This document shows positions 1-64,000 of a stretch of 64,000 bases of DNA, piece after piece (positions within the stretch are counted from its first letter, which is position 1; every line of letters begins with the position of its first letter). Under the pieces are notes generated by a model. The model was not told where the DNA came from. It was given only the letters and a program-made list of their open reading frames with translations, and made no database searches. A program made the translations under genes and the position numbers. The stretch comes from Eledone cirrhosa (taxonomy: Eukaryota), in the NCBI GenBank assembly GCA_964016885.1, contig OZ024744.1, positions 50,406,001-50,470,000 of the forward strand, read 5' to 3'.

Positions 1-1040
1 GAAGTTCCCATGGGCAGCCAGTCTTAAACTCCTCTGTTATGGCTTGGAGGACTATAATAAACAAGAGCGGGCTGAGGACCGAACCCTGATATACTCCTAC
101 TTGTATCTGGAATTCCTCACTAAACTCCATACCTACTCTCACTTTACTGACAGCATCTCTGTACAAAGTTTGCACTGTCCTCAACACCTAGTTTCCTTAG
201 GGACCACCAGATGACAGATCGGGGTACCCTATCAAAGGCCTTCTCTAGGTCAACAAAAGCTAAGTATAGTGGCTTATTCTTCTCTAAGAACCTCTCTTGT
301 AGTTGTCTCACCAAGAAAAAGGCATCTGTTGTACTTTTCCCAGGCACAAAACCAAACTGCATCTCATCTAATTTGACCCTTTCTCTAATAAGTTGCGCTA
401 ATATCCTTTCTGCCATTTTCATAACCTGATCCATCAACTTTATGCCCCTATAATTGCTCCTCTCTAGAGCATCCCCTTTACCTTATGTTGCAATTTATGA
501 GAATATTGCTGCACCAGTCTTTGGGTATGACACCAGCATATATAGCTTGATTGATGATGCGTGCTACCAGTTTAGTGCCTACTTCTCCTTATGCTTTCAG
601 TATCTCAGCAACTATTCCCGACGGTCCAGCGGCCTTACCATTCTTCATTTCCTTAATTGCCTCTTGGACCCTATATTCAGCAATCTCAAAAGCTGGTTCC
701 TCTGTCTTGTCTACTGGGGATAATTTCTCTCTCTCCCATTCGTTCTCCATATTCATCAGTCTCTCATAATGACATTTCCATACCTCCTTTTTCTGATCAT
801 TCATGACACTAAGTACACGGCATCATTTCAGACACACTTATCTCCAACAACATCCTGATTTGCATTGACACACTGCCTTGCAATGTGGAACACCACACGC
901 CTCTGATCTTCCCATCGCAGAACATTGGCAAACCTCCTACTCTCAGCCTTTCTGCATGCTAAGTACACCTGACATCTAGCTTCTCTCTTAGCGGCTGTGT
1001 ATCGGTCTCTACTCCCACCATTTTTCCAAGCATTCCATGC
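1..1040 (-). mobile_element. RTE-clade LINE fragment (RT region), decayed
   Basis: Minus-strand peptides QFGFVPGKSTTDA..LYLAFVDLEKAFDRVPR and GKAAGPSGIVAE; closely matches the plus-strand copy at ~5600-6660; runs off the window start. Confidence 0.92.
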
Positions 1041-1076
1041 TAGATGAGATACAGTTTGGTTTTGTGCCTCGGAAAC

Positions 1077-1285
1077 GTGGTCGTGGAGGTGCGACGGCAA
1101 AAAAAGCACCCAGCCCACACTGTAAAGTAGACGTGTAAGTGCCACAGCAAAAAAGCACCCAGCACTCACTGTAAATGAGGTTGGTGTTAGGAACGGCATC
1201 CAGCTGTAGAAATCAAGCCAAAATCAGTTCCCGTCCCTCCCTTTCAAGCAGGGAAAAGCGGACGTAAAAGTGATGATGATGATAT
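1077..1285 (+). mobile_element. 5'-truncated SINE (RTE UTR-like body plus RTE 3' tail)
   Basis: GTTGGTGTTAGGAACGGCATCCAGCTGTAGAAA followed by CAAGCAGGGAAAAGCGGACGTAAAA(GAT)n; same as 10098-10432 and 20686-20838. Confidence 0.85.
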
Positions 1286-1309
1286 AAATATTTGTCATCA
1301 TATCATTTT

Positions 1310-1615
1310 ATATCATCATCATCATCAGGTCGAGCTTGCTCGGCTTTCTATGACACACTTCCTCCATCGATCTCTGTCTCTCATAGCGTTTGCCAGTTCT
1401 TCCGCAGTGCATCCAGTATCGTCCTCAAGTTGCTTGACGTATGTCTTCTTGGGATGACCAGCATTTCTTGCTCCATGAGATGGACTCCATAACAACACAT
1501 CACCTGCTATTTCTTCCTTGCTGTGCCAACAGTGGCCAGCAAATCTGAGTCTCTGTCCAAGTATTGACCTGTTGATAGGTGGTATATTGCCATTTTATAT
1601 GGTGCTTTTCTATGT
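1310..1615 (-). mobile_element. 3' end of a different RTE-group LINE
   Basis: Minus strand reads RLRFAGHCW and QLEDDTGCTAEELANAMRDRDRWRKCV..RASST*, followed by (GAT)n. Confidence 0.65.
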
Positions 1616-1619
1616 TTGC

Positions 1620-2520
1620 ATAGGTTGGATATGTCCTTTCCAGCAAAGCCAAACTCCACCGATACCGTTCTTCATCATCATCTGCGTGAGGTTCAGTATT
1701 TTGAGATCAGTTCTAACCACTTCTGCCCAGGTTTTTCTTGATCTTCCTTTACTGCAGCTTTTGTCCACTAAAATCACCCGGTACTTCTTAACCCAGTGTT
1801 CATAATCTATATTCATTGCACGTCCAAACCAGTGCAGTTTTCTCTCCAGCACCCTACACCTGATTCCCCTTAAACCTAGTTTTTTCTCTCAGTTCATCCA
1901 TGTCCCGTTGTTCTTATACTCTCCAGTTTCCGTATATCCTCTGCAGTTACTGTCAAAATCACACTGCTATGGAATATCACATTTTTTGTGCAGACATTAT
2001 ACAGTCTACCTTTTTCTCCTAGAAGAAATCCATTTGTTATCAACAGAGGAACTAGCACCCTAAACTTTTTCCTGCTTGTTCCATCTGGTTCTTATTCTGA
2101 TGTTACTAATAACTAATTTGTGTTGGGTGGTGCATTCTTCTCCAGGAAGAAACTTATCATTCACAACCATCTGTCTATTTTGTTTTCTGGTGATTATTAA
2201 GTCAATTTGGCTTGCATATTTGCCTAATTGGTAGGAATGATCTCTCTCGTCTCTACTTAGTCATGTCATATATTCTAACTCCCTCAATTTCCTAATATAC
2301 CCACTTCTCAGCTAGTAAAATGGTTACTCCACCTACCCAATTATCATTTCCTACCTAGAAGAGATTGCATTCAAAATATCTGATGTGAATAGTCTAGCTG
2401 TGGCATTCCCATATCTCGCCCTTTGTGCACAGCAGCCATCTACTCGTCTCCTCTCAAGCATCTTTGCAATTTCACTTAATCTCTCTTTCAGTCTACCATT
2501 ACCCAGAGATACTTGGGGCC
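1620..2520 (-). mobile_element. Highly decayed RTE LINE fragments
   Basis: ERKLHWFG..GRSRKTWAEVVRTDL (C-terminus) and EIAKMLERRRVD.CCAQ (endonuclease N-terminus). Confidence 0.7.
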
Positions 2521-2858
2521 ACCCACTCATGTAGGTGATGCAACTCCTACACAACAGCACAATCTTTGGGGATGTTGTGACTCCATCCACCTCCATACAA
2601 CAGAACAGCATCACATTCGGTGAGTCTGGAGTTAAGACTTTTAGAGAGACGTCTTCATTCACGTCAATGTGTCCGGTGCTCCATTCAACTTCTCTTTTGA
2701 GCCAGATGTTGTAACTCACTTTCCCATTTGCCTCTTTCCTTTGCCTGTCCAAAGCAGCAAAGTTTGAAAGAACATAAGCTTTAGTTAAAGTTGTCCTAAA
2801 AGCTATTAGAAGTTGAAGTAACAGACTATAGATATTCATCATCATCATCACTGTTTAA

Positions 2859-3079
2859 CCCTTTAGCATTTACATTACTCTATATTTACTATTGTATTTT
2901 TATGGTAAAGGCTTTATCTTATGTAATTATTTCACATAATATTGAATCTACAAGATTTTAATGTTATTTATTTTGGGAACCATACCTTAACGTCAGTATG
3001 AGTGGCTGGTTACAACCAGTTTGAACTGAAAAAGGTGAGAGAATTCTGGCCGGATTTGGCTGGTTTAAATGCTAAAGGG
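2859..3079. mobile_element. piggyBac-type MITE
   Basis: TIRs CCCTTTAGCATTTA / TAAATGCTAAAGGG flanked by TTAA on both sides (2855-2858, 3080-3083); inserted into the TTAA of an RTE tail. Confidence 0.8.
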
Positions 3080-4165
3080 TTAATATTCATTTTCCACGCT
3101 AGCATGGGTTAGACGAGTTGCCCCATTGCGAGACAAGCAGGATCTGATGACCATGACTTGCTCATACAGACTCTTTCTGACTTGGTTTCTATGGATGGAT
3201 GCCCTTCCTAATGCCAATCACATTTACTGTGTGTGCTGGGGATTTTTTGTCGTGTCACCTACATAACCATTTCTCAGTGTGATCTGGGCACTTTTGTCCT
3301 GACACCTACACAACCACTTTACAGTGTGGGATGGGGAATTTGGGAGGGTAGATCTATGTAACGGAGTGGTGTGTGTTCAATTCGGGCATGGGTGGAGTGT
3401 TAGGACATGGAAGGAGCAAGAGGGAGAGGGACGTGGATGGGGGAAGGGGTGTTAAGGCGTGGAGGTGTATGGAAGGGGGAGGGGGGAAATAGTGCGTACA
3501 AGATGTATGCTTCAACCCGTGCACATGGGGAGACAGATCTTCTGTATTACTTCATAATGCCAGAGATCTCGATCCTGTGCCATCGCCTTTGTGCAAGGTC
3601 AGCTTTTATCATCTCATCCCACATCTATGTCTTCCTACACTGTAGCTTCCATCAACCTTGAGCCCCCTTGCACCTCTTTATACAGCTGTCATCCTTCATA
3701 CACATCAGATGTCCATACCAATGCAACCTCCTCTCCTGCACACTGCATCTGATTATTTTTATACACAATTTCTCTCTCAGTTCATTTATGCTTTACCATC
3801 AAAGCATGGAAGCATTATTTCTTTCCAATCTTCATAGGCCCTCTGCATACAGCGCCCAGGTTTCACTGCCATGCAACATTGCTGTTCATATACATGCATC
3901 ATACAATCTGCCTTTCATTTTGAGAGGAAAACCTTTCGTAGTTAGCAGTGGTAGTAACTCACTGAACTTTCACCATCCCATTCTCACACTAACTACAGTA
4001 CTTTTAGAACATCCTCCTCCACTGCTAATTTGGTTGCTCGGGTAATGAAAACTATCAACTACTTCTACCGAGCCCTCTAGGCATTTAAAGAAGTTAATAT
4101 CTTGTAGGCTATTGCTATTTATTGCACCTGTGCAATGACCACATATAAAATCTGCATTATTTGAT

Positions 4166-4290
4166 TCCTTTTACGATCTGAGTTCAAATCCCGCCGAGGT
4201 TGACTTTGCCTTTCATCCTTACGGGGTCGATAAAATAAAGTACCAGTAATGCACTAGGTAATTGCTGGCCTTGTGCCTAAAGTAGAAACA
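4166..4290 (+). mobile_element. tRNA-derived SINE (MetaSINE-like core), 5'-truncated
   Basis: B-box GAGTTCAAATCCC; core GACTTTGCCTTTCATCCTTACGGGGTCGATAAAAT; TSD ATTATTTGAT (4156-4165, 4291-4300). Confidence 0.88.
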
Positions 4291-4489
4291 ATTATTTGAT
4301 AACCTACCTGAGATCCTACTCCATCATTTTTGTACCCATATATTGCATTTGGGGCATAGAATGGAGTTACTACCTACTCCTTTCCTGCACACTGAGCAAG
4401 GCCATTTTCCTGTTTTCCTTTCTACATACTGTTTTCTTTTCTCCATACATGGAGGGTAGAGAGAGCCCATGAGTCCAGTAAGACATCCT

Positions 4490-7400
4490 CTCTAGTGCTG
4501 GTGGCATGAATAAAAGCACCCAGTCCATGCTGTAAAGTGGCACTGGTGTTAGGAAGGGCATCCAACCAGTGTATCAATGCCAAAACAATTATAAGCACAG
4601 AAACAAGTATATAGGAACAACAACAAAAATATGATGACGTAGCATCTCAGAATTGCAACACTTAATGTTGGCACTCTCACGTGGATGTGTGTTGCGTGCA
4701 AGAGGTGAGATAGAGAGGTGTCTCCACAAGACTAGTCACAGGCAAACATCTTAGCTATAAACTTTTCTGGGTAGGTAAGCATGATGGGTTAGGGGGAGTA
4801 GGCATTTTCCTGGCTGAGAGATGGATCAATAAGACAATAGAGGTAGTTCGAGTTAATAATCAAATAATTAAGCTTAGTTAGTTTTAGCCAGGAGACTACT
4901 GACAATTATCTCTGCTTATTCTCCCCAAGCAGGCCTAGGCAAAGAAGAGAAAGACTGCTTTTACGAGCAACTTTTACAAACAACCGCAATGACAGAGGAC
5001 GGAGACATCGTTATGCTAGCAGGGGACTTCAATCGTTATGTTGGACAGCTCCAGGATGGTTACACTGGGGTACATGGTGGGCACGGTTACGGCTCAAGAA
5101 ATGAGGAAGGAGTGAGACTTCTTGAATTTTGTGATGCAAGTACACTGACTATTTGCAACACTAACTTCCAGAAACCTGCCAACCACCTAATAACCTACAA
5201 ATCAGGTGAGCACATAAGCCAGATTGACTTCTTACTAGTTAGGCAGCGGGACAGGCAGATGGTGTCAAATACCAAGGCATACCCTAGGGAAGAATGTACC
5301 CCACAGCATAGGTTAGTCGTTAGTGATATCTCAGTAAGCAAGAGATGGAATGAAACATACAGGAAGGTGTGGAGAAGAAAGGTCTGGAAGCTAAAAGACC
5401 TTTCACTAAAATACAAATTTAGGAAAGCCCTTCGAGATGTGTATGACGAAAAAGAAGACGATTTAGAGACGTATGACATAGATAATAACTGGAATTTCTT
5501 ACGTGACAACTTACTGCAGGCTACTGATGAAACTTGTGGCTGGAGCAGAGCTCCAACCAATCAGAGAGTGACCTGGTGGTGGAACAGCACAGTAGATAGA
5601 GCCATTAGAGACAAAAGACTAGCATGGAAGGCTTGGAAAAAGGGTAGGAGTAGAGAAGGATATACAGCCGCTAAGAGAGAAGCTAGACATCAGGTGTACT
5701 TAGCAGGCAGGGAGGTTTGCCAATGTTCTGCGACGGGAAGATCAGAGGCGTGCGGTGTTCCACATTGCAAGGTAGTGTGTCAATGAAAATCAGGATGTTG
5801 TTGGAGATAAATGTGTCCGGAATGATGCCGGTGTACTTAGTGTCATGAATGATCAGAAAAAGGAGGCCTGGAAATGTCATTATGAGAGACTGATGAATGT
5901 GGAGAACGAATGGGACAGAGAGAAATTACCCTCAGTAGACAAGACAGAGGGACCAGCTATTGAGATTGACGAATATAGGGTCCAAGAGGCTATTAAGGAA
6001 AAGAAAATTGGTAAGGGTGCTGGACCATCGGGAATAGTTGCTGAGATGCTGAAGGCATCAGGGGACGTAGGCACTAAACTGGTTGCACGCATCATCAATC
6101 AGGCTATATATGGTGGTGTCATACCCAAAGACTGGTGCAGCAGTATTCTCATAAATTGCTACAAAGGTAAAGGGGATGCTCTGGAGAGGAGCAATTATAG
6201 GGGTATAAAACTGATGGATCAGGTTATGAAAGTGGCAGAAATGATATTAGCACAACTAATTAGAGAAAGGGTCAAGCTAGATGAGTTGCAGTTTGGTTTT
6301 GTGCCTGGGAAAAGTACAACAGATGCCCTCTTCTTGGTGAGACAATTATAAGAGAGGTTCTTTAAGAAGATTAATCCACTATAATTAGCCTTTGTTGACC
6401 TGGAGAAGGCTTTTGATAGGGTACCCCGATCCGTCATCTGGTGGTCCCTAAGGAAACCAGGTGTTGAGGAATGCTTGTGAGGACAGTGCAAACTTTGTAC
6501 AGAGGTGCTGTTAGTAAAGTGAGGGTAGGAATGGAGTTTAGTGAGGAATTCCAGAGACAAGTAGGAGTACATCAAGGTTTGGTCCTCAGCCCACTCTTTT
6601 CATTATAGTCCTCCAAGCCATAACAGAGGAGTTTAAGACTGGCTGTCCATGGGGACTTCTCTATGCTGATGATCTGGTTCTTATAGCGGAATCAGTAGAG
6701 GAGCTAGAGAATAAATTCTGGCTATGGAAACAGCAGTTGGAAGCAAGAGGACTGAGAGTGAACCTAGCTAAGTGTTGATGAGTAGAAAAGAGGTGAGAAC
6801 TCTAATTCCGTCAGGGAAATGGCCATGTTCGATATGCAGAAAAGGAACTGGCATAAATTCTATAAAATGCACACAATGCAGATCCTGGGTATACAAGAGA
6901 TGTAGCAGGCAAACTAACAGGTAGGGAGAAATATGTATGCAGTAGATGTACAGGGAAATTAGACAGTAGAAGTCGCATTGATAGACACATTTTTCAAATG
7001 CAGGCGAGTGCTATAGAAGTGGTGGATAACTTCCGGTACCTAGGAGATCAGATTAGAATTGGAGGGGGGGGTGGTTCCGAGGCCATAGTATCTAGAATAA
7101 GGATGGGTTGGAAGAAGTTTAGGGAGTTGCTTCCTCTGCTGACGAAGAAGGGTTTCTCCCTGCATACGAAAGGCCGGTTATATGATGCCTGTGTGAGGAG
7201 CGCAATGCTGCATGGTAGTGAGACATGGGCAACCACTGCAGAGGATATGCGACGGCTGGAGAGAAATGAGGCAAGCATGCTCCGTTGGATGTGCAATGTC
7301 AATGTGCGTGAACAACCCAGTATGAATGTGTTGAGAGAGAAACTGTGTCTGAAAGGGATAGAATGTAATGTGCGAGAGAGGAGACTGAGCTGGTATGGAC

Positions 7401-7662
7401 ATGTGATGCGCATGGAGGATGACCGATGGGTGAAGAAGTGCCAGGAAATGCCAGTTGAAGGAAGACCTGGTAGAGGTAGACCACAAAAAACATGGGTGGA
7501 GGTGGTGAGAACAGACCTCAGATCGCTGAAGCTCACGGTGGAGATGACGAAGGACCGTGACAAGTGGAGAGATGCTGTGCTGAATAAGACCCGTCCCACC
7601 CTTGCAAGCAGGGAAAAGCAGACGTAAAATGATGATGATGATGACGACGATGATGATGATGA
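4490..7662 (+). mobile_element. Near full-length RTE LINE (APE endonuclease + RT), decayed
   Basis: LRIATLNVGTL start near 4640; GDFN and SQIDF endonuclease motifs; RT with YADD near 6662; LHGSETW; WYGHVMR; (GAT)n tail; several stops and frameshifts. Confidence 0.95.
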
Positions 7663-7827
7663 TACTAGGACTTTGGTCTTTACCAGGTTGACTTTAATAC
7701 TTTTGATTTTAGGTTTGGAATTTTCTTTCTTTTTCTTTCCTTAGTGTGATGTTTCAGAATTTGAAAGGTGGAGACCATATGGAGTGATAGAAAGTTATTT
7801 GGTTGTTGTGGGAGATGTAATTGGTGA

Positions 7828-8439
7828 CTAGACCACCTGTGACCCGTTGGGTCACGTTCGCTTCAAAATATTTTTTTAAATCATGTTCACTTAAAAATAA
7901 TTTTGAAATTAAAATATACACAGACATGTATATAATGTGAAATGAAACTGGAAGGCCCATATATATATACATATGTGTATGTATATATATATATATAAAT
8001 GTGTGTGTATACGTATATAAATATGTATGTATGTGTGTATATATATATATGTGTGGGTGTCAGTGATCTATATACACTGGTCATAGACACACACACATAT
8101 ATATATATACACACACACTCACATATATATAGATACAGAACATCACCACCAGCTCTCTCTTCCATTCTCCTTCTCTGTCTCCTCTCCCTCTCTCTATGTC
8201 TCTCTTTCTATCTACTCTGTCACAACCACTATCTCTTTCTCTCTATCCTTCTCTCTTTTTTGTTTATGAAGGAACCCATGCTCCAATTTACGCAAAACTT
8301 GTTTTATTTCATTTGTATTCCCATTTCAGGAGCAACTTCCTTTCAAAATATTTTCCCATTATGCGCCCTTTTGACTGTATTACATTACAGACAAGCAAGC
8401 AAGCAACCACAGAGTTTTAGCATTATATAGACAGATAGA
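7828..8439 (-). mobile_element. Non-autonomous Helitron-like element
   Basis: Minus strand starts A|TCTAT and ends with hairpin GTGACCC-AAC-GGGTCAC, then CTAG|T; internal (AT)/(AC) and (GCAA)n microsatellites. Confidence 0.65.
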
Positions 8440-9233
8440 TAAGTTGGTACTGTGGTTTGATATTCACTTACGGATTGCTTGGTGATGTGGTCATGTTTCT
8501 GTAGAGTGTAGGCAAAGGAGATTGATGGGCTTGATACAATGTGTCCATAGATTGCGGGTGTACAAGTGAGATACAGTGTTCATTATGATGATGATGATGT
8601 AATGATTCCTTAGGTAAGCAATACCCCCTGATCACATAGGAAATGAAATAAAAACCAAATCACCTCATAAATATATTTATTAATTTAATAATCTGCTATG
8701 GGGCTATTGTTGACAATATAAGAAAACAAAGCTTGTGTTATTGTGGTGTAGTCATGTGTGAAATAATTCAAACGATGTTATTTACCATGTTCTGTGGACT
8801 GAACTTTGTTGTGTTGGGCCCTTTGTCAAGAAGACCAAAGTGTTTGGCTGAGCGTTAGATCTCTGTAATTACAGAAAACCAACTATATGAGGTGTTCTCT
8901 CCTTTGAGACGAGAATAGAATGTTGCCAAGAAAGTCTTATCTTTGATAAACTGTAAATGATCCATCGAATGCTTTCCTGCAGACAAATTGATGTCAATTC
9001 GAAACAGTAAATTTTACAGCATGTGGTCACAATGACCTATTTTGCCAACATAGCACTAGAGTTCAAATTACTGCTACACATAAATATTACAGAAATGATT
9101 TAGTATTGATTAATGGAGGAACACACATTAGTTGAAACAAAATCCTTAGTAGATCTTTTCCTTCCAATATATATGTAAGTGTATACACTGGCACTCACCC
9201 CACAACCATACACACATCTCACTCTATATATAT

Positions 9234-10083
9234 ACAGGGTGCGGACAATATTTGTTCGCAAGATTACTGTCTAGGAAAAAATAACAGTAGTTTTATTTTT
9301 TAAGATATATTTATCAAACTTGGGTCAGTTTGTCTTCATGACTTGTTCTTTCGATCTCACTCGATAAACCCGCCATTGGCTTTGATGATGGCCTCAAGGC
9401 GGCCTCGGAACTGGCTACAGGCCTTCGTCACTGTCCCCCGACTTAGGCCCCTAAAGGCACTTGTGATCCTGGCCTTCAGATCGTCTTTCGTATTGCAGCT
9501 AGATCTGTTGGTGTCTAGTTCCACTGAGCCCCACACAAAGAAGTCGAGGGGGTTGCAGTCAGGCGAGCTGGGAGGCCAGATGTCAGGTGAAGTGTGGTTG
9601 ACGAAGTTCTCTGACAGCCAGGCTTGGGTCTTTTGGCTGGTATGGCAGGGCGCTGAGTCTTGCTGCCACACGTACAGCCTACCTGCAGCTACCTGGTTGA
9701 TCCAGGGCTTTACTACCTCGCTCAGAACGCGGATGTAGCCATCGGTGTTCAGCTAAGACCAATGTTGTCCTAAGACCAATGTTGTCGCTGGAAACTTTGT
9801 CTGCATGACTCTGGGCACGTCTTTGGATGAGACACCATTCTCCTGCTGACGCTGAGAAAGTCTGAAATTTCCTTATTTGTCCTCCCGGCGCGGATTCCAA
9901 GAAGAAGTTCGTGTCTCTTCCACAAATTTGGAGGTTCAAAATTATTCATAATCAATTATTCTGAAAATAAATAATGGAAATATAGTCACTGTTTCTATGA
10001 AGACAAGAGTGACAACGGAAGTAAAAAAAAATTTGCATAAAATTAGCAGTTGAAAATTGCGAACAAATATCATCCACACCATT
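9234..10083 (-). mobile_element. Tc1/mariner DD37D (maT) transposon, internally deleted
   Basis: QQDSAPCH..WPPSSPDCNPLD with 37 residues between the Asp residues; imperfect TIRs sharing ATATTTGTTCGCAA; TA flanks. Confidence 0.9.
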
Positions 10084-10097
10084 TATATATATATATA

Positions 10098-10432
10098 TCA
10101 TCATTCATCATCATCATTTCATTTTACGTCCGCTTTTCCCTGCTTGCAAGGGTGGGACGGGAACTGATTCTGGCTTGATTTCTACAGCTGGATGCCCTTC
10201 CTGACACCAACCTCGTTTACAGTGAGTGCTGGGTGCTTTTATACCGTGGCACCTACACGACCACTTTGCAGTGGAATGATAGGGACCCCTGGGGTCCCTA
10301 TCATTCCACTTTCTACAGCTGAGTAAACTGGAGCAATGTGAAATAAAGTGTCTTGCTCAAGGAAACAACACATGAACTCACAACCTTTCGATTGCAAGGC
10401 CAATGCTCTAACCACTAAGCCATGTGCCTTCA
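10098..10432 (-). mobile_element. Full-length tRNA-derived SINE with CORE/V-like domain and RTE-derived 3' part
   Basis: Head TGGCTTAGTGGTTAGAGCATTGGCCTTGCAATCGAAAGGTTGTGAGTTCA; TCCTTGAGCAAGACACTT; GGAAGGGCATCCAGCTGTAGAAA; tail nearly identical to the LINE tail at 7590-7660. Confidence 0.88.
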
Positions 10433-10469
10433 CTATATATATATACATACATATATATATATATATATT

Positions 10470-13400
10470 TACGTGGGTAAAGAACGATGCTATAAGCTTT
10501 TCTGGGTGGGAAATGACAATGGGTTGGGTGGGGTAGGAATCACGGTAGCAGAAAAGTGGGCAGATAAGATAATAGACGTAAATAGAGTGAACGACAGAAT
10601 AATTAAAATAAGACTTGTCCTCAATAAAACTATGGTGACAGTAATATCTGCGTACGCACCCCAATCCGGACTGCCCGGCGCTATAAAAGACAGATTCTAC
10701 GAGACACTGATACGCGCTACCTCCCAAATAACCGACAGTGACTATATAGTTATTGCAGGCGACCTAAATGGTCACGTTGGACAACATTGTGACGGCTATG
10801 ACGGAATCCATGGAGGCTATGGGTTCGGTACTAGAAATGAGGAAGGCTCCAGAATCCTGGAATTCTGCGACGCAAATAACTTAACTATCTGTAACACTAA
10901 CTTCAAAAAACGAGACAATCACTTGATCACCTATAGATCGGGGGAACACACAAGCCAGGTAGATTATATCCTTACCAGAAGACGTGACAGAGTGTCTGTT
11001 GTTAACACTAAATCCCTCCCCCATGAAGAATTCACCTCCCAACATAGACTGATAATTAGCGACCTCATAGTCAGGACGAGACGTACTAGACAGCGGAAGA
11101 GGACTATCCTCAGGAGAAAAATATGGAAGCTAAAGGACCCCATAGCCAGAAATAAATTTCAAAGCATATTACTTGACGCTTTCGACAGTAAGGAAGAGCA
11201 ATTAGAGTCGTATAATATAGAGGAACAGTGGGAATTCCTGAGAGCAAACCTGCTGACGGCGGCAGACGAAGTGTGGCTGGAGCAGGCCTGTAGGTAGGAG
11301 GAGAGTAACATGGTGGTGGAACAGTAAGGTGGAGGAGTCAATTAAGGCCAAAAAGCAGGCTTGGAAAGTATGGCGGGATGGGGGAAGTAGAGAAGACTAT
11401 CAAGTGGCCAGGAGGGAAGCTAGGAGACAAGTGTACTTCGCAAGAAGGGAAGCAGAGGAAAGAAAGTTCAAGCATGTTCTACAACGTGAGGACCAAAAAC
11501 GTGAGGTGTTCAGGATTGCCAGGCAATGTGTCAAGGAAAACCGTGATATTGTCGGGGAGAAGTGTGTACTTAACGATGATGGCATACTTGCCATCACCGA
11601 CGCTGATAAGAAGGTAGCTTGGAAGTGTCACTACGAAAGGCTTCTAAATGAGGAGAACAAATGGGAGAAAGACAGTCTCCCCCACATCGACCCAATAGAG
11701 GGACCAGCAGTGTTAGTCCAGGGTAGTACAATAAGCAAGGCAATCAAAGATATGAAGACGGGTAAGGCGGCTGGTCCTTCGGAAATAGTTGCTGAGATGC
11801 TGAAGGCATCTGGTTCGGTGGGACACACCATGGTCACCCGGATAGTTAACCAAGTCGTACAGAATGGGGTTGTTCCAAAGGACTGGCGTAGCAGCATCAT
11901 CGTTAACTGCTATAAGGGAAAAGGAGATGCCCTAGATAGGAGTAACTATAGAGGCATTAAATTAATCGACCAGGTCATGAAGGTCACGGAAAAAGTAATA
12001 GCGCAACTAATCAGAGAGAGAATTGATCTAGATGAAATGCAGTTCGGGTTTGTGTCAGGCAAAAGTACCACAGACGCTCTTTTCATTGTACGACAACTAC
12101 AGGAGAAGTACCTAGCTAAAAGTAAACCCCTATACTTAGCTTTCGTCGACTTGGAGAAAGCCTTCGACAGAGTCCCCCGTTCCATTATCTGGTGGTCTCT
12201 TAGAAAACTAGGTGTTGACGAATGGCTTGTGAGAGCTATACAAGCCATGTATAAAGAAACAGTCAGTAAGGTTAGAATTAACAACGAATATAGTGAAGAG
12301 TTTAGCGTAAAAGTTGGTGTCCATCAGGGCTCTGTTCTTAGCCCCCTACTATTTATTATTGCCCTTCAGGCTATAACAGAGGAGTTCAAGACCGGCTGCC
12401 CATGGGAACTCCTATACGCAGATGATCTAACGCTCATAACTGAATCAATGACCGAACTAGAGAAGAAATTCCAAACATGGAAGCACGGCCTAAAATCAAA
12501 AGGCCTTAAAATTAACCTGGCTAAGACTAAAGTTCTAGTTTGTAGGAAAGAAAATAAGGCGGCGGTCCCATCTGGGAAATGGCCATGCTCAGTGTGTAGG
12601 AAAGGCGTAGGTAGAAACTCCATTTTATGTCCCAAATGCAAAGTATGGGTGCACAAAAGATGTAGTGGGATCACAGGTAAGCTAACTAAGAACATAGATT
12701 TTACATGTGGCCGGTGCTCTGGTGCAATAAGTAGCAGCAAGTGCCCACAAAATACTAGCTACTTCAACTGCGCAGAGGGTTCTATAGAAATAGTGGACAG
12801 CTTCCGTTACCTGGGTGACAAAATCAGCAGTGGGGGAGGGTGCTCTGAAAGTACAGTAGCTAGAGTCAGAACTGGATGGAAAAAGTTCAGAGAGCTTATA
12901 CCACTATTAGCCGCGAGAGGGTTCTCCCTAAAAATGAAAGGCAGGTTATACGATGCCTGCATACGAACAGCAATGCTGCATGGCAGTGAGACCTGGGCAT
13001 TGTGTGCAGAGGATATACGCAGACTAGAGAGGAACGAAGCTTGCATGCTCCGCTGGATGTGCAATAGTAATATACGTGAACAGCAAAGCATAAACGAACT
13101 AAGGAAAAAATTAGAAATAAGAGGGATCAGATGTTGTTTACTCGAGAGAAGGTTACGTTGGTACGGTCACGTGATGCGCATGAAAGACGACAGCTGTATA
13201 ACAAAGTGCAGGGCAATAAAGATAGACGGTAGCCATGGAGAAGGCAGACCCAGAAAAACATGGGACGAGCTGATAAATTCCGACCTCACACGCTTACACC
13301 TCTCCAAGATAATGTCACTGGACCGAGACCTTTGGCGGTACTCAGTAATAGAGAAGACCCGCCTTACCTAAATACAAAGTAAAAACCTACTACAGTCAGT

Positions 13401-13875
13401 ACATCTCTATCAAAACACACCCCCGTCCCACCACCTCCACCCCATCCACACCGCCCCTTTCAATGTAAAGTTATGTTGGTCCCACAACATCCAGGCCGAA
13501 ACAAATGAGATCGTGTAGGTGTCACGACAAAAAAACACACAGTCCACGCTGTAAATGTGGCCGTGTAGGCAACACGGTAAAAACCTCCCAGCCCCACACT
13601 GTAAATGTGGTTGGTGTTAGGAAGTGCATCCAGCTGTAGAAAACCCGCCAGACAGTCCACGCTGTAATGTGACCGTGTAGGCAACACGGTAAAAACCTCC
13701 CAGCCCCACACTGTAAATGTGGTTGGTGTTAGGAAGGGCATCCAACTGTAGAAAACCCGCCAGACAGTCCTATGCGAGCAAGACAACCACTCTTGCCTCA
13801 AGTGGGAAAACCCCCGTCCAAACCCATGCAAGCGTGGAACACGGACGCTAAACCTGATGATGATGATGATGATGA

Positions 13876-13878
<3 letters not shown>
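10470..13878 (+). mobile_element. Young RTE LINE, 5'-truncated, one frameshift, long 3' UTR
   Basis: ORFs 10422-11297 (APE: SAYAPQ, GDLNGHVG, SQVDY) and 11329-13371 (RT); frameshift near 11270; (GAT)n tail. Confidence 0.97.
11329..13371 (+). CDS. RTE reverse transcriptase with embedded PHD-type zinc finger
   Basis: NYRGIKL, FVDLEKAFD, GVHQGSVLSPLLF, LLYADDL, C4HC3 motif, FRYLG. Confidence 0.93.
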   Translation: MEESIKAKKQAWKVWRDGGSREDYQVARREARRQVYFARREAEERKFKHVLQREDQKREVFRIARQCVKENRDIVGEKCVLNDDGILAITDADKKVAWKCHYERLLNEENKWEKDSLPHIDPIEGPAVLVQGSTISKAIKDMKTGKAAGPSEIVAEMLKASGSVGHTMVTRIVNQVVQNGVVPKDWRSSIIVNCYKGKGDALDRSNYRGIKLIDQVMKVTEKVIAQLIRERIDLDEMQFGFVSGKSTTDALFIVRQLQEKYLAKSKPLYLAFVDLEKAFDRVPRSIIWWSLRKLGVDEWLVRAIQAMYKETVSKVRINNEYSEEFSVKVGVHQGSVLSPLLFIIALQAITEEFKTGCPWELLYADDLTLITESMTELEKKFQTWKHGLKSKGLKINLAKTKVLVCRKENKAAVPSGKWPCSVCRKGVGRNSILCPKCKVWVHKRCSGITGKLTKNIDFTCGRCSGAISSSKCPQNTSYFNCAEGSIEIVDSFRYLGDKISSGGGCSESTVARVRTGWKKFRELIPLLAARGFSLKMKGRLYDACIRTAMLHGSETWALCAEDIRRLERNEACMLRWMCNSNIREQQSINELRKKLEIRGIRCCLLERRLRWYGHVMRMKDDSCITKCRAIKIDGSHGEGRPRKTWDELINSDLTRLHLSKIMSLDRDLWRYSVIEKTRLT

Positions 13879-13970
<92 letters not shown>

Positions 13971-13989
13971 TATACATACATATATATAT

Positions 13990-16467
13990 ATCATCATCAT
14001 CATCATCAACGTTTAACGTCCGTGTTCCACAGGTTTGGACAGGGGTAGTCCCACTTGAAGCAAGAGTAATTGTCTTGCTCGCATAGGACAATCTGGCAGG
14101 TTTTCTACAGTTGGATGCCCTTCCTAACACCAACCACATTTACAGTGTGGGTCTGGGAGGTTTTTACCGTGTTGCCTACACGGCCACATTACAGCGTGGA
14201 CTGTGTGTTTTTTTGTCGTGACACCTACACGATCTCATTTGTTTCGGCCTGGATGGCGCGGCACCAACATAACTTTACATAGAACGGGGTGGTGTGGGTG
14301 GGGTGGGGGTGGTGGTGGTGGGACGGGGTGTATTTTGTTAGAGATGCCTACTGGCTGGAGTAGGTTTTACTATATATTTAGGTAAGGCGGGTCTTCTCTG
14401 TTACTGAGTACCGCCAAAGGTCTCGGTCCAGTGACATTGTCTTGGAGAGGTGTAAGTGTGTGATGTCGGAGTTTATCAGCTCGTCCCAGGTTTTTCTAGG
14501 TCTGCCTATTCCGTGACTACCGTCTATCTTTATTGCCCTGCACTTTGTTATACAGCTATCGACTTTCATGCGCATCACGTGTCCATACCAACGTAGCCTT
14601 CTCTCGAGTAAACAACATCTGATCCCTCTTATCTCTAATTTTTTCCTTAGTTCGTTTATGCTTTGCCGTTCACATATATTACTGTTACACATCCAGCGGA
14701 GCATGCAAGCTTCGTTCCTCTCTAGTCTGCATATATCCTCTGCACACAATGCCCAGGTCTCACTGCCATGCAGCATTGCTGTTCGTATGCAGGCATCGTA
14801 CAACCTGCCTTTCATTTTTAGGGAGAACCCTTTAGCAGCTAATAGTGGTATAAGCTCTCTGAACTTTTTCCAACCAGTTCTGACTCTAGCTACAGTACTT
14901 TCAGAGCACCCTCCCCCACTGCTGATTTTATCGCCCAGGTAACGGAAGTTGTCCACTATTTCTATAGAACCCTCTGCGCAATTGAAAGAGCTAGTATTTT
15001 GTGGGCACTTGCTGCTACTTATTGCACCAGAACACCGGCCACATGTAAAATCTATGTTCTTAGTTAGCTTACCTGTGATCCCACTACATCTTTTATGCAC
15101 CCATACTTTGCATTTAGGACATAAAATGGAGTTTCTACCTACGCCTTTCCTACATACCAAGCACGACCATTTCCCAGAAGGGATCGCCGCCTTGTTTTCT
15201 TTCCTACAAACTAGAACTTTGGTCTTAGCCAGGTTAATTTTAAGTCCTTTTGACTCTAGGCCGTGCTTCCATGTTTGGAATTTCTTCTCTAGCTCGGCCA
15301 TTGATTCCGCTATGAGTGTCAGGTCGTCTGCGTATAGGAGTTCCCATGGGCAGCCTGTCTTGAACTCCTCTGTTATAGCCTGAAGGGCAATAATAAATAG
15401 TAGGGGGCTGAGAACAGAGCCCTGATGGACGCCAACTTTTACGCTAAACTCTTCACTATATTCGTTGTTAATTCTAACCTTGCTGACTGTTTCTTTATAC
15501 ATGGCTTGTATAGCCCTCACAAGCCATTCGTCAACGCCTAGTTTTCTAAGAGCCCACCAGATAATGGAGCGGGGACTCTGTCGAAGGCTTTCTCCAAGTC
15601 GACAAAAGCTAAGTAGAGGGGTTTACCTTTAGCTAGGTACTTCTCCTGTAGTTGTCGTACTATGAAAAGAGCGTCTGTGGTACTTTTGCCTGACACAAAC
15701 CCGAACTGCATTTCATCTAGGTCAATTCTCTCTCTGATTAGTTGCGCTATTACTTTTTCCGTGACCTTCATGACCTGGTCGATTAATTTAATGCCTCTAT
15801 AGTTACTCCTATCTAGGGCATCTCCTTTACCCTTATAACAGTTAACGATGATGCTGCTATGCCAGTCCTTCGGAACAACCCCATTCTGTACGACTTGGTT
15901 AACTATGCGGGTGACCATGGTGTGTCCCACCGTGCCAGATGCCTTCAGCATCTCAGCAACTATTTCTGAAGGCCCAGCCGCCTTACCCGTCTTCATATCC
16001 TTGATTGCCTTACTTATTATACTCCCCTCGACTAACACTGCTGGTCCCTCTATTGGGTCGATATGGGGGAGACTGTCTTTCTCCCATTTATTCTCCTCAT
16101 TTAGTAGCCTTTCATAGTGACACTTCCAAGCTACCTTCTTATCAGCGTCGGTGATGGCAAGTGTGCCATTGTCGTTTAGTACACACTTCTCCCCGACAAT
16201 ATCACGGTTTTCCTTGACGCATTGCCTAGCAATCCTGAACACCTCACGTTTTTGGTCATCGCGTTGTAGAACATGCTTGAACTTTCTTTCCTCAGCTTCC
16301 CTTCTTGCTAAGTACACTTGTCTCCTAGCTTCCCTCCTGGCCACTTGATAGTCTTCTCTACTTCCCCCATCCCGCCATACTTTCCAAGCCTGCTTTTTGG
16401 CCTTAATTGACCCCTCCACCTTACTGTTCCACCACCATGTTACTCTCCTCCTGCCTACAGGCCTGCT

Positions 16468-16469
<2 letters not shown>
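13990..16469 (-). mobile_element. RTE LINE copy, inverted partner of 11277-13878
   Basis: ORFs 15538-16419 and 14378-15520 nearly identical in protein to 11329-13371; begins at an (AT)n run. Confidence 0.97.
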
Positions 16470-16523
<54 letters not shown>

Positions 16524-16564
16524 GATATTAATAAATGGAAACTATATTTATAAAACCATATTTA

Positions 16565-16630
16565 TTTCATTATACATATTTCAGGGATACCACATTAAAT
16601 TATGGTATGCCTTCATCAGACAAAAGACAA
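16565..16630 (-). ncRNA. Minimal hammerhead-ribozyme-like motif, probably degenerate
   Basis: CUGAUGA, 12-bp stem II with 11 pairs, GAAA, UAU, GUA; stem I pairs poorly. Confidence 0.5.
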
Positions 16631-16980
16631 TATATAACAGTTTTACAAATAGCTTTGACGAACCCTTTTAAAATGCAACCATTACTTTTGGAAGCTGTCT
16701 GGATTAGACAGAAACATTGGAAACAGAGGTGGTGAAGGTGAAAGTGGGATGAAAAGATTGAACATATATATATATATATATCTTTCGTTCAATCTTTTCA
16801 TCCCGCTCTCACCTTCACCACCTCTGTCTCCAACACTTCTGTCTAATTTCTTGATATCTCACTCTCTTTGTATCGATCACAGTCACCACATCCTCTCTAC
16901 TTCCACCTTCTATAAACCTACTGACTCCCACTCTTATCTCGACTTTACCTCCTCCCATCCAACCCACAATCAGTTTGATT
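16570..16980. mobile_element. Penelope-like element fragments, head-to-head
   Basis: Plus strand from 16787 reads QSFHPALTFT..FLDI and STFYKPTDSHSYLDFTSSHP (PLE RT C-terminus/thumb); inverted copy at 16703-16763. Confidence 0.8.
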
Positions 16981-17493
16981 TTCCTATCCCCAATTTCTTT
17001 AATATTACGCATATATGTTCATGCTTACTAACATACTTTTGCTCACAACTTCATACTTACAAGCACACAGACATTCTTTTACTTACATATACACACACAT
17101 ATCCTCTTAGCTTCGTAAGGATGTATGATATCACACACGCATACACATACACACACACACGGATAGTTCTATATACAAAACGGTTTTTTTTTTCCATTTC
17201 AGGTAGACACGCTCTATCATCCACTTTTCTAAAAAAAAGTATATAATACACAAAACACCAACACCAACAGTTTTCCAAGAGATGGCAACATGAATTGACC
17301 TGTTACTTTTCGCTGAAACGTTTTTTTCCAATTCTGCCCTGCCCATCCCTTCAATCTTTCTAATTTCTCATTCTCTCATCTGATGAAGGACTAGCATCCT
17401 TGTTATTTCAAGTGTTAAACCAATATATTCCTTCCATATACTGTACCGATTGTGTTGTTATTTCTGTTTACCTTTTACATATATATATATATC

Positions 17494-18740
17494 AGAGTGC
17501 CCCATGACATAATTTGGTGGGCTCTTAGAAAACTAGGAGTAGATGAGTGGCTTGTGAAGGCTGTACAAGTCATATATAGGGGAGCAGTCGGCAAAGTCTG
17601 GATTAAGAATGACTCATCATCGTCATCATCATTATCATTTAACATCTATATTCCACGCTAGCATGGGTTAGACTATAGTGAGGAATTTAGCGTACAAGTT
17701 GGCATCCACCAGGGCTCTGTTCTTAGCCCTCTCCTGCTTATTATACTATTGCAGGCTAAAACCAGAGGAGTTTAAGACCAGCTGCCCATGGGAACCTCTG
17801 TATGCAGTTGATCTTACACTTATAGCTAAATCTATGGTGGAACTACAAAAGAAATTTCAAACATGGAAGCAGGGACTAGAAAGAAAGGGTCTTAAAGTCA
17901 ACCTGACAAAGACTAAGGTCCTAGTAAGTAGAAGAGAAAACAGAACCCAGATCCCCTCTGGGAAATGGCCTTGTCCTGTATGTAGGAAAGGTGTTGGTAG
18001 ATATTCGATCCTCTGCCCCATATGCAAAATGTGGATACACAAGAGATGTAGTGGGATCTCAGGAAGTTTAGCTAAGAATGTAGGCTTTACATGTAGCAGT
18101 TGCACTGGAACAGTAAGCAGCAAAAGACTGCAGGAAACAAGCACTACCAAATTCTCAGAGGGTTCTGTAGAAACAGTAGATAGCTTCTGCTACTTAGGTG
18201 ACCAAATTAGCAGCGATGGTGAGTGTTCTGAAAGTACAGTAGCCAGAGTAAGAACGGGATGGAGGAAGTTCAGAGAGCTACTACCACTGCTGGCTACAAA
18301 ATGCTTCTCCCTCAGAATGAAAGGCAGACTGTATGATGCATGCGTACGTACAGCTATGTTGCATGGTAGTGAGACTTGGGCGTTGTGTGCAGAAGACTTG
18401 TGTAGATTGGAAAGAAATGAAGCCTAGATGCTCCGATGGATGTGTAATAGTAATATTCGAGAACAGCGAAGCATAAACTGAGAGAGAAACTAGGCATAAG
18501 AGGAATCAAATGCTGTGTGCAGGAGAGGAGCTTGCGTTGGTATGAATATGTGTTGCAAATGAAGGATGACAGCTGCATAAAAAACTGCAGAGTAGTCAAA
18601 GTCATTGGAAGCCTTGGAGTGTGGAGACCCAGGAAGACCTGAGATGAGATGATAAAAGCCGACCTTGCCCAATTACACTTCGCAGAGGAGATGACACATG
18701 ACCAGGATCTCTGGCAATATGCAGTAATACAGAAGACTTT
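17494..18740 (+). mobile_element. Decayed RTE LINE (RT to C-terminus)
   Basis: IIWWALRKLGVDEW, GKWPCPVC, LHGSETW. Confidence 0.9.
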
Positions 18741-18744
18741 CCAC

Positions 18745-20545
18745 AAGCACAAGCTGAAGCATATGTACAGCTCAGAGAGAGACTAAAGAAAGAAAGTTTG
18801 CCAATGTCTTGAGACTTGAGGATCAGAAACACAAAGTGTTCCACATTACAAGGCAGTGTGTGAGTGTGAATCATGATGTTATTGGGGAAAAGTGTGTTAG
18901 AAATGACACTGGTGCACTAAGTACCAATGATGCTCAAAAGAAAGAGGCCTGGAGATGTTACTATGAGGCTGATGAATGTAGAGAATGAATGGGAGGAAGA
19001 GAGACTACTCCTAACTTACCCAACAGAAGGGCCAACCATTGAAGTTGACAGTTATAGGGTTAAAGAAGCAAATAAAGAGATGAAAAATGGTAAAGTTACA
19101 GACCATCAGAAATAGTTACTGAGATGCTAAAAAGATTGAGAGAAAAGTAGAGTCTTACTAGTAACCTGCATAGTCAATCAAGTAATAAGGACAGAGTCAT
19201 ACCCAATGACTGGTGTAGCTGTTCAAACATAAATTACTACAAGGGCAAAGTTAATGCCATAGAAAGGAGCAACTACAGAGGAATAAAACTAATGAACCAA
19301 GTTATGAAAGTGATAGAAAGAGTTATAGTGCAACTAATTAGAGAAAGAGTCAAATTAGACAAGATACAATTTGGTTTCATGCCTGGGAAAGGTACTACAG
19401 ACACCCTCATTTTATTGAGGCAACTACAAGAGAAGTTCTTTGTCAAAAATAAGCCACTATATTTAGCTTTCATTGATCTAGAAAAACTGTTTCCCAGAGT
19501 ACCCCGATCTATTATCTGGTGGTCCTTAATGAAATTAAGTGTAGAAATATGGTTGGTGAGAGTAGTGCAAGTCATGTACTGAGGAGTTGTCAGAAAAGTG
19601 AGAATAGGAAGTGAGTCTGGTGAGGAATTAAAGGTACAAGTAGGAGTTCAACAATGTTCGGTTCTTAAGCCCATTGTTGTTCATCATAGTTCTCCAGGCT
19701 ATAACAGTGGAGTATAAATCTGGTTGTCCATGGGAACTTCTCTGTGTAGATAACCTGGTCCTTATAGCTGAATTTGGAATCAAAATGTCTGAGAATAAAC
19801 TTAGACAAAACTCAAGTGTTAGTGAGTAGGAGAGATGATAGGACCCTGATTCCTTCAGGGAAGTGACCCTGCTCAATATGTAGAAAGGGAGTAGGCATAA
19901 ACTCCATATAATGTACACAATGTAAATCTTGAGTACACCAGAGATGAAGTAGGATAACCAGTAGATACACAGGGGTAACCAAAGGGAATATAGCCAGTGA
20001 TGTAAACCTATTCCAGTCACAGGAAGTACCCATAGACATGTTGATAGCTTCTGCTATCTAGGTGACATAATTAGTAATGGAGTGGAGGGGGTGATCTGAG
20101 AACATAATAGCTAGAATAAGGATAGGATAGAAAAAGTTTAGAGAGCTACTACCACTGTTGACAACAAAAGGTTTATCCCTATGTACAAAAGGATGACTGT
20201 ATGATCCCTGTGTGTGAAGTGCAGTGCAGCATGGTAGTGAAACATGGGCTGTGGCTGCAGAGGACATGTGCAGAAGGAGAGAAGACTACATTGGTACAGA
20301 TATGTGATGCACATGAACAATGTCTGTTGGGTAAAGAAGTGCCAGGAAATGCCAGTAGAAGGAGGTCTCAGAAGAGGTAAATCAAGAAAGAACTGGACAG
20401 AGGTTGTGCGGGCTGACCCCAAATCACTGAGACTCACAAAGGCAATGACAAAAGATTGTGGCATGTGGAGAAACACCATGTCAAGCAGGACCTGTGCAAC
20501 CCATGCAAGCATGGAAAAGCAGATGTGATGATGATGGTGATGATA
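18745..20545 (+). mobile_element. Decayed RTE LINE with tail
   Basis: QFGFMPGKGTTD, LYLAFIDLEK; tail ACCCATGCAAGCATGGAAAAGCAGATG(TGA)n. Confidence 0.9.
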
Positions 20546-20652
20546 TATATTTCCTTGCTAACAGAGATAATGGATATCAAATTATAATATATTTGTGTGC
20601 GTGTATCATCATCATCATCATCATCATCATCATTTAACGTCCATCTTCCGCG

Positions 20653-20685
<33 letters not shown>

Positions 20686-20689
<4 letters not shown>

Positions 20690-20833
20690 GCAAAAAAGCA
20701 CCCAGCACTCACTGTAAATGAGGTTGGTGTTAGGAAGGGCATCCAGCTGTAGAAATCAAGCCAGCATCAGTTTCCGTCCCACCCTTGCAAGCAGGGAAAA
20801 AGTGGACGTAAAATGAAATGATGATGATGATGA

Positions 20834-20838
<5 letters not shown>
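20686..20838 (+). mobile_element. 5'-truncated RTE-tailed SINE within (AT)n
   Basis: Nearly identical to the 3' half of the SINE at 10098-10432. Confidence 0.9.
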
Positions 20839-20881
<43 letters not shown>

Positions 20882-20884
20882 TGT

Positions 20885-21211
20885 TATACTTGGGGAGGGT
20901 CATATTCGTGTAGTAATATTGCCAGAATTAATAGCAGAACACACTCACTGTTAGGTTGGTTTTTGCTTCTGTGTCTTTTATATCGGTTAATTTAATTTTT
21001 TTATTTTTTTTATTCGGTCCTCAATTGACTGACCAACGGTCAAAAATACAGATATAATATAGACACAAACACATATATATAGTCTAACAAAGACTAAAAA
21101 TTAAATTAACCGATATAAAAGACACAGAAGCGAAAACCAACCAAACAGTGAGTGTGTTCTGTTATTAATTCTGGCAATATTATTACAACAATATGACCCT
21201 CCCCAAGTATA
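20885..21211. repeat. Inverted repeat with ~115-bp arms
   Basis: TATACTTGGGGAGGGTCATATT...TTAATTTAATTTTT (20885-21000) mirrored at 21096-21211. Confidence 0.85.
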
Positions 21212-21294
21212 TATATTTGTTTCAACGCACGATTTCATATCAAAAACCTCGCAAAACTAATTCATCGCCGTTATATATATATATATATTTGTGC

Positions 21295-21330
<36 letters not shown>

Positions 21331-22149
21331 ATATATATGTATATATGTATGTATGTATACATATCCATGTGATGTTGATGGACGTGAGAATGAGTACTTA
21401 ATATCGAAATACAATTTAAATATTCTTTATTATGACTAAGAGATGGGTCTTGGTACTCTAGAATTTCACTTGTGTACTCATAGGATCAGAGTCTTTTTTG
21501 ATGATCCTCTGAGTACGCAAGTGAAACCCAGAATAACAAAACTCATCACTTAGCCATATTTGAGAATATAATTACCTGTGTGTTTTGGGGTATCAATAAG
21601 CTAGTTATATGACAAATGTTACTAAATCCCTCTATATTCTCGATTGTTTTCATAATTATTTGCAAACTATGGACAGTGTCTTTTATAAGAAATATGGTAA
21701 TGAAAGAGTTAAGTGTTTATATTTATCTAAAAACTTTGTAACCTAATTTTATGTAAAAACCTCTTAAGTTATATTCCAAACACCAACTTAAAAATGAGAA
21801 AGTTATTTACATTACTAGTATTACTAACTTGAAATCCTTTCCAAAATTATTTGAAAACCATTAGCAGCATATACTAATAAAAGGGTTAAATTTTAATAAA
21901 CCTTTCCAACTTAATATTGTGAAAGTTAGTTATATTGTTAGATGTACGGTTACGAAAGGGTTGAAGTGTTTATATTTATCTAAAGACTGTTCATTATAAT
22001 TTTATGAAGAATCTTTACTAAGCTATATTCCTAATACTAACTTAACTATTTTTATTCCTGGTTCTATTATACAAAGTTAACTACTTGATATCAACTCACC
22101 CAAAACTAATACCACGGCTTCCATAATGCAAAACGGTGTTTGTCTTGAA

Positions 22150-22322
22150 TGTTATAGAGTTACGGCCCTTTATGATCTGAGTTCAAATCCCGCTACGGTT
22201 AACTTTCCCTTTCATCCTTGCGGCGTCTATAAAATAAAGTACCAGTCACGTACTGAGGTTGATTTAATCGACTTTCCCCTCCCCCAAAATTGCTGGCCTT
22301 GTGCCTATATAAGAAACTATAT
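22150..22322 (+). mobile_element. MetaSINE-like tRNA SINE, older copy
   Basis: CTGAGTTCAAATCCC..CTTTCATCCTT..AAAATAAAGTACCAG..GCTGGCCTTGTGCCT. Confidence 0.85.
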
Positions 22323-22399
22323 TTATCGAGAGTAAAAGTTATTGCCCCTGTCAACCTATAGTAGAGTTGCCTCCCTTTCCGATTTCAATAATAGAAATT

Positions 22400-24965
22400 G
22401 TTTCAGAATTGCTATGGGAATTGCTTCAGTAGAACTCTATTCACATGTAGAGTGCACTGCACAGGCTTCCTTGAGAGGACGAGTGTCTCAGTTTTTGCAG
22501 CACCGGTTTTCATTCTAGCCATGCAGACCTCAACATCAAATCTATCAAGTGCAAGACAGAAATCACCTTCTGTCCAGTTAAGTAACACCATCTAGTTTGT
22601 AAATTCCAGTCAACTGATTTTACACCTGCCAGTCGTGATACCACTTCCAACCTAGCTGCGCATATCAATCCTGTTCATGTAAATAATGAACAGAAGAGGT
22701 GACAGTACACACCCTTGGCAGAGTCCGATTCCGACATTGGATGGTTTCAATTTAGCACCATTTATCCGAACACATATACATGAGCATTTGTATAGAGACA
22801 TCAAAGCAGCAAGAGGCTGACCATCAATCCCATACTCCTGCAGAACCTTCCACAGCCAGTCCCAAGGAATGCGGTCATAGGCCTTTTTGAGGTCTACAAA
22901 ACAAGAATATACCTCTTGGCAATACTCCCACGGTTTCTTAAAGACACAGTGAATATTTGGTTGGCTGTGCTGCATCCAGGGCAAAAACCACTGTTCACCA
23001 GTTAGCTTGGACTCGACAATCTCCCTGCATCTCTTTGCCAGACACTTCGCATATATTTTACCAGAGAAGCTTAACAAGGAGATCCCTCTGAAATTGGAAC
23101 AATTCCCCATTGCCATTCCTTAGGTGTCTTTCCAGAGATCCAGACCACCTGATACACACGAGTCAGCCAGAGAATACCTTCTCTATTTAAGGCTTTTAAC
23201 AGCTTAGGCCAGATTTCATCTTCCCCAGTGGCCTTGCCATATTTGAGCTCTTTAATTGCTCTTGTGACCTCAGCCTCTGAGAGAGAAGTCACCACTCCCA
23301 GGTGCACCGCATGTACATCAGAAGATACTGTTGTGCTCAGCAAAGTATTCTCTCCCCCTTGTGAGGATGCACCTCTCTGAAGAGAGGAGAACACTAGATG
23401 CATTCCTGATAGCAGGTGTGGCAGAGGACTTCTTATTACAAAGTTGGAGGATAGTCTGCTAGAATAATTTATTTGCTGATCTGAAGTCGGATTACAGCTT
23501 AAACCCCAAATCCTCCCATGTCTTAACTTTGGACACTTTTGCTGTCTCTGCTGCAATTTTTTTGTACCTGCTTGTACTGCAAGTGCAAGAAGGAGGACTT
23601 ATTTCCCAGTTAAGCTTTGTAGGTCTCCTTTGGATGGCATCTTTGACTTCTTAATCAAACCAAGGGTTCCTCGTGCCATCTGGCATCACACAAAGCCTCT
23701 TTTGCCAGCAGCATTTAACAACTGAAGCAGAAACTGCTGAGCTGAACAATCTCCACTCTGTCTCAATATCCTCAGTTTGTTCAGGGAGTTCTCTGAATTT
23801 GGATGCAATAGTATCTGCATATCTGGTCCTGACCTCCTTATCCACCAATGCTTCCCACTTTATCATTTAGGGCGTCATGGACCTGTCAATCTTCTTGGGA
23901 GAGCTGCTCTGATAAAGAACAGGTCACAGGTGGTGGATAGCGATACAGCCACCAAATATGATGGTTAGTTGTAATATAAGCAAGCTGCTGCCAAATGAAA
24001 AAGCAATCCTGGACTAACAGCAGTAATCTACTATTGGAGATGGAGAAATGAGTGACACCTGTGGCTCCCAAGAAAACTCTCACAACCCAGTGATGACGCT
24101 ATGACGAAGCTAGTAACGGCTACCTAAAAAAAGCCCAGTCTTTGCAGGTTTGGCAAAGTACCAGATTGGTGACTGACGTGAATGAAACCACAGAAACTGC
24201 AATATAGTGAGAGGAACAAAAAAGAACCATACCACATCATCCTTAACAAATATGCTGCAGTCTCCATTTCATGCTGCAAAAACTAGAGATATGCCTACGA
24301 CATGTCCTGGGAGATATGGGATGGATGCACAAGAATTGCTTACCCCGAGACCCCAAAGGGGGTCCGGAAGGAAGCAAACCTTGACAAATGGAACCTAGAA
24401 CATCATAACCCATACAGGTAAGAAGCAGGAACTAGTGGAGGAGGCTAGATCCTTCCAGCTAGATAGTCAGGGTTTCCTTAACAAGGTTCCATGGCACTGA
24501 TACTGTAGATTTGATGGAGGATGGAAACTCCACTATTCAGGTGTGACACCAGAAATGATTGCACAGGCAGGAGTGGGGATACTTACAAATTTCTAGCTGT
24601 CACAATGTGTTATGGATTGGATCCCTTTAGTAGGGAACATTTGCCTCTTGAAGCTTAGACTGAAAAATAGGTCTCTGTGGCTGGTACAAGTTTATGCACC
24701 AAACAAGGAGTCCGAATACAGATCCTTCCTTGATGATGTCACTGCAGTGTTAAATGTAATTAAGATTCATATACCCTGATGGGAGACTTCATGTTGGCAC
24801 TGACGACCTGACATGGAAGGAATGGTGACCTCGATCTAAATACAAATGGAGAGGCTTTATTAGACTTCTGTTCTAGCAATGGACTCTCTATTATGAAAAC
24901 CTTCCAGCACAGAGACATCCATAAATATACATGGTATAAGGGGATTCTGGGACAGAGATCAATAA
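22400..24965. mobile_element. Expander/Rex3-like RTE LINE: RT part on minus strand, endonuclease part inverted
   Basis: Minus 22400-23870: GKATGEDEI, RGISLLS..GKIYAK, LCQGCVLSPLLF. Plus 24380-24965: ELVEEA, VQVYAPNKESEY, YTWY, GQRSII. Confidence 0.8.
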
Positions 24966-25639
24966 TTGTGTGTGTATAAGTGTTGATGTGTGTGTCTATC
25001 TATATATACGTTTTTACATGTTTGTTTGTTAATAATTTTTTTTGTGGTATATGTAATGTATCTAAGAGTGTGTGTGAGTATTTCCATGTGGTGCAGCAAC
25101 GTTGTATCCATGTCGGTGTACATGTAGATAAAGAAGTGTACTGGATGCAGTGGGGGGAGTAGATTCTGGGTGTATTTAGACCATTGGGGGTAGATATATT
25201 TAGAAAACTAAACTTCATTACCCACTGACAGCACATGTCTGGGAGTCCAACATGCAGGAGGTGAGCCCAAACACAATATGCTGACATGTGGAATGACCAG
25301 CAGTGTAGAAATACACACACATATTGCGTGTTTGTTTTCTTATATATCAACCTGTTCAAACATGTTCACTAAAATAAAATTACGAGGAAGAATTGAAAAT
25401 CCTGAATCAAAGTCTGTGTGACCTAGGAATTGATATGAGCAACAATGCATTGTTTCATGTACATGTCACCAATGTGATATTAACAGACCTGATAAGACCT
25501 GTGGCTGGAGCAAAGGTCCAAATAGACAGAGGGTGCCTTTGTAGAACAGTACCATGGATAGAGTTGTTAGAGCCAAGAGACAGGCATGAAAAAACTAGAA
25601 AAATAGAGGCAGTAAAGATAAGTACCATGTAGTTAAAAG

Positions 25640-28060
25640 AGAAGAGTCAAAACAACAGGTATTCATGGAGAAGCAGAAAACAGGTGGTGAGGATCAGAGA
25701 CAGGAGATGTTCTGCATCACAACACTGTCTGCCAATGGAAGCCAAGATGCTGTTGTGGAAAAGTGTGTCTGAAAGTGTAGTGACCTACATTCCGAGGGCT
25801 CATGGATACATTCTCCATGCGCTGTTTGGCTCAGTTCAGCCAATCGCCGCCAGCGTAGGAGAATGTGTCTCGACTTCTGCCCAGAGGGAAAAATTCCCGC
25901 GGCAATTCATAAATGTCTCTCTTGCTGCTTTAGACTCTGAAATGTGAACACACAATAATGTAACGGTGAGACTTTCACTTTGGCTTGTCGGCTGCCTTTG
26001 GCCTGGCACAATGCCACATTCTCTTCTCAACTCTTAACAATGTTTGTTCTTTACCTTGACATGTCAACTCAACTTAACTCTTTGTAATTAGTTGTAAATA
26101 AAACATGTAAAAAATGTTAACAAAGACTTTGCGACTAATTCAACAAACATTTACTTTGTGGCTAACTTGGTCTCTCTCTCACTATAACAAATAACAATAA
26201 TAACAAATATATACTTTCTTATTAATATTATGCCATGTAGGCATAATATTATTTTTCTGCTAAAGTGTGTCTGAAAGGATACTGGTGCACTTAGCATCAC
26301 TGACACCCCCTCTCTCCAAAAGGCCTGGAAATGCTATTATAACAGGTTGATGTGGAGAATGAATGGGAGTAAGAGTGACTACCCTCAACTGACCCAACAG
26401 AGGGGCCAGCCATTGAAATTTACAGCCCTAGGGTCAAGTAAGCAGTCAGACAGGTGAAAAATGGTAAAGCTGCTGACTGTCAGAGATAGCTACTAGGATG
26501 CTGAAAATATCTGTCAAAGTAGGAGTTGAGATAGTCACCCATATAATCATTCAAGTAATACATGATGGGGTCATACCTAATGACTGGCATACCAGTATAC
26601 TCATTAATTGTTACAACATAAAAGTGATGCTAAAGAAAGGAGCAACTACATGGGGCATAAAAGTGGTAGACAAAGTTATGAAAGTGACAGAAAGTGTCTT
26701 AGCACAACTAATTAGGGAAAGAATCAAATTGGATGAGATAGAGTTTTATTTTGTACCAAGGAACACCATAGATGCCCTCTTCTTAGAGAGACAATTTCAA
26801 GAGAATTTCTTAGCTAAGCGTAAGCTGTTGCACCTAGTTTTTATTGATCTGGGGAAGGCCTTTGACAGTGCACCATGATCTTTAATCTGGGGTCTCTAAG
26901 GAAGCTAGATGTAGAAGATTGTCTTGTGGGAGCAATGCAAGCTATATACAGAGGGCTGCCAGTAAAGTGAGAATACGTAATGAGTTTAGTGGGGAATTTT
27001 GCATGTAGGTGGGTGCTCGTCAGAGTTCAGTCATCAGCCCACTCCTATTTATTATAGTTCTACAGGCCACAGCAGAGGAGTTTAAGACTAGCTGTCCATG
27101 GGAACTTCTGTAAGTTGGCAACCGGGTTCTTATAGCCAAGTCTGTGGATGAGGTAGACAAAAATTTCCAGCTTTCAAAATAGAACAGAGTAAAAAGGGAT
27201 TAGAGTAAATTAGTAAGCAGGAAAGAAGACAGGGCCCTGAACCCATCATGGAAATGGCATTGATCGATATGTAAAAAAGAAGTAGGTAGTAACTCTATGC
27301 AATGGTGTAGTGGGATAACAAGCAGATTGAGAGAAAATGTAGACTTTGTATGTAACAGAGGGACAGGGATAGTTGGTAGTAGGAGCATCAGCATAATAAA
27401 CTTCTTCTAATCTCTGGAATGATCCATAGAAGTAGCTGATAGCTTCTGCTTCTTGGTGATCTAATTTGAAGTAGAGGAGGTTACTCTGAGCATAGTAACA
27501 AGAATAACAATAGGAAAGAAAAGAATTCAGGGAGCTACTACTTCTGTTGACAATGAAAGGTTTCTCACTATGAAAGAAAGAATGGCAACATGATGCCTGT
27601 GTGTATTGCCCAATGCTGCATGTCAGTAAGATATGGGCAATGAACACAGAGGATATGAAAAGTCTAGAGAGAAATGAAGCAAGCATGCTCTGGTGGATGT
27701 ATAACATTAATTTGAGTGAACAACAAAGCCTGGTGAACTGAGAGAAAAGCTAGATATAGGAAGAATTAGTTGTAGTGTGCAGGAGAGAAGCCTATGTTGG
27801 TATGGACATGTGATGCACATGAAGGATGATAATCAATGGCTGAAGAAGTGCCAAGAAATCCCAGTGGAAGAAAACTGCAGCAGAAGGAGACTATGAAAGA
27901 CATGGTCTGAGGTTTTGAGAGCTGATCTTCAATCACTGAAGCTCTCAGACATGATGAAGGACTGCAACAAGTGGAGGGATTCTGTGTTAGAAAAACTGGT
28001 CCAATCTATGCAAACATGGAAAAGTAGGTGTAAAACAATGATGATGAAGATGGTGATGAT
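25640..28060 (+). mobile_element. Decayed RTE LINE with a 486-bp insertion
   Basis: LVFIDLGKAFD, WYGHVM, (GAT)n tail; interrupted at 25776-26261. Confidence 0.85.
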
Positions 28061-28458
28061 ATATACACATATATTCTAACCACATTAATAAAATATATTA
28101 ATTACAAAAAGAATTGATAAAATACTGTTTAGCATTGAGGTCAAAATATAATAATAAAACTTTTATAATTTGAACATAACACTTTCATCTTATATATATA
28201 TATGTGTGTGTAAGTAGGCATGTGTATGTTCAAGGTGCTACAGATATGACCTTGCACACAGAATAAATGGAATGTATTTTACGTTATTTGGCACAATGGA
28301 AAGATCTAGGGCATCCATAGTAAAAAGTTAGAGATATATTTAGCTTATTAAGTTAGCTGAATATTTGAATAAATATTAATTTCTACCTTGTATAAGAAAT
28401 TTAATACTAATATCACAAATGATATTATTATTATTATTATTATTATTATTGTTGTTAT

Positions 28459-31008
28459 TCCTTGAATCTCAGTCATTGATGTTGGTTAACTGGAAAGTCC
28501 ATTGGATTGAATATCAAGCCACTACCTGCAGCCTCAGATATTCAGGACGTATCGGAGGGTTCTTGCTGTTCCAAGCAAGCATGCCTTTTGAAGCGTTCCA
28601 AAAAGCGTGAAGGGGCCGATTTTCTTTAACCATCCCTGGAAACTTTTGGAGATAGTCCCCAGTGCGCCTATGACAATCGGGATCACTTTGACTTCATGGC
28701 AGTTCCAGATCCTTTTCACCTCCCACTTTAGGTCCTGGTATCGGTTAATTTTCTCCCTCTCCTTCTCTTGCACTCTCGTGTCGAACGGGCAGGCCACATC
28801 CACAATCAGACACGATCTTTTTTCTTTGTCCACAACCACCAGGTCAGGTCTATTGTGTTCCAGTTTTTTGTCCGTCTGTATCCTAAAATCCCACAGCACC
28901 TTCACCTGATTGTTCTCCATCACCGCCTCTGGCCTATGCTCATACCATTTCTCAGAATGTGGTAAATTGTTTACTTTGCACAGGTGCCAGTGGATCACCC
29001 TGCCCATCACATCGTGTCTCCAGCCCTTATAGTGGGTCTGGGCTAGGTGTTTACACTCGGACACAATGTGAGCCACAGTCTCCTCTCTCTCTCCACAGAT
29101 CCTGCACAGTGGGCTAGCCTCCTCCTTGTAAATGTGATGCTTCAACCACTTCGTTTTGAGGGCCTGCTCCTGCGCAGCCATTAGCATTCCTTCTGTAGCC
29201 TTTTTGAGGTCTCCTCTTCTCAACCAGTTCCATGTCTGTGGATCTCTAAATTCAGTTTTCTCAAAGAAGGTACTATGAAGGGATTTTCCCTTAAGGCTGC
29301 TCTTCCTCCTTGATGTTATTTCCTCCTTGGACATCCCCTGGCCTACTGTCCCCTCCTTCAGTACAGTTCTGAGCATTGGCTCCTTACTATAGGTCACGTA
29401 TTTGTATAGGTTGTTTTTCTCCATCTGAACACAGTCCTCTATGCTGATAAGACCTCTTCCACCCTCAGATCTCCTTAGGTAGAGTCTATCGACATCACTC
29501 CTCTTGTGGAACATGTTGTAGATAGTCAATAGCTTCCTAGTCTTCCTATCCATTTCTTTTTGTTCAGCAACATTCCATCTCAGAATTCCCGCACTGTACC
29601 TAATAATAGACACAGCTCGGGAATTTACTGCGCTTATGGCATTTCTGCTGTTCAGATGTGACTTCAATACGCTCCTTACTCTCCGAATGTATTCAGTTCT
29701 TAACAATTCCTTCATTTTTTTGTTCTTTATGCCATCAGCCTCCAGAACGCCCAAATACTTGTATCCTTCCTCAGAGTCAATTTCCTTTATCATCTCACCT
29801 GTTGGTATCTGGATCCCGTTACTTCTGCTCAACCTACCCCTCTTCATCACAATGACTCCACATTTACCAATACCAAACTGCATACATATATCACTGCTGA
29901 AAATACGGAGAGTGTCAACAAGCACATCCAACTCCTTCTCACTTTTCCCGAAGAGCTTAAGATCGTCCATGAAGAGGAGGTGATTGATGGTAAGCTCTCC
30001 CCTTCCCAACTTGTATCCTGCTCTCACTTTTCGCAGCATAATGGTCAAGGGCATCAGGGCAAGGACAAACAACAGAGGGGACAGGCTATCTCCCTGGAAG
30101 ATACCTCTCTTGATCTTCACGCTTCCCAAGGATACTCCAGTTGATGTCAACTCTGTCTCCCAGGACCCCATACTCCTGCCTAGCAACTGTCTGATGTTAT
30201 CTGCCACCTTGAAGATCTCCAGGCTTTTGGTGATCCAGGAATGGGGCACCATGTCAAATGCCTTTCTGTAGTCTATCCATCCCATGGCAAGATCAGTGTG
30301 TCTCCTCCTGCAATTCCCCATTACCATCTTATCAATAAGCAACTGGTCCTTTGTACCACGTGACTTCTTTCGGCATCCTTTCTGTTCGTCCGGTAACAAG
30401 TTGTTTGTGTGGAGGTGATGGTAGATTTCCTCAGACACAATGCTCGTCAACAGTTTCCACATTACGGACAGACATGTGATAGGTCTATAGTTGGTAACAT
30501 CATTACCCTTGATTCGGTCTTTCATTATCAGAACTGTGGTACCTTTTGTCAACCACTCTGGCACCTCACCCGACACCAAGCAGTCATTGAACATGGCCGT
30601 CAGCTTCGGGTGGAGGGATGTTAAATGTTTAATCCAATACCCCTGCACACCATCTGGGCCTGGTGATTTCCAGTTGGTTAGTTTTTTGGCCTGCCCCTTA
30701 AGAGTTTCAACTGTGATACTCAACTCAGTTTGTTGTTGTGCCTGCTCACCGATCTCCCTCTGTACTGTCTCAATCCACCCTGCCTGGGCATTGTGTCTAA
30801 CATCCTGCTCCCATATTCCTCTCCAGAATGTTTTAGTTTGCTCCGCCCCAGGGATCAAGTCGTTGCCTCTTTCTTTCCCCTCAAGCTGTCCAAACAGCAT
30901 CTTCTGGTTGTTGTCGAACATGCGATTCTGTTTATACTGACTGACTCTGTTCTCGTATCGCCTGATTTTTGCACTCTTTGCTACAATGCGTTGCTTCAGT
31001 TCCTCTAT
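28459..31008 (-). mobile_element. R4/Dong-clade non-LTR retrotransposon (copy A1), 5'-truncated
   Basis: Uninterrupted 795-aa frame; short 3' UTR; flanked by (TAA)n on both sides. Confidence 0.95.
28534..30921 (-). CDS. RT + CCHC + restriction-like endonuclease (R4/Dong)
   Basis: [70 protein letters not shown]. Confidence 0.95.
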   Translation of the reverse strand: MFDNNQKMLFGQLEGKERGNDLIPGAEQTKTFWRGIWEQDVRHNAQAGWIETVQREIGEQAQQQTELSITVETLKGQAKKLTNWKSPGPDGVQGYWIKHLTSLHPKLTAMFNDCLVSGEVPEWLTKGTTVLIMKDRIKGNDVTNYRPITCLSVMWKLLTSIVSEEIYHHLHTNNLLPDEQKGCRKKSRGTKDQLLIDKMVMGNCRRRHTDLAMGWIDYRKAFDMVPHSWITKSLEIFKVADNIRQLLGRSMGSWETELTSTGVSLGSVKIKRGIFQGDSLSPLLFVLALMPLTIMLRKVRAGYKLGRGELTINHLLFMDDLKLFGKSEKELDVLVDTLRIFSSDICMQFGIGKCGVIVMKRGRLSRSNGIQIPTGEMIKEIDSEEGYKYLGVLEADGIKNKKMKELLRTEYIRRVRSVLKSHLNSRNAISAVNSRAVSIIRYSAGILRWNVAEQKEMDRKTRKLLTIYNMFHKRSDVDRLYLRRSEGGRGLISIEDCVQMEKNNLYKYVTYSKEPMLRTVLKEGTVGQGMSKEEITSRRKSSLKGKSLHSTFFEKTEFRDPQTWNWLRRGDLKKATEGMLMAAQEQALKTKWLKHHIYKEEASPLCRICGEREETVAHIVSECKHLAQTHYKGWRHDVMGRVIHWHLCKVNNLPHSEKWYEHRPEAVMENNQVKVLWDFRIQTDKKLEHNRPDLVVVDKEKRSCLIVDVACPFDTRVQEKEREKINRYQDLKWEVKRIWNCHEVKVIPIVIGALGTISKSFQGWLKKIGPFTLFGTLQKACLLGTARTLRYVLNI

Positions 31009-31010
31009 GA

Positions 31011-31056
<46 letters not shown>

Positions 31057-31068
31057 GTTGTTGTTCTT

Positions 31069-33440
31069 TGAGTCTCAGTCATTGATGTTAGTTAACTGGA
31101 AAGTTTGTTGAAATGAATATCAAGCCACTACCTGCAGCCTCAGATATTCAGGACGTATCAGAGGGTTCTTGCTGTTCCCAGCAAGCATGCCTTTTGAAGC
31201 GTTCCAAAAAGCGTGGCAGGGCCAATTTTCTTTAACCATCCCTGGAAACTTTTTGAGATAGTACCTAGTGCGCCTATGACAATCGGGACCACTTTGACTT
31301 CATGTCAGTTGCAAATCCTTTTTACCTCCCACTTTAAGTCCTGGTATCAGTTAATTTTCTCCCTCTCCTTCTCTTGCACTCTCGTGTCGAATTGGCAGGC
31401 CACATCCACAATCAGGCACAATCTTTTTTCCTTGTCCAAAACCACCAGGTCAGGTCTATTGTGTTCCAGTTTCTTGTCCGTCTGTATCCTAAAATCCCAC
31501 AGCACCTTCACCTGATCGTTTTCTATCACCAACTCTGGCTTATGCTCATACCACTTCTCAGAATGTGGTAAATTGTTTACTTTGCATAGGTGCCAGTGGA
31601 TCACCCTGCCCATCACATCATGTCTCCAGCCCTTATATTGAGTCTGGGCTAGGTGTTTACACTCGGATACAATGTGAGCCACAGTCTCCTCTCTCTCTCC
31701 ACAGATACTGCACAGTGAGCTAGCCTCCTCCTTGTAAATATGGTGTTTCAACCACTTCGTTTTGAGGGCCTGCTCTTGCGCAACCATTAGCATTCCTTCT
31801 GTAGCCTTTTTAAGGTCTCCTCTTTTCAACCAGTTCCATGTCTGTGGATCTCTTAATTCAGTTTTCTCAAAGAAGGTACTATGAAGGGATTTTTCATGAA
31901 GGCTGCTCTTTCTCCTTGTTATTTCCTCCTTGGACATCCCCTGGTCTATTGTCCTCTCCTTCAGTACAATTCTGAGCATTGGCTCCTTACTATCAGTCAC
32001 GTATTTGTGAAGGTTGTTTTTCTCCATCTGAACACAGTCCTCTATGCTGATAAGACCTCTTCCACCTTCAGATCTCCTTAAGTAGAGTCTATCGACATCA
32101 CTCCTCTTGTGGAACATGTTGTAGATAGTCAATAGCTTCCTAGTCTTCCTATCCATTTCTTTTTGTTCAGCAACATTCCATCTCAGAATTCCCGCACTGT
32201 ACTTAATAATAGACACAGCTCGGGAATTTACTGCACTTATGGCATTCCTCCTGTTCAGATGTGACTTTAATACGCTCCTTACTCTCCAAATGTATTCAGA
32301 TCTTATCAATTCCTTCATTTTTTTTTTTTTTGTTCTTGATGTCATCTGCCTCCAGAACACCCAGATACTTGTATCCTTCTTCAGTGTCAATTTCTTTTAT
32401 CATCTAACCTGTTGGTACCTGGATTCCGTTGCTTCTGCTCAATTTACCCCTCTTCATCACAAGGACTCCACACTTACTAATACCAAATTGCATACATATA
32501 TCATTGCTGAAAATATGGACAGTGTCAACAAGCACATCCAGCTCCTTCTCACTCTTCCCGAAGAGCTTAAGATCATCCATGAAGAGGAGGTGATTGATGG
32601 TAAGCTCTCCCTTTCCCAACTTGTATCCTGCTCTCACTTTTTGCAGTATAATGGTCAGGGGCATCAGGGCAAGGACAAACAACAGAGGAGACAGACTATC
32701 TCCCTGGAAGATACCTCTCTTGATCTTCACGCCTCCCAAGGATTCTCCAGCTGATGTTAACTCTGTTTTCCAGGACTTCATACTTTTGCCCAACAACTGT
32801 CTGATGTTATCTGCCACCTTGAAGATCTCTAGGCTTTTGGTGATCCAAGAATGAGGCACCATGTCAAATGCCTTTTTGTAGTCTATCCATCCCATGGCAA
32901 GACCAGTGTGTCTCCTCTTGCAATTCCTTATTACCATCTTATCAATAAGTAACTGGTCCTTTGTACCACGGGACTTCTTTCGGCATCCTTTCTGTTCGTC
33001 AGGTAACAAGTTGTTTGTGTGGAGGTGATGGTAGATTTCCTCAGACATAATTGTTTCTACATTTGGCACAAGGCCATCAATTACCCAGTGCATTACTGGT
33101 ACTTTATTTTATCGACCCCGTAAGGATGAAAGGCAAAGTTAATCAGACATAATGCTTGTCAACAGTTTCCACATTACGGACAGACATGTGATAGGTATAT
33201 AGTTGGTAACATCATTACCCTTGATTCGGTCTTTCATTACCAGAACTGTTGTACCTTTTGTCAATCACTCTGGTACCTCACCTGACATCAAGCAGTCATT
33301 GAACATGGTTGTCAGTTTCAGGTGGAGGGATATTATATTTTTAATCCAATACCCCTGCACACCATCTGGGCCTGGTGATTTCCAGTTGGTTAGTTTTTTG
33401 GCCTGCCCCTTAAGAGTTTCAACTGTGATACTCAACTCAG
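31069..33440 (-). mobile_element. R4/Dong copy A2, frameshifted
   Basis: Closely similar to A1 including the 3' UTR; (TAA)n at both ends; SINE insertion. Confidence 0.95.
33052..33142 (-). mobile_element. Truncated MetaSINE-like SINE inside copy A2
   Basis: TSD TCAGACATAAT (33041-33051, 33143-33153). Confidence 0.9.
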
Positions 33441-33459
33441 TATTATTATTATTATTATT

Positions 33460-35117
33460 ACAGTTGCATTTATCTTGCTTTATGTTCATACGAGTTATCA
33501 CCAAGTCACAACCAGTGACCTCAAGAGACAACAAGGTCCGCCATGTTCAAGAAAGAACATACATACTCACACATGTATTTAGTGTTTAGACTTGTGATGT
33601 ACTTATATTGACAGAATCTTCCTTAGTATATGGGCAGTTCCCATTAGTACTATCTTTTGTATTTCTCCTATACGCGGGTTTCCTGGGATTTGCGATAAGT
33701 AATCATTAGACCCCTTAGGTATCATTCCCAGAGCGCCTACAACCACTGGTATTGTTTTAGTTCTCAATTTCCACATTTTTCCAATTTCTATCTCCAGGTC
33801 CTTATACTTGCTCAATTTTTCAAATGTTTTTATAGATACATTCTTGTCTATTGGAACAGACATATCAATTAGCAGGCATACCCTCTTTTGAAAGTCCTTC
33901 AATATTATATCAGGTCTATTTGCATCTATTTTTCGGTCTGTTTGGATGCTAAAGTTCCACAAGATTGAGATGTGATCTTTTTCAAGTATGGGAGGTGGTT
34001 GATGCTCCCACCAATTCTTTTGATGGGGCAGGTCAAAATGCTTACACATTATCCAATGTATGTATTGTGCAGCTCTGTCATGCCTGTTTAGGTATTCGGT
34101 TGGAGCTATAGGACTGCACATTGAAATTATATGGTCAATGGTCTCTGGTTGTTTTTTGCATACACGGCATAATGGGCTGCATCCATTTTTTATGTTGGCT
34201 TGGTAATTTTTTGTTGGCAGACACTGATCTTGTGCTGATATAATCAGTCCTTCAGTCTCCGATTTCAGTCCAGAGGATGCCAACCACTGATGGGTTAAAG
34301 TTTTGTCAACATCAGGATTGTTAGCTCGCTCTGGGTATTTTCCATACAGAGGCTTTTCTTGCCATTTCTTAGCCAGTTTCTGTAGCAGTTCTTTCTTTGC
34401 AGTTACTTTTACCTGCTTTGCTTTTTCTGTGTTTTCCATTTCAGCAGTAAATGGGACTTCTGAAATTTGTAGTCCATTACTGTATCTTTGTGCATCTTTT
34501 GTAATGGAATATGATCTTTTGATGCTTTCGTGTTTCAAAACGAGTTTGATCATCCAATCATGTGATTCCCTTAGATATGTAGATAATCCAATTGTTGCAG
34601 TTTTCAACGCAATGTCTAACTGGATTAACCCACGTCCTCCTTCTTTCCTAGGGAGATATATTCTATCTATATCTGCCTTAGGGTGATGCATTCTGTGCAT
34701 GGTTAAGAATTTTCGAATTTTTGTATCGAGCCTACGGATCTCTGTGCTTGACCAGTTGATGACATTGTAACTGTAGGTTACTACTGGTATGGCAAGCCTG
34801 TTTATGGCATCAATCCTATTCCTTGCATTCAATTCCATTCTTAAGATTGCTCTTACTCTGCGGTAACATTCCTTCCTTATCCTTTCCCTCATTGTCGAGT
34901 GCTTGATTCCGTCTCCTTCACAAACACCTAGATATTTGTAAGTTTTTTCTTGATCAAGTTCTCTTATCACGTTCCCCCGATCAAGATTAATGTCTGAACT
35001 CTTCAGCAGCTTTCCTCTGGTGAACGTTGCTTTGGCGCATTTATCTAGTCCAAACTCCATTTTAATGTCATCACTGAACTGCTCCACAGTGGATAATAGC
35101 CCTTGCAATTGTTCATC
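33460..35117 (-). mobile_element. R4/Dong family B, 5'-truncated
   Basis: 501-aa ORF 33603-35108: YKYLG, CRVCKKQPETIDHIISMC, NRPDII, IQKIVLMGTAHILRKILSI; (TAA)n flanks. Confidence 0.95.
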
Positions 35118-35158
35118 ATTTATTATTATTATTATTATTATTATGAAGGCGGTGGATT

Positions 35159-36290
35159 AGACGATGAACAGGTATGGTCGCCGTTCGCCAGGTACGTTTT
35201 CCCACAGCTCGTCTCCTTGATGGAGCTGCAGTCCTGGGTCAGGAAAAGACCGAGGGATAGCGCTTGGAAACTGGAATATCTCCAGGCGCTCACTGCCCTC
35301 TGCCAGCTGGGCACCAGTATCGGTGGAACATCCACCTTGGCGTTCTATAGAGGACTAGTGGAGGGGAAGAGCGACAACGTTCTCAGAGATATCCTGGGCG
35401 TCAAAGAAGATCAGTTGTTTTCTCTCTCCAGAGAACTTTCAGCCCAGGGCCTATGGATAACTTCCAAAAATCCCTGGCCCGGCAGTGCTACCGGGGAGCG
35501 TTGCCGGTTCGAGATAAGGTCTACAGGCACGGAAGTGCCGTCAGCCGAGCCTGTCCGAGATGTGCGCAGAGCGACGAAACTGTCGTGCACGCACTCATTC
35601 AGTGCCCGAGCATTGCTGACTTGTGGAGCTATGTCGAACAGTTGCTGTCACGTGTGAGACTGATCCGGTTATCGACTGAGTCCATTGTGCAGATGGTCTC
35701 GCCGTCTTCCTTCGAGGAGGAAGGGCAGGCGGTTTTCATCTGCCTGGTGGCCATGGCGAAAGAGATTGTGTGGTGGACAAGGTTAAAAGGGTTAAAGACA
35801 GACACTTTCCTCTTCGGCGAATCCCTAATTAACTTTTTCAAGTTTCACTTGAAGAGGAAAATCAGGGTGGAGAGACAAGTGCTGCTTTCTAGCAAGTTTG
35901 TTGAAAGGTGGGTGAATGTAGCGAGAATGGTCCGAGTGAACGGGACCACTCTGAATATACGCCTGTAGTTTGAGGAATGGAAAAATTGAGAGAGGGCGCT
36001 TGCCCTGGTGGTCAGGGTGGCCGTGGTCTTTTGTGTGGTTTTCGCAACGAGTAACCCTCGGAGGTTTCTCCCCTATTGGGTAATTTTTCATTGTTTCAAT
36101 TTTCATTTTTATTGTTTATATATATATGTTTCTATGTCTTTTTTTCTTTTTTTCTCATATAAATAATAAAAATCTTTACACTCACAAAACCCACATCGTA
36201 CCGTCCTGTACCGTCCTGTGCCGTCTGTAATATTTTTCTTGATATCAGCCCTTGTGGCCAATAAAGAAATCATTATTATTATTATTATTA
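35159..36290 (+). mobile_element. Tx1-clade LINE copy 1 (3' portion)
   Basis: zf-RVT RACPRCAQSDETVVHALIQCP; ends AATAAAGAAATC(ATT)n. Confidence 0.9.
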
Positions 36291-39200
36291 CACCCAGCAA
36301 CAACGACAAGATAATAGCAGAACCCCACCCACCCCCAGAAAAAGAAATGCACAACAATAAATACACAAACAAGAAACTAATGACTTACATAATTGAACAC
36401 ACAGACATTTCACAACACGACTACATAATACCAGCACCAATCAAAACACCAGCGAACATAAGACTGGTAAGAATATCACAGAAACAATACACAAACATTA
36501 AAATGAAATTCACCAATGCAGTTGGTGATTTCAGAGACCTAGGAGGGACACTCAACCGGAGAGTATACTCGGATATACTCACAGAAGAGCCGACGACCAG
36601 CCGAAGGGACGGTTCAACGGTCCCTTCACCAGACGATCAAGGTAAGTGATCCTTTCTCACTTTCCCCGTTCATCACCCAACATGGCCGTATTCAGGATCG
36701 GAAGTGTAAACGTGCGTGGCTTGAGCTCGGTTTGGAAGCAGGGTCACTTGCTTAACCACCTCAGATCACTAAACATAGATGTGGTGGCCATCAGCGAGAT
36801 GAGAATCTCCGAAACGCAAGCTTTCGCACCGATATCCGACGGTTACGAGGTGTACGCATTCCGAGCCGTCCGGGAAGGCTTGGGTCTCGCCTACGGACCA
36901 TCTTCCTGGACCCAGAAGGTAAGTCGGTGGTGCTGGACCGAAGGCAACGCTTTCAGGCTAGTAGCTGTCTATGCCCCGACAGGGACAGGACGGCCCAGAT
37001 TTCTTTAGACGTCTAGAGACCTTTCTTGGAACGTCGCGCTCTTTAGTGTTAGTGAATGACTAAAACGGTATCTTGGATGCACGCTGGGATTGTGTGGGGA
37101 TAGTGGATAGGGGAGGAGGGTGCAAGAGCCTCACCGACCTGCTCAGACGTTTTGAACTGTCTGACAGGTATCGACTGGATCACCCGAATGTGCCAATGTG
37201 GACATGGACAAACTGCATCGGATCATCCAGATTGTATCTCGATAAGGTATTCTGCAGAGAACTAGAAAAGGCTAATATAAGTTGTCCACAATTTAAAATA
37301 GTCGACTACACAGACCACAAATTTGTGATCTGTGAGATCGACATAGACAGACTCCATAGACAAGGGCCCGGTTACTGGAAGCTGAACGCGTCTTTCCCGG
37401 CGCGCAAAGCCTACAAAGACCAGATTAGCGTATTAGTTAAGCGGGCGTTGACGGGAGCGGTCGTCAACAACAGGTGGTAGTTCGCCCTGAAAAGGGCAAT
37501 TGAAGTTGAGTCGATTAGGTTAAGCAAAGGACTAGTGATAGAGAAAAATAGAGTAGAGGGAGAGCTAGTCAGAAAGCTAGAAGAGGCGTTTAGGACAGGC
37601 ATCGCAACTGACGTGCTTGCGGCGAGATTGGCACTCGACCAATTCTTTAACGCAAAACACGAAGGCAGCGTTGTCAGAGCTAGAGCGCGTGCTCTGAAAC
37701 ACGAGGGTACAAAAGCCGTCCAATGGGCCCGGGTGGCAGAGGCGCCACGTGGCAACAAAGCCACAATTCGGTTTTTATCTGACCAAAACGGGCGCGTGTT
37801 GCTCGAACCCGAGCAGATGTGTGAAGCTTTTCAGCAGCATTTTGCTGAACTGTTCGGGAGCAGTGAGGGGCCAGATCGGGGTATGGACTTCAGTGCATAC
37901 TTCGACGGACTGCCTCGGCTCTCTACGACCGCAGCACAGTGTTGCGAAAAGCCAATAACAGCCGGTGAAATACAGGAAGCGATGGCTAACTGCACGAGGG
38001 GTAAATTGCCAGGTTTGGATGGTCTGCCCTACGAGCTTTATGCATTTATGCCAGACTTGTTCGGTGACCTCTTGGCAGAGGTCTACTGCTACTGGCAGCA
38101 GAACTGGAGCATTCCCAGTTTTGTGAGCCGGGGAGCGGTGGCGTTGCTCAGAAAAGACCCGAACAAGGAGGATGTTATCGATAACTTCAGGCCCATAACT
38201 CTGCTAAACGCAGAGTTTAAGATTTTGGCCAAGGTGTTTGCAACGAGGTTGGCGCTTGTCGTCAAAGGTCTGGTGGGGAGAGGCGCAGATATGCACCATT
38301 CCGGACGGATCCATACACGACAACCTCCATCTCGTGCGATACATCATAGAGAGGGTGGTTAAGGAACCTAGCATGGGTGGGCCCTGATCAACTTGAATCA
38401 ATCCAAAGCATTCGATAGGGTCGTCCATCAGTACCTGGCGGCGGTCCTCGAGGCAGCCGGTTTCGGGCCCGTTTTCAGGAGTTGGAACGCTGCAATGTAC
38501 AGCGACATCTGCTCAGTTGTGAGGGTGAACGGTCACCTGTCGCAGCCGTTCAGCATCATGCGCTCGGTCCACCAGTACCTCTTGTACGTATTGGCTCTCG
38601 AGCCGTTAATGCACAAACTGGGGGTGATAAGAGGCGTCCCACACGAACTAGGATGTGGGAAATCCGAGTCAGCTTACGCCAACGACGTCACCGTGGTGGT
38701 GTCGAGCACCAGACACGTCCAGATGCTCGGCACCACTCTCAAGGAATACAAACCGGTGACAGGAGCAAAGACAAACCAGGAAAAGTCGGTGGGCTTGCAG
38801 CTCGGCACCTGGAGAGGCAAGTCCATGCCGTCCGACAGCGTCGTGTGGCATTGGACGGACGGACTGGTTAAATTGCTCGGGGTCTGGTTCGGACTGGACC
38901 TCCAGATGGAGAAAAACTGGAGCGAGGTGACGAGCAGGGTGGCCTCCCTCACCCCAAAATGGGCTGAGAGGAAGCTGTCCCTGAAAGGCCGGGCGGAGGT
39001 GGCGAATGCGTACATCGCATCCGTCATCTGCTACCGCCTCACCGTCGTCCCTTGCCCCGGCCCAACTGTGACCAAAATGGAGCGCCTCCTCTTCCGCTTT
39101 TTGTAGAAGGGACGCGCTCCCATGATCAGACGATCCATCTGCTGTCAACAGCCGTTGCGTGGAGGACTGGGCATGCCATGGCTGATGATGCGCAAACATG

Positions 39201-40341
39201 CGCTGAGGCTGCGACATCTGTGGTGCTTCCTTGATGGTGAACAGGTGTGGTCGCCGTTCGCCAGACACGTTTTCCCACAGCTCGTCTCCTTGACGGAGCT
39301 ACAGTCCTGGGTCAGAAAAAGACCGAGAGATAGCGCTTGGAAACTGGAATGTCTCCAGGCGCTCACTGCCCTCTGCCAGCTGGGCACCAGTATCGGTGGA
39401 ACATCCACCTCGGCTTCTATCGAGGACAAGTGGAGGGGAAGAGCGACGACATTCTCGGAGAGATCCTGGGCGTCGAAGATCAGCTGTTTGCTCTCTTCCG
39501 GAGAACTTTCAGCCCGGGGCCTATAGATAACTTCCAAAAATCCCTGACCTGGCAGTGCTACCGGGGAGCGCTGCCGGTTCGAGATAAGGTCTACAGGCAC
39601 GGAAGTGCCGTCAGCCGAGCCTGTCCGAGATGCGCGCAGAGCGACGAAACCGTTGTGCACGCACTCGTTCAGTGCCCGAGCATTGCTGACTTGTGGAGCT
39701 ATGTCGAACAGTTGCTGTCGCGTGTGGGACTGATCCGGTTGTCGACTGAGTCCATTGTGCAGATGGTCTCGCCGTCTTCCTTCGAGGAAGAAGGGCAGGC
39801 GGTTTTCATCTGCCTGGTGGCCATGTTGAAAGAGATTGTGTGGTGGACAAGGTTAAAAGGGTTAAAGACAGACACTTTCCTCTTCGGCGAATCCCTAATT
39901 AACTTTTTCAAGTTTCACTTGACGAGGAAAATCAGGGTGGAGAGACAAGTGCTGCCTTCTAGCAAGTTTGTTGAAAGGTGGGTGAATGTAGCGAGAATGG
40001 TCCAAGTGAACTCTGAATATACGTCTGTAGTTTGAGAGATGGAAAAATTGAGAGAGGGCGCTTGCCCTGGTGGTCAGGGTGGCCGTGGTCTTTTGTGTGG
40101 TTTTCGCCACGAGTAACCCTCGGAGGTTTGCCCCCTATTGGGTAATTTTTCATTGTTTCAATTTTCATTTTTATTGTTTATATATATACGTTTCTATGTC
40201 CTTTTTTATTCTTTTCTTATATAAATAATAAAAATATTTACACGCACAAAACCCACATCGTACCGTCCTGTGCCGTCTCTAATGTTTTTCTTGATGTCAG
40301 CCCTTGTGGCCAATAAAGAAATGATTATTATTATTATTATT
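36291..40341 (+). mobile_element. Tx1-clade LINE copy 2 (ORF1 end plus decayed ORF2)
   Basis: GSVNVRGL, VAVYAP, TDHK, GPGYWKLN, NFRPITLLNAEFKILAK, SKAFDRV; (ATT)n tail. Confidence 0.93.
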
Positions 40342-43300
40342 GGCGACCTACGTAGTAAATCGTATGATCGTGAGCTCCGCAAAGGTTTGTTATTTTCAGT
40401 TGTTTAAAATTGCCATTTATGGAAAATTTTTATTGTTAACTGTATATAAGTGCACATACATTGATTTCTGAAAAGGACACTCAAAAATATTGGGGCCATG
40501 AGCGCAAAATTTAAACTTTTTATAATTATCAAACAAAAATTTTTCTTTGAAAAATCATGGCTGACTCAGAGTCACTCCTTCCTCACAATCTAACACCTCA
40601 CACCGACACCACCATTGTAAATATTGCTACGTTTGCCAACACTGGAAATGTAAGCAGTAGCAATATTTTAAATTTGTCTCAGGCAGACGTTCATTTCCCG
40701 CCATTACCAATGACTGCAAGTGTTAAAGCCGCCACCACCACCACCGCGGCAACCACCACCCCCACCACCACTACAACGACAACAGAAACAAAAGAAAAAA
40801 ATAAATTAACTCGTGATATCGAAATGAATTCAACCAAAATGAACTCTTCCACACCGAACACCACTGACGCCACCACCACCACAACTGAAACTAAAATTAA
40901 CAATAGCAAAAATAACGATAACAACAACAGCAACAATGAAATTAAGAAAACTACCCTGCGTTTTGCCAGAGCAGCAAAAACGTGCGAAGCGATCCAGGCA
41001 ACTCAGGAGGAATTTAGAAGAAGCCAAAGGAATGGTAAAGAAAGATGGGTACAGGGTCAGCCTCACCCGCCCACCTAATAAAATGGAGCAACGTCGCCTA
41101 TGCACCGTGTATTATCGGACAATTAACGTAAAATCGCGCCGAGTGGAACGGGCATCCGAGTCTCAAATCCAAAAAGCTTTGGGACATGTGTGGGCAAAAA
41201 AACCCACATCAGACGTGGGCAGAAGTATGGAACCGTGGACGTGTTCTTTGAAACACCACAGGAGGCCAGAGAACACTCCATGGCCCCATTAAGAAGTGAC
41301 GACTTCACACTCGTCCCAAGCTATTGTGGCCAGAGACTTGTGAAGATCAGGGTGACCCACGTTCCATCGGCCATCGAAATTCCCTGGCCAATGGCTGCCG
41401 TCCTCGCCGGCATCGAGGCCAACACCAAGATAATGGAAATATCGAAAGAAAAGCAGGAGAACTGGTCCGGATCTGGGATGGAGCTCCTGATCCAAGCGGA
41501 CCATAAAAGCATTGAGGAGATCCCAGAGGTAATAGACCTCACTGACGGCAGCCACCTCACTGTAATCGTCGAGGGTGGAAGACCTAGGTGTGTCGTTTGT
41601 GGTGAAGGAACCCACCTAAGGGCTTTCTGCCCTCAGGCTAAAAGGTTGAGGCCACCTCTATTACCCACCCCAGTGACTCAACCATCAACACCACCAGCAG
41701 CAGAAATGGCAGCAACAACAGAAGCAACTGTAACAGCAACAACCCCAGCAATAGTAGCAAAACCAACACCACCCAACGCGCCAGAACTAGCACCAGCGCC
41801 TACACCATCCACCACGCCACAACCAAAATCAACGCCTGTGGAGGATTTTCCACTCCCCAGCTTATCGCAACTGGAGACAGATTGTGACGACGAGGAGTGG
41901 GAAACGGTATCAGGAAAAAAGAAAAAAAGAAACCAAAAAAGAAAAATTTCTCTTCCTTCCCCCTCCAAAAATAAAATACAGAGGGAAACAAATAACAGAT
42001 ATGCCACCATCCACACCAGCATCACCAAACCCATCACCACAAACACCAACACCATCACCATCATTAACCCCAACACCACCATCACCAACACCACAAAAGT
42101 CACCAAAAAGCGTAACAGAAACAAACCCACAACAAACGCAAACAAAACAAAACAACCAAAACGATACACACTACACAGCATTAAATTTGAACAACCAATT
42201 ATTACACTACATGCAACACAACACCAGCATCACAGAAAAAGACTACACAACAACCCAAAAGTTCACACAACCTCCACACATACAAATCACTCGCATCACA
42301 CAGAAAACGTACACGACACTAAAACAAAAATTCCCCAAAGACATCGGAGACTTCCGACAAACACAATCGAGGAGGATTTATAAGGACATCCTTCCGGAGG
42401 AGGCCACAAGCAGTGAAAAGGATGGACAAACCATCCTTCCTCTACGAGAAGTAAGGTAAGTGGTCTTTCCCATCTTTTCCACTCCATTTCAACATGACCT
42501 CACTCAGAATAGGCAGCATAAATGCGCATGGCTTGGGGACGTCATCGAAGCAGGGCCACCTGCTCAACGACATCAGGTCACTAAACATAGATGTAGTGGC
42601 CATCAACGAGACCAGAATCTCCGAAGCACGGGCTTTCGCACCGATCTTCGGCAGCTACGATGTGTACGCATCTCCCAGCCGTCCGGGATCGGGGGGAGGA
42701 GTTGCTGTGCTTTTTCGGAGAGGTTTGGATCTCGCCACACGAGCCATCTTCCTGGACCCAGAAGGTAAGTTAGTGGTGCTAGACGTGACCAGCGGAGACG
42801 GGCAAACTTTCAGGTTAGTGGCCGTCTATGCCCCGACAGGAGCAGGGCGGCCTGATTTCTTCCGGCGTCTGGAGACCTTTCTTGGAACGTCCCGCTCTTT
42901 AGTGTTAGTGGGCGACTGGAACGGGATCTTAGATGCACGCTGGGACTGTGTGGGATTAGCGGATAGGGGAGGAGGGTGCAAGAGCCTCACCAACCTGATC
43001 AGGCGTTTTTAACTGTCTCACAGGTACCGATTGGATTTCCCGAATGTGCCAATGTGGACTTGGACAAATCGCATAGGGTCATCCAGATCATATCTAGATA
43101 GAGTATTTTGTAGAGAAATATATAGGTCTAGCATAGGCTGTCCACAATTCAAGATAGTCAGCTACACGGACCACAAATTCGTGATCTGTGTGCTTGACTT
43201 AGATAGGCTTCATAGACGAGGACCCGGCTACTGGAAGCTAAACGCGTCCTTACCGGCGCGCAAGGCCTGCAGAGACCGGATTAGCGAAGTAGTAAAGCGG

Positions 43301-46152
43301 GCGTTGACGGGGCTATCGTCAACAACAAATGGCGGTTTGCTCTGAAAAGAGCAATTAGAATAGAGTCCATTAGGTTTAGTAAGCAATAGAGAAAAATAGA
43401 GCAGAGGGAGAATTAGTTAGAAAATTAGACGAGGCGCTTAGCAAAGGCATCGCGACCGACGTACTTGCGGCGAAATTGGTCCTTGACCAATTCTTCAACG
43501 CAAAGCACGAAGGCTGCGTTGTCAGAGCTAGGGTGCGTGCTCTCAGACACGAGGGGACGAAAGCCATTCAATGGGCCCGAGTGGTGGAGGCGCGTCGTGG
43601 CAATAAAGCCACGATCCGGTCTTTGGTGGACCACGACGGGCGCATGCTACTCGATCACGGGCAAATGTGTGAAGCTTTTCAGCGACACTTCGCTCAGTCG
43701 TTGGGGGGTAGCGGCGGGCCGGATCGAGGGATGGACTTTAGTGTCTACCTCGACGGACTGCCGCGGCTCTCGGCCAGTGAGGCGGAGTGTTGCTAAAAGC
43801 CGATAACAGCCGCTAAAGTACGGGAGGCAATGACTAGCTGCACAAGGGGTAAATCGCCTGGTTTGGAAGGTCTGCCCTATGAACTTTACGTACAGATGCC
43901 AGACTTGTTCGGAGGCCTCTTGGCGGACATCTACTGCAACTGGCAACAGAACGGGAGAATTCCCAGCTCTGTGAGCCTAGGAGCTGTGGCGCTGCTGAGA
44001 AAGGATCCGAACAAGGGGGATAACATAGATAATTTTAGGCCCATAACTCTGCTAAACACAGAGTTCAAGATTTTGGCCAAGGTGCTAGCAAAGAGGTTGG
44101 CGCTTGTCGTTGGTGGTCTGGTGGGAGAGCCGCAGACATGCGCCATTCCCGACAGATCCATCCACGACAACCTCCACCTTATGCGATACATCGTAGAGAG
44201 GGTAGCTAGGGAACCTGGCACGGATGGGTCCTTGATCCATTTAGATCAGTCGAAAGCTTTCGATAGGGTCGACCATCGTTACCTAGCGGCAGTCCTGAGG
44301 GCGGCTGGCTTTGGGCCCATCTTCAGAGGCTGGATCGCTGCCATGCACAGCGACATCTGCTCTGTGGTGAGAGTGAACGGTCATCTTTCGGAACCGTTCA
44401 ACATCATCCGCTCGGTCCGCCAAGGCTGTCCCCTCTCGTCCCTCTTGTACGTATTGACTCTCGAGCCATTACTGCACAAACTGGAGACGTTGCGGGGGAT
44501 CCGGCGCGAACTAAGATGCGGAAGATCCGTATCAACATATTCGGACGATGTTACCGTAGTGGTGTCGAACGCCAAATACATCGAGGCGATCGGCACTACA
44601 CTAAGAGAATACGAAGCGGTGACAGGAGCAATGATCAACCAGAAAAAGTCAGTGGGCCTGCAGCTCGGCACCTGGAGGGCAGGTCCATGCCGTCCAACAG
44701 CGTCGTCGGGCGCTGGACGGACGGACCAGTTAAATTTCTCGGGGTCGGGTTCGGTCCGGATCTCCAGACGGACACAAACTGGGACGAGGTGACAAGCAGG
44801 GTGGCTTCTCTCACCCAGAAATGGGCCGAGAGGAATCTATCCCTGAAAGATCGAGCGGAGGTGGCTAATGCGTATATCGCGTCCGTCATCTACTACCACC
44901 TGACCGTCGTACCTTGTCCTAAGCCCCGCGTGACTGCGCTGGAGCGTTTGCTCTTTCGCTTTTTGTGGAAGGGACGCGCTCCGATGGTCAGGCGGTCCAT
45001 CTGCTGTCAACACCCGCTACGTGGAGGGCTGGGAATGCTGTGGCTGATGATGCGCAGACACGCGCTCAGGCTACGACATCTCCACCTCTTCCTCAACGGT
45101 GATCAGGTGTGGTCTCCGTTTGCTAGACGCGTCTTTCCCCAGCTCGTCTCCTTGACGGACCTGCAGTCCTGGGTCAAGCGAAGACCGAGAGGGAGCACTT
45201 GGAGTCTGGAATGTCTTCAGGCGCTCACAACCCTCGACCAATCGGGCAATGTGATCGGTGGAAACTCCACCTTGGCGTTCTATAGACGATTAATGTAGGG
45301 GAAGAGCGACGACGTACTTGGGGAAACTCTAGGCGTCGACGAAAATCAACTAGCCAATCTCTTTGGAAGAACTTTCGGGCCGGGGCCTATGGACAACTTG
45401 CAGAAATCTCTGGCCTGGCAGTGCTACCGAGGAGCTTTTCCAGTTCGGGATAAACTCTACAGGCATGGAGGTGCCGTCAGCCGGGCATGTCCGAGATGCG
45501 TGCAGGGCGACGAAACCGTCCTGCATGCACTCGTCCATTGTCCGAGCATTGCTGACTTGTGGGTTTATGTCGAGCACCTGCTGTCACGTGTAGGACGGAT
45601 CCAGCTATCAGCTGAGTCCATCGTGAGGATTGCCTCGCCCTCTTCCTTTAGCCGGGAAGGGCAGGCAGTTTTTATCTGTCTGGTGGCCATGGCGAAAGAG
45701 ATAGTATGGTGGACACGTTTGAAAGGGCTGAAGACGAGCACTTACCTCTTCGGTGATGCCCTGATTAACTTTTTCAAATTCCATTTGAAAAGGTAATCAG
45801 GGTAGAGAGGGAAGTGCTCTCTTCCCAGCATTTTGTTGAAAGATGGGTGAGAGAAGCAAGTATGGCCCGTGTGAATGGCCCTACTCTGAGTATCTGTCTG
45901 TAAATTAAAGGTGGAAAACTGGGAGAGGGCACTTGCCCTGGTGGTCAGGGTCACTGTGGCCTTTTACTGGGCTTTCTCCACAAATGTCCCTCGGAAGTCT
46001 CCCCCCTATTGGGGAATTTTTCATTGTTATTTTTTTGTTACATCCTCTGTTTTTGTTCTTTACACGCAGAAATGCCCATTTGTACCGTCCTGTATTGTCC
46101 TGCACTGTCCTTAATGTCTACTTTATGTAAACCCTCGTGGTTAATAAAGAAA

Positions 46153-46190
<38 letters not shown>

Positions 46191-46205
46191 GTTATTATCA
46201 TTATT
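40342..46205 (+). mobile_element. Tx1-clade LINE copy 3, probably full length
   Basis: Putative 5' UTR; ORF1 40557-42459; ORF2 from 42494 (GSINAHGL, SVRQGCPLS, YSDD, zf-RVT); (ATT)n tail; frameshifts. Confidence 0.93.
40557..42459 (+). pseudogene. Tx1 ORF1 (gag-like), frameshifted
   Basis: CX2CX4HX4C knuckle CVVCGEGTHLRAFC, Pro/Thr-rich linker, basic patch WETVSGKKKKR. Confidence 0.8.
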
Positions 46206-46456
46206 GAGGGCGGTGGATTGGTATAACCGATATAGCATCGGACACCATGCTTTGAGGCTTATAGTTATGGCCCTTTATTCTGAGTTCAAATCCTACAGAG
46301 GTTAGCTTTACCTTTCATCCTTATGGGCTTGAAAAAAAGTAATAATGTATTTATTGTCTACTACAGATAAAATAAAGCAACAGTAATGCACTGGGGTCAA
46401 TTTAATCAAATATCCCCTTCTACAAAATTCCTAGCCTTGTGCCTTTAGTAGAAATC
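46206..46456 (+). mobile_element. Full-length MetaSINE-like tRNA SINE in (ATT)n
   Basis: Head GGCGGTGGATTGG, B-box GAGTTCAAATCC, ends GTAGAAATC(ATT)n. Confidence 0.85.
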
Positions 46457-46596
46457 ATTATTATTATTATTTCCATTATTATTTTTATTGCGCATTATTA
46501 CTGCTTTACCGAACACAGCCCTGTATGCCTTGGATATGAGCAGTGCAGTTTTTGCTGATGTTGTTTTTATTGTATTGATAGTACTTTTCATAGTGT

Positions 46597-49500
46597 ATGC
46601 AGTGCCTAGTAGTGTTATCTTTTGTATGCTGTATATATTTGTAAGTCCTGTGGTACTATATATAATATATATACATTACCAAATAGTGCTACCTTTTGTA
46701 TGCTGTATATATTTGTAAGTCCTGTTATACTCTATATAATATATATACGGTACCTAGTAGTGCCAACTTTTGTATGCTGTATATATTTGTAAATCCTGTG
46801 GTACTCGATATAATATATATACAGAACCTAGTAGTGCTACCTTTTGTATGCTGTATATATTTGTAAGTCTTGTTGTACTTTATATAATGTATATACAGTG
46901 CCAAGTAGTTGTATCTTTTGTATGGGGCATATATTTGTAAGTCCTGTTGTACACTATATAATATATATAAAGTAACTAGTAGTGCTATCTTTTGTATACT
47001 GTATATATTTGTAAGACCTATTGTACTCTATATAATGCATATATACAGTGCCTAGTAGTGTTATCTTTGTTATGCTGCATATATTTGTAAGTCCTGTGGT
47101 ACTCTAGATAATGAATATACAGTACCTACTAGTGCTATCTTTTGTATGCTGTATATATTTGTAAGTCCAGTTGTACTTTATATTATATATATAGAGTACC
47201 TAGTAGTGTTATCTTTTGTATGTTGTATATATTTGTAAGTCCTGTTGTACTCTATATAATATATACAGTACCTAGTAGTGCTATCTTTTGTATGCTGTAT
47301 ATATATGTAAGTCATGTAGTACACTATATAATAAATATACAGTACCTAGTAGTGCTAACCTTTGTAGGGTGTATATATTTGTAAATCCTGTGGTAATCTA
47401 TATAATATATATAGAGTGCCTAGTAGTTCTATCTTTTGTATGAGGTATATATTTGTAAGTCCTGTTGTACACTATAAAATATATATACAGTAACTAGTAG
47501 TGCTATCTTTTGTATGCTGTATATATTTCTAAGTCCTGTTCTACTATATATATAATGCATATATACAGTACCTAGTAGTGTTATCTTTTGTATGCTGTAT
47601 ATATTTGTAAGTCCTTTTGTACTCTATATAATGCATATATACAGTACCTAGTAGTGCTATCTTTTGTATGCTGTATATATTTGTAAGTCCTGTTGTACTC
47701 TATATAATGTATATATACAATACCTAGTAGTGTTATCTTTGTTATGCTGCATATATTTGTAAGTCCTATGGTACTCTAGATAATGTATATATACAATACC
47801 TAGTAGTGTTATCTTTGTTATGCTGCATATATTTGTAAGTCCTATGGTACTCTAGATAATATATATACAGTGCATAGTAATGCTATCTTTTGTATGCTGT
47901 ATATATTTGTAAGTCCTGTTGTACGTTATATAATGTATATATTCAGTACCTAGTAGTGTTATCTTTGTTATGCTGTATATATTTCTAAGTCCTGTTGTAC
48001 TCTATATAATGTATATACAGTGCCTAGTAGTGCTATCTTTTGTATGCTGTATATATTTGTAAGTCCTGTTGTACTCTATATAATGTATATAGAGTGCCTA
48101 ATAGTGCTATCTTTTGTATGGTGTACATATATTTGTAAGTCCTTTTGTACTCTATATAATATATATATACAGTACCTAGTAGTGCTACCTTTTGTATTCT
48201 GTATATATTTGTAAGCCCTGTTGTACTCTACATAATATATATAACATCTCTAGTATTGCTAGATTTTGTATGCTGTATATATTTGTAAGTCCTTTTGTAC
48301 TCTATATAATATATATACAGTATCTAGTAGTGCTATATTTTGTATGCTGTATATATTTGTAAGTCCTGTTGTACTCTATATATATAGAGTACCTAGTAAT
48401 GCTATCTTTTGTATGCTGTATATATTTGTAAGACCTGTTGTACAATACATAATATATATAACATGCCTAGTAATGCTATATTTTGTATGCTGTACATATT
48501 TGTAAGTCCTGTTATTCTCTATATAATGTATATATGCAATACCTAGTAGTGTTAACGTTTGTATGCTGTATATATTTGTAAGTCCTGTTGTACTCTATAT
48601 AATATATATAGAGTGCCTAGTAATGCTATCTTTTGTATGCTGTATATATTTGTAAGTCCTCTGTACTATATATAATGTATATATACAGTACCTAGTAGTG
48701 TTATCTTTGTTATAATGGATATATTTGTAAGTCCTGTTTTACTCTAAATAATGTATATACAGTGCATATTAGTGCTATCTTTTGTATGGTGTATATATTT
48801 TAAGTCGTGTTGTACTCTATATAATATATATACAGTACCTAGTACTGTTACCTTTGTATGGTGTATATATTTTAAGTCCTGTTGTACTCTATATAATATA
48901 TATACCATGCCTAATAATGCTATCTTTTGTGTGCTGTATATATTTGTAAGTCCTGTTGTACTCTATATAATGTATATACAGTGCATAGTAGTGCTACCTT
49001 TTGTATGCTGTATATATTTTAAGTCGTGTTGTACTCTATATAATATATATACAGTACCTAGTACTGTTACCTTTTGTATGCTGTATATAGATGTAAGTCC
49101 TGTTGAACTCTATATAATATATATACAGTACCTAGTAGTGCTATGTATTGTATGCTGTATGTTTTTGTAAGTCCTGTTGTACTCTATTATATATATACAG
49201 TACCTAGTAATGCTCTCTTTTGTATGCTGTATATATTTGTAAGTCCTGGTGTGCTCTATATAGTATATATATACATTACCTACTAGTCCTAACTTTTGTA
49301 TGCTGTATATATTTGTAAGTTCTGTTATTCTCTATATAATGTATATTTACAATACCTAGTAGTGTTAACTTTTGTATGCTGTATATATTTGTAAGTCCTG
49401 TTGTACTCTATATAATATACAGTACCTAGTAGTGTTATCTTTGTTATAATGTATATATATTTGTAAGTCCTGTTGTACTCTAAATAATGTATATACAGTG

Positions 49501-52500
49501 CATATTAGTGCTATCTTTTGTATGGTGTATATATATGTAAGTCCTGTTGTACTCTATATAATATATATACCATGCCTAATAATGCTATCTTTTGTATGCT
49601 GTATGTGTTTGAAAGTCCTGTTGTTCTCTATATAATGTAAATACAGTGCATAGTAGTGCTACCTTTTGTATGCTGTATATATTTCTAAGTCGTGTTGTAC
49701 TCTATTATATATATACAGTACCTAGTAATGCTCTCTTTTGTATGCTGTATATATTTGTAAGTCCTTTTGTACTCTATATAATATATATACAGTACCTAGT
49801 AGTGCTATCTTTTTTATGTTGTATATATTTGTAAGTCCTATTGTACTCTATATAATATATATACAGTACCTGGTAGTGTTACCTTTTGTATACTGTATAT
49901 ATTTGTACGCCCTGTGGTACTCTATATAATATATACACCATGCTTAATAATGCTAAGTTTTGTATGCTGTATATATTTGTAAGTCCTGTTGTACTCTATA
50001 TAATATATAAAACATGACTAGTAATGCTATATTTTGTATGCTGTATATATTTGTAAGTCCTGTTATTCTCTATATAATGTATATATACAATACCTAGTAG
50101 TGTTAACTTTTGTATGCTGTATATATTTGTAAGTCCTGTTGTACTCTATATAATATATATAGAGTGCCTAGTAATGCTATCTTTTGTATGCTGTATATAT
50201 TTGTAAGTCCTCTGTACTATATATAATATACAGTACCTAGTAGAGTTATCTTTGTTATAATGTATATATTTGTAAGTCCTGTTGTACTCTATATAATGTA
50301 AATCCAGTACCTAGTAGTGCTTTCTTTTGTATGTTGTATATAATTGTAACTCCTGTGTTCTTTTTGTAATATATATACAGTACCTAGTAGTGCTATCTTT
50401 TGTATGCTGTATATATTTGTAAGTCCTCTGTACTATATATAATATACAGTACGTAGTAGTGTTATCTTTGTTATAATGTATATATTTGTAAGTCCTGTTC
50501 TACTCTATATAATATATATACAGTACCTAGTAGTGCTATCTTTTGTATAGTGTATATATTTGTAAGTCCTGTGGTACTCTATACAATATATATACAATGC
50601 TTAATAATTGTTTCTACTTTTGGCACAAGGCCAGCAATTACCAGTGTATTACTGGTACTTTATTTTATCAATCCCATAAGGATGTAAAGCAAAGTTAACC
50701 TCGTCAGGAAATGCCTAATGATGCTATTTTTTGTATGGTGTATATATTTGTAAGTCCTGTTGTACTCTATATAATATATATACAGTACCTAGTAGTGCTA
50801 TCTTTTGTATGCTGTATATATTTGTAATTCCTGTGGTACTCTATATAATATATATACAGTACCTAGTAGTGCTATCTTTTGTATAGTGTATATATTTGTA
50901 AGTCCTGTTGTACTCTATATAATGTGTATACAGTGCATAGTAGTGCTATCTTTTGTATAGTGTATATATTTGTAAGTCCTGTGGTACTCTATATAATATA
51001 TATACAGTACCTAGTAGTACTACGTTTTGTATGATGTATATATTTGTATGTCCTATTGTACTCTATATAATGTGTATACAGTGCATAGTAGTGCTATCTT
51101 TTGTATGGTGTATATATTCGTAAGTCCTGTTATTCTCTATATTATATATATACAGTCCCTAGTAGTGCTACCTTTTATTTCTGTATATATTTTTAATTCC
51201 TGTTGTACTCTATATAATATATATACAATGCCTAATAATTGTTTCTACTTTTGTCACAAAGCCAGCAATTACCCAGTGTATTACTGGTACTTTATTTTAT
51301 CAACCCCATAAGGATGAAAGGCAAAGTTAACATCAGCGAGAAATGCCTAATAATGCTATCTTTTCTATGCTATATATATTTGTAAGTCCTGTTGTACTCT
51401 ATAAAATATATATACAGTACCTAGTAGTGCTATGTTTTGTATGCTGTATATATTTGTAAGTCTTTTGTTCTCTATATAATGTATATACAGTGCCTAGTAG
51501 TGCTATCTTTTGTATGCTGTATATATTTGTAAGTCCTGTTGTACTCCGTATAATATATATATAGGACTTAGTAGTGTTACCTTTTGTATACTGTATAAAT
51601 TTGTAAATCCTGTGATACTCTATATAATATATATACAGTACCTAGTAGTGCTATCTTTTGCATGCTGTATATATTTGTAAGTCCTGTTGTACTCTATATA
51701 ATATATATACAGTACCGATCGGTACTACCTTTTGTATGCTGTATATATTTGTAAGTCCTGTTGTACTGTACATAATATATATTCAGTGCCTTGTAGTGCT
51801 ATCTTTTGTATGGTGTGTATATTTGTAAGTCCTTTTGTATTCTATATAATATATATACAGTACGCAGTAATGTTACCTTTTGTATGCTGTATATATTTGT
51901 AAATCCTGTGGTACTCTATATAATATATATACAGTACCTAGTAGTGCTACCTTTTGTATGCTGTATATATTTGTAAGTCCTGTTGTACTCTATATAATAT
52001 ATATACAGTGCTTAGTAGTGCTATCTTTTGTATGCTGTATATATTTGTAAGTCTTGTTGTACTCTATATAATATATACACAGTACCTAGTAGTGTTATCT
52101 TTTGTATGCTGTATATATTCGTAAGTCCTGTTGTATGTTATATAATATATATACAGTGCCTAATAATGCTATCTTTTGTATGGTGCATATATTTGTAAGT
52201 CCTGTTGTACTCTATATAATATATATACAGTACCTAGTAGTGTTACGTGTTGTATGCTGTATATATTTGTAAGTCATGTTGTACTTTATATAATATATAT
52301 ACAGTACTTAGTAGTGCTATCTTTTGTATGCTGTATATATTTGTAAGTCCTGTTGTACTCTATATAATGTATATATTGTGCATAGTATTGCTATCTTTTG
52401 TACAGTGTATATATTTGTATGTCCTGTTATTCTCTATATCATATATATACAGTACCTAGTAGTGCTATCTTTTGTATGCTGTATATATTTGTAATTCTTG

Positions 52501-55500
52501 TTGTACTCTATATAATATATATACAATGCCTAATAATTGTTTCTACTTTTGTCACAAAGCCAGCAATTACCCAGTGTATTACTGGTACTTTATTTTATCA
52601 ACACCATAAGGATGAAAGGCAAAGTTAACCTCTGTGGGAAATGCCTAATAATGCTGTGGGAAATGCCTAATAATGCCTAATAATGTTTGGTGTATATATT
52701 TGTAAGTCCTGTTGTACTCTATATAATGTATATATAGTACCTAGTAGTGCTATCTTTTGTATGCTGTATATATGTGTAAGTCCTGTTGTTCTCTATATAA
52801 TGTATATACAGTGCCTAGTAGTGCTATCTTTTGTATGCTGTATATATGTTTAAGTCCTGTTGTACTCTATATAATGTATATACAGTGCCTAATCTTTTGT
52901 ATGTATATATTTGTAAGTCCTGTTGTTCTCTATATAATGTATATACAGTGTATAGTAGTTCTATCTTTTGTATGGTGTATATATTTGTAAGTCCTGTTGT
53001 ACTCTATATAATATATATACAGTGCCTAATAATTCTATCTTTTGTATGCTGCATATATTTGTAAGGCCTGTTCTACTCTACATAATATATATACAGTACC
53101 TAGTTGTGCTACCTTTTGTCGGCTGTATATATTTGTAGGTCATGTTGTACTCTATATAATATATATACAGTACCAATCGGTACTACCTTTTGTATGCTGT
53201 ATATATTTGTAAGTCCCATTGTACTGTACATAATATATATAGTGTATATATTCAGTGCCTTGTATGGTGTGTATATTTGTAAGTCCTTTTGTATTCTATA
53301 TAATATATATACAGTACGCAGTAATGTTACCTTTTGTATGCTGTATATATTTGTAAATCCTGTGGTACTCTATATAATATATATACAGTACCTAGTAGTG
53401 CTACCTTTTGTATGCTGTATATATTTGTAAGTCCTATGTTACTCTATATCATATATATACATTACCTACTAATGCTATCTTTTCTATACTGTATATATTT
53501 ATAAGTCCTGTTGTACTCTATATGATATATATACAATACCTGGTAGAGTTATATTTTGTATGTTGTATATATTTGTAAGTCCTGTTGTACTTTATAAAAT
53601 ATATATACAGTACCTAGTAGTGCTATCTTTTATATAGTGTATATATTTGTAAGTCCTGTGGTACTCTATATAATATATATATACAGTACCTCGTAGTGTT
53701 ATCTTTTGTATGCTGTATATATTTGTAAATCCTGTGGTACTCTATATAATATATATACAATAGCTAGTAGAGCTACCTTTTGTAGGCCGTATATATTTGT
53801 AAGTCCTGTTGTACTCTATATATTATATATACAGTACCTAGTAGTGCTATCTTTTGTATGGTGTATATATTTTTAAGTCCTGTTGTACTCCATATAATAT
53901 ATATACAGTACCTAGTAGTGTTACCTTTTGTATACTGTATATATTTGTAAATCCTATGATACTCTATATAATATATATACAGTACCTAGTAATGCTATGT
54001 TTTTATATGCTGTATATATTTGTAAGTCCTGTGGTACTCTATATAATATATATACAGTACCTATTGGTACTACCTTTTGTATGCTGTATATATTTGTAAG
54101 TCCTGTTGTACTGTACATAATATATATACAGTGCCTAATAGTGCTATCTTTTGTATGGTGTGTATATTTGTAAGTCCTGTTGTATTCTATATAATATATA
54201 TACACTGCGTAGTAATGTTACCTTTGTATGTTGTATATATTTGTAAGTCTTGTGGTACTCTATATAATATATATACAGTACCTAGTAGTGCTACGTTTTG
54301 TATGATGTATATATTTGTATGTCCTGTTGTACTCTATATAATGTATATAAAGTGCATAGTAGTGCTATATTTTGTATGGTGTATATATTTGTAAGTCTTG
54401 TTGTACTCTATATAATATATACACAGTACCTAGTAGTGTTATCTTTTGTATGCTGTATATATTTATAAGTCCTGTTGTATGCTATATAATATATATACAG
54501 TGCCTAATAATGCTATCTTTTGTATGGTGTATATAGTTGTAAGTCCTGTTGTACTCTATATCGTATATATATACAGTACCTAGTAGTGCTACCTTTTGTA
54601 TGCTGCATATATTTGTAAGTCCGATGTTAATCTATATCATCTATATACAGTACATAGTAATGCTATCTTTTGTATGCTGTATATATTTGTAAGTCCTTTT
54701 GTACTCTATATAATGTATATACAGTACATCGTAGGGTTATTTTTGTATGCTGTATATATTTGTAAGTCCTGTTGTACTGTATATAATGTATATAAAGTGC
54801 CTAGTAGTGCTATCTTTTTGTATGGTGTATATATTTGTAAGTCTTGTTGTACTCTATATAATATATACACGGTACCTAGTAGTGTTATCTTTTGTATGCT
54901 GTATATATTTGTATGTCCTGTTGTACTCTATATAATATATATCGAGTACCTAGTAGTGCTACGTTTTGTATGGTGTATATATTTGTAAGTCCTGTTATTC
55001 TCTATATAATATATATATACAGTCCCTAGTAGTGCTGCCTTTTGTATGCTGTATATATTTGTAATTCCTGTTGTACCCTATATAATATATATACAATGCC
55101 TAATAATTATTTCTTCTTTTGTCACAAAGCCAGCAATTACCCAGTGTATTACTGGTACTTTATTTTATTAACCCCATAAGGATGAAAGGCAAAGTTAACC
55201 TCGGCGGGAAATGCCTAATAATGCTATCTTTTGTATGCTGTATATATTTGTAAGTCCTGTTGTACTCTATAAAATATATATACTGTACCTAGTAGTGCTA
55301 TGTTTTGTATGCTGTATATATTTGTAAGCCCTCTTTATTCTCTATATAATGTATATACAGTGCCTAGTAGTGTTATCTTTTGTATGCTGTATATATTTGT
55401 ATGTCCTGTTGTACTCTATATAATATATATACATTACCTTGTAGTGCTGGCTTTTGTATGCTATATATATTTGTAAGTCCTGTTGTACTCTATATAATAT

Positions 55501-57093
55501 ATATACACTACCTAGTAGTGTTACCTTTTGCATGCTGTATATATTCGTAAGTCCTGTTGTACTCTATATAATATATATACAATGCTTAATAATTGTTTCT
55601 ACTTTTGTCACAAAGCCAGCAATTACCCAGTGTATTACTGTTACTTTATTTTATCAACCCCATAAGGATGAAAGGCAAAGTTAACCTCAGCGGGAAATGC
55701 CTAATAATGCTATTTTTTGTATGGTGTATATATTTGTAAGTCCTGTTGTACTCTATATAATATATATACAGTACCTAGTAGTGCTATCTTTTGTATGGTG
55801 TATATATGTGTAAGTTCTGTTGTACTCTATATAATATATATACAGTACCTAGTAGTGCTGCCTTTTGTATACTGTATATATTTGTAAATCCTGTGATACT
55901 CTATATAATATATATACAGTACCTTGTAGTGCTATCTTTTGTATGCTGTATATATTTGTAAGTCCTGTTGTACTCTATATAATGTATATACAGTGCGTAG
56001 TAGTGCTATCTTTTGTATGGTGTATATATTCGTAAGTCCTGTTGTACTGTATATAATATATATACAGTACCTAGTAGTGCTACCTTTTGTATGCTGTATA
56101 TATTTGAAAGTCCTGTGATACTTTATATAATATATATACAGTACCTAGTAGTGCTAACTTTTGTATGCTGTATATATTTGTAAGTCCTGTGGTACTCTAT
56201 ATAATATATATACTGTACCTAGTAGTGCTATCTTTTGTATGCTGTATATATTTGTAAGACCTGTTGTACTCTATATCATATATATACTGTACCTAGTAGT
56301 GCTACGTTTTGTATGCTGTATATATTTATAAGCCCTGTTGTACTCTCTATAATGTATATACAGTGCATAGTAGTGCTATCTTTTGTATGGTGTATATATT
56401 TGTAAGACCTGTTGTACTCTATATAATATATATACAGTGCCTAATAATGCTATCTTTTGTATGCTGTATATATTTGTAAGTCCTGTTCTACTCTATATAA
56501 TGTATATATACAGTACCTATTAGTTTTATCTTTGTTATGCTGTATATATTTGTAAGTCCTGTTGTTTTCTATATAATATATATACTATACCTAGTAGTGT
56601 TATCTTTTGTATGCTGTATATATTTGTAAGTCCAGTTGTACTTTATATTATATATATAGAGTACCTTGTAGTGTTACCGTTTGTATGGTGTATATATTTG
56701 TAAGTTCTGTTGTACTCTATATAATATATATACAGTGCCTAATAATCGTTTCTACTTTAGGCACAAAGCCAGCAATAACGCAGTGCATTACTGGTACTTT
56801 ATTTTATCAACCCCGTAAGGATGAAAGGCAAAATCAACCTCGGCGGGATTTGTACTCAGATCGTAAGTCCTGTTGTACTCTATATAATATATGTACAGTA
56901 CCTAGTAGTGCTACCTTTTGTATGTTTTATATATTTGTAAGTCCTGTGATAGTCTATATAATATATATATACAGTACCTAGTAGTGCTACCTTTTGTATG
57001 CTGTATATATTTGTAAGTCCTGTTGTACTCTATATAATATATATACAGTACCTAGTAGTGCTACCTTTTGTATGCTGCATATATTTGTAAGTC
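46597..57093. repeat. 74-bp tandem satellite (~130-140 units)
   Basis: Consensus CAGTACCTAGTAGTGCTATCTTTTGTATGCTGTATATATTTGTAAGTCCTGTTGTACTCTATATAATATATATA; period 74 measured between 55769 and 55843. Confidence 0.98.
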
Positions 57094-58002
57094 TTGGGGT
57101 TTGGTTATGTATTTGTCTGGGTTCTTTTTATCATTCCCTGAGCACCAATTATTATAGGTATTGTTTCTGTTTTCATCTAAGTTATTTCTATCTCTATATC
57201 TTTATATTTGGAGATTTTCTCTATTTCCTTGGAAGATATATTGTCGTCTGTGGGGATAGAGATATATATTAGAAGGCAGTTTTTCTTTGCAGTCTTTGAC
57301 CATAATATCTGGTCGGTTGGCCTTGATCTCCCTGTTTATATTGGCATATCCCAGAGAATGGTTGCTTTGTCATTCTCTGACACTTTTTCTGGTGTGTGTT
57401 TGTACCATCTTTTTGTTTTTGTTGGTATTTCATAATGCTGGCATAATTTCCAGTGTATGAAGGTGCCTGTGGATATATCCCTAGTGCTGGGCATCCAGAG
57501 ACTATGTGGTTGATAGTTTCCTCCCTATCTCCACATATTCTACAGTTACTTATAGTGCTTTGTTTCATAATGTACTTCCTTTCCATTTAGCTTTTTGGGG
57601 TATTGGCCATGTAAGGATTTCTCTTGCCATCGTTTTAACATGGTATTCTGGGTGTCAGTTTTCCATTTAAATTTTATGTCTTTCACAATTTCTGATGTTT
57701 TTTTTTTTTGTTTTGTTTTTTTCCCTTTTCTTCACAATTATCTGTTAGTCCAGTTTCTGATTTGAATTTTTCGTGCTTCTTTGAAAATCGAGAACGGTTT
57801 TTGTTTTATTCATGTTTCGTGGCTATTTGTATTAGCTTTCCTTTGTTTTTTATTAGGTATTTTTGTAGTCCTACTGTAGTTATTTTATAAGAGTTTTCTA
57901 TTTGCATAAGGCCCCTTTCTCCTTGTGTTCTTGGTAGATATAATCTTTCTAAGTCTGATTTTGGATGGTGTATTCTAAATGCGGTCATTATTTTTCTTGT
58001 TT

Positions 58003-58186
58003 GGCGGTGGATTGGCAGTATCGGTAGAGGGTCGGACACCATGCTTTCCAGCATAGTTATGTCCCTTTACGATCTGAGTTCAAATCCCGCCGAGGTTAAC
58101 TTTGCCTTTCATCCTTACGGGGTTGATAAAATAAAGTACCAGTAATGCACTGGGTAATTGCTGGCCTTGTGCCTAAAGTAGAAACA
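58003..58186 (+). mobile_element. Full-length MetaSINE-like tRNA SINE
   Basis: A-box-like TGGCAGTATCGG, B-box GAGTTCAAATCCC; 16-bp TSD ATTATTTTTCTTGTTT (57987-58002, 58187-58202). Confidence 0.92.
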
Positions 58187-59689
58187 ATTATTTTTCTTGT
58201 TTTTTTATCTATTCCAGCTAGTTCTTTTAGTGTCCAGTTCAAAATGTTAAAGCTGTAGCTCATTACTGGGATTGCTAAAGTGTTGATGCCAATCACCTTA
58301 TTCTTTGAATTTAGTTCAGTTTTGAGTATTAACCTAATTCTTCGCTAATCTTTTTTTCATCTGGGTGTGTTGAATCTTATCTAGTTCGTTGATTCCTAAG
58401 TATTTGTTTGATCTAGTTCTCTTATTTCTGTTTCTTTATCTAACATGATATTATTGCTTTTCACTAGTTTCCCTCTCGTCAGAGTTGCTTTGACACATTT
58501 TTCTAATCCAAATTCATACCTATTTATTTTGTGAATCTGTGTACAGTTTGGAGCAGTGTTTGGAGTTGTTTTTCATTTGTAACATACAGCTTTAGATCAT
58601 CTATATATAGATGATTCATTTTCCCATTGTAGCATTTATACCCTAGCCCAGTTCTGTTTAGTGTTTCAGATAGGTGTTAATACTAGGCAGAAAAGCAGTG
58701 GTGATGAGGAGTCTCCTTGAAATATGCCTCTGTTGATTGGAATAAGCTCTGTTTTTATTGTTTTATCCCTTGTTTGTATCAGCAGAATTGTTTATCATTT
58801 ACTCATGGCATGTTTCATAAATGTTGTTATTTTTGCTGATATTTTATCCATGGCTAGTGTATTGAGTATCCATGTATGGGGAACACTGACAAATGCTTTT
58901 TGGTAATCAATCCATGCCATGCTGAGGAGGGGGAGGGGCATTTTTCAGTTATGGCTTCATTTATTAACAACTGGTCTTTGTATCCATATGAGCCTCTGCA
59001 GCATCCTTTCTGTTCTTCTGGGAACAGGTTGTTTTTTTCCAGGTTTGGTTATTTTCTCTGATAGTATTGAAGTTAATGCTTCGATGGTAGTAGGCAAGCA
59101 AGTTATGGGTCTGTAATTTTGGGGCTTTGCTGTGTCATTATTTGGGGGAATCAGGGTCGTTTTCCCCTTAGTGAGAAAGTCAGGTTTTTTTTCTGGTTCT
59201 ATGAGAATTTCGTTAAATTTCTTTGCAAGCATGTGTCCCTGTTAGATATTTTAACCAGGAGTTAGGGATCTTGTCATGTCCTGGTACCTTCCAGTTGCTT
59301 ACCCCTTTCAGTGTGATAGACACACCATCTGCTATAATATCCTCCCATAGTTGTTCGTCTGCTATGTTTGCTGTTCTTGCTAGCTTTGTGCATGGTAATT
59401 TCTTTTCCCCTTCTGTTCATATTCTTCTCCAGAACTCTTCCAATTCTTTTTACTGTTGGGTCTACAATAACTTCTATTTTGTTTCTATTAAGTTTCCGGT
59501 AGAGTCGTTTCGGATTGGAGTGAAACAGCTGATATTGTTGAAAAAACTTTTGGCACTTTTCATATCTTTGGATTCTTTGTGCCTTTACCAGTATTTATTG
59601 TTTTAGGCTTTTCTTATTGTTTGGGATTTCCCTTTCTGTTATATTGTATTTTTTTCCCTATTCTTTAGTTTTATTATCATTATTGTTTT

Positions 59690-59780
59690 ATTTTACACAA
59701 AAAACCTACACTGTGTCATCCTGTACCATCTTTAATGTTTCCTTCATGTGATCACTGCATGGCTAATAAAGAATTTATTG
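59690..59780 (+). mobile_element. Remnant Tx1 3' terminus
   Basis: CCTGTACCATCTTTAATGTTT..GGCTAATAAAGAATTTATT resembles the tails at 40260-40330 and 36200-36280. Confidence 0.6.
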
Positions 59781-59869
59781 TTTGTATGTGGTGGATTTCT
59801 TGTGGATTTGATCCAATAATTTTGTTATTTTTACCTGTTTAATACATTTGTTTTGATATAATTTTTGTA

Positions 59870-61310
59870 GCAAAGGGACATAAGGCCTTTTTTCCCTCAG
59901 AATTTAAAATTCAAATATTTGAATTTTATATTCTAAATGTTTGGTGACGATGGCTTCAGTACTGTTGGCATTGATCTGTTCAAGGACTGCAAGGTTTGAT
60001 GCTCATAATTGATCAAAATGTCTGTTGCAATTGTTCTTGCTTTCAGATATCCTGGCAGTACAAGGTTCATATTTCACAATTATAAAGTTGGAAACAACCA
60101 TGGCTGGATACACCATGTGCTTTGTTTGTAGTTTCAGGAAAAACACATTAGAAGGGTTTTCCAAGTGACATGGGCAGCTCAGATCCTGTTTCCGATGTCT
60201 TTTTGATGGTTTCATTGAGTGGAGAGGATGCTACCGAGGTATTAGAACTGGTCTAATTGTTCCAGTGGTGTATTGGAGATGGTGATGTTGAAATCTGGAA
60301 GGGTTGAGTTTGGAGCAGGTTGTGCAAGTATTTTTGTCCTACCGATGTTGATTGTCAGACCAAAGTGATCATATGCATTTTTGAAGTTGATAACTGATTC
60401 CTACATTTATTCAGATGATTGAGCTGATGAGCATTGCAGTCCGCATATTGTAGTTCAGTGATACAAACTTGTTGGTCTGTCTTTATGATCAGAGTCAGAG
60501 CAGATTGTAGTGCTCACCATTGAAGTGGTACTTGATCATTACACCAGAGTTGGTAAGTAGAATTGAGAAGTCTTCTGATATATTTGTTTGGACATGTAAC
60601 CCATCCTACTATGTTGCCTTGGAGTGCCTGGATAAGAACCACAAAACAATCAGGGCCACCAAATCATAGAAGTCAAGCAAGAAAAGTTGTTTTTTATGTT
60701 TTTTTTTTTTTTATTAATCTCTGTATTTTTCCTGCACAGAAAATCATGTTAATTGTTCCTCTGGAGACTCAAAATCCACACTGAGATTCTGGTAACACTT
60801 TCTCTGAGAAGACTAGAAGACAGTTGAGCAGTATTCTGGCAACACTTTCTCTGAGAAGACTAGAAGACAGTTGAGCAATATTCTGGTAACACTTTCTCTG
60901 AGAAAACCAGGAGACAGTTGAGCAGTATTTTGGCAACACTTTCTCTGGGAAGACCAAGAGACAATTGAGCAGTATTCTAGCAATGCTTTCTATGAGAAGA
61001 CCAGGAGACGTTTGAGCAGTATTCTGGCAACACTTTCAATGAGAAGACGAGGAGACAATTGAGCAGTATTCTGGCAAAAATGCACCCTAAGATAGAGTGG
61101 AGGGATATGCCACAGTAGTTTCCACAAATGCTGTGAACTCCTTTCTTAAAGATTGTAATAATAAGGGCATTCTTTAGCTCTGCAGATACTATTTGAGTTC
61201 CCCATATTCTTAGGATGAGATTGTATAGTTTTATTCTTAAAGACTGACTACCATTTTGGATGAACTCCAAGAGGATGTTGTCTGGACCATGTAGTTTTTT
61301 GGGTTTATGA
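59870..61310 (-). mobile_element. BovB-like RTE LINE, decayed
   Basis: GPDNI, TIFKKG, GISLHSILG.IFARILLN, PESQCGF. Confidence 0.75.
60786..61077. repeat. 47-bp minisatellite (~6 copies) inside the RTE RT coding region
   Basis: Unit ATTCTGGCAACACTTTCTCTGAGAAGACTAGAAGACAGTTGAGCAGT at 60786, 60833, 60880, 60927, 60974, 61021. Confidence 0.95.
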
Positions 61311-61699
61311 AGACAAAATATAACCCATATTAACTCATTCATATGTTGTACTTGAAAAATCAAAAGTAAGTAAAAAATATTGTTTTATTTTCAACTATTA
61401 TGTTTTAATAATACATAACACATCAGGTCATATAACTATGCTTAACTTTCTTCTTTGTTTCTTTTGTGTTCTGTACCATGTATGGCTCTTCTCTTTCCTT
61501 TTCATATTTTTTCCCTCTCTTCACTTCATTTATTTATTTAAAAATAAATCTCTGGACACACCTTTAGCTGCTAACACAATCAGTGCCTATGGTTCATCTC
61601 AAATTTTCACTCCTATCCCTATTCATCATCATAGCCCCTTAGACCAATCAAACAACAGCAGCACAAATATGTTGTAACTCTTAACTCATTGTCTATCAC

Positions 61700-61723
61700 A
61701 ATAATAACTACTACTACTACTAT

Positions 61724-61773
<50 letters not shown>

Positions 61774-61818
61774 TTGGTGCTGCTGCTACTACTGTTGCTA
61801 CTACTGCTGCTGCTGCTG

Positions 61819-61892
<74 letters not shown>

Positions 61893-61926
61893 ACTACTAC
61901 TACTACTACTGCTGCTGCTGCTACTA
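61700..61926. repeat. Compound (ACT)n/(GCT)n microsatellite
   Basis: Direct reading of the sequence. Confidence 0.97.
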
Positions 61927-62109
61927 ACCATTGTATGGGCCTGATTGTTGTTTTGTGTGGTAAATAGACTACAAAGTTGGAGCATTCCAGATGACCATGC
62001 TCACTTCTTTATTTCAGTCATGGAAAACCCAAAACCAACACTAATTCATCTCTCACTCCCCTCCCCAAGTTTTCATCTTCTTTCTCTTACTCTTACAGTG
62101 AACTCCATA

Positions 62110-62815
62110 ACTTCAGATCTGACACCATCAACATAGGCATGATGAAAGGAACACCAAGAAAGATTGTGGAGATGCTAGAATGAAAGAAAATTGATGTGTG
62201 TTGTGCACAAAAGACTAACTAAATGGAGAGAAATGTCAGCCAGAGTCCTTGTGGGCAAAAATCGATGCTACAAATTTTTCTTGGTGGGCAATGAGAATGG
62301 GTTGAGTGGAGTAGGTATTATGTTAGCAGAAAAAATAGGTAGATAAAGGTAATTGCTGTAAATACATTGATCAACAAAATAATTAAACTAGCCCTAAATA
62401 GAACAACTGTAATAATTCTATCTGCATATGCACCACAATCTTGACTGTCAGATGAACTAAAAGACAGGTTTATTAATCCCTAATGCACACTACTTCGCTA
62501 TTAAGCGATGGTGTCTTCATAATTATTGCAGGTGATTTTAACAGGCATGTTGGGCAACACTGAGACGGCTTCTACGGAGTCCACAGAGGTTTTCAGTTTG
62601 GTGTGAGAATGAGGAAGGTTTCAGGCTCCTGGAATTCTGTGACACTTATGATCTAACTATCTTAAAAAATAGACAATCACTTGATCACATATAGATCACA
62701 TGAGCATGCCAACCAGAAAGATTTTATCCAAACCAGAGGACAAGATAGAGTGACAGTTGTAAATACAAAGTCTCTATCTAGTAAGGAATGTACCTTCCAA
62801 CACAACCTAGTAGTT
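62110..62815 (+). mobile_element. Decayed RTE endonuclease region
   Basis: IVEMLE, LSAYAPQS, IAGDFNRHVG, LLEFCD, HLITYRS. Confidence 0.85.
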
Positions 62816-62849
62816 CATGCATGGGGTCCCATGTGCTGGCCTCCCCACA

Positions 62850-64000
62850 GTCCCGGCGGACAGAATGGAGAAGGTGTTTCCCCAGAGGATGGTAAGGGAG
62901 ATGCGATGAAAGAGCCATTCCATCTCGCAAGGCTCACATGTTCGGCTGGCCAGCTCAGTGCCTATGGTGGTGAGTAAGGAGGTAGCCCTAGGGCCAAGGA
63001 CACCAGAAATCTCCACTGCCAAGGGCACAACCACAAACCTGTCGGAGAGTGACCAGTACTTGGAGAGTTTGCCCTCCTCAGCTCAACGTGCAGCAGAATC
63101 TGGGTTAGCCACAGACTGTACCAGGTTGCGGCTGGAGAAAGTGTCACTGCAAGTGGCATCCCAAATGAGGGGTTTGCCACTGCAGAATGGGAAGATGGTC
63201 ATACTGTCTGGCCTTTTGCCATCCCTTCAGTCCATCCCCACCGGCTCGAACTGGAAGGGGAAGCCTGCAGCATCCAAGCCATGCTTTATGACCTCGTTGA
63301 GGGCAACATGGTATGGAAGGTGGCCGGCACTGTGGTGACAGGAAAGCAGGTGGAGGCCAAGAGAGACCATGGTGGATCCACAGCGACATTTATGTGGCTT
63401 ACAGATCCGGAGGCCAAGCCTCAGGAAAACGCCAATGTGCAGGCTATTGGTGTCCAGCTGCATGCCAATGGAGAAGGTGGGCAAAAACAGGCAATTTGGT
63501 GGTGGTTGACCTGGCGCGTGAGCCTGTCTGAGGCCAGGTTGCACTGGATGACATCCCAAATGCTTTGGGAGGACTTGATGTCAGCAGGGGGAGAAGGAGG
63601 AGGGACGTCTACTGGGCTAAGTCCCATTGGTCCCACGTCTCACAGGCGGCCTCACGTTCCCCAATCACAGAGGGTTCCATTGTGTTTTGGAGAACCCTGC
63701 TGGAACCTGGATCTGATGGTGGAGTGGATGGCCGGCGAGTGGATCACCTGTACCTGGTGGAGAATCGACCTCACGTCTGAGACAGAGGCTGCAAAGCTCT
63801 CATCATCATGATTGATATTCACCACCTCCGACTTGGATGTGTTGATCTGGAGGCTGATTCTGGTCAGGGCAGGAACCACCAATTGTAGGTCGTGGCAGAC
63901 AGTCTCTGCTGGCATCATCCAGGCATCAAACTTTGAGAGGGGCCATGATACTCCAGGCAATGTGGTCTATGCCAAGAGCAAATAGGAGGGGGCTCAAAGG
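62850..64000 (-). mobile_element. CRE-clade-like RLE non-LTR retrotransposon, decayed
   Basis: PLSPLLFAL, LRLG..CRCG..GLHLLSC, EPVGM, DGKRPD, LIWDATCSDT, PLAVEISGVLG; clade assignment from motif recall. Confidence 0.75.

What the first reader, a model, noticed from the sequence alone, without database searches (positions are those of the whole stretch)
46490..57200. 10.5-kb satellite born in place from the last codons of an R4/Dong retrotransposon ORF
Seen: the reverse complement of the 74-bp unit translates as (T)GLTNIYSIQKIALLGTVYILYRV. This matches the C-terminus of the R4/Dong ORFs in this window (IQKIVLMGTAHILRKILSI and LQKACLLGTARTLRYVLNI). The array is continuous with its parent. On the right, the element reads EKISKYKDIEIE..ETIPIIIGAQGMIK and runs directly into the first unit at 57093. 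On the left, the last unit continues into KVLSIQ* (stop at ~46567-46569), a 3' UTR and (TAA)n. So ~130-140 copies of one coding segment sit inside one LINE, about 100 nt from the 3' end where reverse transcription starts. Inference: the seed could be reiterative (telomerase-like) template re-use by the RT, or DNA-level slippage followed by unequal exchange. 74 is not a multiple of 3, so this is not a repeat protein.
Basis: partly seen in the sequence, partly recalled or inferred. Interest (0 to 1): 0.88.

Follow-up and report, generated by a model that had tools for sequence, protein, structure and literature searches.

The report
Minisatellite spreading between retrotransposon copies
This 10.5-kb repeat is real but not a one-off: the same 74-bp piece of a decayed retrotransposon's gene end is tandemly repeated inside more than 60 copies of that retrotransposon, almost only on small chromosomes and chromosome ends, and it likely spread and grew by DNA recombination rather than by a stuttering reverse transcriptase.

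Summary
Observation confirmed: 133 units of 74 bp (46570-57094, minus strand) replace the last codons of one decayed RT+RLE (R4/Dong-type) LINE and are continuous with it on both sides. 'Born in place' is wrong. The same unit, same phase and same LINE flanks occur at more than 60 inspected loci (about 2,000 units genome-wide), from 2 to about 335 units; array-free parent copies are the majority. Internal units carry 8 changes absent from the parent, which create a hairpin, so an RT re-copying the parent template cannot have made them. Growth is DNA-level: one SINE was duplicated five times inside this array, and three segmental duplicates hold 11, 21 and 23 units. Neighbouring arrays in unrelated LINE copies share rare unit variants (0 of 5,000 shuffles), and units are about half as diverged as their hosts. 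LINE-flanked arrays are missing from four giant chromosomes (54% of the genome, 45 of 86 parent hits). Best reading: one founding duplication, then ectopic conversion into resident LINE copies plus unequal exchange (0.5). Main rival: a short-array subfamily retrotransposed first (0.35). New variant of known TE-derived satellites.

The parts
57095..59782 (-). 5'-truncated, decayed host LINE body (family C): RT, CCHC and restriction-like endonuclease pieces with stops, frameshifts and private 14-bp and about 117-bp deletions
   Evidence: tblastn pieces 28-41% identical to the intact 1141-aa sister ORF; homology to other copies reaches about 59,780
58003..58193 (+). SINE inserted in the host LINE body
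46649..57094 (-). 132 internal 74-bp units, derived (hairpin) type; about 7-8% diverged from the consensus; block duplications at 12, 18 and 30 units
56741..56866 (-). SINE fragment in unit 4, a separate copy (11-13 differences in 108 from the other five), ending at the same target position
55588..55695 (-). SINE fragment, copy 1 of 5 of one insertion with a 13-bp target-site duplication
55102..55209 (-). same SINE fragment, copy 2 of 5
52532..52639 (-). same SINE fragment, copy 3 of 5
51234..51341 (-). same SINE fragment, copy 4 of 5
50603..50709 (-). same SINE fragment, copy 5 of 5
46570..46648 (-). last unit, mostly parent type, encoding ..LLGTA..KVLSIQ
46567..46569 (-). ORF stop codon (TAA)
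46491..46566 (-). family-C 3' UTR
   Evidence: 89% to an array-free copy over last unit plus UTR
46456..46490 (-). (TAA)n-type tail, shared tail-to-tail with a + strand SINE at about 46209-46460; no target-site duplication readable

Best explanation
The array is one member of a dispersed minisatellite family made from a 74-bp duplication of the LINE's last codons, and it likely spread by ectopic DNA recombination into resident copies of the same LINE and likely grew there by unequal exchange. Shown: one unit type and one junction at all loci; 8 clustered changes that turn a weak inverted repeat into an 11-of-12-bp AT-rich hairpin; unit number changing after insertion; unit variants shared between neighbouring arrays in unrelated hosts. 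Inferred: the duplication happened once. The 44 bp of unit identical to the parent, plus the LINE flanks, give homology to every array-free copy. A break in such a copy is repaired from an array-bearing donor and brings the array in phase. The hairpin is predicted to promote stalling and breakage. The restriction to small chromosomes and chromosome ends would reflect where such exchange occurs. The window's array is an old, isolated member.
For: (1) Arrays are not a clade on flank trees: 15 label changes against a null of 19, a weak grouping only; long array-bearing copies fall in different weak groups. (2) The window's host shares a private 14-bp deletion with an array-free copy 270 kb away, the only other carrier among the loci then held. 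(3) Arrays under 1.5 Mb apart share rare unit variants: 0.225 against 0.054+-0.025, 0 of 5,000 shuffles, 54 arrays, 15 pairs, segmental duplicates dropped; sharing falls with distance. Clean cases have 0 shared rare flank variants: L184/L185 (a 9-nt-deleted unit found only there), L038/L056, L038/L046. (4) Units diverge 2.7% from the global unit against 5.1% for their own flanks, 28 of 33 loci, p=3.5e-6. (5) 35 of 44 arrays keep a contiguous 5' flank; about 1 would if the whole array had been in the RNA at the loss rate of array-free copies. (6) One SINE is present five times; three segmental duplicates, 94-96% identical over kilobases, hold 11, 21 and 23 units. (7) Arrays in 0 of 32 copies on C1-C7 against 8 of 30 on C8-C27, and 0 of 45 on C1-C4 against 11 of 31 in a second sample. 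On C5-C11, 19 of 19 arrays lie within 16 Mb of an end against 4 of 21 array-free copies. (8) Last units switch from derived to parent type at varying points; parent-to-derived first units occur in L216, L170 and L266. (9) Unit folds at -7.4 against -0.4 kcal/mol for the parent; 8-22 of 1,000 random mutants do as well.
Against: No pair was found with shared non-LINE flanks in which one copy has an array and the other not; invasion of an empty copy is inferred, not seen. Array hosts are enriched for three flank alleles (17 of 20, 23 of 37, 34 of 39), as a subfamily would be. Near pairs share slightly more rare flank variants than chance (8 of 3,000 shuffles, mostly L046/L056). The window's units are as diverged as their host (8% against 6%), so the finished unit existed about when the family was active. 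One array-free sample (22 best BLAST hits) is only 2.5% diverged over the same 22 bases, like the units. The window's sibling could be a collapsed array. The ends of C1-C4 and C7 also lack arrays, the window's own locus lies 50 Mb inside C28, and one single derived unit lies 20.7 Mb from an end of C8. The hairpin could be a by-product of drift toward (TA)n and CpG decay.
Confidence: 0.5

Rival explanations
1. A subfamily that already carried a short (2-4 unit) array, with an intact 3' UTR, was retrotransposed in trans to many sites, like a VNTR-bearing retroposon. The arrays then grew by unequal exchange and were homogenised between neighbours. It differs from the best explanation only in how arrays first reached each locus, and both may have acted.
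For: Flank-allele enrichment; weak grouping on the flank tree, 17 of 1,000 shuffles; 2-4-unit forms exist (L215, L231, L232, L170, L199); six arrays start inside a unit with no 5' flank in the fetched stretch; the window's array is about as old as its host; one unit fragment sits orphaned next to another element on C4.
Against: Short seeds should also lie on C1-C4, yet 1 of 1,317 junction hits and 1 of 1,142 hairpin-arm hits do, both orphans without LINE flanks, while array-type flank alleles occur there in array-free copies (6 of 34). The window's host has the other alleles at two of the three sites and an array-free sibling.
Confidence: 0.35
2. The reverse transcriptase reiterated a template segment during each insertion, telomerase-like, so that arrays were written at full or near-full length at birth.
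For: Same phase at all loci, about 100-170 nt from the 3' end; no arrays of 2-7 units in the first unbiased sample; survival of 5' flanks is also compatible.
Against: Units differ from the parent template at 8 shared sites, are younger than their hosts, share variants with neighbours, change number after segmental duplication and are missing from 54% of the genome. RT slippage remains possible for the single founding duplication, which these data cannot test.
Confidence: 0.07
3. Arrays were once genome-wide and collapsed without trace to one parent-type segment on the giant chromosomes, since exchange between first and last unit restores the parent.
For: The architecture allows traceless collapse; the array-free sibling of the window's host fits.
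Against: Varying switch points predict derived-type scars; the hairpin-arm search found 1 orphan hit on C1-C4. Array-type flank alleles are rarer, not equal, on C1-C4.
Confidence: 0.08

Closest known systems
Rsp-like satellite invading 1.688 clusters on the Drosophila simulans/mauritiana X (PMC7403614; passages read)
   Same: A rarer repeat appears at many loci inside a commoner pre-existing repeat with shared junctions; interlocus gene conversion or eccDNA reintegration, then unequal exchange, is proposed.
   Different: There the landing sites are an unrelated satellite joined by 4-7 bp microhomology. Here they are copies of the repeat's own parent LINE, with 44 bp of identity plus flanks, and phase is kept.
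Ogre LTR-retrotransposon 3' UTR tandem repeats expanding into satellites in Lathyrus sativus (PMC7004042; passages read)
   Same: Short arrays inside many element copies, a few expanded to many kilobases.
   Different: LTR element, non-coding origin, short arrays carried by the element throughout the genome. Here a non-LTR coding end, most copies array-free, and arrays excluded from four chromosomes.
LINE-derived satellites: cetacean L1 3' satellite, chicken CR1 HinfI, Phodopus PROsat; Helitron central tandem repeats (listed in PMC9659126 and PMC6947457; passages read)
   Same: A tandem unit built from part of a TE, including ORF2 pieces.
   Different: As listed, the LINE cases are free satellites resembling a LINE piece, not arrays held in phase inside dozens of LINE copies; the passages seen name no RLE-clade case.
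SVA/LAVA VNTR retroposons (PMC4432496; search listing only) and AT-rich hairpin minisatellites such as FRA16B (PMC2875025; listing only)
   Same: A variable array inside a retroposed element; an AT-rich unit able to fold back (details recalled).
   Different: SVA's array is part of nearly every copy and unrelated to its ORF; FRA16B is a single locus with no TE origin claimed (recalled).

Membership tests
RLE-type non-LTR retrotransposon (host) | Reverse transcriptase domain | tested here: met
   PF00078 E=8.6e-23 on the intact sister ORF, best PDB hits R2 proteins; host pieces align to its RT region at 30-41%
RLE-type non-LTR retrotransposon (host) | C-terminal CCHC finger and PD-(D/E)xK restriction-like endonuclease | tested here: met
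   CRICG..HIVSGC and RPDI..D..K motifs in the host translation; family-C piece aligns to the sister C-terminus at E=4e-25, which aligns weakly to the R2 C-terminal region
R4/Dong clade | (TAA)n tail and target | tested here: met
   Tail at 46456-46490 and after most copies; Dong's TAA context seen in PMC3774820 passages
R4/Dong clade | Placement with R4 and Dong on an RT tree | not tested
   No R4 or Dong reference was fetched; the label rests on recalled likeness
TE-derived tandem repeat | Unit aligns to a TE segment and arrays stay flanked by the TE | tested here: met
   62 of 70 positions equal the parent; 44 of 44 arrays keep a family flank; exceptions L253, L214, L246
Concertedly evolving satellite | Interlocus homogenisation and higher-order duplications | tested here: met
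VNTR composite retroposon (SVA-like) | Array carried in the retrotransposed RNA; hosts form one subfamily | tested here: inconclusive
   Full-length arrays in RNA disfavoured; a short seed is not excluded; flanks enriched for some alleles but not a clade
Telomerase-like reiterative RT product | Repeats identical to the template and as old as the insertion | tested here: not met
   8 shared non-template changes; units younger than hosts
Centromeric satellite | Large arrays on every chromosome | tested here: not met
   About 2,000 units in all, dispersed, no LINE-flanked array on C1-C4
Centromeric satellite | CENP-A binding | not testable with these tools
   no chromatin data

The most novel reading that the evidence does not exclude
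A protein-free 'homing' minisatellite: a hairpin-perfected piece of a dead LINE that copies itself, in phase, into array-free copies of its own parent during break repair, and whose presence maps the recombination-active part of the genome, leaving four 400-Mb chromosomes untouched.
Probability: 0.4. Interest if true: 0.75.

Novelty: new variant of a known kind. Interest (0 to 1): 0.55.

Why it matters
Each array sits between datable, independently inserted LINE flanks, and hundreds of array-free copies serve as controls. The donor-to-host transfer, the array growth and the stepwise change of the unit can therefore be read separately, which is rarely possible for satellites. It makes an open question testable: whether new satellite loci arise by retrotransposition, gene conversion or eccDNA. 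The near all-or-none absence from four giant chromosomes suggests a sharp split in recombination or nuclear compartment in this genome. No host function is indicated.

Tried and rejected
Single-locus origin: rejected. Assembly artefact: unlikely, since units are about 8% diverged with nested variants and the unit region occurs in other runs; no run spans the array. Repeat protein: rejected for the window; one 72-bp variant elsewhere is in frame, probably by chance. Segmental duplication of the window's host with its sibling: no shared non-repeat flank in 30 kb, and they differ at 40 of 419 sites against a median of 11%. A search for mixed array/empty duplicate pairs among fetched loci found none (3' flanks only). 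Read-laying could not isolate the orthologous locus. No RNA holder was listed, which says nothing on expression. No young family-C copy turned up: non-self hits were 67-91% identical to the window's copy. Flank trees are star-like and underpowered; one tree run timed out. The one-mismatch junction search listed exact hits first, so diverged arrays on C1-C4 are not excluded by it. L173 was a false two-unit call and was dropped. Target-site duplications of the host could not be read inside the TAA run. Earlier-findings look-ups returned nothing.
Full report
Observation. The window holds a period-74 array at 46596-57093 that resolves into 133 units on the minus strand. Upstream lies about 2.7 kb of a decayed, 5'-truncated LINE with RT, CCHC and restriction-like endonuclease pieces; it runs into the first unit. 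The last unit runs into KVLSIQ*, a short 3' UTR and a TAA-type tail. An intact 1141-aa sister ORF from another locus hits PF00078 and R2 structures, and a family-C piece aligns to its C-terminus. The R4/Dong label, and my impression that the genome is an octopod's, are recalled likenesses and were not tested by tree.

The array is not unique. A DNA search with three units returned arrays on many chromosomes. I inspected 67 loci with tandem derived units, counting the window and three segmental duplicates. Of 44 found by unit or junction searches, 35 keep a contiguous 5' LINE flank, 39 the 3' end, and all 44 at least one. The 5' ends differ from locus to locus. Sizes run from 2 units to about 335 (25 kb on C26), so the window's array is not the largest. 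A 21-base junction motif has 1,317 exact and 1,986 one-mismatch hits; 555 of 796 junctions outside the window match exactly, which gives roughly 2,000 units at an estimated 100 or so loci. Array-free copies with one parent segment are the majority.

The unit is not the template. Positions 1-44 equal the parent. Eight changes fall within 21 bases (chance 0.0003) and create an 11-of-12-bp hairpin, -7.4 against -0.4 kcal/mol with DNA parameters; 8, 22 and 15 of 1,000 random mutants under three nulls do as well. Seven of the eight improve pairing in one of two inverted repeats (read from the sequence), which suggests palindrome-correcting template switches, though drift to (TA)n and CpG decay could contribute. 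The changes also break the GTA..LR motif shared with both sister families, which argues against an autonomous array-bearing master. First units are nearly always derived; last units switch from derived to parent at varying points. Part-derived unit types exist at a few loci.

Growth was at the DNA level. In the window one SINE fragment with a 13-bp target-site duplication occurs five times, 3-10 differences in 108 apart, and 10 unit pairs share three or more rare variants against a shuffled maximum of 2. Three segmental duplicates on C13 hold 11, 21 and 23 units. Array-free copies lose their 5' part at about 0.005 per base; had whole arrays been in the RNA, about 1 of 44 would keep a 5' flank, yet 35 do, with extents like those of array-free copies. 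Some apparent 5' ends may be later insertions, but arrays would then be younger than flanks, which points the same way.

Units move between loci. Among 54 arrays (segmental duplicates and the six commonest variable sites dropped), the 15 pairs under 1.5 Mb apart share rare variants at 0.225 against 0.054, 0 of 5,000 shuffles, and the result holds without the C6 trio. Sharing is 0.24 below 0.6 Mb, 0.12 at 1.5-6 Mb and 0.04 between chromosomes. These pairs share no non-repeat flank and their LINE flanks are no closer than average (0.138 against 0.124), although they share slightly more rare flank variants (8 of 3,000 shuffles), mostly in one pair. Units lie 2.7% from the global unit while their own flanks lie 5.1% from the family majority (28 of 33 loci). 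Over the same 22 bases, motif-picked array-free copies show 5.9% and arrays about 3%, but a best-hit sample of array-free copies shows only 2.5%. The window's array is the exception at 8%, with its own near-fixed variant, as expected for an old member cut off from exchange.

Distribution. C1-C4 make up 54% of the genome and hold 45 of 86 exact parent-end hits, but 1 of 1,317 junction hits and 1 of 1,142 hairpin-arm hits, both orphan fragments. Copies picked by the entry motif carry arrays in 0 of 32 cases on C1-C7 and 8 of 30 on C8-C27 (p=0.0017). Copies picked by the parent 3' motif do so in 0 of 45 on C1-C4 and 11 of 31 on C8-C27; the C1-C4 rows and two small-chromosome rows were scored from the absence of nearby junction hits, not all fetched. 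On C5-C11 all 19 arrays lie within 16 Mb of an end against 4 of 21 array-free copies; these loci cluster and are not independent. Exact-match searches can miss diverged arrays. The window's locus, 50 Mb inside C28, breaks the rule; 0 of 9 other C28 copies seen have arrays.

How arrays reached each host is the open step. For conversion into resident copies: no clade on flank trees; an array-free sibling sharing the host's private 14-bp deletion; parent-to-derived first units; younger units; no short seeds on C1-C4. For a retrotransposed short-array subfamily: three enriched flank alleles, which are also enriched in array-free copies on small chromosomes; 2-4-unit forms; the age of the window's array. 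I put these at 0.5 and 0.35. What they share, DNA-level growth with exchange between loci, is about 0.85. RT reiteration as the source of array length is 0.07; whether the single founding duplication was an RT slip cannot be told.

Literature. Closest are Rsp-like repeats invading 1.688 clusters (PMC7403614, passages) and Ogre-derived satellites (PMC7004042, passages). Reviews list L1-, CR1- and Helitron-derived repeats (PMC6947457, PMC9659126, passages). An Octopus vulgaris repeat annotation reports recently active Dong-R4 families and has no occurrence of 'satellite' as a word start in its main text (PMC13282606, first third and passages); its supplement, which I did not open, could list this repeat. 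PMC3774820 was read in passages; PMC4432496 and PMC2875025 were seen as listings only. Nine searches showed no description of this repeat or of a satellite held inside RLE-type LINE copies; the library lacks most subscription journals.

Verdict. A real and well-defined feature, a new variant of TE-derived tandem repeats, interest 0.55.

Noticed in passing
window 28537-33441 (minus strand): Two adjacent copies of the sister family ending LLGTARTLRYVLNI; one is 98% identical over 827 aa to the intact 1141-aa ORF of L189, so that family is recent or active.
   Followed up: partly
L189:6376-9798 (minus strand): Intact 1141-aa RT+CCHC+RLE reading frame.
   Followed up: partly
L183 (G000 C5, about 131.49 Mb): Twelve units of a 72-bp variant with no substitutions; being a multiple of 3 it gives a 319-aa open repeat frame, probably by chance.
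   Followed up: no
L051, L197, L218, L219 (G000 C26, about 22.083-22.109 Mb): Largest array seen, about 25 kb and 335 units, with the parent 3' end beyond a later insertion.
   Followed up: partly
L266 (G000 C18, about 36.97 Mb): Array of 14 half-parent, half-derived units with private fixed variants, as if a hybrid unit formed and was amplified at that host.
   Followed up: partly
L246:1480-1545 and L214:2820-3030: Orphan unit fragments on C4 and C1 without LINE flanks; the C4 one abuts what looks like another retroelement (recalled likeness, untested).
   Followed up: partly
L228 (G000 C22, about 0.305 Mb): Parent-type 3' end of family C repeated at about 200-bp spacing, a different tandem from the 74-bp one.
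   Followed up: no
window 46209-46490 and many related loci: The SINE's (ATT)n tail and the LINE's (TAA)n tail meet tail-to-tail in one microsatellite run; both SINE insertions in the array end at a unit variant holding an ATT run.
   Followed up: partly
L033, L047, L060: Arrays interrupted in the TA-rich stretch by elements whose ends look Helitron-like (recalled motif, untested).
   Followed up: no
window 60786-61077: 47-bp tandem repeat, 6.2 copies, outside the host LINE.
   Followed up: no
array-free family-C copies: Flank alleles at -175, -12 and +111 differ in frequency between C1-C4 and small chromosomes even without arrays, hinting at different subfamily histories by chromosome class.
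   Followed up: partly
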